Below are positions 1 through 64,000 of a stretch of 64,000 nt of DNA, one piece after another. The position numbers and the translations under genes were made by a program. The stretch lies in the NCBI GenBank assembly GCA_051362555.1, contig CM120644.1, positions 3,418,954 through 3,482,953 on the forward strand, read 5' to 3'. The first letter of the stretch is position 1. Each line of letters begins with the position of its first letter. The notes under the pieces are model-generated. The model was not told the DNA's origin, made no database searches, and saw only the letters and a list, made by a program, of their open reading frames with translations. This stretch comes from Lingula anatina (lineage: Eukaryota; Animalia; Brachiopoda).

Positions 1-3000
1 TGAGCAAGTTTCATTTCAGCTTTTTTCTTAAGTTCTAAGAGCTTTGCATTACCCTCTTTCTCAAGTTTCTCAGACTGATTTTTCAGTTCTTGCTCATGTT
101 TAGTTATCAAGTCTTGAATTTTGATATCACAGTCATTAGTTTTGGTCCCCAACTCCTCCTGAAGTTGAACATTTTGAGACTGCACATTCCCGAAATCATC
201 TGTCATTTTTGACAGTTTTGCACTGAAAGTGTCAAGTTTTGATGTGAGCTCGCTGCACTGGCATTCCAAGTCCTGTATCCTGCTCTGGGCTTGGGAAAAC
301 TCACTTTCATTTTCAGCAAGAGAATGTTCTAGTTCCACCCTACGATTTTCCTCAGCCCTTGCCTTATGCTGTACATCCTCAAGAGTGGCTTCGAGTTCTG
401 ATATTTTGTGCTCGGCCCTTTGTAATTCATTGACTTTCTCATCCACAGCCTGACGTGTTTCACTCTCCTTCATTTCTTGCTCAGTTCTAAGCAAAGACTG
501 AAGTTCGTGAATCTTGGTCTGGGCTTCAGAAATCTCATGTTGGCTTGAAGACAGTTCCTCTTGCAAGTCAGCAATTCTCTGCTCTTTGGCAAAAAGCTTT
601 GTCTTCATCTCCTCAACGTTTTGCTGTAATTCTTGCACTTTTTGTTCCTTTTCTGAAAGTTCCAGTTCTCTAGACTGCATTAGCTCCTGTGAGGCCTGGA
701 CTTGTGCCTTCTTGTTCTCCTCCAGCAGTTCTTCTAGGTTCTGAATCCTACTCTGCGATCCTGATAGCTCACTTTCATTCTCAGCTACAGTCTGTTCAAG
801 TTCCACCCTACGGCTTTCCTCAGCCCTAGCCTTATGTTGTACACCCTCAAGTGTAGCTTCGAGTTCTGAAACTCTGTGCTCAGCCTGTTGTAATTCATTC
901 AGTTTCTCATCCATGGCCTGTTGAGCTTCACTGTCATTCGTTTCTCTCTCAGTTCGAAGAATGGACTGAAGTTCCTGAACCTTGGCATGAGACTGAGCAT
1001 GCTCATGTTGGCTTGAGGACAGTGCCTCCTCCAAGTCAACGATTCTATGCTCGTCAGCAAAAAGTCTGGACTTTAACTCCTCAATATGACTCTCCAGTTC
1101 TACAACTTTCTGATCCTTTTCCTGAAGCTGGGACTGACTAGATTCTATCTGCTCCTGAGAGGCCTGAGCTTGGGCGTTTTTGTTTTCCTCCAGCATTCTC
1201 TCCAATTCTTCAATCCTGGCCTGTGCATGCTGGTGCCTCCCTTCACTTTCCTCCAAAGATTTCTCCAATTCTAACACTCTATTCCCTGCAGAGTGAGTCT
1301 TAGATCTCTCTGCTTCTAAGCAACTCTCCAATTCATTTGTTTTTTCTGCTGCCTCCTTGAGCTGAACTCTCAGAGCTTCCAAGTCCTTTTCATCTTGCTG
1401 GATCTGCTCTCCCATGCTAAAAGAGGTTTCCAATTGACCACGTAGCATTTCATTTTCCTGCACCTGGCTGCTTAGCCGAGTTTCTAATTCACTAATGGTT
1501 TCCTTGCTCTTTCCCTGAATCTCTTTAACCTTAGCCACATATTTTTGTTTTAATTCTTTCAACTTTTCATCATGCTCTTTTTTCAGGGTGCCCAATTCTT
1601 CCTGTTTTTGCTGTGATAGAGCCAACACTTTGTCTTCACTCTCCTGTACCTGACTCTCCATCGTCTTCTGAAATAGCTCCGCTCCTTCCCTTAGTTTCAT
1701 CCTATCAGCCTCAAACTGCTGCTGTTGTGCTATCAACTTTGCTTTGTATTGTTCCACCATGCTCTCATACTCCTGGGTATATTCATGCAGCTGTTCTTCA
1801 GTTCTGTTCAGCTTCTCCGTCAGCTCTTTTAACCTCTCCTGAAGTTCTGCGTCATTTTGGTGAAGTTCAACTATCTGTTTGTCATATTCTTGCTTCGTTT
1901 CTGTCAGTACTGCCTCGTGTTCCTGTCTTAGAGCCTCTTCTTTTTCTGTCATCAGCCGTTCATGATCTTCCACTTTCTGTTTAACTTGATTGTTTTCTTC
2001 TTTAAGTTTCACAAGTTCTGCCTCTTTTTCTTCCAAAGAGGCCTTGTACTCCAGAAGTTTGTTTGTTGCCTTTTCCTTGAGTTGAGCAAACTTTTCCTTG
2101 GTCTGCCTCAACTCCTCGTCTTTCCTCTCAAGATGTTTGTTCCCCTCAGCCACCCACAAGTCCTTCTCCTTCAGCTCGGACTTCAATTCTTCTTGCTGTT
2201 GACTTTGGACTTCTTCCAAATTAGATATAGTTTTATTTTTCTCCTGTATTATTTTTTCATATTCTACTTTCATTGTCTCACTGGACTCCTCAATTGCTGC
2301 CATTTTCTCGAGTGCCTTCTTCAACTCTTCTTCCTTAGTATCCAGTATCTGCTGATGAATTGCACTTTTCTCCTCCAACTGGTCACTGAGACTTTGAATG
2401 GATTCCTCCAGAGTTTTGTGTCTTTCTTCCATAGAGACAATAATGGCTTCCTTCTCTTTCACAATAGTCTCATACTCTTGGTTCAAGCTCTCTATCCTAT
2501 GCTCCAGCTGCTGGGTGACCGATCTTATAATTTCATCCTGACTCGCTGCGGAATCTTGGAGTCCGTCCACCTGATTTCTGAGAGCCTCATTCTGATTCTG
2601 AATCTCTGTGTAGCTGTGGATGTAGTCCTCAATGTCTTTCTGGAGGTTCTCATTTTGACTCTGAAGTTCTGTGAGCTTCTCATTAAAATGCCAGTCCTTT
2701 TCTTGCAGTTCTGTTTCGTGTTTTTCTTTAATTGCAGTCATCTCTGCCTCCAGTGCTGTTATTTTGTCTGTGCTCTGGGTTTTTTCTTCTTCCATGCGTT
2801 CTCGCATTTCTTTGAGTCTTGTTTTAGCATCCTCCCTTAGCTGCATGTACTGTTTTTTAATTTCTTCCTCTTTTTCTTTGTATTCTGCAGCTTGCTCCTG
2901 CATCTTGGACACCAGTTCCTGAAGTTTATTTTCCAATGTAGACAGGGCCTCATCTTTATCCTTCTCATTCTCTTCAAACTTCCTAAGCTTTTCCTCTCGC

Positions 3001-6000
3001 TCCTTTAAGTCATCTTCCATCTTGGTCCCCTGTTCTTGAGCCTGTCCCAAACTCTGAGTCAGGTGCACCATCTGTTGTTCAAAGCGTAGAGACTGCTCCT
3101 GTACTTTTGCTTCAGCTGCTTGCACTTTCTGTCTTTCCTCGGCCACTTGGTGATCTAGGGTTTCCTTCAACTCCTTTTCCCTGGTCCCGAATTGGGTTGT
3201 AAGCTCTTGGATCCGGTTTTCCAAACCTTCCATCTTTTCTCTGGCTTCTTCCAGCCTCGTCTCATAGTCTTGACACAGCACTTCTTCCTGGGACTTCCAG
3301 CGAGCAGCTTCCTCGGAGTGGAGCCTCTCTGTGGATTCCATAACCTGACGCCTTTCTTCGAGCTTCCCTTCTACATCCTCAAGCATGTGGGCCAGCTCAG
3401 ACAAGCTTTGATCTTTGGATTCTAATGCGGAACTCAAGCTGGCCACTTTCTCTTCCAAACTGGAAACCTTCTGGATTTGTGCCTGAATCTCAGAATCTTT
3501 TGTCAGAATTTCCCCTTGAAGGTTGCTAACTTGCTCCATAATAGCTTGGGTTTCGTGGTCGCCATTGTCCTTTAGGTGGCTCAGCTCTCTTTGCACATTT
3601 TCCATTTCAGAGACCAGTTTTTTCTTTTCTTCTTCAAAAGCTGAGGTAACTTGCTCCATTTCTGTTTTCAGATTTTCCTGATAGGAAGCCTCTAATTGTT
3701 CAGACTGTTCTTTACATTTATTTTCGTAACTTTGGCTCAGTTCTAACCTAACCCTATCCAGTTCCTCATGATGAGCAGATTCTAATTTCTCTATCTGTTC
3801 TTTAAGTAACATTAGTTCCTGATTACAAATACCTAGCTCACCTTTCAATTGTTCCACTTCTTCATCTTTTGACTGGCTATAATCCTGAAGTTCTCGAAGT
3901 TTCTGCTCGTTTAATTGGTAAACTTCCTGGAGTTTTTCTTCATGTGAGTGAGCAAGCTGCTGTTGCTTTTCTGCATGATCAGCAGCAAGAGATTCTACGT
4001 ACTTTTCATTATTTGCTTCAATTTCGCTGATTTTAGCTTCATATTCAGTCTTAAGGTTTTGAATCTGTTCTTGCCTCTGGTTCAACATCTCTTCTAATTT
4101 AGCTAGCTGATCAGATTTATCTTCACTAGCACTGAGTAAAGTCTGCTGTAGCTTTTGTTCATGCTCTGCAGAAAGTGTTTCTAATTGTTTTGCATGACCG
4201 TTCTCAATATCACGTATCTGAGTATCATACTCTGCCCTTTGGTTTTGAATCTGCTCCCGTGTCTGGTGTAACTCTTCCTCCAGCTTGGCAAGTTGATTGC
4301 TTTTAACTTCAATATCGTTTTGTAAAGGTTGTAACTGGAGCTGAAGCTGTTCTTTATGCTCCGTCACAAGAGAGTTAACGTGGCTTGTGTTGTTGGTTTC
4401 AATCTCACTTATTTTTGCTTCATACTCAGTCCTCAGGTTTTGAAGCTGTTCTTGTTTTTGGTTCAGCTCTTCCTCCAGTTTGGCAAGTTGATCGGTTCGA
4501 CGTTCAAGCTCACTCTGCAAAGCCTGCAGCTGGTTACCAATGGTTTCACTTTCCCTTTGAAGAGACTCCTTTTCTGCCTGTCCGTGCTCGTTCTCTTTAG
4601 CAATTACTTCAAGCTGGTGACTTTTTTGTTGTAATTCAGTTTGAAGACTCTCCACTTGCTGTTGATAGCTTTCTTTTTCTCCTTGTAACGTTAACATTTG
4701 CTGTTGTTTGCTTTCACTTTCATTTTTAAGCACCTCTATCACTTCATTGTTATTAGTAATTTCAGCAGTTAATGTTTCAACCTGCTGTTGCATAGCATGT
4801 AATTTTTGAACACTTTCCTCTGAGGCTGTCCTCAAATCCTCAATCTCTTTATCCTTATTCTGATTTTCTTTTTCTAGTTCATCAAGTTTCACTTTTCTTT
4901 CCTGTGCCATTCCCTGGGCTTCATCAAGCTGTTCTTGGAGTTTGGAGACACTCTCATTTGCCTCCTGGGCTACTTCTCTATGTTCTCGGCTCATTTCATC
5001 GAGCTGACTCAATAAGTCTTTCTCCTTGAGGGTCATTTCTTGCACCCTCCTCTCCAGTGTTGTGATGGTTTCATTGGCCTTGGACAATTTATCACTTAGT
5101 TCTACTGTGACTTCACTTACAGAGCTCTGCCTTTGAATTTCAACTGCCTCCACTTGTCTCTGCATTTCTTTTTCAAACCCTTCTTTCTCCATTCTCAGCC
5201 TGTCTTCATACTGCTCTACATAACTTTTTAATTCTTTATCTTTTTCCTCTCGAACTTTTTCGAGTGCAGATTTATCAGACTCTAATTCAGACACTTTGTT
5301 TTCCAAATCAGAAGTTTTGGATTCTAACTGAGAATTTTTTTGAGTCATTTCTTCAATGTTTTGATGCAGTGTTTGTATGAGATTGGACAGTTCCGTAATT
5401 CTGCCCACAAATTCGGCCTGTTTGACTTCAAAGTCTTTTTCTACATTCTCCCTATCTTTCTGTTGTTTTTCATTCTGCTCATTACTCTCGGTCAACTGTC
5501 TCTCAAGCCCAGAAATTCTCTCTTCGTACTCTTGACGCGTGGCATCAATTTGTGAATTCAGACTATTCTCCTGAGTTCTCAGGTCTTCAATTGTGCGGGA
5601 AAGTTGTTCAATTTGTGCCGCTTTCTCCTGTAACTGTGTCTCACTTTGTGACCTGACGCTGGACAGTTGCTCTTCGTGAAGATGCGCAAGGTCATCCAGC
5701 TGGGATTGCTTGTCTTGAATCTGGGCTTCTAGTTGACCTTTGACCTTTTGCAGGTGCTCCTTGAACTTGGCTTTCAGCTGGTCCATTTGTGTCTGTTTTT
5801 CTTGTATCTGGTTTTCGTGCTGGGTTTTTAAAGTCTCCATGTGTTCCTTAAACTGGACCTCGATATCAGAACTCGTCCCTTGTAAGGCCTCTTCATGTTT
5901 TCTATTCAAGACTTCTAATTCTTCAATGTGTTCTCTTCTCAAGGCAGACAGCTTTTCTTGTTCAGTTTGTTCGAAAGTCATTCTCATTTGCTCAATCTCT

Positions 6001-6140
6001 TCCTGTTGCTTGCTCTGAAGTTCAAGCAGTTCTTGTTTTTTGCGCTGGAAGTTATCTTCAATTTGATTTGTCAGATCTGCGACTTCTTGTCTGTGGTCTT
6101 CTGTCATTTTCTGTATAATGTTCTCCTGTTCTATTTGTTT
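1..6140 (-). CDS. GOLGA4: GOLGA4 giant coiled-coil exon 12 (partial, >2040 codons, open to window edge)
   Basis: Acceptor tttcag at 6141-6146, begins KQIEQENIIQKM; the same frame still reads AEMKLA at positions 20-3; absent from the ORF track, consistent with no in-frame stop inside the window. Confidence 0.88.
270..1230 (-). repeat. In-frame 468-nt (156-aa) tandem duplication inside GOLGA4 giant exon
   Basis: tcactttcattYtcagc...ccaccctacg...cctcagccct...gccttatg...cttcgagttctga occurs at 301 and 769 (period 468). Confidence 0.8.
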
Positions 6141-6440
6141 CTGAAATAAGGGAATTAATGTTAATCTTTCAGTGCTTGTTTGATTAAATATGAAAAATTT
6201 AATCTAATAATTTGTGTGATATAATTTAAGACAAGTGAAAGCTAAGCACCCTTTCTTTATCAGTTACAGCATAAATAAGAACCATCAAAAAGTTTTTTTT
6301 ATACATTATATGTTGTCAATCTCAACAATTAATTATGAAAATAAAATAATTGCCAAAGTACTTTAACATTCAGGTATGTCATCCTACTACAAATGTTCTA
6401 CAAAATCAACAGCAGAATAGAGGTATAAGATAAAACAAAC

Positions 6441-6620
6441 CCCCTTTAGCTGCTCTATCATCTGCTGCAGCTCATCCTTCTGCCCATCTTGAGCAGTCAG
6501 TGCTGCCATCTTCTGGAGTTCTCTCTCCTCTATAGCCAATCGTGTCTCATTCTCCTTCTCCTGGAGAGCTCTTTCAAGCTCTTCTTGTTTCTGCTTCAAG
6601 GCATGTTCTTTTTCTTTTTC
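6441..6620 (-). CDS. GOLGA4: GOLGA4 exon 11
   Basis: tag|EKEKEHALKQKQEELERALQEK...QLKG|gtttgt, 180 nt, phase 0/0. Confidence 0.8.
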
Positions 6621-6794
6621 CTAATCAAATAAGACATTTTTTTTACTTTGCAATTTCTACATTTTAACAACACACACCTGTCAAAAGTTCATACTGAATA
6701 AATCTCATAGACAATGTGAAAGCGATTTAGTCATGACCAAAATTTTCAAAAAAATTACAGTATGTTTTCTAACCAAATCTAAATTCATCTGTAC

Positions 6795-6935
6795 CTTGAC
6801 AACAAGAGCTTCTTGGTTTTCTTTTTCTTTCTCTGCCATTCTTTCCTCCCATTCCTTGGTGTTATTTGCCAGAGCCTCCTCTTTTTGCTGAGTCATCTCC
6901 TGGACCTTCTCCTCTAGTTTTCTCTCCATTTCTTG
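6795..6935 (-). CDS. GOLGA4: GOLGA4 exon 10
   Basis: cag|QEMERKLEEKVQEM...ALVVK|gtacag, 141 nt. Confidence 0.85.
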
Positions 6936-7184
6936 CTGTGAGGAGAAAAAACTAAATGCTAAATTATCAATTATCAATCATGGCATTGCAGATATGATAC
7001 CCCCTCATGTAGCACAGGGACCATTTTAACTGGGAACATTTTTTTAGGTTTCAAATTACACATGAAACATCACAAACCTTTTACTTTGGTGCTTCCACTC
7101 CAAGGATAGAACAAAGAACACTTTACTATTAATTTTTCTTTTTAATTTTTTATTCTAAATATTTAAAAATCTTTATCATTTTAC

Positions 7185-7363
7185 CTGCAGAAGTGTCACA
7201 GCAGCCGTCTTTCCTCTCTTCAATTCCTGGATCAAGTTTTGTTTCTCGTCTTCCAAATTCTTCTCTGCCTCTGCCAGTTTCTGCTGTGATTCCTCCACAA
7301 GCTTATTCTTTTCCTCCTTCAGTTTCTTGATGATCTCTCGAGACTTCTCCAGATGTTCCTTTC
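7185..7363 (-). CDS. GOLGA4: GOLGA4 exon 9
   Basis: aag|(G)KEHLEKSREIIKKLKEE...LIQELKRGKTAAVTLLQ|gtaaaa, phase 1/0. Confidence 0.85.
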
Positions 7364-7693
7364 CTTTATCAGGAAAAAAACAATTCTATCAACTTCATAT
7401 TATATTTTTTGTAGAGAAAACACACAATAACTTGAAATTAATTAATAAATAATGTATCTCAACAGCAACAAATGAGCAAAAAAGAAACATTTTCTATGAA
7501 AATATACACAATTTTTTAATCAAATTTTGGAACAGTTATTTTTCAGAATTTGTTATAACAATAAAACTAAAACTATGCCTCTTGCATTATGACATATACA
7601 CGTATTACAAATATTAAATTTTACATAATAATATATTCTTGACAATTTAAATTTTAACTTTCTTTTTTTTTTCTTAAATTCAATAATTCATAC

Positions 7694-7955
7694 CTTGTTT
7701 TTCCAGCTTCTCCACCTTTTCCTTCAGCTGTTCATTCTCCTCCGTCAAGCCGCGGCTGCTTTCCTTCACCCGGTTCAGCTCCTCGTCTTTCTCCTCCATG
7801 GCAACATGCATCTGCTGCTTGGCCTCTGCAATGGCCATGGCTTTCTCGGTCTCCAGGTCCTTGATCAGCTTCCTAGCCTCTAGAATCTGGTGTTTTAGTT
7901 TGTCCACTGCGGCTGATGGCGCTGGGCTGCTGACTGGGGTGGTGGGTGCCTCTTC
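7694..7955 (-). CDS. GOLGA4: GOLGA4 exon 8
   Basis: cag|EEAPTTPVSS...LETEKAMAIAEAKQQMH...LEKQ(G)|gtatga, phase 0/1. Confidence 0.88.
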
Positions 7956-8434
7956 CTGTCATACAGAGACAAAAAATATGTTCTCATATTTATAGAAAAA
8001 TACTAAATGGCTGTAACATGTTTTCTTTTCCTTGTTTTGTTTGGTTATATATATATAATGTTTTAATTTAATAGACCAGCCATACTGCCCACACAAGCCT
8101 TTTTAATGCCTTTTTTAAATGTTACACTTCTGTTAAATAGAGACCGAGTTAAGCTTCTTGGGGTTGATCAAAAGTTGAATTTTCTGTAACAGAAGAAGGC
8201 TACAGTATACAATGTGAACAGTAGTATATTTATATATTACTATAGGTTCCCACATGAAATACTGTGCTGTTCATGTAATAAAACATAAGACGAGACCACA
8301 TCATGGAGCAGAACTTTTAATTATAACAGTGAACACCAACTTTACACTTCTAATAGACTTGAAGAAAAAAATAAACTGACCTTGAAAATGCTACCATACA
8401 AACGTTAAACTTTCTACCCCAGACCAACCTTTAC

Positions 8435-8581
8435 CTTGGGTTTCTCCTGCTGTTGCTCCGCCCCCTTGGCGTCCAGCTGTTTCTGTAGAGCCTCCTTCTC
8501 ACTGACCAGCTGTGCTGTCTTCTCCTTGTTACTCTTTATTGTCTCCTTACATCTGTTCAGTAAACCCTCCAGTCTCTTCAC
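8435..8581 (-). CDS. GOLGA4: GOLGA4 exon 7
   Basis: cag|VKRLEGLLNRCKETIKSNKE...EKPK|gtaaag; the VKRxExLLxRCKETI motif is typical of golgin-245. Confidence 0.9.
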
Positions 8582-8981
8582 CTGGTGAGGACATTTTATA
8601 ACATTTTGATGCATGCCATAATATAACTGAGTAGGGGCTTTTGAGGTAATTATTTAAAATCTTCAAATGTCTCAGTTTTTTCAATGTTTGACTTTTTCAA
8701 GATTTATCATTTTGGGGCACTCACTACAACTAACTTTCTTACACAAAGTTTCCAAAAGTTTGAAATCATCATTTTTAAATTAATAACTTCATGAAATGTT
8801 TAAATTAAGCTTCCCTTACAGAACACCAGGAAACATTCTCTTATTAAGCATTTTTGATTAAGTTGACCATCCGAATAATAACATTTAATAGTCTAGATTG
8901 CTGGTTTTATTCACACTTTAATACTTAATAACTGACAGGATTTTTAAATAAAATCCTTACACTCTATCATTTGGCTATTAC

Positions 8982-9128
8982 CTTTTCTTTGAGTGCAGCA
9001 GCTTCACCAGCACCATCTGCAGGTGCCCCATCACCCTGCCCCCTGGTGGGCACTTCAGCCTTACTGGGGGCTTTCATCTTCTCCTCCAGTTCTGCTGGAA
9101 TTTCCTTGCCTTCCTTGAGAAGTTGGAC
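8982..9128 (-). CDS. GOLGA4: GOLGA4 exon 6
   Basis: cag|VQLLKEGKEIPAELEEK...AALKEK|gtaata, 147 nt. Confidence 0.85.
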
Positions 9129-9514
9129 CTGAAAGAAAATGAGTATAAGCTGTTGAAGTTTTCATTCTTAATCAGTTGGATTCAATGTTGAAGGGTAAGC
9201 TACAATTACTGAGAGATGACAAAAAACTGGTCAGGAGCAGCCGAGAAAATACTTCTTGAGCATGGCCAATTGATCTGCAGACTTATTCAAGAAAAATGTA
9301 ACTGCAGAGCTTTTCTAATTTTCTCCTGTTTTCAAGAAATCACTCAATGAATATTATCTTTTTCAAATCATTTGTTACGAGTCAATAAAAAACACCTTCA
9401 GATATCAATTCCTCACACACACACGACTGTTCAAGATGAGGGCAGAAGACAGCATATGAAGCAACTTCCACAATTCAAAATACATTAAACAAAATCAGTG
9501 CCAGAAATGTCTAC

Positions 9515-9670
9515 CTGCATCTGTAACACCTTCAGCTTCTCCTCCTTCTCCTCCATCATCAGCATGTAGTTGTCCTCGATGTGTCTCTTGGCCTGCTGGT
9601 CTAGCTGGACCTGTTCTCGCAGCTCTGAGATCCTGCGGAAAGCCTTGTCCTGGGACTGGGTCAGGGTATT
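9515..9670 (-). CDS. GOLGA4: GOLGA4 exon 5
   Basis: cag|NTLTQSQDKAFRRISELREQVQLDQQAKRHIEDNYMLMMEEKEEKLKVLQMQ|gtagac. Confidence 0.92.
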
Positions 9671-9925
9671 CTGGAAACAGAAACGATGTTTAACAAATAA
9701 TGGTTGATTTATTGTCCTGGGACTGGGTTAGGGTATTCTGGAGACATAGGGAAGGATAGTAGTAAAATTATGGTTGATTTATCATTCTGGGACTGAATAA
9801 GGACATTCTGGAGACTTGAGAAAGGTAATGAAGAAATGATGGTTGATTTGTTATTCTGAAACTGAGTAAGGATATTCTGGAGAAATGAGGATAATGATGA
9901 ATAATTTGAGAGTATTCTGCAGAGG
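9645..9925 (-). repeat. ~67-70 bp minisatellite made of copies of the exon-5 acceptor junction
   Basis: Units containing (minus strand) ccag|AATAcCCT.ACcCAGTccCAG with AG at 9671, 9738, 9808, 9877 and a partial copy at 9917. Confidence 0.8.
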
Positions 9926-10284
9926 GGAAGTTGACCAGAATAATGTTTAAGTATTGTGGAGAAGGAACAATTATGATGAATAACAGTCTGAGCTAATATA
10001 TCCCTGAAATTTATCATTCAAGCTTAGTTAACCGAGAAGCATGTATACTAGTTTCAACCTTTTTCATCTCCATGAAAAGGCAAACGGAAGTGAAAAATTT
10101 TAATGCCTTATCTTAGGATGGCATATTTGAAAGGTATAAAAATATTTTGCTCCAGGTGGGAAAAAGTAACTACTATATGATTTGAATAAAGATTCTACAA
10201 AGCTTGCAAAGTGGTGAATAAAAAGGTAAGGTCATGTACTGAGGAACTGAAGATTAGATAAATACTGTGATGGACAAATTTACA

Positions 10285-10640
10285 GACTGGATGACCTTGT
10301 GGTCAGAGTGTCTGCCACTGGAGTGGGAGGACATGGGATCAACCCTGTCCGGGGACATACTAGTCCTTCACAACAGTACCAGCAGTCTCTTCACTTGGCA
10401 CTCAGCACTTAGGGTTGAAGCAGGGGTAAAGTTCCTGGACTGGCAGTGAAACATTTTTGTTTGTGTTGTAACCTTCAGCACCTCAAATGGCAGCTGTGGT
10501 GTATCCTCCCCAGGGATGTCAGAATGTTCACAGCCAGTATGAATCAGGGCTCCAAAAATATGTCATGCATATTGTCATCTATGGTAAGCAGCACTGAGAT
10601 GTTAGGGAGTGTGGTATATAAGAACCAGACTTTTTTACTT
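10285..10640 (+). mobile_element. Degenerate tRNA-derived SINE, Meta-domain-like core
   Basis: A-box-like tggatgaccttgtggtcagagtg, B-box-like gggatcaaccc, central cttggcactcagcacttaggg resembling the MetaSINE core, T-rich tail. Confidence 0.6.
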
Positions 10641-11167
10641 GGTAAAAGATCAAGATTAAGATGCAGAAAACAAACAAAAAATTGCATGTAGGCAGGAAAT
10701 CGTGATGAAATCTTCAATTAAAATACTTAAAGGGTTATTTAAAGGGAACAGAAAATGGGTGTTGAGAGTACCGAAAACCTTTCTTGGGACTTCTCTAAGG
10801 TATCCTAAGATATAAACAGACAAGATTAAATAATTACGTTTTCAGCACACTCACAGTCAACTGAATTTCACCAAGATTGGTGTAAATTATTTAGCCATTT
10901 TCATAATTTATACAATAATATCAATAATAGGAATGCTTATGACTAAAGAAACAATTGTGTGCATTTAACATCTACAGCTTTATCCACATGCACAACACCA
11001 GACTATCCTTTGTTGGCAGTACTATTTCTTGAAGTACAGTTAAACAGAACTAGTATGTTTGCTTCTGGATTGAAATTATTTCTAAAATAGATGGGGAGAT
11101 TATCATGTTAGCCACTACATTATGAGGCCATAAAAAAGAAAAAGAAATACAAACTGTAGTTGCATAC

Positions 11168-11215
11168 CTTTAACTTCTCTCGCTCTCTATCTGTTTCCTG
11201 ATAGGCATTCATCAA
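11168..11215 (-). CDS. GOLGA4: GOLGA4 exon 4
   Basis: cag|LMNAYQETDREREKLK|gtatgc, 48 nt. Confidence 0.85.
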
Positions 11216-11395
11216 CTGCAAAATGAATTGAAAATGTTAAGATTTTATTTATAAGGATATCTGCACTCTATGATAATGACTATCCCAATATTATCTTAAG
11301 TAACAGACAGACATCCCGTCTGCTGAGACTTTGCTTGTTTTCATACGCTTGAGGCTCTGCCCCTGCATCATGGTGCACTCTCAGCTTCAGTCTTA

Positions 11396-11636
11396 TACCC
11401 CATTCACACTACAGATGCAAAAATGCGCATTTCTATAATCCGAATTTTTCGTGAGGAATTCGATTCGGTATTGCGTTCACACACGCTAAGCGAAACCGAA
11501 TTACACGTTGAAAATTTCAGGTTTAACTTTCTGTTTTGAACACTCGCGCATGCCCCGCACAGGAAATCTTAAAATACCAACAAAAATTTGTGATTCGCAA
11601 TTTATCCGGATAACTGAGCGTAGTGTGAACGGGGTA
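11396..11636. mobile_element. PIF/Harbinger (Tourist-like) MITE
   Basis: TIRs taccccattcacactac / gtagtgtgaacggggta, flanked by TTA on both sides (11393-11395, 11637-11639). Confidence 0.8.
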
Positions 11637-12772
11637 TTAGTCAAGTTGTAAACTCTCTTGAAAGGCAGGATGACAGGATTTTTTAAAATTATCAAAAATC
11701 AAATTTATCACTGTGGTCTGATTTTTTAAAAATCACGCTAATAACTTAGATTTCCAATTTTTGTTCTTGGGGGGGGGGTCATCATCAATTACTGACATTT
11801 TTGTCTCAGATAAGTCTAGACTGACAATCTGCTACAGTGATTAAATACTGCATAACTAACGACATGAGGTCAGCTGTGGTGAAATGATGTTGATGAATAC
11901 CTGACTGCTTTGTACTGAGTATATTCCATGTGATTAAAAAGTCATTGAAATTACTATTTGAAAAGTAATAGGGAGAGTTTCCGTAAACAAAGGCTAAACT
12001 CAGGGTTTTTTTTCTTTTATTTTGCTTAAATATTTTAGTTCATCCATTTCCTATTATTTAACTATAGTTTTCAGTAATGAAAGCACTTGTAACTTTCAGT
12101 GCCAACCACAGCCAATGAAAACCACTATGACTGCTGGTCTGATCACTTTATAACTTTTCACCTGTGACCTCACTTTCTCTTTCCTCAGCCCAAAACTCCT
12201 GTTTCTTTTGATCAAGTTTATTAGAAAGCAAAATTCTACCTTCACAGCAAGACATCCAGGCACTTTTTACCATCACTGTGTGAATATTTAATCACAAGTT
12301 AAGTCATGAGTCTGTGCTATAAATAAACCATTGCCTTAATTATCCAGTACACAGAACAATCTAGATTTATAGTTTTGTTGAATTGCACTGATGTATTTAA
12401 AAATCTCTGACAAAATTCCAAAGTGATTACAATTAAATATAGGTTGTTGTGGACACATGCTTAGTTTGATCTGATCCTATTTTTAGCAATATGGTTGACT
12501 GTTTGAAGTGTGTCGCAGTGTAAATAAAGTGCCAAATGGTTGATTCCAATGATATTATTAAATCACTTTTATGAATTTACAAATATGAAATGACAATAAT
12601 GAGAACAGTGAGCCAAAGACATGAAATATTTTTTTATCTAATTTCAAATAAAGTTTAATAATATTCAACATTTAACAAAATTTACAATATAAATGTTAAA
12701 TGTCAATGTTTTGGTTGTATTTAAAAAATAAAACATAATATCATTAGCATTATAATTACATATAATTCATAC

Positions 12773-13033
12773 CTGAGTAAACTTGGTCTTGTAGCGTACC
12801 ATCCTCTTCTCTACCTTCAACAGTTTCTGGAACAGTTCTTCCTTGGAGACATGACTTAGGTTGTGCTGCTGAGGAGTCTCTTCAAACTCACTCTCAATGT
12901 CGGAGGGTGGAACGTATTGGCGATGGGAAAGATCCAGCGGCGGAAACAAGGGGCTTTCACTGACGTTTGAGCTCATGGAAGAATGGCGGGAGCGCACGAC
13001 TGGAGACTCTGGCACCTCTGCTGTTATCATTTC
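12773..13033 (-). CDS. GOLGA4: GOLGA4 exon 3
   Basis: cag|EMITAEVPES...PPSDIESE...SKEELFQKLLKVEKRMVRYKTKFTQ|gtatga; the PPSDxESE motif is conserved in golgin-245. Confidence 0.9.
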
Positions 13034-13599
13034 CTGAAAATTGACATGAATTTCATTAAAACCGAGTATGTTTCTAAATATCAACTTAAATTCTGCTGGT
13101 ATTTGGATCTTGGCTTTTTTAGTTCTTATTTCACTTAACTCTCTATTTCAAGAGAAAAAATCAACATTGTAGACTACTAAATTCTTGTAAAGATTACTTG
13201 GGTTAATCTACTAAGTCACTAAATCTAACTGAATGTTTCAATGGTGAAATAAAATTAATTCTTTTAAAGTCTGTTTTTTCAAGTTGAGACTTCAGTCAAA
13301 AGCATCTTAATTTGGTGAATAATTTTATGGTCAATATAGGCCTATGATTACTACTGTATATACAACATATCTACTTGTAATGGCATCCTTTCATGCACTG
13401 ATGCATCCATACCAGGTATTGCTTGTTCATTTTTGAGATTGTTCTTTGAAACAATCATATGTAATTGAGATTTCAAGACCCACTATTACATGACAAAAAA
13501 ATATCCTGAAATCAATTCTTAAACTTTGTAATCAAAGTCAATAGGTTTCAACTAAACTTTTTGCTAAAAGTATCAAACTTCCTTCTCCAAAGAAATTAC

Positions 13600-13827
13600 C
13601 TCCAACTTGCTCTCTGAGAGCACACTATTCTCCATAGTCCCGTGATTGGGAGACTCCAGGGGCACTTCCACCATACCATTGTCTCCAGAACCCCCATCTG
13701 CAATGTCCACCAAAACTCCTACTTTGGCTTCTCCTGCATCCTTGGCAGCACCCTCTGGTGTTGGAGACTGCGTACCAGATGCACTGTCATTGGCTGTGGC
13801 TCCTTCACTGGGTTTATGATCGGGGCT
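13600..13827 (-). CDS. GOLGA4: GOLGA4 exon 2 (possible alternative donor, exon end 13723)
   Basis: cag|SPDHKPSEG...ESKLE|gtaatt; internal in-phase donor AAA|gtagga. Confidence 0.75.
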
Positions 13828-14811
13828 CTGACAAAAAATATCATGATTATAAATAAGTTTCAAATTGATTATTTCAGTGACAGGAGTGATACCTTTCAAG
13901 AACAAGCTTTGGGCATTTTCCTGTAGTCTCAATGGCACTTAATGTATATCTATATATGAATTCCACAAGCTCTTTCTGCAAAGTTTTCTTTGGACATAAA
14001 CCCGAATTTGCAAAGGGGCTAAGGACATGAGAAAACCCATCTAGCAAAGTAAGTAACCTCTCTTATTGCAGTAAATTAAACTTTAGAACATCAGAACTTT
14101 CTGTCTTTCATCAATAATTTCCATAATAGAATTTTAGCACTTTAACAGTGAGCATTTCTGAGGGTGATAGAACCACATATTTTGTGCATTTACAGTAATT
14201 TGATAACTAATATATAGTAAACTCCTCCACTTGATAAATACTGGGTTCTGATGGCTACTATCAATCAATTGCCCAAAATAAAAATTGCACATGATAGCTT
14301 TTATGCAATGTGACTTTAACACCCCCCCCACCACCACCATCAGAGTCCTAAAAATAACCAATAACCACTCATAAACAAATGTTGAGATAAAGTTGCTAAT
14401 GAAATAACTAACAAAATGATTGAATCTAGTCCTAATCAAATTCAACAGCATGAAAAGCAAAACACAAATAAACTATACTATTGTGGAAGAAAGCTTGGCG
14501 GAGGGGGGGGGGAGAAATAAGTGGGCGTATGTGAACCAATAAATAATAGAACACAAACAGGAAGACAGATTCACATAAACTGGGTGACATGACGGGGACC
14601 ACAACTAGCATTTATCAGTGTATGCCAAACGGTTAAATCATCCCATGATCATGGGAATATGCGCTTAATACAATATTCTTAATGCGCATACGGAATGAAC
14701 TTACTCTTACGTAAAAAAACGCGGTCATTGTGCCTCTGTCACTGACAGTTTCAGTGCAACATGACTTGACTGGTAGATCTCAGCATATTGACCATATATG
14801 TTGATACTTAC

Positions 14812-14898
14812 AACAGCTTGTGCAAAGTTGTCCGCAAAATTCTTCACCGGAGAGTTTTCAACTCCCTCTTTAATCTTCTGTTTCAGTTTTTTAAACAT
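14812..14898 (-). CDS. GOLGA4: GOLGA4 exon 1 (start codon)
   Basis: MFKKLKQKIKEGVENSPVKNFADNFAQAV|gtaagt. Confidence 0.92.
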
Positions 14899-15355
14899 TA
14901 TTTAAACGTGACCAGGATACCGGAAAATTTCGCCACTTGTAAGAGCGTCAGCTACTTCTGACCTCCATATTGCCGATTTCGCACGATGTACGCATGCGTG
15001 ACACGTTTCAAGCATGCGCAGTAGATTGTCGATTTCAAATTAGGTCGTATATCCGGGTCTTTCTAGGTTAGCCATCATGGTGGAATGCAATCGGGAAGAG
15101 AGGGAGTGGATTTAGAAGTTTCCCAACTTTTTACACCAGTCAAAACACTGCTGAATGTGGCCTTTATACAATATCACGAAGAGGATATTTGCAGCCAAGG
15201 AAACTGTTTTTCAGCTCATCTCAAAGCTCAGTCAGTCGCTCATAACACGTAAAGTTGTCATAGTTTATTGAGTCGGCAAGTCATTCCAAAAATAACTTCT
15301 CGGATAGATACTTGAGATCATTTCATGTTCGGTCTGATTCACTAACCAGGTGGAT
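14899..15355. promoter_or_regulatory. Bidirectional promoter shared by GOLGA4 and LRRFIP
   Basis: 457 bp between divergent ATGs; locally CpG-rich; NRF1-like tacgcatgcgtg (14989-15000) and agcatgcgca (15011-15020); ETS-like accggaa (~14919). Confidence 0.75.
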
Positions 15356-15457
15356 ATGTCGACTTCTAATTTTTCGGGAACGCCGAGCAGTGGTCGGCGA
15401 CGGGGACAGGCGAAATATTCAGCCGAAGATGCAGCTCTCAACACAATCGCCAGAGAG
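15356..15457 (+). CDS. LRRFIP2: LRRFIP coding exon 1
   Basis: MSTSNFSGTPSSGRRRGQAKYSAEDAALNTIARE|gtaaat. Confidence 0.9.
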
Positions 15458-18400
15458 GTAAATTATTGTGTGGTGTCTGATGTCCCTTATTCAATTGTGT
15501 GAATGACACTTAAGTGTTTATGATAATAAATGTTAATACTATAGGCGGATGATGTCATATATGCAGGTATTTTATTCATAACATTTTTGAGTGCAATGTT
15601 ATTGGAAACGACATGGGCTAACAAACTGACAATAAGTGAAAGAGGTTTTAAAACATTTTAAAACTTGGTCAGTCTACTTCCCCCCCCCCCCCTCCCGTCC
15701 CCGCCTTTCAAGCACACATCAAACAAATATGCTTTCAGATGCGCATGCACACACACACATGTTCAAGCAAACACATTCATTATTGGCAGTGCCAAACATG
15801 TAGCATTAGCTGTCAGGGTAGGCAGCTGCTTTTGAAATTAATGTCACCAAATAAAGGACTGTGCGAATATTATTATGTGAACTTACTAAGAAGCGTAGGC
15901 AGTCATGTACATATTATTATTCCAGCTTATTTTAGCTGCAGCTGCTGTATCCATATGGGAAAATAATACAAAATGCAAAGGGTTAATTTTCTGTTGATAT
16001 GGTAGCTTTCTAGCCTCTTTCTGTCTCTCACACATACACATACAAACACACACATACTACACAGGTGCACATGCACGCACATACTTGTGCACGCACGCAT
16101 ATGTACACACACACACACTTGTCTGGATGTCACAAAGCTAAGACCATTTGTTATTGTCTCCAAATATCTGCAATCACTTTCAGCCTTTCTCATAGCTGAC
16201 TACACAAGAGTGTGTTTGCTGACTGATGGGTAATGACTAGTTGATAGGTCAGGAATACACACTGGCTGATAATGGAGAGATGTGACAGAGCTTTTCATTG
16301 GAGACATTCTCCTGTTAAATGGGTCAGGCTATAAATCTGGGCTTATCAATTATTTCACGGAAACCATAAAGCCAACAAGTGGGGGGATAATTTTGAAAAG
16401 AAATTTGGGTGGATTTAATAGTTCACTGATGTCTGTGCATGTGTATATTTTGATATTTTTGAAGACTGGAAATGGTTGTTTGGCTATTATGACTCTCTGT
16501 CTCCCCATCTATCCTTACCCAGTGGTTCATGATTACTTTCTCAAATGTTGAACATATGATCACAGCAATCTTGTTGATAAGCTGCTCTTTAAAAGACCCT
16601 TATATTTCCCTTGTAAGAGCTCCAATAAAATCCAATGTTTGTGGTTTGTTTTATGTGTAGTTTTAATATTTAAACTAGTATGCCTAAATACTGATCAGAG
16701 ATATTGCCTTTCATGAAAAATGTGTTTGTTAGCTGAATAAATTATTGCTACTATTCATGTAATTTACAGGGAAAATCAGTGAAGATGGAAAATTTAAGCA
16801 CTTAGTGCATTGGCAAAAGCACTGCAGTACTTATTAAGATGTAATGTATAATAACACATTGCTAGCAATTTCCTTCAGTGCTACTATAAATAGATCTTTG
16901 GAATGGATGCTCTTATTGCACTTAAGCGGCTTTCTAGGAAATATGGGGTTCCTTGTACAGACAGACTTTCTGGAAACTAAAAATTTTAGATAGAGAGAGA
17001 GAGGGGGGGGGAATTAATATATAAAATGTACAGATTATTGTGTGTGAAAAATAAACAGAAATAACATTTCTATTCAGACACTCATTGGATGCTATGGAGA
17101 GGAGGCAGTTTTGACATTCATCCATAATAATTTTTTGTTTATATTTTTAAAACTAAATAACATACACCGAATCTATTTTTAAAAAAGATCAAAATCTCCA
17201 CGAACACTAGAAATACAATCTTAATGATTCCTGTAAAAAAATGGTTGGGTAATATATTTTACAAAAATATGCTTGAACCAATAAAAATTCAATGGTTGAT
17301 AAAAGAGAGACCAACTCCCAGATAATACAGGGATTAAAGCACACCAGATAACCAGAGCATTTCAGACTTTAAAGTGCTAGAAGTACTGAGATGAGCTATT
17401 TTGAGTACCTGCTATTAAAAGTTGCCCCTGTTCTTCACCTGTCTGGTAAAACCTTCAAGAAGAACAGAACCCTGGTAGCATCATGGTCGGGAAGATACGG
17501 TAATTACTGAATAAATTTGAACACTGTGAATTACTGAATTTTTACAGAAAAAAATGGTAATTTAAATGTTTTGAGAAGATGTTAGTTTTGTGTTAGAAGG
17601 TACACTTTTTTGAAATGCCTGAATGTTATGTTTGAAAAAGAAAATGGGATATTTTTCCTTGAAATTACAAGTAATATTTCTGCACCAGTTCACAGTCAGC
17701 ACTTGGGTCCTCTCAGTTCAAGGTTAGAGTCTACACCTGAGAAGTGAACGCCTTTGGATTTTCTATTCTTGTAGATGGGCAAACTGAACTAAACATAGTC
17801 ATCCACACTGGGTTTTCAGCAGGGTTTGGTCATTGATTTACTCACTGGGAGTCCAACCCAAGCAGGCCCAACCAACCAATCCAAAAGTTTTGTAAGCCAT
17901 CCAGATGTCTTTGGAAATTTGGGCCATCTTTTAAGGCTAATGGTCATCCAAATGACATCTGGACAGCTCTCTGGGGAAAACCCTGCAGCCCCACCTCCAT
18001 TTCCTTTGAAAACATTTTATATGGTATGATTAGAATGACAAAAAAATATTCTTTTGCATTGTAAACACCCCTAATACAGTGTGCTAAGCAAAGGAGATTT
18101 ATAAAATATGTATATCATTATCATGACCATTTGCATGATTTGTTTGGCAGCCTAATATCTTCATTTGAAAAGACATACACATATGATCAAACCAAAATAT
18201 ATGATCTTGCATTCACATGCTAATGGGCATGTTATCAAGAAGCTATTCATGTGGTACATCAGTTTAGTGGGATGGTCACTGTGTTGACCTGGTTAGGTCT
18301 GGGGTTAATTGTACCCTGAATGATGAGAAGCTGGTTAGATTGAAGAGACTGCCCACTGGTCAAAATTAGGCCATACACATAACAGAGGGGGGGGGGGGGA

Positions 18401-21400
18401 ATCCTCAAAAAGTAACATGGCAAATCATTAGTTCCAGCTACCTGAACTAGTAGTCGATTGTTGTGGATTTGTGGCCTGAATGATTTGTGGGGAAGGGGGG
18501 GGGAGGGCTGATTAGGATGAAGGAACTGCCAACTGGTCAATATCATGCCATACACACAGACGGGGGGGGGGGGGGGGGGGGGGGGGACCTGGGTAATCGC
18601 AAAATCTTTGAGACTTATGCCCTTTTGAATAAACTTATAAAGGCTAAATGAATTTGAAAAAAAATTGTATAGTCTTATTCTCAGTCATAACATATAAGCC
18701 AAGATATTAAAATCAAAGTGTACCATTAGTCAAAATAGTGAAAGAAGGGTTTTCTCTGTTCATAAATTTATTGTGTGTGAGAGCAAGGTGGTGGAGGGGG
18801 GGGGGAGAATTGGAAAGTGTCCATGTGTCTGATTGACCTGCTTTTAGGACAGAAGTCAATGTGAAGTTGTATAGTCTGGCAGATATATGGAGTAGATAGG
18901 ATCAAAGTGACTGGTTAACATCATCTTGACATTTACAACTTCAAATAGCTTAGAGTGCATATAGGTACAGAGGAGGGGCAACATGCTTGTAAACAGGGGT
19001 TTGGATGAGGCAAGGCTGATTTGGTTTAATAATCTATGACCTTACTTTTTGCCCAAGGATCAATATTTCTCTCTCTCTCTTTTTTTTTCCACAGGCATGC
19101 ATGTCCTGCACACACACACACATGTGCATATATTTTTGCATGTACTAGTAATTGTTTTCTGTGAGATTTTTATTTCAGTAAACCAAGAAAATTATTTATG
19201 GTATGGAGTAGTATAAAATTTTACTTCAAGTTTAAAACAAATATGTCATAATTGTAGTTTCACAAAAGTCAGAAAGTTTAAGGGGCATATTTTTAGGCTT
19301 ACTATTGGAGTACCCTGTTAATAAACTTGGTAAATAGACAGTTTCTGTTGCCAGGAGAGGTCTGATTTTCACCCGATACTCCACTTAACCTTGTGTATAA
19401 GGTGGGGTCTGATCTAGGTCAAACATAAAAGTACACTTGGAGTTATTATGGGTGTATCTTTATTATAACGAGGCTTTTGATTTAACCTGATTTAAAACAT
19501 TTTTTGGCAATAACTCATCATGATAGGTAAAATCAGATCATGATAACATAGGTGAACTGATGCAGGAAGTTAATTGGAAGGATGAGTAAAAGGAAAATAT
19601 GATGTTTTCAGGCATTTTCAATATTAACAAGAATACTTTCTTTTATTGAGAGAATTGTTCCTTTAAAGAATGTGAAATTGTACTGTCAAGCAAATGAAAA
19701 AGAACAAACTTGTTTTTATAAGAATTATTTAAAATCTTGCAGTTGACAATGTTTTCATACATTATTTATTTATTGATATTGGGTATTTTCCAAATGCAAA
19801 AAATGATATTTTTGCTATTTAATACTATGCAAGTTAGCACGTGAGTTAATTGACTTTTTCTGGTTTCTTAAACATCTGTAAGAAGGGAGGGGGATCTCAG
19901 CAAACAAGAAGATCTTATCAATGACATCTTGAATTACTATAGACGTAGACATCCTAGATCCCTGGCATACAGAAATTACCTGCATGTGTATTTTTCCCTA
20001 TGATCCTTTTCACCTGTCCTTAGTTAATTCCTTGATGAATGTGTACCTGTCCTTCACCAGGTAGACAACGGGCTGAGAGCAAGCTGGGATGGAGATATTA
20101 ATAAATCAATCTCTTGCTGGGAGTTGTTTTTAGGCGCAGAATTCAGCTGTCTGGTGTGGGATTCACACAACAGGCCTGCCGCAAGCAGTTTTCAAAGAGG
20201 AGAGGTCTTTTTCAGAAGAAAGTGCACCTTTACACACCAAGTTAAATGAACTTGAGAGATGGCATAGAAACTAAGTCAGAATGTTTACACCCCCCCCCCC
20301 TTCACCTCCCACCCCCCAACCCCCCCACCCCCAAGCAGTCACTAGCTGCAGAATAATATTTTGGGCTCATCAAGGATTGCTTGTTATTGAAGAACACAGT
20401 TTTGTGACATATACGTCAGTGGATGCCACACAAGTGCATTCATTAGCTTTGAAGTTGATGGCTGTATGTTGAACAGACTCGCACTGCACCGTGTGAACAC
20501 TGCCTTGTAATAGGAGTCAGAAATAGCCACTGGCCTGCTGGTCCTGGTCAGTGATTTTCCTGCCAGCCCAGTGAAATCATAACCTAACAGGTCAAAACAA
20601 GATTGGTAGAATTTTGTAATGTTATAACAGCGAGAATGTTTCTGTTTTCATAGGTCTGTAGAGGTGCACTAATTCCCTGTTGTGTGTGGTCTCTTTAGGT
20701 ATGATGACAATCAAAGCAATGTTGATTTTAAATTTTCAGAAATTTTGGGTTTTAAGCATGGTTTGTATCTTCCCTTCTTTTGTTGCTAGTTTTTGAATGA
20801 AAGAACAGAATATGGAATGACGACCGTTGGCCAATCTATGCTTTGCCCCTCCCTGTTCTACACGCATCTTTTATTTAAGTCCCGAAGGAAGAAGAAAATC
20901 AACACCAGCAATATAAGCAAGAAGATTTAAGAGTGATAACAATTGTAGAAATAGGATCTTTAGGAAAAGCAAGTAAAATAAATCCAAACCTAAATATTTG
21001 AAAAGTAGTAAAAAAGTCTATGTCAACTTTTGGAACCTTTTTGAGTGGGTAGGAGGGGGGTACTGGTAGGTGGGACATGATAAATAACTTTTGAATCCAC
21101 ACATGCAATTTTGGCAGTTTTTGAATGAACGAATTGGCTAATCTGTCTTTGCCTTGCCCTGTTCTACACACGCATCTCTTATTTAAGTCAGTGAGCAAGA
21201 AAATCACCACCTGAGTTGCCCGTGTCTCAAAAGAACTTGCAACCACAAATTGTTCCGAACTTATTTTAGTTCATTTAGATAAGTCTGTGGTAACTCCAAT
21301 GAAATGAATCTCCTATTACAGAACAAGCTAAAAATGGATTATAAAATATTTTAGTCCACAGTTGCAGATTTCTCCTGAATGGAAGTTTGACTTCAATTTT

Positions 21401-21928
21401 GGTCTCAAGTACTAGTACTTTTGTGAACCAGGCCCTAGTTGATAAATTTCTCATGACAAAATGAACATTTTTGCTCCAGTTAAACAAATTGTATGCCCTC
21501 CTTGACATATAACCCCGACTACGCATGCTTTATTGCCTTCTAATATCAGGAAGACATAACACCTTAACGCCTGATCCTATTTAAGTGCTGCGCCGCCATT
21601 GTTGTTGTCGCATTCAAATGCAACCTCTTTGTTATTACAGCATGCTTTTTAGTTGTTATAGTAGGCCAAAGGGGGAGGATGAGAGGAAATGTACCTCAAG
21701 CTGCTTTTACTGTCAATATGTTTGTTTTATTCCGCTGTGACATTTTGCCAGGGCGATTGACACAGTGCCCTTGTTGTGTTGCCCCTAATGACACAACGAA
21801 CTTGACTTGCTTTTGAGATGATTTGACAGTGGGAAATATGTTTCTGGATGGCAGTAATGTCATGTTATGAGGAATTTGCCGTCTTTATGTAATACAGTGG
21901 GTTCCATAAGAGTCATTTGAGGTACTTG

Positions 21929-23762
21929 CAGGGTTCTGCCAAGGTCTCAAAAAAGGGGGGAGAATTCTCCCCTCTGAGCTTAAAAGTTGGGGAGATTTTG
22001 AGAAATAGTGGGAGATCAGGAAAAATGATATTTTACGTAAAAACATACACTGCTAGTCTGTACTGGTATTTTATTAAAGTTCACAAACTGAACTGATTCA
22101 ACTTTGAAAGTAACTTTACATAGGCTGTATGTATATACAGTTGCAAATGATTTTTTTATAAAGCATCTGCCTCATTATCATAGCGGAGCCAAGAATAATC
22201 TCTTAACCAATCGTGTTGAAATTTCTGTGGCACTACTTTCGGTTTCTTTCTTTCAGGCCCTTCGATGGTATTTGGTCTGCAGACCTAAAATTAAAGAAAA
22301 GTTAAAATTTTTCCTACTTACAAACTTGTAATTTCTGGAACCAGACACCACAATCCAAAATAATTTTTAGGTTTTGATGATTAATCATGACTTAATTAAC
22401 ACTTTTATCAGGAAAAATTGAATAATAGTGTTTGGGAAGGACATTTTTATCTTTGATTTATCGTTTTCACAATATTGACTACTTTTTAAAATAAAGGCTA
22501 AGGTAAAAAAATATAGGTCACACATTTGGTTGAGTGCATTCTATGAAAATATCCTTGATTAGGAGGCCCTAACTTTTTTTTTTCAAATTACTAATTAGTA
22601 TCCTCACACACATATACAGCGGAATAAACATATCAGAAACAGGCCTCCTTACTTCTTCATTAAAGTTAAACATTTCCTTTTTTTCAAATTTTTATTCTCA
22701 CACACACACATATATATACACTATAGAGTGATAGGAATAAACATGTCAAAAACGGGCCTCCTTACTTTTTTAACTTCTTTTTCATATTATCATACTCACA
22801 TAGGAGGAATAAACATCAAAAACGGACCTAAACTTCTTTTTCATATTATCATACTCAAGTAGGAGGAATAAACATATCAGAAACGGGACCCGTCATTTTT
22901 TAACGTTTTTTTTTTTTTTTCAATTTTCATACTCACATATAGAGGAATAAACGTATCAAAAACGGGCCTATTACCTTTTTTTTTTTACTTTCTTTCACAT
23001 TTTCAAACGAAGTGTCAAGTGTCCTTCCAAACCGTAAAATAAAAATGCCACGGAATGAACATACCTTTATCGTCGACGAACTGTCAGTTTCATCTGGAGT
23101 CGCAACTTCAGAAATTTGTTTCTTCCTTTTCTCAGACTTGTCAGGCGGAGAGACGGATTCATCTGAGGGGGGATTAACAGGAGTCTGACCTGATTTTTCA
23201 CCGCTTGCCGAAGACTTTGGCATAAAGCTTAAAATCGATCTCTGTTTTTTAACTTTCGCTTTCGACGAGGAATCCGCCATTTTAACCACGCTTCATCAGG
23301 CTGAATATCACTGTCACGCCGTCTATAATTGGTTGACTATCCCGCGAAATGAGAGAACCGCTCAATCGCTCAACTAACTTTAGTGCAGCGGAGTCACACG
23401 AGGATTGCCGATTGGACTGTAGTCATGAAGAGGTACTATTGATATTACGACAACAAATGACGACGCTGCTTGAAACGATCTTTTACGAGGGTACATCGGA
23501 AACGTCGCAATATGACGACGTTAGCTACACTGTGTTAACAAGTCAATGCAGCGGACGATGCGAAGAAATTTATACCGGTGATGATTATTTAGATAAACAA
23601 TTTTAGACGCCACTCTCAATGTGTCTTTTATCATCTCAAGAACAATGATAGCACCCCCACTCGGTTTGTATGCGAGAATTTTCGCATCTTTGGTAATTTT
23701 TGTGCGAGAATTTTATTTTTTTGGCGAGAATCTCGCAGAATCGCGGCCTCGGCAGAACCCTG
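21929..23762 (-). mobile_element. Non-autonomous hAT-like DNA transposon with transposase N-terminal remnant
   Basis: TIRs cagggttctgcc / ggcagaaccctg; tacttg duplicated at both flanks; minus-strand remnant MADSSSKAKVKKQRSILSF (ORF 22933-23289); internal degenerate repeats ggaataaacatatcagaaacggg (~22620-22970). Confidence 0.7.
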
Positions 23763-24257
23763 TACTTGTATGTCTGACATGCTGAGTTATGTTGTACTGA
23801 GAGTGGATTTTCTTTTCTGACATTATGGAATCAGTATGTAATTTATGGGAGGGAAATACGAGATTATTCTGTCCCGTGTAACTGAAATTGGTAGAGATAT
23901 GAGCTTGATCTTTTCTTGACTGATTTAAAACTCTTTACTAGTCAGAGGTCAGGGTTTAATTATGAATTTTTGTATCAGATGCCTGCAATAGAATAGAAAG
24001 AGGCAGTGCTTTCATTATATAACTAATGGTTGGAAAATGTTTACCTCTTTGCTTAGATATCTTTTCCTGGATTTCTGAGCATCCTGGATGTCTGAGCCAA
24101 ATCTAAATTTTTTAAAGAAAAAAAAGCAGTTTTCTCTTACTAGTTTTCAAGATTCATTGCTCTAGCCTTCCCTGAACTTTGATTCATTATATATGTTTCA
24201 TACCATTTCCAACAGATAATTTGTTTAAATGTCTGACTGTCTGTCTACATACATACA

Positions 24258-24301
<44 letters not shown>

Positions 24302-25154
24302 TGAGGTACAGTACTCTAATTTTGAGGGGTTTCATCATATTCTGAATTGAGAAAGATAAGTAGCTTAGCAGGATACTTAGACATCATAATATGATTTTGA
24401 GACACAGATAGTGCACCTTTCACTGTTACTAGTATACACTAGGAGTCTGACATGCAGTCCAAATACTTGAACATTTTGATATTGTGGATCATTTGTCTGG
24501 CATACACCAAGAACAATACACATTGCCCCTTTTCTATGTAGAAATTTAATGCAGAGCACTTTAATACCACATTGCTATGAAATGAAGTGCGCATTGTCCA
24601 GATGTCTGAGAGGATTTGGAAAACACTTCTCAAGTCTGGTCTCTCAGAGAGGCTGCTTGTTCTGCTTGGAACCTGTGGCCTTGGATATGTTACATTGAAA
24701 CTTTATACTATCAGAGGAGAAGGAGGATGGTGGGAGAAGATGGTATTAGTTTTCGCTCTCAGGGACCAGCACTGAAACAAGTGTATCGAGTGAAGTCCTA
24801 TTTGAAATCTCATACTGTATTTTACAAACCTGTTGCAGAATTCCAAATTAAGAATGCCAGTAAAATGTATCTTTAAGCATTTTAGAATTTTTAGTGGTCA
24901 GATATAGTTATTGTTATTACATAGTTCTACATATGTATAATCATATAATAAAAATTGTCACTGTCTTCCTTGTAAAACAGATATTACTCTTTGAATGGTG
25001 AGAAAATTTTTTGTTGCCTTTAAGCATGTTGGTGTGTCACGTTTGTATTTATAAACCAATGTCTTTGCTCAAGTTCAGACACCATTTTCATTGTATTCAC
25101 ATCAGTTGCTTTATCTTTTTTTCTGATCTTTTTCGTGTTTTCTTTTTTATTCAG

Positions 25155-25241
25155 GCTGAGCAGAGGCTGGCGGCCAAGAGAGCGGCCAGAGCGGAGGCCA
25201 GGGAAATACGCATGAAGGAACTAGAAAAACAACAAAAAGAG
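25155..25241 (+). CDS. LRRFIP2: LRRFIP coding exon 2
   Basis: cag|[29 protein letters not shown]|gtgagt. Confidence 0.95.
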
Positions 25242-27151
25242 GTGAGTTTTCATCTACAACCCACCCCCACCCCTCTCCCTTTTAACTTTTAACTTCCATA
25301 CCTCTGTTGCTTTCTCAGGAGACTTATATGTATGATACATGTTATGATACAAAATGTTAGAAATTGAAAGAAGGAAAGGAAAAGTAACTACATCAGGTGA
25401 GTTTTTGAAGATGCAAGTTTGATGTAAGGCTGAGCACACCAAGTTTTGTTGTGTTCAGAGATGCTGTATAAGAAAGTTTTAAGTTCAATTAGTTGAACTT
25501 ATATTTAAGTTATGGCACTGAATATATAGCAAAAAGTTCAAAATGCACCAAGGAAATTTTTACCTAGTGATGCTAAAAACTTGTGTGAGAATTCTCCCAG
25601 CTGGTTGTGCTTTTATATTGCGTTTTCAAATCTTCTCCGTCACAATTCATTCTATAACTTGCTAGTAGACCGCCAGCCTTGATCTTTCTTTTACTCTGGT
25701 TTGTGAAAACTTAGCTCATTCAGTTAAGATAATTCATTTGACAAAAAAAGGCATTAAGGTACATGAAGTGTTTTCTTGCCTGTTGCCCATTGCTCAGATG
25801 ACTTGGGAAGAACATTGGCTGATACTGAAATAAGGCTGTGTGGAGTGATTTTGGTCTAGGCTCAGTAGGTCCTACTTCAAATAAAAATGTTAGTCGAAAA
25901 GTGGTCTAGAGTCTTAGAGAGAATTGCAGTCTTCTTTGGCTACATATAAATTCACCAAGAAGTTGGATCTTTGCGGTTGTGTTTAAAACATGAAAAACAA
26001 GGCTAAAAATGACCAATTCCTTATTTACCTCAGTGAACTCTAGGTATTATGGTTTTAGCTTGATCTGAAATGGACCAAAATGTTGCCTAGAAACATTTAG
26101 ACCAATTTTTGGGCTAAAGTTCTACTATGAGAGCAGAGGGCCCCTGGTATGGTGAGTGCATACATGTCTGAATGCAGCGATGGCATCACGTATTGTGAGA
26201 GAAAACATGAACAACACATTGTTGGTCTGGTCTTCATTTAGAGGCCCTATATTTGGTGGAAAGCTAGGGTGAGAGAGGTGAGACTGCTCTAGTGCATTGT
26301 TGTACTGGAAGATATATGTGTGTATGTAGTAGACTCAACATAATTTGTCACCTACTAATTCAATTGATCATTATTCTGGACACATCTTATGAAGTGGATT
26401 TTATTCTTGATTACGACATAAGCTGAAGTTGTAATTAACATAGCCTAACTTGAATATCAAAATATTAAAAAATCTGGTTTTAAGGTGTCCAAGTTACACA
26501 GTGTTGTATGACAGATGCTAAGTGCATGTAGAAAGTGTCCAGAACTGATTTAAAAAATGATAGAATAGGAGCAAATTTAATTGGTGAATCTTTAAACAAA
26601 TAAGTTGTGGCAGGTAATGTACAGTAAATGTAAATGGGTTTTATTAAATGACAATTAAAATTTTCTATTATATGTTTGTCTTCATGTTATGAAAAAAGAG
26701 GCTTACTGGTAGATAGGTACTAGTAAATATACTTGGGCATTGTTTTATTGATTTGATACATTTTTGCTACAAATGTACTAAAGTCAAAAGGGCATAGTGT
26801 ACACTGTCAACCTCCTGTCATTAAAACCAATATGTACATAAGCACAGAGAAATACCTGTCACCTGAGTGATGTCTTTCTGTTTGCATAGCACTTGCTTTA
26901 GCACAGATATAAAAAGGTACTTGTACCTTAATGTTGATAGAGCTCTTACCTTCAAGACAGGTGACATTGAATTGACCCTTATAGGGATGGGTGACAATCT
27001 GAGTTAAATTGTTTAATTACACTTAAAGGTTGTCACTTAAGGGCAATGGTCATGAAGTAAACATACATTAGCTTATTTTATTATAATATTTTTCTTTCAG
27101 TTTTAGCCACGGTTTTAACTGTACTGAATAATTGTTGACAACTTGAGTCCA

Positions 27152-27840
27152 GGGGCCGGTTTCACAAAGCAGTAGTTAGTTAGCGATCGGTAGTTAGCCT
27201 CTCGCTAGTTATAGTGCCGTTTCACAAAGCAGTCGCTAGTTCTCTCGCTCGTTATTGTCTCGTTGTTGCCTTGGATATTTAACGACTGGTCAGACCAGTC
27301 GCTAACTCTAGAGTTTCATCGTACGCATGCGTAATGAGTGAAATAAAAAGGTTGCTTAGTTACCATTGTCTGTCGTTTGTCTTTGTATCCAATATGGCGG
27401 CTACTTTTCTTGCTATCCGTACCGCCAGACGGCAACGTAGACTACGACGTTTTCATGAAAGGCAGAATCTATTAGAATATACACACGATGATGCAATTTA
27501 CGAGAGGTTGCGCCTAGCTGTGACAAAAAGAGGGGCAAAAAGGTGGTGGAGATCCTTTACGACGACCTCAAAGCAGACGTTCTTATGCATTTCCAGCCAC
27601 CAAAAATTGGAGAGTTAGTGCTTTCGTGACACTTTTACGGAAGAGTTCCACTTCCGGCAGACGGTTTCGAGACTACGGTGAGTAACGAGAGAACTAACGA
27701 CCGAACTTTACGACTGAACTTAGCGATGAGTTAACGACTGCTTCGTGAAACACCCCTCAAAAATCGCTAAGTTTTCTCGTTAGCGAGGTAGTTCAGTAGT
27801 TAGTTGTTCTAACTAACTACTGCTTTGTGAAACCGGCCCC
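27152..27840 (+). mobile_element. Internally deleted PIF/Harbinger element
   Basis: Perfect ~32-bp TIRs ggggccggtttcacaaagcagtagttagttag / ctaactaactactgctttgtgaaaccggcccc; internal MAATFLAIRTARRQRRLRRFHERQNLLEYTHDDAIYERLRL resembles the N-terminus of HARBI1-type transposases. Confidence 0.82.
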
Positions 27841-30800
27841 ATCTTTGAAACCTGTATGAGAACAACAATACATCATAATAATCATTCATATATATGCTAA
27901 GTATGAATATTAAAGGTTGAAATGCTGCAAAGTCATTGAAAAGTGCTGTGTGAATAGCCTCTAGGTGTCTGACTGAAAATTTTGATGTCATTGTTTAGAA
28001 CTAATGTTTCCCATGGACCTGGTTTAGATCTCGCTGTAGGTGGTCAAATAACTGCTTTGTAATTGCAAATAATTTGAGGTAATCGGAGCATTTATTTCTT
28101 TAAACATAATCTTTAAAGATACTGGTTCCAATCAAATTTTTTTCATGCATTTGAAATGTAGTGAAATGTCCTTAATGAACTTAAACACATCTTTTATATC
28201 ACTATCTTTTAAAAACAATTTCAATTTTTCTCAATCACTTTTGTCTTTCAGTGTTGTCCTTATATTTTCCCTTATCATATCACATCCCAGTAAATACTGG
28301 TAGCAAATACACAAAACAAAACAGACAGAATATTTAGAAAAGCTTGTATTAATGGTCTGAATAAAATATAAGTTTTTTAAAGCCTTGTGTGAATACACTT
28401 ATGTGGAAACAATGGAAGGTGGTTTATCCACTAACGGCAACCTATCTCGGCAGCAACATCTCTGCAGGCACATTCAATAGGCACATAACACATCATTATA
28501 ACGTGGGAACACAAATAATTCATGACCAAAGGTAATAAAAGTTGCATGACAACTGAACAGAAAGGTGTTGCAGGTCTGTTATATTGACGGATTGTTTGTT
28601 GATTGGATTCAGATCTGATCTAGAAGATTGGTTTTAAGTGTGGTTTTTGAGTAGAGTTTAATTAGAGAGAGACTTGGGTCTCTGCAGTCACCATAGAGCT
28701 GGGTGGTGACGGTGTTTTATTCGACACTATTTCTGTTGGCTCTATTTCCTTATAGGGATGTATTGACAAAAGATACAGTGATTCACTCTGGTTTTGATTT
28801 CCAGTTTAACTTAGCCAGAATTTTTATGTCTCTCTTTAACTTGGGACAGTAATTTTTATTCCGCTATGAAATTCATTAATCAGATTTAAGCTTCAAAATT
28901 AAGTCCTTGATTTCTAGAATTTATCTTTTGGTTTGGTATGAAGATCAGCGAGAAGAAATTCTAGTAAATACTAACAAAAAATAATTTGAATTTTTCCTGA
29001 CATATTTTGGCATAAGGAAAAAAGGAGAGACAGAGAAAGGAACTCCATTGTGACCTACACATCCGTACAGTATAGTATGAGTTGGTGCCAGTTAAAACAC
29101 ACATGATGTGGGCAGCATGGGTTATTAATGAGAATCAAAGATATACTTATTGACAAGGACACTCCAGGTGCTCTCAGAAGACCATTATTTGGATGTAATT
29201 CCAGTATTCTCAAGGAAAACAAGAACATCAGCACTGGAAAAGTGAATAAGTGCCAACTATTGGGAAAATAACTTTTTAGACCTGGATTACACTTCGATTG
29301 AGACAAAGAGAAAAGGATGGTGACTTTTTAAAATGTCCTTATGCCATGGAGCTTTTGCTCTGGAATACATCAGTGTAGGTTATTGACTAAATAAGGGAAG
29401 AACACTTTCTTGAAAATATTGTTTAGGAAGATACCAAGTTATCTGAAGAGTGATTGCATTTTGTTCTTAATTCAACCAGAATGGTAGATTGTTTTCACAG
29501 CATCACATAGAAGCTGACTTTTTTCACCTGACGGATGCTTTTTTGGCTCTTAATTGATAAAATTGCTGATAACATTTTTCTGGGCTAAGTCCTCTTTAAG
29601 GATTCACAGTAGGCTTATTATTACTAGGAAAACAATTGCAACAAAAAAACTTGATTATTAAAGATAATCGGATTGAAAGCCCTGAGCAGAAATTAAGAGA
29701 ACAGATGTCATTCTCGCTGTATTAACTGGAAACTGAGATTATCATTTAGTGCACAGTGCAGTCTCGTCCTCAGGGGCCCCTCTTGTAACATAATTAACTC
29801 AAACATCTGATATTGTCAACTGAGTGGGAAAAAAACTGAAGATAGATCTGTGGTTAAAGATATAATGAGTTAATGGGGGAAAGGACCAGATGGCAAGACC
29901 GCAGGACACACAGTCACTCCAGGGGATGGAGTTCTGAGAGGCTTCTCTGATGGGATTCTTTAACAAAAAGAGCATCCAGATGTGTTTTCTAGGGATTCTG
30001 AGAGAAACACTTTGATACCTGGGGACATATGATGTGACAATAGTGAATATCCTAGAGAATGGGTGGAACAGAAAACAAGAATACTAGAGAACTGGATACA
30101 AGATATTAGCATTATTTTATATTCCGTTACTTAGGTTGATAACTATACACAGAATCCTGGAGACAGACATATTCTCATCCTTAGGGAATGAAAAATAGTA
30201 AATTTAAATTTTTTTGTTCACTGGATGTTTGGACATATATCACAAGGCTTGGAAAGTCTCATCTCCTAACTGGACAGAGCAGGGCTATATCAGAGCAAGG
30301 GCCTGGTAGCCTGATCATTAATTAATGACAATCTACATGCACAGCAGTCAAGGAGCAGAATCAATTATGACATAACAACCTGCATTGCTTCCAATATTGC
30401 TGGTAGTGCAGAGGTAATTGCACTGTGGATCAGAGGCATACACATAAAATGTGAGAGAAAAGTAACAGCAAAGTTTTTCTCTTTCCCTATCATTTCATTG
30501 CCAAGTAGAAAATTAAACAGTGTAGTGATTATTACAGAAAATGATGGAATGTTTGGCAGTGGCCTGTGTTCCCAAGTGCCCAGCAGAGACCTGAGAAGGG
30601 CATCGAGAAATTGGGCAAACTATTTTGATACATTATCGCAAGATTTGTGGAAAATTGTTTCAATTAAAAGCTGATCGGAGAAGGGAACAAGGCATAATTA
30701 CATAAACATCATTTAGGAAATTAGGATTTTGTTTCTCCTGGACGGAGCTTAAGTGCTGTTTTTACCAATCAGACAAACCTCAGCATGGCTCTTAGTTAAT

Positions 30801-31095
30801 TTTTCAACCACCAGGTCGGAAAAAGTGGAGAGAAAATGTCAGAGGTCAGCTGAATTGGTGTCATTAATGCTAATAACACTTATATTACAAGTGATAACTT
30901 CACCATTAAGTGACCTCTACAGAGATTTCTGGACTCTGAGCAAAGGAGGTTCACAAAGAGGACACCTGGGATATTTTTGCAATTCTGTAATTTTTTGGAA
31001 AGCAAAGACGTAATTATCAAATCCAGTCATTAGTAAAATAAATATACTGAATGCTTGATCTCAAATGAGATAAGTGTAGAGTTATTTCAGAGAAA

Positions 31096-34000
31096 ATGGA
31101 AAGAGGTCATCAAGGTTCATTTGGAATTGCTTGTAACGCTGTCATTGTTGCTGGTCTTAACAAGCATGTCAAGAATATCACATCTGGCTCAGAAGAGAAT
31201 AAAATGTATCAAAGCAAAAACAATACCCCAAATACTGTAACGAGCTCCAGCTCAAAGGAAGGAGAAAAAGAAAATTTTGATAGCAAAAATAATCAGCAAG
31301 ATACTAAAGTTCGTCACTTAAAGGGAGTGAAAAAGCTCATGTTTGACAGCAAAAATAGTTTACCAAGCACTGAAGTTGTTTCTGGTGCCAAGTTGACATC
31401 GAAGGGCAGAATTAATCAGCAAACCACTGCAATCACATCTTGCTCTAAGGTGAAAGAAACAGAGACCTATGACAACAAAAATAATCAGCCAGGTTCTTGT
31501 ATAAACACTGAGAAACCTGAGCAGAGATCAGAACAGCAGACAGGAGGGAGTGACAAGCACAAACATTCTGTACATAGCCACAAGTTCATACCTCACTCTA
31601 CACAAACATACCAGGGAATAGATATACACAAACAAGGCACTGGGCTCCTGAGTAAGGACCCTGAGATGGATCGGGTTTTTGCTGTTCCAACAGGAATAGT
31701 GCTGCAGCGCATGAAGCAGCTACAGGAGGGTCATGTGGGTAGCAACAGGATTGGAAGTCGGGCTGAAAAGATTTTTGTTTTGCTCAGTCCTGGTGGTGGC
31801 TTAAGCAAGCAGAGGAGCTCCTCAGGATCAAAAAAAGGGCTGTCACATAAATATCAACTGCAAGAGAAGGCAGTTCACTTCGACGGGGATAATTCTGCTT
31901 CTTTTGGAGACTGGAAATACCACAGAAATACAAGAGATGTTAAAAAGGACGAGATTCCCCAGAAAGACGTCAGTGGAAATTTAAAAAGCAGAGTTGGTGA
32001 TATTACACGTAAAAATACCTTTGATGATCCAATTTACACAAGCCGTGACACACCTCTGACACCTTTCAAAATAAAGGTAGACTCTGGAGAAATATGCGCA
32101 AAGAAAGATCTATCTCTGCTACCACAGAAATCAAGTGTTTCAGAAGATGAGGATCCCAGCACTGGGCAAGAACCTTGTAGAGAAAACACTTCAGTGCAAT
32201 ATTTTTCAGGAACCCAGAAGTCATTACACTCACCGCCTGCCTGTAGTGTTATTATAAGGGGTGATGCAGTTGATAAAGATACCAACAGAAAAAAGCACCA
32301 AACACAGGGGAAGTCAGATGAGAGACTTGTAACTGCTCTCAGTAATATCACTGTTTGTAGCACCAAGGCACCTGAGCAAAATCACAGACATGGGTCTGGT
32401 GATGAGAAAGAAAAATATGCCCAAAATGATGATGGTTTTATAATTAGCCAAACCAAAGGTACCTCAAAATGGGGAGGCAAGACTGAGAAATATCTGGCCA
32501 GAGAAGTTGGAAAATTCAGTGCAAAAATCGAGGATTCTGAATCGGCCAAAAAACTGAATATAATTGGAACAAAGACAAAGGAAACCCAAGAGGACAATAA
32601 GACAGCCAATACAGGACCAGATGTGAAGTCAGCCAGTGACAGTAAGACTAAGCAGGCATATGGCAATTCTGTCAAAGCAAAAGCCTCACTATTTGAGCAA
32701 GCATCAAAGACTGATGTTACTGATTCTGTTGTGTCCCAACTAAAGAAAAAATTGGCTAAGAAAACTCATTGGAGCCCAAACCATTCTTCTCCTTCGTCTT
32801 CACCACAAAACAAAGGTGATTTTAGTTTTAAGAAACAACCAGAAAAATTAAAACTCCATTCCCCAGTTTCAGTTGTAAATTATATCGTGACAGCCCCACC
32901 ACCACCACCACCACCAGTGACAGAATCTGTGCCACACAACAGCATTCCCCAGGCCAGCATAAACACAGATCAGTCCGAGCAGTCAGACAGTGGGTCGTCA
33001 ACAGCCACTGGTGACACTGTCATGGGGAACACCGTCAGCTCAGATGACAGCTCCATTTCGAATGGGAAACAGCACCACCAGCACCACCCTGGAGACCCAG
33101 GGGCCAGTGCAAGGAGAGATAATTTTGCCGCCATATCCAATTCATGGTCTAGTGGCTCGAGATCCCACAGGAATTTTGAGGGTTATTATAACTGCAGACA
33201 GGCCCAAGATAAGTGGCGTCAACATTCTGATGGATTTCAAGGTCCAGGTTATTCCAACGGTTTACCCAAAAATCGGCGTTTGCACTCACCTCCTTTGCAT
33301 GACCGTTATGACCATTATTGGGGCAATGAAAGAAAACATTTAGCATGGCAGGATCACCCTTATCAAAAATTTAAGCATTCCTCTGATTATCAGGGAAAAG
33401 AGCAGGCAATATGGAAAGATGTTGAAATGGCACGAGCAAAGAACATTTCACCAGTAGACTCTGAGGATACATGGCGATATAAACATGATGGTAAGTTAAC
33501 CCAGTACCCCTCGCCACCAGCTCATGTAAGGTACAGTGATAGCAAACAGAGGGCAGATGACTTCCTATACTCTGATGTCCCGTATAATCATCATGAGGGC
33601 TATGATGCACAAGTTGGCTCCAGTCAAGAAATATGTAGTCCCTGTCAGAAATTGGACAGATACCCAGAATATTTTGAATGTGATTATCCTCGAAGAGAAG
33701 ATTCATTTTGGTCACAAAGAGAGAACCGGGACAGTGCTGTAAGAGATCAGAGAGTTGTCTATCCAGGCGACCAAGGTCTGAATTACACTGGGCATAAGGG
33801 GGTGAGATACCAGGATGATTATAGATATGACCACTTGGAAGAGAAGTACCTATTCCCAGGGTCAGTAAGTGCAGAATTCAACCCACCAAGAATGTCTGAT
33901 GGCCATATTGACTTTCGCAGCGAGCTTAATTTGACATCAGCCTATCCTGAGACAAGGGTCATCTGGGGGAATGATAACACTGATCAGAGGCATGGAAGTT

Positions 34001-36429
34001 GTGGTGCTGTGTATTCCATGCAAGATGCTGATCTGCACTCTCCTGCCAGGTTTCCTGGAACGAATGATGGCAATTATGCTAGCATAGATGCTTATTCCAG
34101 GGAGGAGGAGTCCAGTTATACCAGAGTTGAAGATGGTTTATATGAAGACAAAAGAGCACACTCTGTTGATGATTGGGGTTCTGAGAACCGTTATGCTCGG
34201 AAAGATGAAGGGGCTGATGCGATTTATGCCACTGTGAACAAATGGAAGAAACCGGACAGAGAAATTATACACGATGAAATGGGGGATGGAATTGGGACTC
34301 GAGAACTGCCATATTTGGAAGCTCAGAGCCAGGAGAGAGAAGTAGATGAAGATGGGACTAATTCCCCAAGAAGGCTATCATACCACAGTGATTTACATTT
34401 ATCACTGTCCATATCAGACAGTCAACCTAATTCTACTGGTCAAATTGACCATCAGAGTAAAAAAGGACGTCTTTTTCTTCTCACTCTATCAAATCCAACC
34501 TCGCCTACATCTGATATAGAGAAAACAGCAGGCAAGCCGGGAGATACCAATACTGGATTGACAGTTGAGGCTGTGGGTAGTGAGACATGGAAAATGGAGA
34601 CAGGAGCCAGAGGGGAATCCCTTGACAGAGAATTGAAAAGTGCTGTGAAGGCGCAGTGTGACAACAGAAGATCAGGAATGTATGTGAAAGACACATCATT
34701 AATTCTGGTCAGTGGAGACAACCCAGAAAATTTATCTGTATGCAATGATACCAGGCAAAGGCAAAATGCTGATAATTACCAGCTCTCCAAAGAGACAGGT
34801 TATCCTCCCAAGGGCACTGTTGTGAATGTGACTGCTGGTGACACCTATTGTTCAGATGGCAAACCACATGATGACCTTAACAGTTTAGATGAAAGACCGC
34901 ATGGCAACCGTAATTGTCTGGGTGAGGAGACAGGTGGTGACCCCTATAGTAGTTCACATGATTTGTATGCCCCTCCCATTTACCACACTGAAATGAACAT
35001 GCAAACTGGAGCTGCCACTGAGTGTTTTAATGGTGATTATTATGACAAATACCAGCCAATCTCTGGTGGTTCTAATGATAAAGAGGAGAACATTAATTTC
35101 AAGCCAACATCACCTTCTGTGGCAGTGATGACGGAAAAGAGCACCAAGACACAAGCTGTCGCCCCACATTACGTTCCCAGCAGTCACGAATACAAGGATG
35201 GATTTCATAACAAACTCACATCACCTAGTTATGGTAATGAGGATGCAGTGATCAGTGTCACACGTGTTGTTGGTGTAACAGATGGAAAACCAAATCAAAA
35301 GACATTGCCATGCTCTGCGTCCACGCCAGGAGTCATTTCACCTAATCGGGTGCTTAATGTTGGTGGGTGCTCTGGCTTAGAGTTAAATGGTAAGACATCA
35401 GAGACCTTAGAACCCTGTGAAGATAACAAGGGGAAAGGAATAACTGCAGAAGAGGAGGAAGTTGGTCAGTCTGATTCAGTTGAAGAAGACAACACTGTTG
35501 AAATTTATATTAACTTTCCACCTGCTGTACGGAACACTGCCAGGAAGGATCCAAACGAGAAAAAAAATTCTTCAAAGTTTGAGTCATTGCCAGCCTCAAA
35601 GATAAAAGATTCTTATAAAACAAAAACGGCCTTAAATGCTCAATTTCCACTTGATGTGTCAAGCATGAGTAGATGGAATGCTACATCTGGGGAAAGTGGG
35701 GAGAAACTAGGTAGGACTGTTATTTCCATTGAAGGTGACTCAGACAAGATAATGGAGTATGGGGATCCTATGAGAGACGATGGTTGTGAAGTCAAAGATG
35801 CAAATGCTGATTGTCGTTATGTTAGCTATTGTATGGTGAGAACTGAAATGGAAGGTGATGAAGCGGATGAACATTCACAGATGGGTATAGATTCCCCACA
35901 GAGTTGGGTCAATCAAGAAGATGGACAGTGCGAAACCACAATGCTGCAGAAAGATGACGAAGACATTGAGGAGAATCAGATAATTCATGGTCGGTCTGAA
36001 ACGAGGTCAAAAGAAACTGAAGTATATAGCAAACATGAATACCAAAAAGGTGAAGAATCCCTGTTCTCCCCACCGCCAAAACCACCAAGATCTAAACCAC
36101 CAGATAATATATCCAAGGATACAGAATCAGAATTGGCACATTACAATGGTAGTAATTTGAGTGACACGCTGCTATCAGAGCATAAAGAATTTGTGGAGGT
36201 TCTTTCTGGTTGTTCTAGCCCCCGTTTCAAAAACAAAAAGCCAAAACTACGTCAGGACCCAGGAGGCGAGTCTGAGACATACCTTTCGTATTTATCCCCA
36301 ATATTTGATTGGAAGAAATTGTTAAGGGTTCGACTCGAAGATGAGTTTTGTCATGGGGACGTTCGTTCTTTGGCCTCCAGTGGGCGGAGCACGCCATGTG
36401 AATATGCAGATAGCGATGTGGAGTGGCAG
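31096..36429 (+). CDS. Giant (1778-codon) low-complexity alternative exon of LRRFIP
   Basis: Uninterrupted 5.3 kb ORF inside LRRFIP intron 2; ends ...DVEWQ|gtagga in phase 0, compatible with the next LRRFIP exon (38039); no transposon domains visible. Confidence 0.78.
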
Positions 36430-38038
36430 GTAGGATTTGTATCAATTTATACATTTTTATATGTTTATGAGTAGGCTTCTAAAATGCAGGTTATTAGTAG
36501 GTGAGCTGGGTAAATAGTTACAGTAATCTTCTGAAGAGAGAAAAGCTTTTACATATCATTTCCTTTCTTTTGTGTTTTTTCATTTTGTATATAAGTAGAC
36601 TTTAGAATCGCAGGTATGGAAGGTGAGCTCAAAAATTAGTTTCCCTTTCAAAGGGAAAAAAGCTTTCTATTGACATATATAAAGTGTTTTGATTGACAGG
36701 CAGTTTGAAGTGCAGCCTGACACCTGCCTTAGTAACCTTTAGACATCATGAAACTACTTAAATTTTTTAATGGTCAGTACATGTCCCTTCACTAGAAAAA
36801 ATGGATATGATCAGGAAAAATTGATAATTGGTAGAAATAAGAATAACCCCCCCCCCCCCCCCAAAAAAAAGGATATGCTGCAAAAAAGTTTTTTTTCTCA
36901 TAAAGAAAGAAAAAAGAGGAGAAATGAAGGAATGAGGAAGAGAGGGTACACATAAGCCACCTTTTAATTAATAAGCAATACACATAAATCATTGAAAGAA
37001 AACAAAACAAGGAGAAATTCTATCCAGTAATGTTATTGCAAATAATTATTTTGGTTGAAGATCTGAGTTCCATGCTACATAAATTGCATGTTGAGGGTGA
37101 ATCATGATGACAACATCTGGCACCAGATATGAGAGTCCTGTGTGAACAACTGTGTCAGATCTGACTAAGAAGGGTGTGTGTTAGAATCTTGTTCCTTTTT
37201 TCTGAAGATTTTGTGAGATCCATTTGTAAACAGCTAGTTGTAATAATTTTTGAAATGGTGGTGTGATTGCAATGACATTAAATGTGTGCCCATTTAACTT
37301 GAAGCCCTCACGGTTATGAATGCACGTATGCGTGTGAGATTTTTATGCGACTATGTTTTTAAACTGCTAAGGTTGTCAAATGTATATATAAGACTGTTCG
37401 TTCAGACAAGGTTTCTTAAGACTGTATATTATTGTATCCTTATTTATGTAATAACTGGAATTAAGGTTTAGTTAATTATTTATTTTTTGGGGGGTGGGGG
37501 GTCGAGAGACTTACTTAATGTTGGCAGAAAGATTTAAGTAACTAATTACTCAGAGTGGTGACATGATTCATGAATTTCTATTTTTTAACTTTGAAAGTAG
37601 TGAATTCAGTATAATAATACAGTAGTGCTCTACTCTGGCACTGGGGTATCCAGTAACTTAAGCTTTTGTTTAGAAATGTAAGAACAGCTTTTGTTTAGAA
37701 ATGTAAGGATAATTGGGTTCTAAAGGAAGAAGGGCAGAATTAGTGCTAAATTGGCTTTAGGTACAGCTTTGCTTTAACAAGTATTGTTTTTGTCCTAAGA
37801 ATTTTTCTTTTCAAGCAGAATTGTTTATTTCAGAACAGGATTCCTTTGGTTCACTTCAGCGTTTAATTTTAAAAGCAGGAAATTAATGAAAATGTATATG
37901 TAATTTGCCTCACTTGGTATTAGCATGTTTGTTTTCTGTTAGTATTTTTGTAATTGAAAATTCTGTCTGACAGTGTTATGTTGCTGCCAAAGAAAATCCA
38001 GTATTTGTGATTAACCCTATGTTTGTGTTTCTTTCCAG

Positions 38039-38086
38039 TCTGAAGAAAAACAAGACAAACATTTTGAACTGAAAAGTCAACATACT
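38039..38086 (+). CDS. LRRFIP2: LRRFIP exon (SEEKQDKHFELKSQHT)
   Basis: ttccag|...|gtgagt, 48 nt, phase 0/0. Confidence 0.85.
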
Positions 38087-38172
38087 GTGAGTATAGGTTC
38101 TTCTGTTTGAAGCCCAGTTTTGTTAGTCTCCTTCATTTTAAGTGGATTGTGTATATATTAATGTCTTAGGAT

Positions 38173-38175
<3 letters not shown>

Positions 38176-38223
<48 letters not shown>
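38176..38223. repeat. (AC)n microsatellite
   Basis: Direct reading. Confidence 0.95.
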
Positions 38224-38227
<4 letters not shown>

Positions 38228-38437
38228 CTCGAGTCTGTTTTTACTATTTCAATTGATTTTAATCGCCAGCACTGTTGTACTCATAAATGTATTTTATTTC
38301 AGTCTTAAAATTGTGACCCCTGAACTCAAATAGGATACAGAATAATTCCAAAACCCATCTGCAAACCAAAATAAACAGCAAATAATGGTCCAAATTGTGC
38401 CACTAAACAAAATATTATTGTGTCTGTAGGCCATTCA

Positions 38438-38574
38438 CAAGTTTACCTTGAAAGCCTGTAAATTCAGAATATTTCTACTTTTACCTCTATTTGTCATGAT
38501 ATGCCAAGTTTACTTTGAAAGCCTGTAAATTCAGAATATTTCTACTTTTACCATTATTTGTCATAATATGCCAA
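38438..38574. repeat. 67-bp tandem duplication
   Basis: caagtttacYttgaaagcctgtaaattcagaatatttctacttttacc... at 38438 and 38505. Confidence 0.9.
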
Positions 38575-39032
38575 TGTTATAGTGAAAGCGGCACCTCCAT
38601 TACATAACCCTCGCAATTTTAAACCTCATCTTTCAGTTGCATAAAGGCACCAACTTGACTTTTTAGCCTCTGGTTTTTGTCCCTGTCACAAAAAATGATG
38701 TATCTAGCACTTAAGCACACCATGGCCTAGGTGGCAAAAACCTCCTTCCAGAATTTAGTGCACCAAAATCAGCATGACATACACTCTCGCCCTTTTGAAA
38801 TATTAGATAATAAGTATGACGTTAACCAACTGACTTGTACACAACACTTAGAAGAGTAATTCTAGGTTTATTTTCTCATCTTACAATTGTGATTCAACAG
38901 TCCCTTAAACTTTAGGGTAACCAATTTTTTAATCAGCACACCCATAAAGAAAATAGATGAACTATCTTGGTCGTCATTTCATTAGCTAACCAACCCTTTC
39001 TATTTCTCTCTGACCACCGTCCACTCCAACAG

Positions 39033-39101
39033 TCCACTAGTAGAATGGGGTCGTCCAGCAAGCAAGGAGCTGGTCGCAGCAGCAGTCCCGTGGAGTCTAA
39101 A
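39033..39101 (+). CDS. LRRFIP2: LRRFIP exon (STSRMGSSSKQGAGRSSSPVESK), possibly a cassette exon
   Basis: caacag|...|gtaaga, 69 nt, phase 0/0. Confidence 0.7.
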
Positions 39102-39615
39102 GTAAGATCACGCCTGATACTTGCCTGTATCGTAGCTGGCATGAGATGTAGTGGACCAGTCTACTAACCCCAGCTACCATTAACACTGGGACCTCGCTAG
39201 TATAGAACACACTTGCCATGGGCTAAAATTGGTTATTTTGGACCCTTACGGGCTCGAAGAGGACACCCTCGACGTTTACCCAGGAATATAATTTTGACTA
39301 TGTGAAATTGACGTGCCTGGTGTAATTCCCATTTTGCTTCAGTTTCATGTTGTATCTTGGGAAATTAAAACATTTTTTCATCTTTTTGAACTCTGACTTA
39401 TGAAATGGAAATTGTCCTCATTTGTTGTTTTTACCAAATTATCACCCGCTTGACACAAATTATAATTTGTCAGCAAGTTTTTAGCCTATTGGTCAAAACC
39501 TGTTAACATGCTAGTGGGGCCCCACATATTGGTGTGAAGAAGGAGGAGGAGGATGCTACGCTGTCTCAGATATAATATATTTTAACAATTTTTTTCCATT
39601 TTTTCTCTCCATCAG

Positions 39616-39720
39616 ACCACAAGTCGTATGATCTCTACTGGATCCAGTTACTCTGGATCGCGCCGAGGCAGCGATGATTCTACAGAGTCCACATCCAGGG
39701 AAGATAGGAGGGATTTAAAG
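39616..39720 (+). CDS. LRRFIP2: LRRFIP exon (TTSRM...SGSRRGSDDS...DLK)
   Basis: atcag|...|gtaccg; the SRRGS motif is conserved in LRRFIPs. Confidence 0.88.
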
Positions 39721-40055
39721 GTACCGTGATAACATCTAGCAATTATATACTTGCTATTTAAAAAGCATTTTGAAATGAAAGGAGACCCTGATTTGGTTGA
39801 AACTTAGTCAATTCTTTCACGTCTGAATTAATCTGTCCAAAGGGTTTTATTAAAATTTGTGAAAAAAAAATCGAAAATTTTTTTCCCACTAACAAACAGA
39901 CAAATAGATGATCTGCTATCATGTAAAAAGACCCTCATTGTAAATGTAAAAAAAAAGAAGATAGACAGCCATCACTGTTAATAAGCCTCCTTTTTGATGA
40001 AATTAACGAATTTTGAAATTGAAGTCAAAATTTGAGGTTTTCTGTCCCATTTCAG

Positions 40056-40226
40056 AACACACTAGCGGAGCTAGAAGAAAAATACAAGAAGGCGATGATG
40101 ACAACTGCTCAGCTGGACAACGAGAAACAAGCCCTGGTCTATGAGGTGGACCTGCTCAAAGATAAAGTAGAGGAACTGGAGGAAACTATGTCAGAGGCAC
40201 AGAGAGAGTGCAAGGATAGGACGAGA
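40056..40226 (+). CDS. LRRFIP2: LRRFIP coiled-coil exon
   Basis: [36 protein letters not shown]...KDRTR|gtgagt. Confidence 0.95.
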
Positions 40227-40577
40227 GTGAGTGAGGGAATTGAGGCAGGGTTGGGGGGGGGGGGTCTGGCTTTAGCTTGGTAGAAATAGGGGAAATAGAT
40301 TATTAGGTTTGGATGAAAATGCCTTGCACTAAAGAGAATAGGGTTACTTTATGTAATTCTTTAAAGGTATGTTATTCCTTTCGTCCCTTAATTACTTATT
40401 GATATGTACTTAGCATTAGCAACTACTATAGTTATGAAGTATTACATGTAATTAACAGTAAAACCAGTACTACACTTCAGGAACGGTTTCAAAAAATCTT
40501 TCAACTGTTGTTCTTGTTGAAGTCAAGTATGTCAAAACCAATTTATATTTAATGCTGATTGCTCTTTCTTTTGCTAG

Positions 40578-40670
40578 GAATTAGACATGCAAAAAAGGGA
40601 TTTTAAAGAAGTACAGAGGGAATTTGCTGTTCTAAAAGTACAGTTAGAGCAAAGAGATAAACTTATAGAG
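40578..40670 (+). CDS. LRRFIP2: LRRFIP exon
   Basis: ctag|ELDMQKRDFKEVQREFAVLKVQLEQRDKLIE|gtaagt. Confidence 0.9.
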
Positions 40671-41013
40671 GTAAGTCTGAAATATTGGAAATGCTTTGCA
40701 GTATCATAAGAGCCTTGCTAAGATGTCATAGTTTACTGTCTCTTTGGGATACAAGGATATCGGATTCTTTTGCCTCAAAGCAGACATAAAATAACTGTCA
40801 TTAAAACTTCATTAGAAATTATTATGAGATTTCTAAGACATCTTTCTTCATTCAGCAGAATTAATAATGAAATTTTTAAGAATTTTTTTTTCTACTTACA
40901 AACTGAAAAATCTATTCCTGGGCCAATTAATCACACCCATTATCATTCCCTGAGATAACTATATGAATTTCTGCATGTATTCACCAATATATTTATGTTT
41001 TCCCCCCTATCAG

Positions 41014-41208
41014 GAGCATGGTTTAGTGCTGGTCGCCCCAGAGGCAGGAGAACCTGAGCTGAGCGCGGCAGATCTCGACAGTAAAAAAGGGTTCTCAGCG
41101 CTGCTGGTCAGCCCTGCCACAGCACAGATCCTGGAGAAACTGGGTGAAGGCTCAATAGACGATAAAATTAGGAGGTTAGCCTCAGAAAAAGAAGAGTTAT
41201 TAGACCAA
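41014..41208 (+). CDS. LRRFIP2: LRRFIP exon
   Basis: cag|EHGLVLV...LVSPATAQILEKLGEGSIDDKIRRLASEKEELLDQ|gtaagt. Confidence 0.92.
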
Positions 41209-42189
41209 GTAAGTTTTAATCTTTTTTTTTTTTTCTGTGTTTACTGTGTCTACTCACTGGCCATTTGTAAGATAGTAGGGTTACAGAAATACAGCACATT
41301 TCAAGTTTTTTTGAAAGTCGTATTGGGGTTTAGATAATTTAGCTGAGTTTTTTCATTTCCAAATTATTATAAAAGAAACATACCTATTAATATGAAATAA
41401 ATGTTTTGATAGTGATTTAAAAGCATGAATATAATATCAACAAATAGCTTAAGTATAGTAACATAGAAGCTTTACTAATTCAGTATATTTAGGACTAATC
41501 AAATATAGCCTTCTTGATTGTTGTTTTAAGTGTGCTGCAGTGGCGCCCCATACTCATTAACTTTAATAAATAGCAGAAAGAAATGGACAGATAATGCTTG
41601 TAATAGGAATGCTATTAATACATTTAATCTGTGGAAGTGGGGAGAAGTTGCCTTTAGCCTGGTAGATTAAATCACATTAGGCAGACCTACTTCAAATTAG
41701 ACTGCAACAAAATGACTAATGTTAGATATACTTTTTGATAACATTGCACATTAATTATTTGATCGATTAACGTGTACAGTCATTTATTTATTTATTTATA
41801 TTTTTATTTGGGAAGGGTGGGTAGATTTTCTGCATAGAACCTCTGCCTGTCTACTCAGTGTATTACAAGCTTGAAAAAGTCCTGCATTGTTAAAACTGAA
41901 TGAACTTCAGAGAAAAAAAAAATACTCACTAGGTTTTCTAAACAGTAATAAAAGGTTGCAGATTTTCATGTGTAACACAATTACTGATATAATTATGATG
42001 ATATTACCATTTGAGCTCCATCTCATGATTTCTTAAAATTTGTATTTACATTTTCTGTAAGAGCTTTGAAGTGTATTCTCCATGTAGAGTACTAGTAGTA
42101 CGAGTTCCAAGTCAGGCATGAATAGCGAGCATGAAGTTCATTGTAATTGTTATTCTTTATTCATTAATTTACTTTTCCCTGCAAATTAG

Positions 42190-42310
42190 GTTAAAAGGCT
42201 ACGCCAAGAACTTGAAGAGGAGAGAGACAGGAACTCTCTATCTGCTAAGTACAGTCCAAACAAAGCCCAGATGAATGGGCCTAGTGATGAACATTTGGAG
42301 CAGTACCAGC
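42190..42310 (+). CDS. LRRFIP2: LRRFIP exon
   Basis: tag|VKRLRQELEEERDRN...MNGPSDEHLEQYQ(R)|gtgagt, phase 0/1. Confidence 0.9.
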
Positions 42311-42317
42311 GTGAGTG

Positions 42318-42530
42318 GGCCCGGGCCACTTACAGCACCATCAGAACAGCAGACTAACAGAGCCGCGGATCAAATATGGTGACCCACTGAAAAGCTTGCT
42401 GCTTAAATCCAGATTAGACACTGAATAGATTCCCAGGGAATTACGCAACAAGCGTTCAAGTGGGTCGGCCATATTTGACCCTGGGATCTGTTAGACTTCT
42501 GCTCTGAATGTGCTGTTAGATAAAGTCCCT
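42318..42530. mobile_element. Degenerate palindromic MITE just downstream of the exon donor
   Basis: Imperfect inverted arms: ctaacaga..ggatcaaatatggtgacccactgaa vs ttcaagtgggtcggccatatttgaccc..tctgttag. Confidence 0.55.
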
Positions 42531-42570
42531 TTTCTGAGCTTCATAACAGTGCTAGTTTTTTTCGGATAAA

Positions 42571-42785
42571 TTCCTCCCCAAAGAGGTCATGTTTTAATTC
42601 ACCTCTATTTGCTCACCAACAGCAATTTTGAATAATGATTTTTAACGGATTCTTCACCATTGCGAGATAGAGTAAATTACCTTGATCCTCTGTGCAATGA
42701 ACGTGATCTCGTCCACCACAGTTTATCAAATTGTAAATTTAAATTCCTTGGTGGAGGTCTGCGCTGTCTGAGTGCTCTTCTAGTT
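42571..42785 (+). mobile_element. Short Helentron/HINE-like non-autonomous element
   Basis: 5' ttcctccccaaagaggtcatgtttt and 3' ccttggtggaggtctgcgctgtctgagtgctcttctagtt (subterminal inverted repeat plus 3' hairpin). Confidence 0.55.
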
Positions 42786-42982
42786 TTAAACTAAGTCAAG
42801 AACATAAGGGCTGAGTATAATATATCTCAAATACAAGCAGGCCATGCTTGAATCTGAGATTCATTTTGTCTTGGTGTGTGGTTTTTTTTTGACATCTGGG
42901 GTTTTTAAGTGAGTGAACTTTTAATTCATGTTAAAAAGTTTTGAGTAATTTCCGTATTGATATTTTCGGCTTTTCACTTCAG

Positions 42983-43062
42983 GAGAGGCCAGTAAACAGG
43001 TACAGGAACACAAGGCTAAATTACAAAAAGCAGAAGCAGATATTACAGCTTTAGAAGGAAAC
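42983..43062 (+). CDS. LRRFIP2: LRRFIP exon
   Basis: ttcag|(R)EASKQVQEHKAKLQKAEADITALEGN|gtaagt. Confidence 0.92.
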
Positions 43063-43345
43063 GTAAGTAGATAGCTTTACCTCATGCAGTGCCCATAGCT
43101 AGAAGATTACATTGTCTTATATTGATTTTTCGTCTTGCATGGTGGCCAAACTCATTTCTTGTAGAAAAAAACCCATGCTGTTCTTTAATACAAAATATTA
43201 TTGTATAATGTCTCTAATTTTATTTTTTAAAAGTCACATAATTTAAGTAACAGGGTAGAAATTATTTCTAGAAAACTTTCAATTTAAACTGGGATTTTAA
43301 ACACAAATCCATTTAAAGTATTATTATTATTATTATTGCTATTAG

Positions 43346-43450
43346 GTTATTAGGTTAGAAAGTCAAGTTAAAAGGTACAAAGCTGCAGCAGACAATGCAG
43401 AGAAGGCAGAAGAGGAACTGAAAACTGAGAAAAGGAAATTGCAAAGAGAG
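43346..43450 (+). CDS. LRRFIP2: LRRFIP exon
   Basis: ttag|[35 protein letters not shown]|gtgaga. Confidence 0.93.
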
Positions 43451-44337
43451 GTGAGAAAAACTGCCATGTTTCCTTGCTACGTTTTCTAAGAACTGCTCAT
43501 AGCCTGCTCTCTTTGTATGGGTTGTGTGAGAAGATGTCTGAAGTGATTTGTCCTAATATGTCAAGAAGTATTTTACAATCTTCTGCATTAGTTTGTGATT
43601 AAGGCCCTTTTGGTTCAGACAATTCTGAATCTGCTTTGATTTAGAAAGTTCAAAATTAATTTTTTTTGTTGCTAAAGGCACTAATATAAAAATTTATGTT
43701 GTGGAGGGGGGGGGGAGGACAGGTTATATCATGGGAAATACCCTGTGATACAATTGTCTTAAACTCTCTCTGTACTTGAAATAAAATTGTAATTCCAACT
43801 GGGGTATTTTTAACATGGAAGTTTTAGTATACAGATGTACCTTTCAGATTGCTTCTTTATCGCTAGACATATTAAAAATAGATCCAAAAAATTATCCAGT
43901 AGACATAACATCTTCACAATTCTTTCATTTGATTAATATAAAATTCAGATTCAGCTGTTTTCTGCTGCATTTTTTAGGAACACAGTTTTAAGCCATTATG
44001 TACTCCTTTCTTGTTTTGCTTTTTTTCCCCGTCATGTTTTTTTCCTTGATGGGCTTCAGTTAGCATGTGACAATTTGGCTAATGGTCAACTATGAAAAAT
44101 GTCCAAAATCATTGTTGAATTTATAAAGATGAAAATATTTTCAGTTTTTTAAGTTGATAAGTTAATCGAAATGTTTCAGCCATTTGACCAAAAAGAGGAA
44201 TAAGAAATCCTACATTTATTTATAAATTTCCTACATTTATTTATAATTATGATTCTGTATCCTAATTGAACCAGTCCTTTACCTTGCTTTCACCTTTTGC
44301 TTTATTTCACCACGAGGGACATATTTTTCTATTTTAG

Positions 44338-44433
44338 CTTCGAGATGCGCAGTCAAATATGGAACACCTGCAGAAACACAATCAGTCCTTGCAGAGACGG
44401 TTGGATAAAATGCGAGAGGCCCGTTTTGTCTGA
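44338..44433 (+). CDS. LRRFIP2: LRRFIP alternative terminal exon A (proximal)
   Basis: ttttag|LRDAQSNMEHLQKHNQSLQRRLDKMREARFV*; AATAAA at ~44796. Confidence 0.8.
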   Translation, partial: LRDAQSNMEHLQKHNQSLQRRLDKMREARFV

Positions 44434-45159
44434 GGTGTCCTGTTTCGCGTTTTGTTTTCCATTATCTTTTATGCTTGTGCACATGCATTATTTAATTGCA
44501 TCTCATGTTTTTTTCCTTCTCTTTATTACCTTACGGTAGATTGTTTTTTGTTCCATGATAGCATTATGCAGTAGGTAGATCTAGTTTGCAGGCTGGGGTT
44601 GGAAGGGAAAAGGACGGACCTCATGATTTTTTTTTCTTCAGTGTAAATCTACTGTTCTGGTGACAGCCTTTTTCAAGCCTCAGTTTGGATCTGAGCATGT
44701 AGATTGTTGTCCGGGTTTCTCCAATCAGATCAGTGCTTACATTCCTGTGCTCTTTGTAACACTACTTTTAATGGGGCATCTTTGGATACTTAACAAATAA
44801 ATGAGTTGTTAGTGAAAATGGAAATATTGGGTTTCAGGTATTTTCATTTTGTTTATGGGAAAATTGTAATTGTCAAAAACATTTTTAATGTCTTTTAAAC
44901 AGTGTGTGTATTTTACATTTTATGTCGATTTGTTTTTAAGATACAGTTGGGGTTGAATTATGGGGTTGGGGTTAAGTTTGGAGTAATTGGGGAACGTTCT
45001 TCCTACTTCCTGGCCCAGCTTGCCTGATCTGCCATATTAACAGAGCATGTTGCTACTGTTGCTGACAAACTGATCCGCATCATCATTGACAGCAGCAGTA
45101 AAGATGAAACATTGTATATCATTGATTGCATTATTTAATTCTTTAAGTTAATAATATTT

Positions 45160-46850
45160 TTATGTACAGACACAGATGTGTCTGTACATATTGCCATCGC
45201 CTGCGTCTGTCGTCGCCGATGCCGATGGCGATGGCGATGCCGATGCCGATGCCGATGCCGTGCACTTTCCTTGTAAACACGATAAGTGGAGGGCAGTTTT
45301 ACTTTTTGGCATTATATTTACAGAGCTGGTGAATATTCATAAAACGCAGGTCAAGTTCGAAAATCAGCATGATCGGGCCATTATTGTAGAAGTTATGCTG
45401 TTTTTTCACTTTTCAGCATATTTTTCACATTTCCTCAGATTCAATTCTTAGGCATGTTAACAGTCTCATTATTAAACTAATAAGATACGTAAAAGTTTTT
45501 GTTTGACATTTCCTGCATCTTTACAACATTGTTAGTTGATTTTGTAAAAATGATGGTAAACTTGTTATCGTGTATTGTGTAATGAAGTTTCAAAAATGGA
45601 AATAAACTCATATCATTGCAGTTTGTCAGATTCAATCATTCACTATGTTCAGAATCTCAGAATGGAAGAAATTGGACATTTAACACTGCTTTATTGATAT
45701 TTTTCCCATCTCATCAATTTTCTTAGTTGATCATATAAAAATGGCAGTAAACTGTTAATTTTGTTTTATGTTAAAAATTGTTAAAAATGGGAAAAAAAAC
45801 ATTTCAGAACAGTGCTGTCTTATTTACATTTTGGCATTTTCAAGTTGTGACTTTGAAGTTCCATGGGCCTGAAGACCTTTGCTAGTCACATTTTCTGAAT
45901 ATCCATGATACTAATATTTTATTATTAAAAATTGATGGTCATTATGCTGTTAAACATTATGTAATATTGCATCAAAATTTGAAAAAAACCTACTTTGGGC
46001 ACTGCTCCCATGATGACCATTTAAGAAAAACCATGTCACTTACTGTTCTCAAACAGTACAGTAAATATGTACAGATGTGTCAAAAATGTGTCTGTACATA
46101 TTGCCATCACCTGCGTCTGTCTTCGCCGTCAGCGCCTTCACCGCTGTCACCAGCGCCTTGCACTTTCATTGTAAACATGATAAGTGGAAGGCAGTTTTAC
46201 TTTTGGGCTTTATATTTACAGAGCTGATGAATATTAATAAAACGCAGGTCAAGTTCGAAAATTAGCATGATCGGGCCATTATTGTAGAAGTTATGCTTTT
46301 TTTTCACTTTTCAGCATATTTCACATATTGGCATTTTCAAGGTGTGACTTTGAAGTTCTACATGCTTGAAGACCCATGCTAGTCACATTTTCTGAAAATC
46401 CATGATACGTATATTTTATTATTAAAAATTGACGGTCATTATGCTGTTAACCAATATGTAATATTGCATCAGAATAGAAGAAAACAATTATGGGTGCTGC
46501 TGCCATGATGACCATTATTGGAAAACCATGTTACTTATGATTGCCAAATGTTCAAAAAAAGAAACACAGGACTAAAATGCAGCCTGGGTTGGAAAAGTAG
46601 TCTAATTGGCTTCTTTTTCTTTAAGTTATACATTTTCAAAGTGTGAACTTGAACTCCCATGGGCCTGAAGCCTTATGCTTGTTACACGTTTTACTTACAT
46701 TGGTATTACCTGTTGAGCATAATTAAAATTTGATGTTGAATTTGCAGTTTAACATAATGTACTTTTGCATCAGAATTGACAGTAGCCTATTTTATGCATA
46801 GTTATTTCCTGCTTTTTGTCTGTACATTTGACAGCTTTGCTGCCTTGTTT
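45160..46850 (+). mobile_element. Helentron-associated (HINE/DINE-1-like) element with a second nested 5' head
   Basis: SubTIR atgtacagaca (45162) with adjacent inverted copy tgtctgtacat (45179), (GCCGAT)n microsatellite, internal repeats, second head at ~46067, 3' subTIR tgtctgtacat (46817) plus hairpin cagc-ttt-gctg, T-rich flanks. Confidence 0.72.
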
Positions 46851-48107
46851 TGTTTGTTACCTTCACCCCAACCCCCTTCCTTTTTTTTTTTTTTTTTGTA
46901 TTGAGTGGTTTGTGCATCAGTTTTCAGTTACTTGAACCAGAAGTCAAAATGGTGGCACCACCATTGTGCCACAGCAGGTAGCACAGTAGTTTTAACTTGC
47001 ATGGACTTGGTTTCCTTGGTTGCCTCGCAGTGAATAAATACTGATTGTTATGACAGTACTAAACTAGATTATAACCAAGGTCTTTGTATTATTATTATTT
47101 TTTAATAGGAGTGTTATCAGTAAATAAATTTTAAAAGATTGGTGGCAAAGGTTGCATTTGAAAAAAAATTCATTATAGTTACTTACAAAATTTTGGTTCT
47201 TTTTCATATTAAGGTAAACTGAAAAATATGTTGTAATATCCATTCACCATACTAAACATGGGTTATCATTCTTCAAACAAATTTAAATTTAGCCCGCTGA
47301 TGTTGTGTGATCAATTCACATTGTCTTGGTGTTGTTTTCAGTTAAAATTAATCTCTGTGAAGCACCGTATAAAAGTTTGGTAACTGTTGCACCACTAACC
47401 GTTGGCTCTTATGTTTGAGGAAGGCTGTGTGTGTATGAAGTCTTCAAAGGATCCAGTACCCCAGATATTGTGGGTGGGAAATTATTTTATAGTGTGTCAG
47501 CATGTGTGCACACAACTGATAGAGACTAATGGTATAGTTTATCTTCACTTGAATAGGGTTAATGTTGAAAGATTGAATGATGCACACTGTAAGACTTTAA
47601 TGTGAAAAATTCATATGGAACAAGTTTTCCTGAGGTAAACAGTTTTTTTTTTCTCGGACTTGCCAGTCAGCTTTCCAGACACTCACTGTTACTCTGTAAA
47701 AATTAAAAAACCCTTGGTTTACACCTAAGCAATAGTTTTTCTAATGCTGCCATTCCTCAGAGCTCAACTCTCACACTGACTCCAGTGTAAAATTGTGTCA
47801 AGATTGTTGATGGGGTGGCAAGGTTCACCAGGAGGTGGTGAATTTGTTTCTTTTTATGCCTCATAAATCAGTGGCATTTATCTATTAAAATGTGATACAG
47901 AAGTTTACCATGCCCTCTGATAACTTCACAAGAAGTGGTTTATGTACATAAAGTGTGTTTAAAATCCTGCACTTAATCAATTTAAATCCTAACTAGGCTG
48001 AGGTGCATCACAGATAATCTGGTTAAACAACTATTTGCTTGCCCAAAGAATTTGAAGTGCTATTGAATAATGAAGAGGTCCAAAATGTTTAGATTTTTGT
48101 ATACTAT

Positions 48108-48322
48108 GGGTGCATTCCCATAGATTTTAGATCAATCTATCCTCGTGGGGAGTCTCACTAGATTACTGTCAGATAATCTGTCTTAAATGGCCGTCCCGCC
48201 TACTACAAGCTGTAAGGGGGTAATTAACTTTCGTGCCCGCTCAGCTGACAGCTATTTAGCGTGAACCCCCCAGGGAGTTAGGTCGATCTAGTTGGATCGA
48301 TCTAATCTCTGGGAATGGGGTC
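48108..48322. mobile_element. Degenerate MITE
   Basis: Imperfect inverted ends cattcccatagatt..gatc / gatc..aatctctgggaatg. Confidence 0.45.
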
Positions 48323-48924
48323 TATGTTAACACTTACTAAGATAGCTTGTCTAACAGTTCAGACTTGAGTAATGTAGAGGCTTGCTTGGTTCAATAGAAA
48401 ACTGATGCATGTTTCAACCACATCACAGATGCCCTCCTTTGCAATGGATGATCTCCTAGAACTAAATTTATGTGGTTCATTTAAATTCAAAGTTATTAAA
48501 AGTATTTTCTTTATATATATATACTTCATGTATATTTACAGAAATTGAGATTATGTTAATGTAAACTTTTTGTTGTAAAGAAAATAAGTTTTCCCTTTTT
48601 TATCACTCCCTAAGTGTGTGAAAAAATTATTTTCTTTTTGTTCTTAACAGTTCTTTCATATGTACTTGATATTTTCTTTGTTTTAAGGCTGGAAATTGCT
48701 GGTTATTCATTACATGCAGACTGGGAAAATCATGGGGTGATGGCCACTGATAAGAAAATTTATGGCTTCTCCATCAGCCTTCTCTTTTTATGATTGCAGC
48801 TCGGGGAAACACATTCAAGCCACAGAAGACTAATGCTTTTATTTTATTGTTAAATCCAACTTTCTTAGAAACTCAAAATGTTATGTTCATATTTTCTTAA
48901 TTTAGTTTTTCTGTTTCATTGCAG

Positions 48925-49032
48925 CTTCGAGAAACGCAAAATGTTGTGGAAGAACTTCAGAACCAGAACAGTCATCTCAGCAAGAGACTAGAAAAAATAA
49001 AAACTGCAAGAAATGCATTAGTAAAGCCATGA
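48925..49032 (+). CDS. LRRFIP2: LRRFIP alternative terminal exon B (distal, canonical-like)
   Basis: ttgcag|LRETQNVVEELQNQNSHLSKRLEKIKTARNALVKP*; NSHLxKRLEK is the canonical LRRFIP C-terminus. Confidence 0.88.
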   Translation, partial: LRETQNVVEELQNQNSHLSKRLEKIKTARNALVKP

Positions 49033-51840
49033 GGAAACTAAGGAAGGAAGAAAATGTATGACGAGAGTGTTTTTCTTTTTATATCTAAATGTGATCTAAT
49101 TCCATGAGGAGGCAGACATTCTAATGTGGTCTTTATCATCAGATCTTCCAACAGCCTAGTGCAGCTGACCAGAAGACACTACCATTTAAGGCTTTGCCAA
49201 AAGCATTTGACAGAGTTGTGCTCTTCACATTGCCCTATTACAGAGGTTTCAGGATGTACGTGACCTAATTTCCCTCCCAGTTCTAGAGCGTAAGGAATTG
49301 TATGACACCCTTGTGACCCGTTTCCCCTCCCAGTTCTAGAGCCAAAGGAATTAAACAATATATGCTTCCTATTTCCTCTCCTAGCTCCAGAGTGATAATA
49401 ATTTTCCCATTTTTTTCTGGGTCTACGTTTGCTGGATGTTCTTTTCTACTGCAATATAAGTTCCTAGAGTAACAAGAATAAATTTTGTAGACTTAACAGA
49501 AGTTAATCACACTGTTGGACTTGGATTTTCCAAATAAACAATAATTTGACAGCAGTTGCTAAATGAAGTCCTGTTCTTCAAGGAGGACTTAGAAATTCTA
49601 CGCACTTTTCAAAAGGGCTGGTTACCACGGTAACTGTGCCCCCTGTTCTGGAGGAACTACAAGCTGGACAGGCAGCAAATGTGTCACACTTGAAGAGAAA
49701 AGGATACTCTACAGACCTTGCCGGAAAAATAATTTATTGTTCCAAATAATGCAATCAGCAGATAAATGCCAGTGATATCCTAATGAAGCATCAGTAGAGA
49801 CAACAGCTTCTAGTTTGTTTCATTGCCCTAACGGGCTCATATCTGCTAGATAATGTTATTGCTGGGGTAATTCCAGCAGCTTTAATTGGTCAACAGATCA
49901 GGATGTTACTTAATTCAGGGGCAACTAGAAGGATGGGGGAGACATGTGTTGTAGGATTCCTGTTAATTCCCATCAGTTCAACAGCCCCTGTGGAAAACTG
50001 CTAAAATCCTGGTTGTGCACTGAGATTTGAAATCATGCTACAATGCAATTTAATTGTATTTGGATAAAACCATTCGGACGATGTTGTATCATACCAGTTT
50101 CACAATTTTGATCAGGACATTTTGTTACCATTTACTGCATAATGATTTGCTATTTCCTTGGAGAACATGTAAGCAGTCACAACTTGCTAGCTGACAAAGT
50201 ATAGTTAAGTGGTTAGGTGATAGTCTTCTGATGCTCAGTAATCTTTTGGTATGAGCAGTTTCATCATCAATGTGTCTACTATAACTAATTGCTGGGTCAC
50301 ACATTGATGCTAGCCTTATCATGTTTCGCAGCCTGGCTATGTAAAATTTCAGTTTGGCCACCCTTTTTGATGTATCTCATTTTACAGGCCCTCCATTTTA
50401 TTTATTTATCTGTATATTTATTTATTTTAATTTTGTTCGGAAAAGCTAATGTTATGTCCTATGTTATTATAATTGGAGGTTTTTCCACATTTGGTGGACA
50501 TTTTTTAATGCCAAAAAATATGAACAACAGAAAATGCTGATACCAAATATGTTTTTCTTCAAAAACTAACTAAGGCAATTTTATATCAAGGAATCTTTGT
50601 TTGGTGGGCACTGTACTACTCAGATATTGCATCCAGAAAATGAAAATTCACATAAAACACCCATGCAAAAGGGTGGCCTGCAGGCTGAGGCTATAAACCA
50701 TATTAACACGACTGAGAATTTTAGTTAATTGGCCAATTTCAGCTCATCTGCCTTTGGTCTCTACTCATGCCTAAAGAAAAAAAAATGGGTGTAAAAATTG
50801 GGACTCCCTCTCCTGCTGGTAGCACACGTTATGTATCTGCCTGAGCTCTTCGTTGCTTCACGTGGTAACTCTGGGATGACCTCCTTAATGTTATTGTGAC
50901 TTAAGAAAATATACACCGAAATCAAGGGGCATTTGGGTCAACAAATATATGGACTAAGAAAAAAGCTTTTTGATATAGAACGGCTTTCAAGTGTCACATA
51001 AAAATATATGAATAAATTTTTTCTCTATAGTTGGTTTTTTTGTAATTATTAATCCCACAGGTTAATCTCAGGTCTTTTTTTATTGAGGTGTTGCAAAAGG
51101 TGTTATTGATACTTGTTTGTTTCTGTATAACAAGTAAATATTTTTCTTTGTAATTGTTGTTATCATCGATAAATTACCCAAACGCGGGTCATAACCCCTA
51201 TTCATTTGAATACCACAAGGTGGAAATTTCTGTATTTTCAAATACAAACTTTCTTTCAACTGATTTTCTTTACTGCAAATCTGAACTGAAAGTCTCTGCA
51301 TTTGAATATTGTAAAATGAACATAATTTTTTTAAAGAAAAAGAAACTTATTAATTGACTTTTAAGAACTGCATTTAATTGGAATTATCGACCATCATCCT
51401 TTACATACCAGCGTAGCGCAGAACGCGCAGTTCCTACAAGGGGGTTGCTCCTCCCCCCCCTTTCCCCCCCTCGCTGTGATTTGCCCAATACTTCCTTCCC
51501 AGTAGACGGTCCTTTCACGACCGATATAACTGCTAAGTAAAAATTTAATCATTTGTATGTTTTTATCAGGTATTCAGCTGTTTCTCTCCGTATTAAACCC
51601 GGTAATTCTTACCTATCTACTTAATATATTAAATAAGAAAAGCTTATTATAAGCTGTTTTTGGAGAAATGTCGTTTAGTCCCATGATGAGATGCCTTTTT
51701 TGATTAAAAAAAATATCCAATTTCAATGATTTATTAAATGTTAGCTGCAATACATGAATGCCATAACACGGACAATAGCTGTATCATATCAAATCATATC
51801 AAAAAAGTTATCAAACACCGTAATCATTCGGCCTTTTCCG

Positions 51841-51890
51841 TATATATACGTCAGTCAACGACCGTTGACGGGGAATCCCCTTTTAAAAAT
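51841..51890 (+). promoter_or_regulatory. Candidate IRG promoter with palindromic NF-kB site
   Basis: GGGGAATCCCC at 51870-51880, CRE half-site tacgtca at 51847, TATA-like tttaaaa at 51882, ~80 nt upstream of ATG 51959. Confidence 0.6.
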
Positions 51891-51958
51891 AGTTGCTGTA
51901 ATTTTCCTTTATTATCGGTACTTTGGATTAACAGAATTCCTACTCGGAGGTCAAGATA

Positions 51959-52006
51959 ATGACTTTTTGCTACATTATTATCTTGCTGTTGACACATCTT
52001 TCACAG
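51959..52006 (+). CDS. IRG exon 1: signal-peptide-like sequence
   Basis: gataATG (A at -3) MTFCYIIILLLTHLSQ|gtaggt; phase 0, joins exon 54510 in frame. Confidence 0.68.
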
Positions 52007-52548
52007 GTAGGTCTGCAATCTGAAGGCAGTAGGCCTAGTGTTATGTGCCACTGAGAGGATGCCGCTACTGTAGGCCTATATGTGTAGTAGGCCGGGTGCG
52101 TGACAACAGTCCGAAAGTTCAATAGTCCAAAGGTTCACTATTTGTTATTGGTTTAGAGTCCTGGTCCCTCTCGTTCGCCGCCACTACACCGTTACCACTC
52201 CTCTCCCTAGGCTATAGGGGCCTGTGTCTTGGATTTTGGTCACTTATCATTCAGCTTGGTCCGCTTAGATTTTGGGGTCTGTTGGTGCATTGATTTAGGT
52301 GTGGCGTTTGTCGCAAAGCACCTTTGTTCAACGTTTGCTAAATATCTCCCAAACCGAAGGAATTATTAAATTACTTCAGAGGGCTGCCCGAAACTCATAT
52401 GTGGAGATTCCAAATATGCCCTAAATTGGTTTTTACTTTGGGCCAAAGTTTTGTAAAAACGGCTGGGAATATTCTGTGAAAAAAATGTTTGCGCCAGTTT
52501 TCAGAAACTACATGTACCTAAGCTTTCATATTATAGTGTGGAGATACT

Positions 52549-53525
52549 CACGCTCGGCTGTCACCTTGATTGGATAGTAAACGGTTGTCGTAAAATCGCT
52601 AAAAGATATTAAAACCCGGTGCATAAACTTGAAAACCACCTAGGACAACCTTAGACTGCCACATTAATCCAATACAATGCAAAAATAAACTATAACAAGT
52701 GGTTAAAGCCTTCAAACCGAATGTCGTAAAGTCCCCATATACCTCCATAGAGACAATAAAATATAGTAAGCTTCTGAAACAAGATAAATCCAGTTCCAAC
52801 ATAATAATCGAAATAAAATACTGCCGGGCATCGGAGCGGCCTCAAACTTGGCACGCTTACCGCTAATACTGCAGGCTACATCATCCCGTCGCTCGTTTGT
52901 AAATTCCGTGCATGGCATACGCACAATCAAACCGTATATCCAAATTCCATCTCTGATGTTTGAATTAGTCCTCTCTACAATCCAATTCAGGAAATGACGT
53001 AACCGCAGAGGTCGCATTGTCCAATGGCATGGCTTATTTTTCGTAAGCCCGGTGTACGGTGACCTCTGCGGTTACGTCACTTCTTGATTTGAATAGCGTA
53101 GAGGACTAATTCAAACATCAGAGGTGCAATTTGGATATACGGTTTGATTGTGGGTATGCCATGCACGGAATTTACAAACGAGCGACGGGATGATGTAGCC
53201 TGCAGTATTAGCGGTAAGCGTGCCAAGTTTTAGGCCGCTCCGATGCCCGGCAGTATTTTATTTCGATTATTATGTTGGAACTGGATTTATCTTGTTTCAG
53301 AAGCTTACTATATTTTATTGTCTCTATGGAGGTATATGGGGACTTTACGACATTCGGTTTGAAGGCTTTAACCACTTGTTATAGTTTATTTTTGCATTGT
53401 ATTGGATTAATGTGGCAGTCTAAGGTTGTCCTAGGTGGTTTTCAAGTTTATGCACCGGGTTTTAATATCTTTTAGCGATTTTACGACAACCGTTTACTAT
53501 CCAATCAAGGTGACAGCCGAGCGTG
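52549..53525. mobile_element. Foldback-type non-autonomous DNA transposon (465-bp inverted arms) in IRG intron 1
   Basis: Arms 52549-53013 and 53061-53525 are near-perfect reverse complements; TSD gagatact at 52541-52548 and 53526-53533; termini CACG...CGTG. Confidence 0.92.
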
Positions 53526-54344
53526 GAGATACTCTTAGGGATTTTTTTCATCTTCGTGGATTTTTTTCTTACACGGTTTTGGGGTTGCACTACATCAGTA
53601 TGTAGTGGTGAAAATGTTCAGTGGTGAAAATAAACTGTGAAATACACCAAAACTGGCAAAGATACCAGTATGCCCAAAGTTACTATTGGCATCTTTCTGT
53701 GGCCTTGAATCTGACCTTTGGCCTACATTTAACCATGAACTAATAATTTTCAACCCTCATATCTACAAAACTGGCAGAGATACGCTCATGAATAGTTACT
53801 ATCGAACTTGATTAGGAAGTCATATATGGGCAAACATGATATGACCTTTAATTAGACCTTTGGCCTAGTTTTTGCCTGGAACTGAATATCGCTAATTTCT
53901 CAACCCTTAATTATATCTCAAAAGCTGGCAGAGATGCACCAATAGTTGCTAATGGATGTTATAGGGGCCTATATTGACATTCATAATGTGACCTTTAGTT
54001 TGACCTTTGACCTTCTTTTCCCCACGATTTTTGTAATAAATTGTGATTTTCTACAAAAATATTGTATATAATGATCTTTAGAAAACTACACAGTCCCAAG
54101 CTTTCAGATTATGGTGATGAGTTAAAGAACCCTTCTTCCCCATAACTGACGCACATATCCCCACAACTTCCTTCAAACTTAAATGCGCTTCTTTTGCGGT
54201 ATCGTATCTCAGAACCTCTAGTTTTGCAGTGGGTTTTCATTGTTTTCCTAGCGTTCTGTATTCATGTATATTAATTATCGGCTGCCAACATTTGAAAATC
54301 TCTCTCTCTCCCTCGGTGGGTCCTCTTACTTTTACACACACACT

Positions 54345-54346
54345 CT

Positions 54347-54415
<69 letters not shown>
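54345..54415. repeat. (CT)n(CA)n compound microsatellite
   Basis: Direct reading. Confidence 0.95.
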
Positions 54416-54417
<2 letters not shown>

Positions 54418-54509
54418 CTGTGTGCTAAGAAAAATACTTGGGCAAGCAGGTTGATTGTACTTTTGGTCCAGTATAGCGTAAAAGTATTTCTCTTGGTGTG
54501 AAATTTCAG

Positions 54510-54555
54510 GCTGAACGAGGTCATGCCCAAAGTCATCATGAGAAAAAACCTGAAG
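54510..54555 (+). CDS. IRG exon 2
   Basis: tttcag|AERGHAQSHHEKKPE(G)|gtaggc, phase 0/1. Confidence 0.7.
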
Positions 54556-54829
54556 GTAGGCTTTTAAAAAATATTTTTATTTTATGTACTGATAATTACC
54601 CTTGTTAATTAATTTAGGTGGAGCTCTTGAAAAAGTCCACCTATGCTGAACAAAGTCAACAAAGGGTTCAATTAGCTAACTAAATGGCTTTTAGCAAAAA
54701 TTAAGGAAGAGTTTCCAAACAAAAGTCGTGTCTTTAGTTTACATCGTAAAAATACGTTATTTATGTTCACTGCAACTAGAAAGAAAGCTCTACTTTACGC
54801 AAAAGTAGCTAGCTTCAGCATTTTTCCAG

Positions 54830-55036
54830 GGTTTAACTATTATGAAGAAATGATGGACATAATCACGAACAAAGATTTCACAGAAGCAACATTTAAATGG
54901 ATGCGGGACAGTATGGACCATTGGAAGAAAACGGACCTTCATGTCGCCATGATAGGTGAATCGGGAGCCGGAAAGTCGGCATTTATAAATGCAGCCCTCG
55001 ATCTGGACGAAACTGATCCACGGGCGGCAAAAGTTG
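54830..55036 (+). CDS. IRG exon 3 (P-loop GESGAGKS)
   Basis: ttccag|(G)FNYYEEMMDII...HVAMIGESGAGKSAFINAAL...AAKV(G)|gtaggt, phase 1/1. Confidence 0.88.
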
Positions 55037-55465
55037 GTAGGTAAAAGATCTGAAATTCTCGTGGATATGGCAAACGTCGATATAAAAATTATCCCCCTTT
55101 TTTTTTATTTACTATATTCAATTAATACAAGGGGCAACCAAATATTGACGCTTCCCATGCGCTTCTATAACCCGTTTTCTTATTAGCTAAACGCAAATTT
55201 TTCATTTTTTTAGTTCATTTTAACAGTAGTTCTTTTTATTCTACAATGTATATTCTACATCATTTACAGCATATTATCATCTATGTAACAGCAGGTATTA
55301 CCTTCATGAGATTAAAACGTTTACAATTATGCACTGCTAAACTGGTTAAAATCAAGGGATTTTAGTTCAGAACATCTACTTTTATTTGAGGGCATGTTAT
55401 TTTTATATGCTGGTACATATAACTGTTTGATTTTATCATTCTTTTTTTTTTCTTTTGCGTAACAG

Positions 55466-56408
55466 GTGTTGTTGAAACGACTAGAGAACCTGCACCTTAC
55501 AAACTCCCAGATAAGCCCCTGACTTTGTGGGACCTTCCTGGCGTTGGCACAGCATCTTTTCCAAAGGAAACGTATCTACGACAAATCAAATTTCGTAGAT
55601 ATGAATTCTTTATCATCGTTTCAAGCACACGCTTTTCGGAAAACGACCTGTGGCTGGCAAAGGCCATTCAACAAGAGAACAAGAAGTTTTACTTCGTCAG
55701 GTCAAAGATTGACATCGATATTTACAACAGCAGACGACAGCGTGTCCCTTTAGAGGAGGTTCTGCGCCAAGTATACGACAACTGTCACGAGACGCTCAGC
55801 CGAGGAGGGTTTGCGAACGTTCCTGTTTTTCTTATATCAAATTACGACCCAAGCGATTGGGATTTTCAGAAACTTATGCGCCAACTCATCGATGACGTCC
55901 CAGAAAAGAAACGAGAAGCTCTGGTCCTCTGTATAGCAGCTACTGGCGAAGAAGCAATCCGCGCCAAAAGAAAAGCGTTGGAGAATCGTATCTGGGTAGC
56001 CTCAGGCTTGGCTTCTGCTGGCGTACTTGTTCCGGTACCAGGAACAAGCATTGCTGCAAATTTTGCTGTACTGTTGTACGAAGTTAGCTTCTACGAGGAG
56101 CAATTTGGACTGAACCAACATTTAAAGGCAGATCTTTTTTTAAAGGGGGGTGCCTCAGAGGGGCCACGCTCTCGAGTTTAGCGACCAAGAAAGGAATAAC
56201 AGAGTTGATCAAAAAGATTGTCATCAATAAGGGCCCTCAAACTCTCTTGGCAGAGGCTGCGCGTTGGATCCCCCTCGCTGGCACCGCCGTATCTGCAGGA
56301 ATTACTTTCTCAACCACATACCACGCCCTGCACTGTATACTGGACACATTTGAGCAAGAGGCGCTGAATAACCTGATGACGAAAACTGTCTTACATGATG
56401 AATTATAG
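55466..56408 (+). CDS. IRG exon 4: immunity-related (interferon-inducible p47-type) GTPase G domain and helical C-terminus ending HDEL, with a -1 frame break at ~56120-56150
   Basis: GVVETT (G2), LWDLPG (G3), YFVRSKID (G4), VFLISN, VPVPG; frame 0 stops at 56181; the -1 frame continues with the IRG-like EAARWIPLAGTAVSAGITFSTTYHAL...HDEL*. Confidence 0.88.
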
Positions 56409-59400
56409 GAAACTGTTCAAGAGAAATTATTTTCCTGAGTAGATTATCCTGAAATTCACGTCATTTAGACATTCTTCTCTGCAAAATTAAGACGAATTTT
56501 AAGACCGTATTTTTTCTCTACGAATTAGAATATCATTATAATTTTCATTATCACTTGAAGCGTAAAAACATCAAATGAGCAGGTTGTAGCCACGATAAGT
56601 AAAGCTTGAGAATGTTAAAATAATAAGAATAACGTTAACATATCCTATAGTACTGATTTTAAAATGATAAGAATATCATATCCTATAGTGTTTCACGGAC
56701 ACGCCTATAGGATTCAATTCATGTAACATGTCTCGGGTCTATTTTTTTAAATTGTGTATAAATGCTTCGCATAGTTGAGGGGGGAAATCTCAGCTCCGAG
56801 GTTTAATTGCTAGACCCCTACAGGGCTGCGCGCGTGGTAGGCGGGAGACCATTTGGTAGGTCTATAGCTTTTAAGGGGGATAGGCCATATTTGTTAATCC
56901 GCGGATCATCTGTTCTCAATGCGACCACCGACAGCGTATTATCTACTGCAAAAAATGTCATTATAAAGTTTTTACAAAAAATAAGACACGTGCTTCTAAT
57001 GCCTTCATTGACACTGGTTTCTGACTGCATAGCTTAAGCCTTTGGTACGGGTATTATGGTGGGATGCGCATTTGTATCCCACTCAGTCCGAGCAAGAAAA
57101 GTCGAACTACAATCCCATGGTCCGAGGAACTATTAATGTGTTCTTGCTGCTCCCCAAAAGATGATGTTTTTTCATTGATTTTTCCTACAGTTCCGACTTA
57201 TAAATGACAACAAGGATTTTAATCTTGCTTTAATAACTCTTACTAATAATATCTGCAGTGTATTTGTAATATCAGGACTTTAACCGTATTCACCTAATTA
57301 GGGAAAAAAAACTACACGGCTGGTGCCATTTTCATGTCATTTCAATTTCAACATTTTCCAAATTATCATCTGTGAAAGAGTTATACGCTCCACTACGGAC
57401 GCTTATATCAGTGCATAGTCTCAGAAATGGTCCGTGGTGCATCTGGCATCATCCGGCTATCAGGGCTCTAAAGTGGCAAGGCATTCTTTTGACAGGTATA
57501 TTGGAGATTGAACTGGAATGATATTCCAAGTATCAACCGATCGGAGCTTACCCAGTTTGGTTTAGATTTGTTGTGGGACCAATGCGCCGTTGATTCTTGC
57601 TACTTTGAGGCAACAAGATTTGCATATACAAGAGAATTAGACTGTGTGAAATTTTAAAATAAACTAGATAAATATTTTTTTTTATTTTCATTTGATTTGG
57701 TGTGTAATTGTCTATAGTTAAAGATGACTTAAACCTTTTTGTACTGCCTATAGGACCCTTTTAGCAAGCCCTCTTCTCTGCTGCATTTTAGTTTCCCTTA
57801 TTCGGCCGCTTGGCGGTAGCACTTTCAGTGAAGCTCTTGTGACTGGAAGCTACCGTGCACTAAGCCAAGTGCACTAAGTCACATGACCCTGTGATCAGAG
57901 GTTGCAGTAATGTGAACACTGTTCAATCACGTGAGTTAGAGTATATATATTGTTGCAATCTCAAGGGAAGGGTAGTAGTCAAATAAAAGGCGCACCTCAA
58001 TCTGGTATCGCAGATAGCATAAAATGTAAGTAATGTAGCAGAGGAGGATTGAGGCCATCTTCTGGGTCTTTTGGAAGACGGTCAGATTTCAATTTACATT
58101 GATGGGTATCTTATTTTTTCTGTCGGAAGACAGTCAAAAATGGAGGATGGATCAGCAAAGATAATTGGGAAGACTTTTAAAATATATCTGGATCCGTCAC
58201 TGCTGTAGTAATGTATCTAATAGTTCATGTTTTCTAATATTTCAGTACTTTATTGTTTATCGTATATTTATGTCATTATTTATTTATTTTTTAGAATTGT
58301 ACAAAGCAAGACAAAAAAAGAAAGAAAGAAAGTAGTAACGTATCAACAGTAGCAACAGTATCAACCAAATATTGGAACAAATTGTGCTGTCGACGGACCC
58401 ATACCGCTTACTCGTCAATAAAGGGCATTTTTATGCATAACGTAGTCTACTATACTGGTAAGGTATCCTTATTTTTGTTATTGTTATAGTCTTGATTGCA
58501 AGTGTTTGAATCTGAAGTACGGTGTTTGCTGAACCAGGGGGAATATTATGACGTTGTAAACGTTATAGTGGAACTGAATGGTTTAAATGGCGGTTTTTAA
58601 CCTACAGGCTTCAAATCTGGCAATTTTGCGGCCGTAGTAGCTACTCAAACCATTGATGCAAGTAATCTGTAAATACAGTTGATCTGTGTGGACGGATAGT
58701 TTCATCTTGTAATGTGAAATTGCTCCTCTGTTGCCCTCAGGCAAATGCGAGGCCGACAATTTCCAGAATATTCCTGTACTTGATGTGGTTCAGGTTTCTT
58801 TCGATGTTTTCCAATGAGGTTTAGGCACCAATGTGAGTAATAAATAAACACGCCGTCAAACGTAGTGTGATCAATCGCAATAACTAACATATACGTCAAA
58901 CATATTGTGACACGGCCGCAAGTAAGGAGAAATAGGTGAATGAAACCCAAGCCATATCATAATATTTTTTTATTATTCCACAGCAACTTGATCTGCCAAT
59001 ATTTAACCGAATACCGCCCTAAAGGCGGTCACCACCTTTGTTTATAATTTTATTTTTTATAATATTATAAAAAAGTACGAGTTAAAATATGCTAAAAGAA
59101 AGAAAAATTAAATTCCGTCGTGCCGCCACAATCTTCAGTTTGGATTGTTTCATAACGTTTAAAATAATTTAATCCCTATTGTGTGAATAGAAAAGGGTGA
59201 ACAAACAATGGACAACCATATCAATGCTGTCAAATTTTGAACGGAATCACACAATAGCTTAGACGGGTGAACCACATGACGCAGGCATGTGTGGTACAGC
59301 AAGATCAAGCGATTCACTGTAATTAGGTATAATTAACAGCAGAACACATCAGCTGAAAGATCATAATGTTTGTTGCGGACTAAGATCTAATAAACGGGAA

Positions 59401-59693
59401 GATTGGACAGCGGCATTTTCCTTTTGAACAGACGTTCGTACGGGAAAACATTGCTCTATTGTTCCCCTTAAGTTGTTTTGATAGCCGGGCTTAATTTTAA
59501 TCCCCATTGTACCTAAACCGTGTTTAGCGAATAGCGTGGTTTCTCCTGCGTTCTCGAGGACGCCACATCGTCGTCAAGTAGATCCGCCATATTGGATTAG
59601 CACTGGCACACATGGAGTTGTTTTATTAAAAAGTGCTAAAGATGTACAGTTTGTTTACATTTCGTAGTTGTCTTAATAATTTATATTAAGAAG

Positions 59694-60559
59694 AGGTAGG
59701 GGAGAGCGGGGCAAAACGCACCCCCTTAAGGAAGAATCCCTCTAGTTTCCATTGTCAAAAAGATATTCCATCCAAATTGGCACCGATATAGTCGTTCTGA
59801 TATGGGGTTCAGTCTGGAACATGCATTTTTAAGTAGTTGCAAAAGAAAAGACACAATGGTTAAAATTAGGAAAAAATTTTTTGGCCTTTTTGCCCCATGG
59901 GTGGGGCAAAAAGCCTTTTGTCACAGGGCAAAACGCCCATGGTGGGCGTTTTACCCCAAATCCAACAATATCCCTTGTTTTGAATGAACCAAGAATGTCT
60001 TTCCTAATTTCAGTTATTTTTTCTTTGAATTATAACATTTTTTTTCATTTTCTGTTGTTTTTTTAATCATGCGTATGTAAGCTCTTTCACCGAGAGGATA
60101 GGATTATCTTAAATTGTTATTTACTTCTCATATTTATGAAAACTGGATTTACTCACAAATGAAAATGCAACAAACGCAACTTACACCTATATTTCAGAGC
60201 AATAAAAACAATTTACAAATCTATACCAAGCTGTAAGTTGAGAAAAAACCACTTTTGAAATGTTACACATTACAATTTTAAAACACAAGAACTGCTTCTG
60301 GAGATGGAGAGTAGTGCAGACTCAAGAAAATAATTAACGATTTATGATATTTCTTAATATTACTTAATATCATTCAACATAATACGCAAAACACTTCCTA
60401 TCATTTTAACTTTATTGTTAGCATTGTGCCATTTGCAAAACCTAAACTACTATTTAATAACGAGGTATAGCCTATCTTAAAAACACAGGGGCTGATACAG
60501 GTTGTTGGTATTTGAGAGAGCAATGGGTGCCATTTGGCACGGTTTAGAACTACGAGTAT

Positions 60560-60591
<32 letters not shown>

Positions 60592-61170
60592 TTGTCATCC
60601 TTCTTATACCCTTTACGGTGTCAAGGGGAAAAAGAGTTTGAGTTTTCCGTCCCTGACTAGCTGGAATGCTTGGTTGAGTGGGATGTTGTTAGATTGCAAA
60701 ATCTCTCGGTACTCCATCTACATGAAGCCTGCCCACTTCTTTCTCGGTCTTCCCCTTGCCTTAAAACCGGAGTGTTTCTTTACATGCACTTTGTTCCCCG
60801 GTAGATGTGGAGGCATTCGTGCCAGGTGACCGAACCATTTGATAGTCTGTTTTTGAGTCAGCTAGTCAAAATTAAGGGGGGGGGGGGGGGAGGGGTCAGA
60901 CCCCCCCTCTAAATCCGCCACTGTTAAAAACATCTTTCTTGGTGTATAGAGAGTTGTTTGTCCCCAATCACTGACACAGTAGGTTTTCAGTTAGTGGTTA
61001 TGAACTGTGACATGTAACTTGTTTTTTTATAACACCTTTTATGTTATCATTCCCTCAGTTTATAAATTAAAAGTAAGGTAGGTGGGTTGAGTGGGGCAAA
61101 ACGCCCATCACGCGGGGCAAGACGCCCCCCATGGCGTTTTGCCCCTTTCTGTGGTAGGCCCTTTGCCCCG
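59694..61170. mobile_element. Probable decayed pogo/Tc1-mariner-like non-autonomous element interrupted by other inserts
   Basis: gggagagcggggcaaaacg at the left end and repeated ggggcaaaacgccc / ttttgcccc motifs near 59880-59960 and 61090-61170. Confidence 0.35.
60560..60858 (-). mobile_element. 5'-truncated RTE-clade LINE 3' end
   Basis: Minus strand reads QTIKWFGHLARMPP...GFKARGRPRKKW (RTE ORF C-terminal motif), followed by a (GAAA)n tail at 60560-60592. Confidence 0.75.
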
Positions 61171-63130
61171 AACTGATACATTTGTTTTATTTTCCAAAAA
61201 AATCGGAAAGGTTCGGAGATAAACAACTGTTAGTGTTAACATGTCGAGACAAGATTGCTAGGTAACTGGCAAAAGCGATAATTTTAAATTTAATCCATCT
61301 TACCCGCAGAGCCACAGATATAAAGTGAGGGTGAAATTAAAAGAAATGGGGTCAAAAGTACAAAGGTGTTCGTAAAATACATAGCTATTGGTGAGACTGG
61401 GCCTTGGTTACATGAACACACTTCGTCTGCTATGCGGTATATGGCGTAATGCCATGTGGATTAAAATCTCGCATTATTAAAGAAAAATCGCAAATTGTCT
61501 TTTTGCCCTAATACTCAATAGCGCACTACCTGTAACAACAGCTGCCATTTTATAGAAATTGACTCAACGTGGAGATAAAGCCGGAAACGTGACGAGATTA
61601 TCAACGTAACTGATAGTGATATTCGATGCTGTTTTGGACAATAATGTCATGCTAACCTACAGGGAGACACTGACTGGTTAAGCTACACCAAAACAGAAAC
61701 TTGATCTATTATGCATGTTTGTAAAACTTTATGTCACTATCAGCGGTCATTCTTTTAGAGCACAGTTGATTGAAATTTACCAGAATACTCATACGCGTAG
61801 CAAATCAGTGAAACAAAAAATCCTTCAAGAAAAAGTAGATGATTGCTAAAAATTATCAATATTTCATCAGATTCGGCATTTAAAACTGATCATTCATTTC
61901 TGGCTGATAAGGTAACATAATACTAGTCATATTCTGTTCATAAGCATTTTATTATATAGATTTAATAGGGCACAGAAATTGAAATGCAAATAAAAATTTT
62001 AACACCTTTAGATACCACTGACTGTAACACAATCACAACAGATAGATAATTTATTTAGGAGTACTAGTTTCACATGACAAAGAATTATAGCATTTTCCCC
62101 CTATTTTGACTTGTTTCAACATTAATATCACATTCAATAAAAAATTATGCACTTGATGATAATATTTATCTATTGCTAAGAGCACTACTGACCAATTCTA
62201 ACCTACACTTGACAATACACTAAACTTCAGAGTTTACAGAAGGGAGACAATTAGTAAAGATATATTTGTTTTTCATGAAGAACAACATATGGCTAGTTTC
62301 AAGGTGGCCCATTTGCTGAAATATCAATGTGCCTGTCAGGTTCTTGAGTAGCACCGAGCAAACTTGACAGAGGTACGTCGTCATCAGAATCACTTACATT
62401 GCAACATACATCTGAAAAAATAATATCACACAGTTAAAAAGATGCTGACATGTGTTAATTGCCCATGTTATGTTAAAGTCCACTGTGCGGACAGCACTGA
62501 CCTAGTTCTTTGTGCACTTGTAAAACTATCAAGCAAAAATTAAATATATAATTTCGGGCAGCTTACCATTATGTTGTGAATTTGTTAATTTAATACATCA
62601 GTGTGTCTTTCTGATTGTTGACAATCACTTAGCAAACTTGACAGTGGTGCAACTAAATCATCTGCAACACTTGTATTATTACATTCATCTGAGATGATAA
62701 AATAATATTTTACTGTTAAAAAGGTTCTGACATGTGCTAGTCTCTTATTATTTGTCATTAGTACAAGTCCACTGTGGTGAGAGCACCTAGCTGCCTTTGA
62801 ATTCTATACTGGTAATAATGTTGTCGGTACAGTGGAAATATCTAACTGAGCATGACACACAAGGGACAGAATAATAGTGCCCATGTATATAAAACATTTT
62901 ACTTTCAACTCCATAAACTAAAAAGTTCTAGTTATAGACCAGAAAGCTTACCGATTTTTGCTGCCAGATTTTTCTATTTATTTTTGCTCCTGCGAGCCTT
63001 TACCTATTTTAATGGCATCTGAAAACAAAACAAAAATAATAATTATAATGATGTGAGACACATTTTACCGCATTGTTTTCATTACTTAGGTATAAATCAC
63101 GGATAAAAATGCCATCGTTTGTAGCCCATT

Positions 63131-63545
63131 GATAACGACAGTCGCCGCCATCTTGTTTTATTGCCATCTTTACCAATGAATATTTCTAAGAAACCATGTT
63201 AATTTTAACTAAGTTTATCCCTAGGGCCTTCCACTACTTGTTTAGTTGGACACAGTTTAACTGTCAACGCAAAGTGCAGGTCCAATTTCGTGTTTGGCTT
63301 TGCATTTGAAGCCCCTCGATAACGATAGTCGCCGCCATCTTGTTTTATCGTCATCTTTACCGATAAATATTTCTAAGAAAACAAGCTAAATTTTAACTAA
63401 GTTTATCCCTAGGACCGTCCACTACCTGTTTAGATGGACATAGTAAAACTGCCAACGCATTGTACAGATCCACTTTCGTGTTCGGCTTTGCATTTGAACC
63501 CCGGCGATTATGATCTGCACCGCCATCTTGCTTTATTGCCCGATT
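63131..63545. repeat. ~187-bp tandem repeat (2.2 copies)
   Basis: Units start at 63131, 63318, 63506; each carries ccgccatcttg. Confidence 0.85.
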
Positions 63546-64000
63546 TATTGTTTAAATTTTCATTGAAAACGAAGCTGTTATAAATTAAATTATCAACCAA
63601 TAAAACCAACGTGTTATTCAGTCATCAATAATATATAAAATCCAACGTACAAAAAATCAAATGGCCCGTGTTAGACCTTAGGTAACAAGGCATTCAGACT
63701 CGCTTGTTCGTCGCCATATTGCTAATTAGAATGCAACAACGGATTGAAGGCAATTTTTCACGATGACATCTGCTCCAAAATATTGCAAATTTTACACACA
63801 AGTGAACCCTGTTAGTTTTCACTTCTGCACATAAATTTTCAGAGAAACTACAAGACTAAAAGCGGTAATTTACCTACCTTGAAATCGCCCACATGCAACA
63901 GAACTCGACCTTCGCACGAACACAACGCGACTGACTACTTCCGCCGTACGAACGTCTTTCCACAGTTAATCGGATTACCCTTTGAACAATTGCCGAGTGT

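Follow-up and report, generated by a model that had tools for sequence, protein, structure and literature searches.

The Lingula anatina gene described here encodes an immunity-related GTPase (IRG) with a predicted signal peptide at one end and HDEL at the other, and this pair of signals suggests that the protein probably resides in the ER lumen. The gene lies in a window of 64,000 nt, the whole stretch of DNA that was analysed, and the copy found there is likely a dead, frameshifted version of an intact spliced Lingula gene. The first-pass annotation had proposed four GT-AG exons in matching phases, and this model was borne out: the exons have AG/GT ends at the coordinates below, their phases match on joining, and the RefSeq protein XP_013388685.1 (P0001) aligns to all four of them. 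The features, in window coordinates, are as follows.

51846-51958, + strand: likely 5' UTR part of exon 1; no ATG; in-frame TAA at 51929
51870-51880, no strand assigned: NF-kB-like site GGGGAATCCCC, near the exon 1 start
51959-52006, + strand: exon 1 (coding); carries the start codon and the predicted signal peptide's hydrophobic core; contig X8#17 joins it to exon 2
52549-53525, no strand assigned: inverted-repeat (MITE-like) element in intron 1; 977 bp, arms of 465 nt, 97%
53640-54020, no strand assigned: diverged ~145-nt repeats after the inverted-repeat element, intron 1
54510-54555, + strand: exon 2; Ala at position -1 of the predicted cleavage site, and a polar disordered linker
54830-55036, + strand: exon 3; first IRG-core helices, G1 P-loop GESGAGKS (54955-54978), internal ATG 54850; Pfam IIGP, E 2e-6
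55466-56408, + strand: exon 4; Pfam IIGP, E 2.8e-60
56134-56142, + strand: one-base deletion in a T run, shifting the window copy to TAG 56179 (338 aa, without HDEL)
56394-56408, + strand: HDEL and stop codon; also in P0001, in which the two residues directly preceding HDEL differ

All three junctions (52006/54510, 54555/54830 and 55036/55466) are backed by spliced contigs, that from the signal-peptide exon to exon 2 included. Contig X8#17 maps to exon 2 with a loose 5' end of 158 letters, of which the last 30 were compared and match 51974-52003, the end of exon 1, in 30/30 letters; contig X9#21 covers exons 2, 3 and 4 in a single record with both introns skipped. The contigs support transcripts with exons 1 and 2. 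The UTR start at ~51846 assumes contiguity of the 158 loose letters of X8#17. In an ATG/stop scan, the in-frame TAA lies upstream of ATG 51959, which is the first ATG in the likely UTR, and the AG at 51933-51934 could be an alternative acceptor for an exon further upstream. In the part of four RNA runs that was sampled, few reads covered the exons (0 to ~11 per bin, zero over exon 2), and exon junctions were absent among the 15 of 68 joints listed from the first read mapping, which was swamped by repeats in intron 1. Many reads originating in other copies pile up on the element in that intron. The site at 51870-51880, which we take to be NF-kB-like from its consensus, is not above chance, as seven matches occur at three places in the 64 kb and 9 of 100 shuffles reach seven.

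In frame 0, the window copy yields a 338-aa product terminated by TAG 56179; its -1 frame leads to HDEL (56394-56405) and then to TAG 56406-56408. A product of ~414 aa had been anticipated if the -1 break were bridged. The length holds for P0001, which is open over 415 aa, but the break itself is the loss of one T, likely a genuine feature of the window copy. Likewise, the HDEL end is present in the -1 frame and in P0001, but the frame-0 product of the window copy stops before it. The extra T was found in run X1 at 52.2 of 127.5 depth (the rest being window letters), in X2 at 102.8 of 102.8, in X9 at 6.5 of 6.5, and in three of the seven RNA reads from X18. A pure assembly error is less likely because X1 carries the window letters at ~75 depth across 56128-56156, although X1 may itself be the window's source. 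The other copies are intact, with an open frame and a C interrupting the T run. The sequence U UUU UUA at 56136-56142 is in the right phase for -1 ribosomal slippage, by which the window copy would still give a full-length HDEL-ended protein, and the four X18 reads that do not have the extra T may derive from this copy. Such a rescue seems highly improbable, since the C-interrupted run of the open copies argues that the heptamer is a by-product of an ordinary slippage deletion, and the RNA that follows folds with modest stability (-15.8 kcal/mol across 74 nt, computed without a shuffle control).

P0001, itself from L. anatina, is ~95% identical to the window copy, of which it could be an allele or a near-identical paralogue; the two share exons, the hydrophobic N-terminus and HDEL, and differ in that the P0001 frame is open. 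Exon 1 is identical at 15/18 positions, and the start codons are offset by one codon, each preceding the hydrophobic core. The gene is under purifying selection (pN/pS 0.33, p=0.011), and RefSeq already annotates it as interferon-inducible GTPase 1, an automatic name only.

The assignment to the IRG family was confirmed by the IIGP match, the fold and the GTPase motifs, which all agree. The profile match reached 204.8 bits against a curated cut-off of 24. In the predicted model of intact P0001 (pLDDT 86.7), one helical domain precedes the G domain and another follows it, the last helices being lost from the window copy at the frameshift, and a Foldseek search with this model (E 3e-21, TM 0.58-0.65) gave IRG structures at all of the top 37 ranks listed. 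In the ESM Atlas, the whole protein matched IIGP clusters only, and residues 1-45 had no usable match. When aligned to Irga6, the protein retains G1 GxxxxGKS, G3 DLPG, G4 KxD with Asp186, and the catalytic Glu106, Arg159 and Asp164. The catalytic interface of Irga6 comprises 11 residues (PMC3042988); seven of these are identical in the Lingula protein (E106, R159 and D164 among them), two are conservative, and T102 and K161 are not conserved. The protein accordingly resembles mouse Irga6/IIGP1 and other GKS IRGs (PF05049; PDB 1tq4, 5fph, 7vex, 7c3k) in its three-domain fold, G1 GKS, G3 and G4 Asp, and it shares with Irga6 the catalytic Glu in switch I and the greater part of the catalytic interface. 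Judged by sequence and model, it belongs to the GKS type of IRG, has the complete fold and keeps the catalytic glutamate. Its two ends are unlike those of Irga6, which is N-myristoylated and located at the cytosolic side of the ER membrane (PMC1297648): the Lingula N-terminus is a spliced, predicted signal peptide and its C-terminus is HDEL. Its three coding introns likewise set it apart from mammalian IRGs, whose ORFs are intronless (PMC1297648).

The first-pass idea that both signals, independently of each other, indicate the ER lumen was supported, and intact P0001 carries the two of them. The N-terminus of P0001 ranks 5th of 310 by 8-residue hydrophobicity, and the predicted signal peptide has a short core, a small-residue -3/-1 site (S-Q-A) and no positive n-region charge. 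In the model, it forms a low-confidence helix separated from the core by a disordered linker (residues 19-32, pLDDT under 50). HDEL sits a few residues past the end of the relatives' aligned last helix; the last helix of P0001 is modelled as continuing to residue 414, which could hinder receptor access to HDEL. The residue make-up of tails in the IRG set gives a [KHR]DEL end a chance of ~1e-4, and both signals together would arise by a rough estimate at ~5e-6 per protein, or ~0.01 over 2745 representatives. Even with the looser pattern [KRHQSA][DENQ]EL, P0001 was the sole match among the 335 relatives listed. Seven of the 335 end in EL, including P0066, P0143, P0157 (KTEL), P0240 and P0269, none of which has a hydrophobic N-terminus. 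P0296, which has a hydrophobic N-terminus and ends in VYEL, was not counted as bearing a retention signal. The Lingula protein has no N-glycosylation sequons, which is uninformative, as 27 of 208 relatives likewise have none. It also lacks an MG start, as do many family members; targeting to the cytosolic face by MGxxxS myristoylation or an amphipathic helix describes the characterised IRGs and does not define the family.

Given the uncharged n-region, the N-terminus might instead be a signal anchor that stays uncleaved, takes the place of myristoylation and tethers the GTPase to the ER on the cytosolic side. The clam IRGs P0177, P0190, P0225 and P0338 have anchor-like N-termini, indicating that the family does use the anchor solution. 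For the Lingula protein this arrangement is improbable: the best 19-residue mean hydrophobicity is 1.46, whereas three of the clam IRGs of the anchor-like kind reach 2.45-2.58, so the stretch appears too short for an anchor, a small-residue -3/-1 site is present, and HDEL would serve no purpose in the cytosol.

A protein of ordinary cytosolic type would result if the N-terminal signal were weak or bypassed, or if initiation within intron 2, or at ATG 54850, prevailed, HDEL then being coincidental. Contig X9#22 spans intron 2 into exon 3 (54605-54856) and represents either unspliced RNA or a transcript with a possible downstream start and no signal peptide. The same reading draws on the absence of n-region charge, on the E- and L-rich tails of IRGs, to which the seven EL ends belong, and on the characterised IRGs, all of which bind membranes from the cytosol through myristoylation or an amphipathic helix (PMC1297648). 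We consider it fairly unlikely, because splicing of exons 1, 2 and 3 is observed, with ATG 51959 first in the likely UTR, and a start codon precedes the hydrophobic core in both the window copy and P0001 despite the one-codon offset. The joint chance of the two signals also stands against it. In addition, the IRG core of the P0001 model already begins by residue 36, ahead of the internal ATG (residue 40), and a start there would clip the first core helix.

Relatives were taken as the best 120-150 matches listed per search, and 335 were compared for signals. The first-pass annotation had further suggested that lumenal IRGs might form a class in which signal peptide and xDEL co-occur as a clade. 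This is not supported so far, because the Lingula protein is the only one of the 335 relatives listed with a signal peptide and HDEL, and no orthologue of another species among the matches listed has the pair. With no second such IRG found in that set, only near-identical Lingula copies show the pair to be conserved. Beyond P0001, nothing closer than ~58% over short stretches was among the matches listed; a search for shorter relatives gave 26 fragments, all at ≤58% identity, a metagenome scan found no relative, and no other brachiopod proteins were recognised among the best 120-150 matches per search. A description of a signal-peptide or KDEL-bearing IRG was not found in the largely open-access literature searched. 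By sequence, the Lingula IRG would be a variant of a known family that this literature does not describe.

A parallel lies in a clade of venerid clam IRGs, grouped by a quick tree, in which signal peptides without xDEL occur in 6 of 7 clusters (Ruditapes XP_060571856.1; Mercenaria XP_045156516.2, XP_053373551.1 and XP_053374129.1; P0205, P0286 and P0394). As in Lingula, a short, hydrophobic N-terminus like that of a signal peptide stands before the IRG core of these proteins; its character is conserved down to 47% identity whereas its sequence is not. Unlike the Lingula protein, to which they are ~33% identical, they have no xDEL end, for which reason they are predicted to be secreted. They form a separate clade: the Lingula protein falls outside it in an AU test (p=0.002; p=0.03 with the sister P0024 included) of 31 hand-picked rows under LG+G4 with the first 30 residues omitted. 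The clam signal peptides appear, by sequence, to have been gained independently of that of Lingula, and their recurrence in the family speaks for the targeting proposed for the Lingula protein.

As to function, we lean slightly towards a soluble, lumenal, GTP-switched, membrane-binding immune effector that enters the ER by its signal peptide and is kept there by HDEL, the window copy being the likely dead version. From established cell biology, SRP-dependent import into the ER would be followed by cleavage after the S-Q-A motif, and the KDEL receptor would retrieve the HDEL-ended protein. By analogy with Irga6, the protein would oligomerise in a GTP-dependent manner via the conserved catalytic interface and bind membrane with its C-terminal helices. 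Lumenal GTP could be supplied by exchange of the SLC35B1 type, as the human transporter carries GTP in liposomes at a lower but significant rate (PMC9010763). The target is the least supported step and might be the lumenal leaflet, or microbes and vacuoles reached by ER content; alternatively, the protein might be released when KDEL retrieval is saturated during infection.

All of the targeting evidence would equally suit a lumenal protein with a housekeeping, non-immune job, such as membrane shaping or a calcium-store or quality-control scaffold, and the kB-like site is not significant. Sarcalumenin is lumenal and has a signal peptide. It is described as a dynamin-family GTPase of the ER calcium-store system (PMC7016017, PMC9026860) and offers a precedent, being a large dynamin-like protein with a G domain that came to work in the ER/SR; it is unlike the Lingula protein in being EHD-derived, in handling calcium in muscle and in not being an IRG. 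Non-induced IRGs are also known, IRGC1 being the example (PMC9232189). Such a role is nonetheless rather unlikely: the low expression, the several near-identical copies or alleles, the broken copy and the lack of orthologues among the matches listed fit an immune birth-and-death pattern better than a housekeeping one.

Within the immune reading, we tentatively consider it possible that lophotrochozoans repeatedly moved IRG membrane-attack GTPases across the ER membrane, giving an HDEL-retained lumenal form in Lingula, which would act in the secretory pathway or be released on infection, and an independent secreted form in venerids. IRGs are known as effectors of the cytosol that settle on pathogen vacuoles from the outer side. 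A member of the family that is lumenal or secreted and has its GTPase switch intact would invert this topology and would be a new effector type in invertebrate immunity, with the clam clade as a natural tag-less comparison. A lumenal IRG would require a GTP pool within the ER, for which only low-rate SLC35B1 transport is reported (PMC9010763), and would serve as a ready probe of that pool. If the proposal is true, IRG immunity would also act from the non-cytosolic side of membranes and extracellularly.

The first-pass annotation had proposed an IRG gene of four GT-AG exons joining in phase, and all four exons were found to have canonical AG/GT ends and matching phases. The Pfam family IIGP is recognised in exons 3 and 4, in agreement with the proposed IRG identity. 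The gene and its neighbourhood comprise the following features.

31069-36474, +: open frame of 1801 codons, low-complexity, no Pfam match
40954-41337 and 48926-49033, +: LRRFIP-family gene (Pfam PF09738)
51959-52006, 54510-54555, 54830-55036 and 55466-56408, +: IRG gene
52549-53525: inverted-repeat element in IRG intron 1, 977 bp, with arms of 465 nt that are 97% complementary
53640-54025: diverged ~145-nt repeat, relatives abundant in RNA reads

The top database match of the IRG gene, the Lingula anatina protein XP_013388685.1 (P0001, 415 aa), aligns onto the same four exons, with 95% identity before a break in exon 4 and 89% after it, and the gene model is well supported. By this match, the window would come from Lingula or a very near relative. 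The start codon in the window (51956-51961) is one codon later than that of P0001 (I-M versus M-L), so that a start directly before the hydrophobic core is kept in both. The LRRFIP gene lies just upstream; its last coding exon likely ends at the TGA 49031-49033, ~2.9 kb before the IRG start, and the 1801-codon frame probably forms a single giant exon, which may belong to the same gene. Many copies related to the inverted-repeat element occur among RNA reads, and relatives of the ~145-nt repeat reach a depth of 150-570 in all four RNA runs, mostly on one strand in runs X12 and X15.

The break is a one-base (T) deletion in a T run near 56134-56142. An extra T behind 56134 was carried by the full depth of sequencing runs X2 (102.8/102.8) and X9 (6.5/6.5), by 52.2/127.5 in X1 and by 3/7 reads in X18; in intact versions the T run is, in addition, interrupted by a C. 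Because the remaining depth of X1 shows the window's letters, the deletion probably reflects true variation, although X1 may be the window's own source. The HDEL-ended product proposed for a bridged break corresponds to P0001, in which an open frame, a hydrophobic N-terminus and HDEL are all present, but not to the window copy, whose frame 0 ends at TAG 56179 (338 aa). In the -1 frame, HDEL is reached and followed by a TAG ending at 56408; rescue of this copy by slippage at the break is highly improbable. Exon 4 has a summed depth of up to ~340, versus 63 upstream, three or more sequence types can be made out, and the 3' flanks differ, which suggests a small number of near-identical copies or alleles. 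When the window was compared with X2 contig 13, 23 of 25 differences were classed (one was not shown and one, at the break, was left out), giving 11 synonymous and 12 non-synonymous (pN/pS 0.33, p=0.011). This ratio indicates past purifying selection on the gene, with the window copy a recent loss.

Contigs of four runs (of 21 listed) were placed on window positions 54430-56700. Although labelled 'DNA?' without a library record, X8 and X9 were read as RNA, since both contain spliced contigs, of which the deep runs X1 and X2 show none. Contig X8#17 lies on exon 2 and matches the end of exon 1 with its loose 5' part (51974-52003; 30/30 letters shown); X9#21 joins exons 2, 3 and 4; transcripts thus include exons 1 and 2, as the first reading had them. 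X9#22 spans the boundary of intron 2 and exon 3, and X8#19 falls within intron 3. Unspliced RNA or DNA may account for both; taken as counter-evidence, they would fit a possible downstream transcript start. In four further RNA runs, sampled as raw reads (6-26% of each run), exons 3-4 were covered at low depth and exon 2 not at all, and the joints listed included no exon junction.

In an AlphaFold2 model of P0001 (85-sequence alignment, pLDDT 86.7), a low-confidence N-terminal helix is followed by a disordered segment (19-32), and the IRG core starts at residue 36; IRG structures rank first in Foldseek. Among the catalytic-interface residues of mouse Irga6 named in PMC3042988, seven are identical (E77, G103, E106, T108, R159, D164, N191), two are replaced conservatively (S132, K196) and two differ (T102, K161). 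The protein belongs to the GKS-type IRGs, and its GTPase is likely active.

In a set of 335 relatives, 330-900 aa long and with isoforms and near-copies counted, P0001 alone ended in [KRHQSA][DENQ]EL; the composition-based chance of a [KHR]DEL end is 1e-4. Its N-terminus ranks 5th of 310 for 8-residue hydrophobicity, and with ~5% of relatives as hydrophobic there, the joint chance with HDEL is ~5e-6 per protein, a post hoc estimate. A functional signal peptide and HDEL lead to ER retention, whatever their origin. The best 19-residue mean hydrophobicity (1.46, versus 2.45-2.58 in anchor-like clam IRGs) is well below that of anchor-like IRGs, as expected of a predicted cleavable signal, and a signal anchor is improbable. 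In characterised IRGs, myristoylation or an amphipathic helix attaches the protein to membranes on the cytosolic side; a 2005 survey identified no further attachment motif (PMC1297648). A cytosolic Lingula IRG would follow that pattern and make the tag a coincidence, which, set beside the chance estimates, seems rather unlikely; an ER-lumenal location is predicted as probable.

Present data do not support a lumenal class of IRGs of the kind first envisaged: P0001 alone combines a signal peptide with a K/H/RDEL-type end among the 335 relatives, and no orthologue was found among the best 120-150 matches listed per search. Use of a Ruditapes IRG with a signal-like start as the query led to a venerid-clam clade in which 6/7 clusters have a member with a signal-peptide-type N-terminus (P0205/P0268, P0286, P0287, P0394, P0293, P0296; P0288 starts later). 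These N-termini are unrelated in sequence, and none of the 7 clusters has an xDEL end. Clade support is SH-aLRT 88, or 99 with the sister P0024, which is without a signal; forcing Lingula into the clade was rejected (AU p=0.002; 0.03 with P0024). The signal-bearing clam proteins are candidate secreted IRGs that would have arisen apart from the Lingula gene. Because that placement is rejected, lophotrochozoan IRGs are likely to have moved into the secretory pathway on two or more occasions, which raises the prior for a real Lingula signal. P0177, P0225, P0190 and P0338 (Mya, Mercenaria, Ruditapes) begin with a long transmembrane-like anchor, behind which lies an acidic or repetitive spacer, and are likely membrane-anchored IRGs. 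The hydrophobic N-termini of distant IIGP-like proteins (P0351-P0356, P0360, P0364), several named from chlorarachniophyte algae, resemble signal or bipartite targeting sequences.

No report of an IRG with a signal peptide or KDEL was found in the literature searched, an incomplete selection. Sarcalumenin is located in the lumen. It offers a precedent for dynamin-family GTPases in the ER store system (PMC7016017, PMC9026860). A lumenal protein could also have a housekeeping role, which we consider unlikely; lumenal location and immune role together are modestly favoured. Lumenal GTP could be supplied by SLC35B1, which in human liposome assays transports GTP, though not as well as ATP (PMC9010763). 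The Lingula protein represents a variant form within a known family, and its predicted location is the ER lumen. It would most likely be imported co-translationally, cleaved after the predicted S-Q-A site and retrieved through HDEL by KDEL receptors, and would oligomerise with GTP via the conserved interface, acting as an immune effector that binds membranes from within the lumen.
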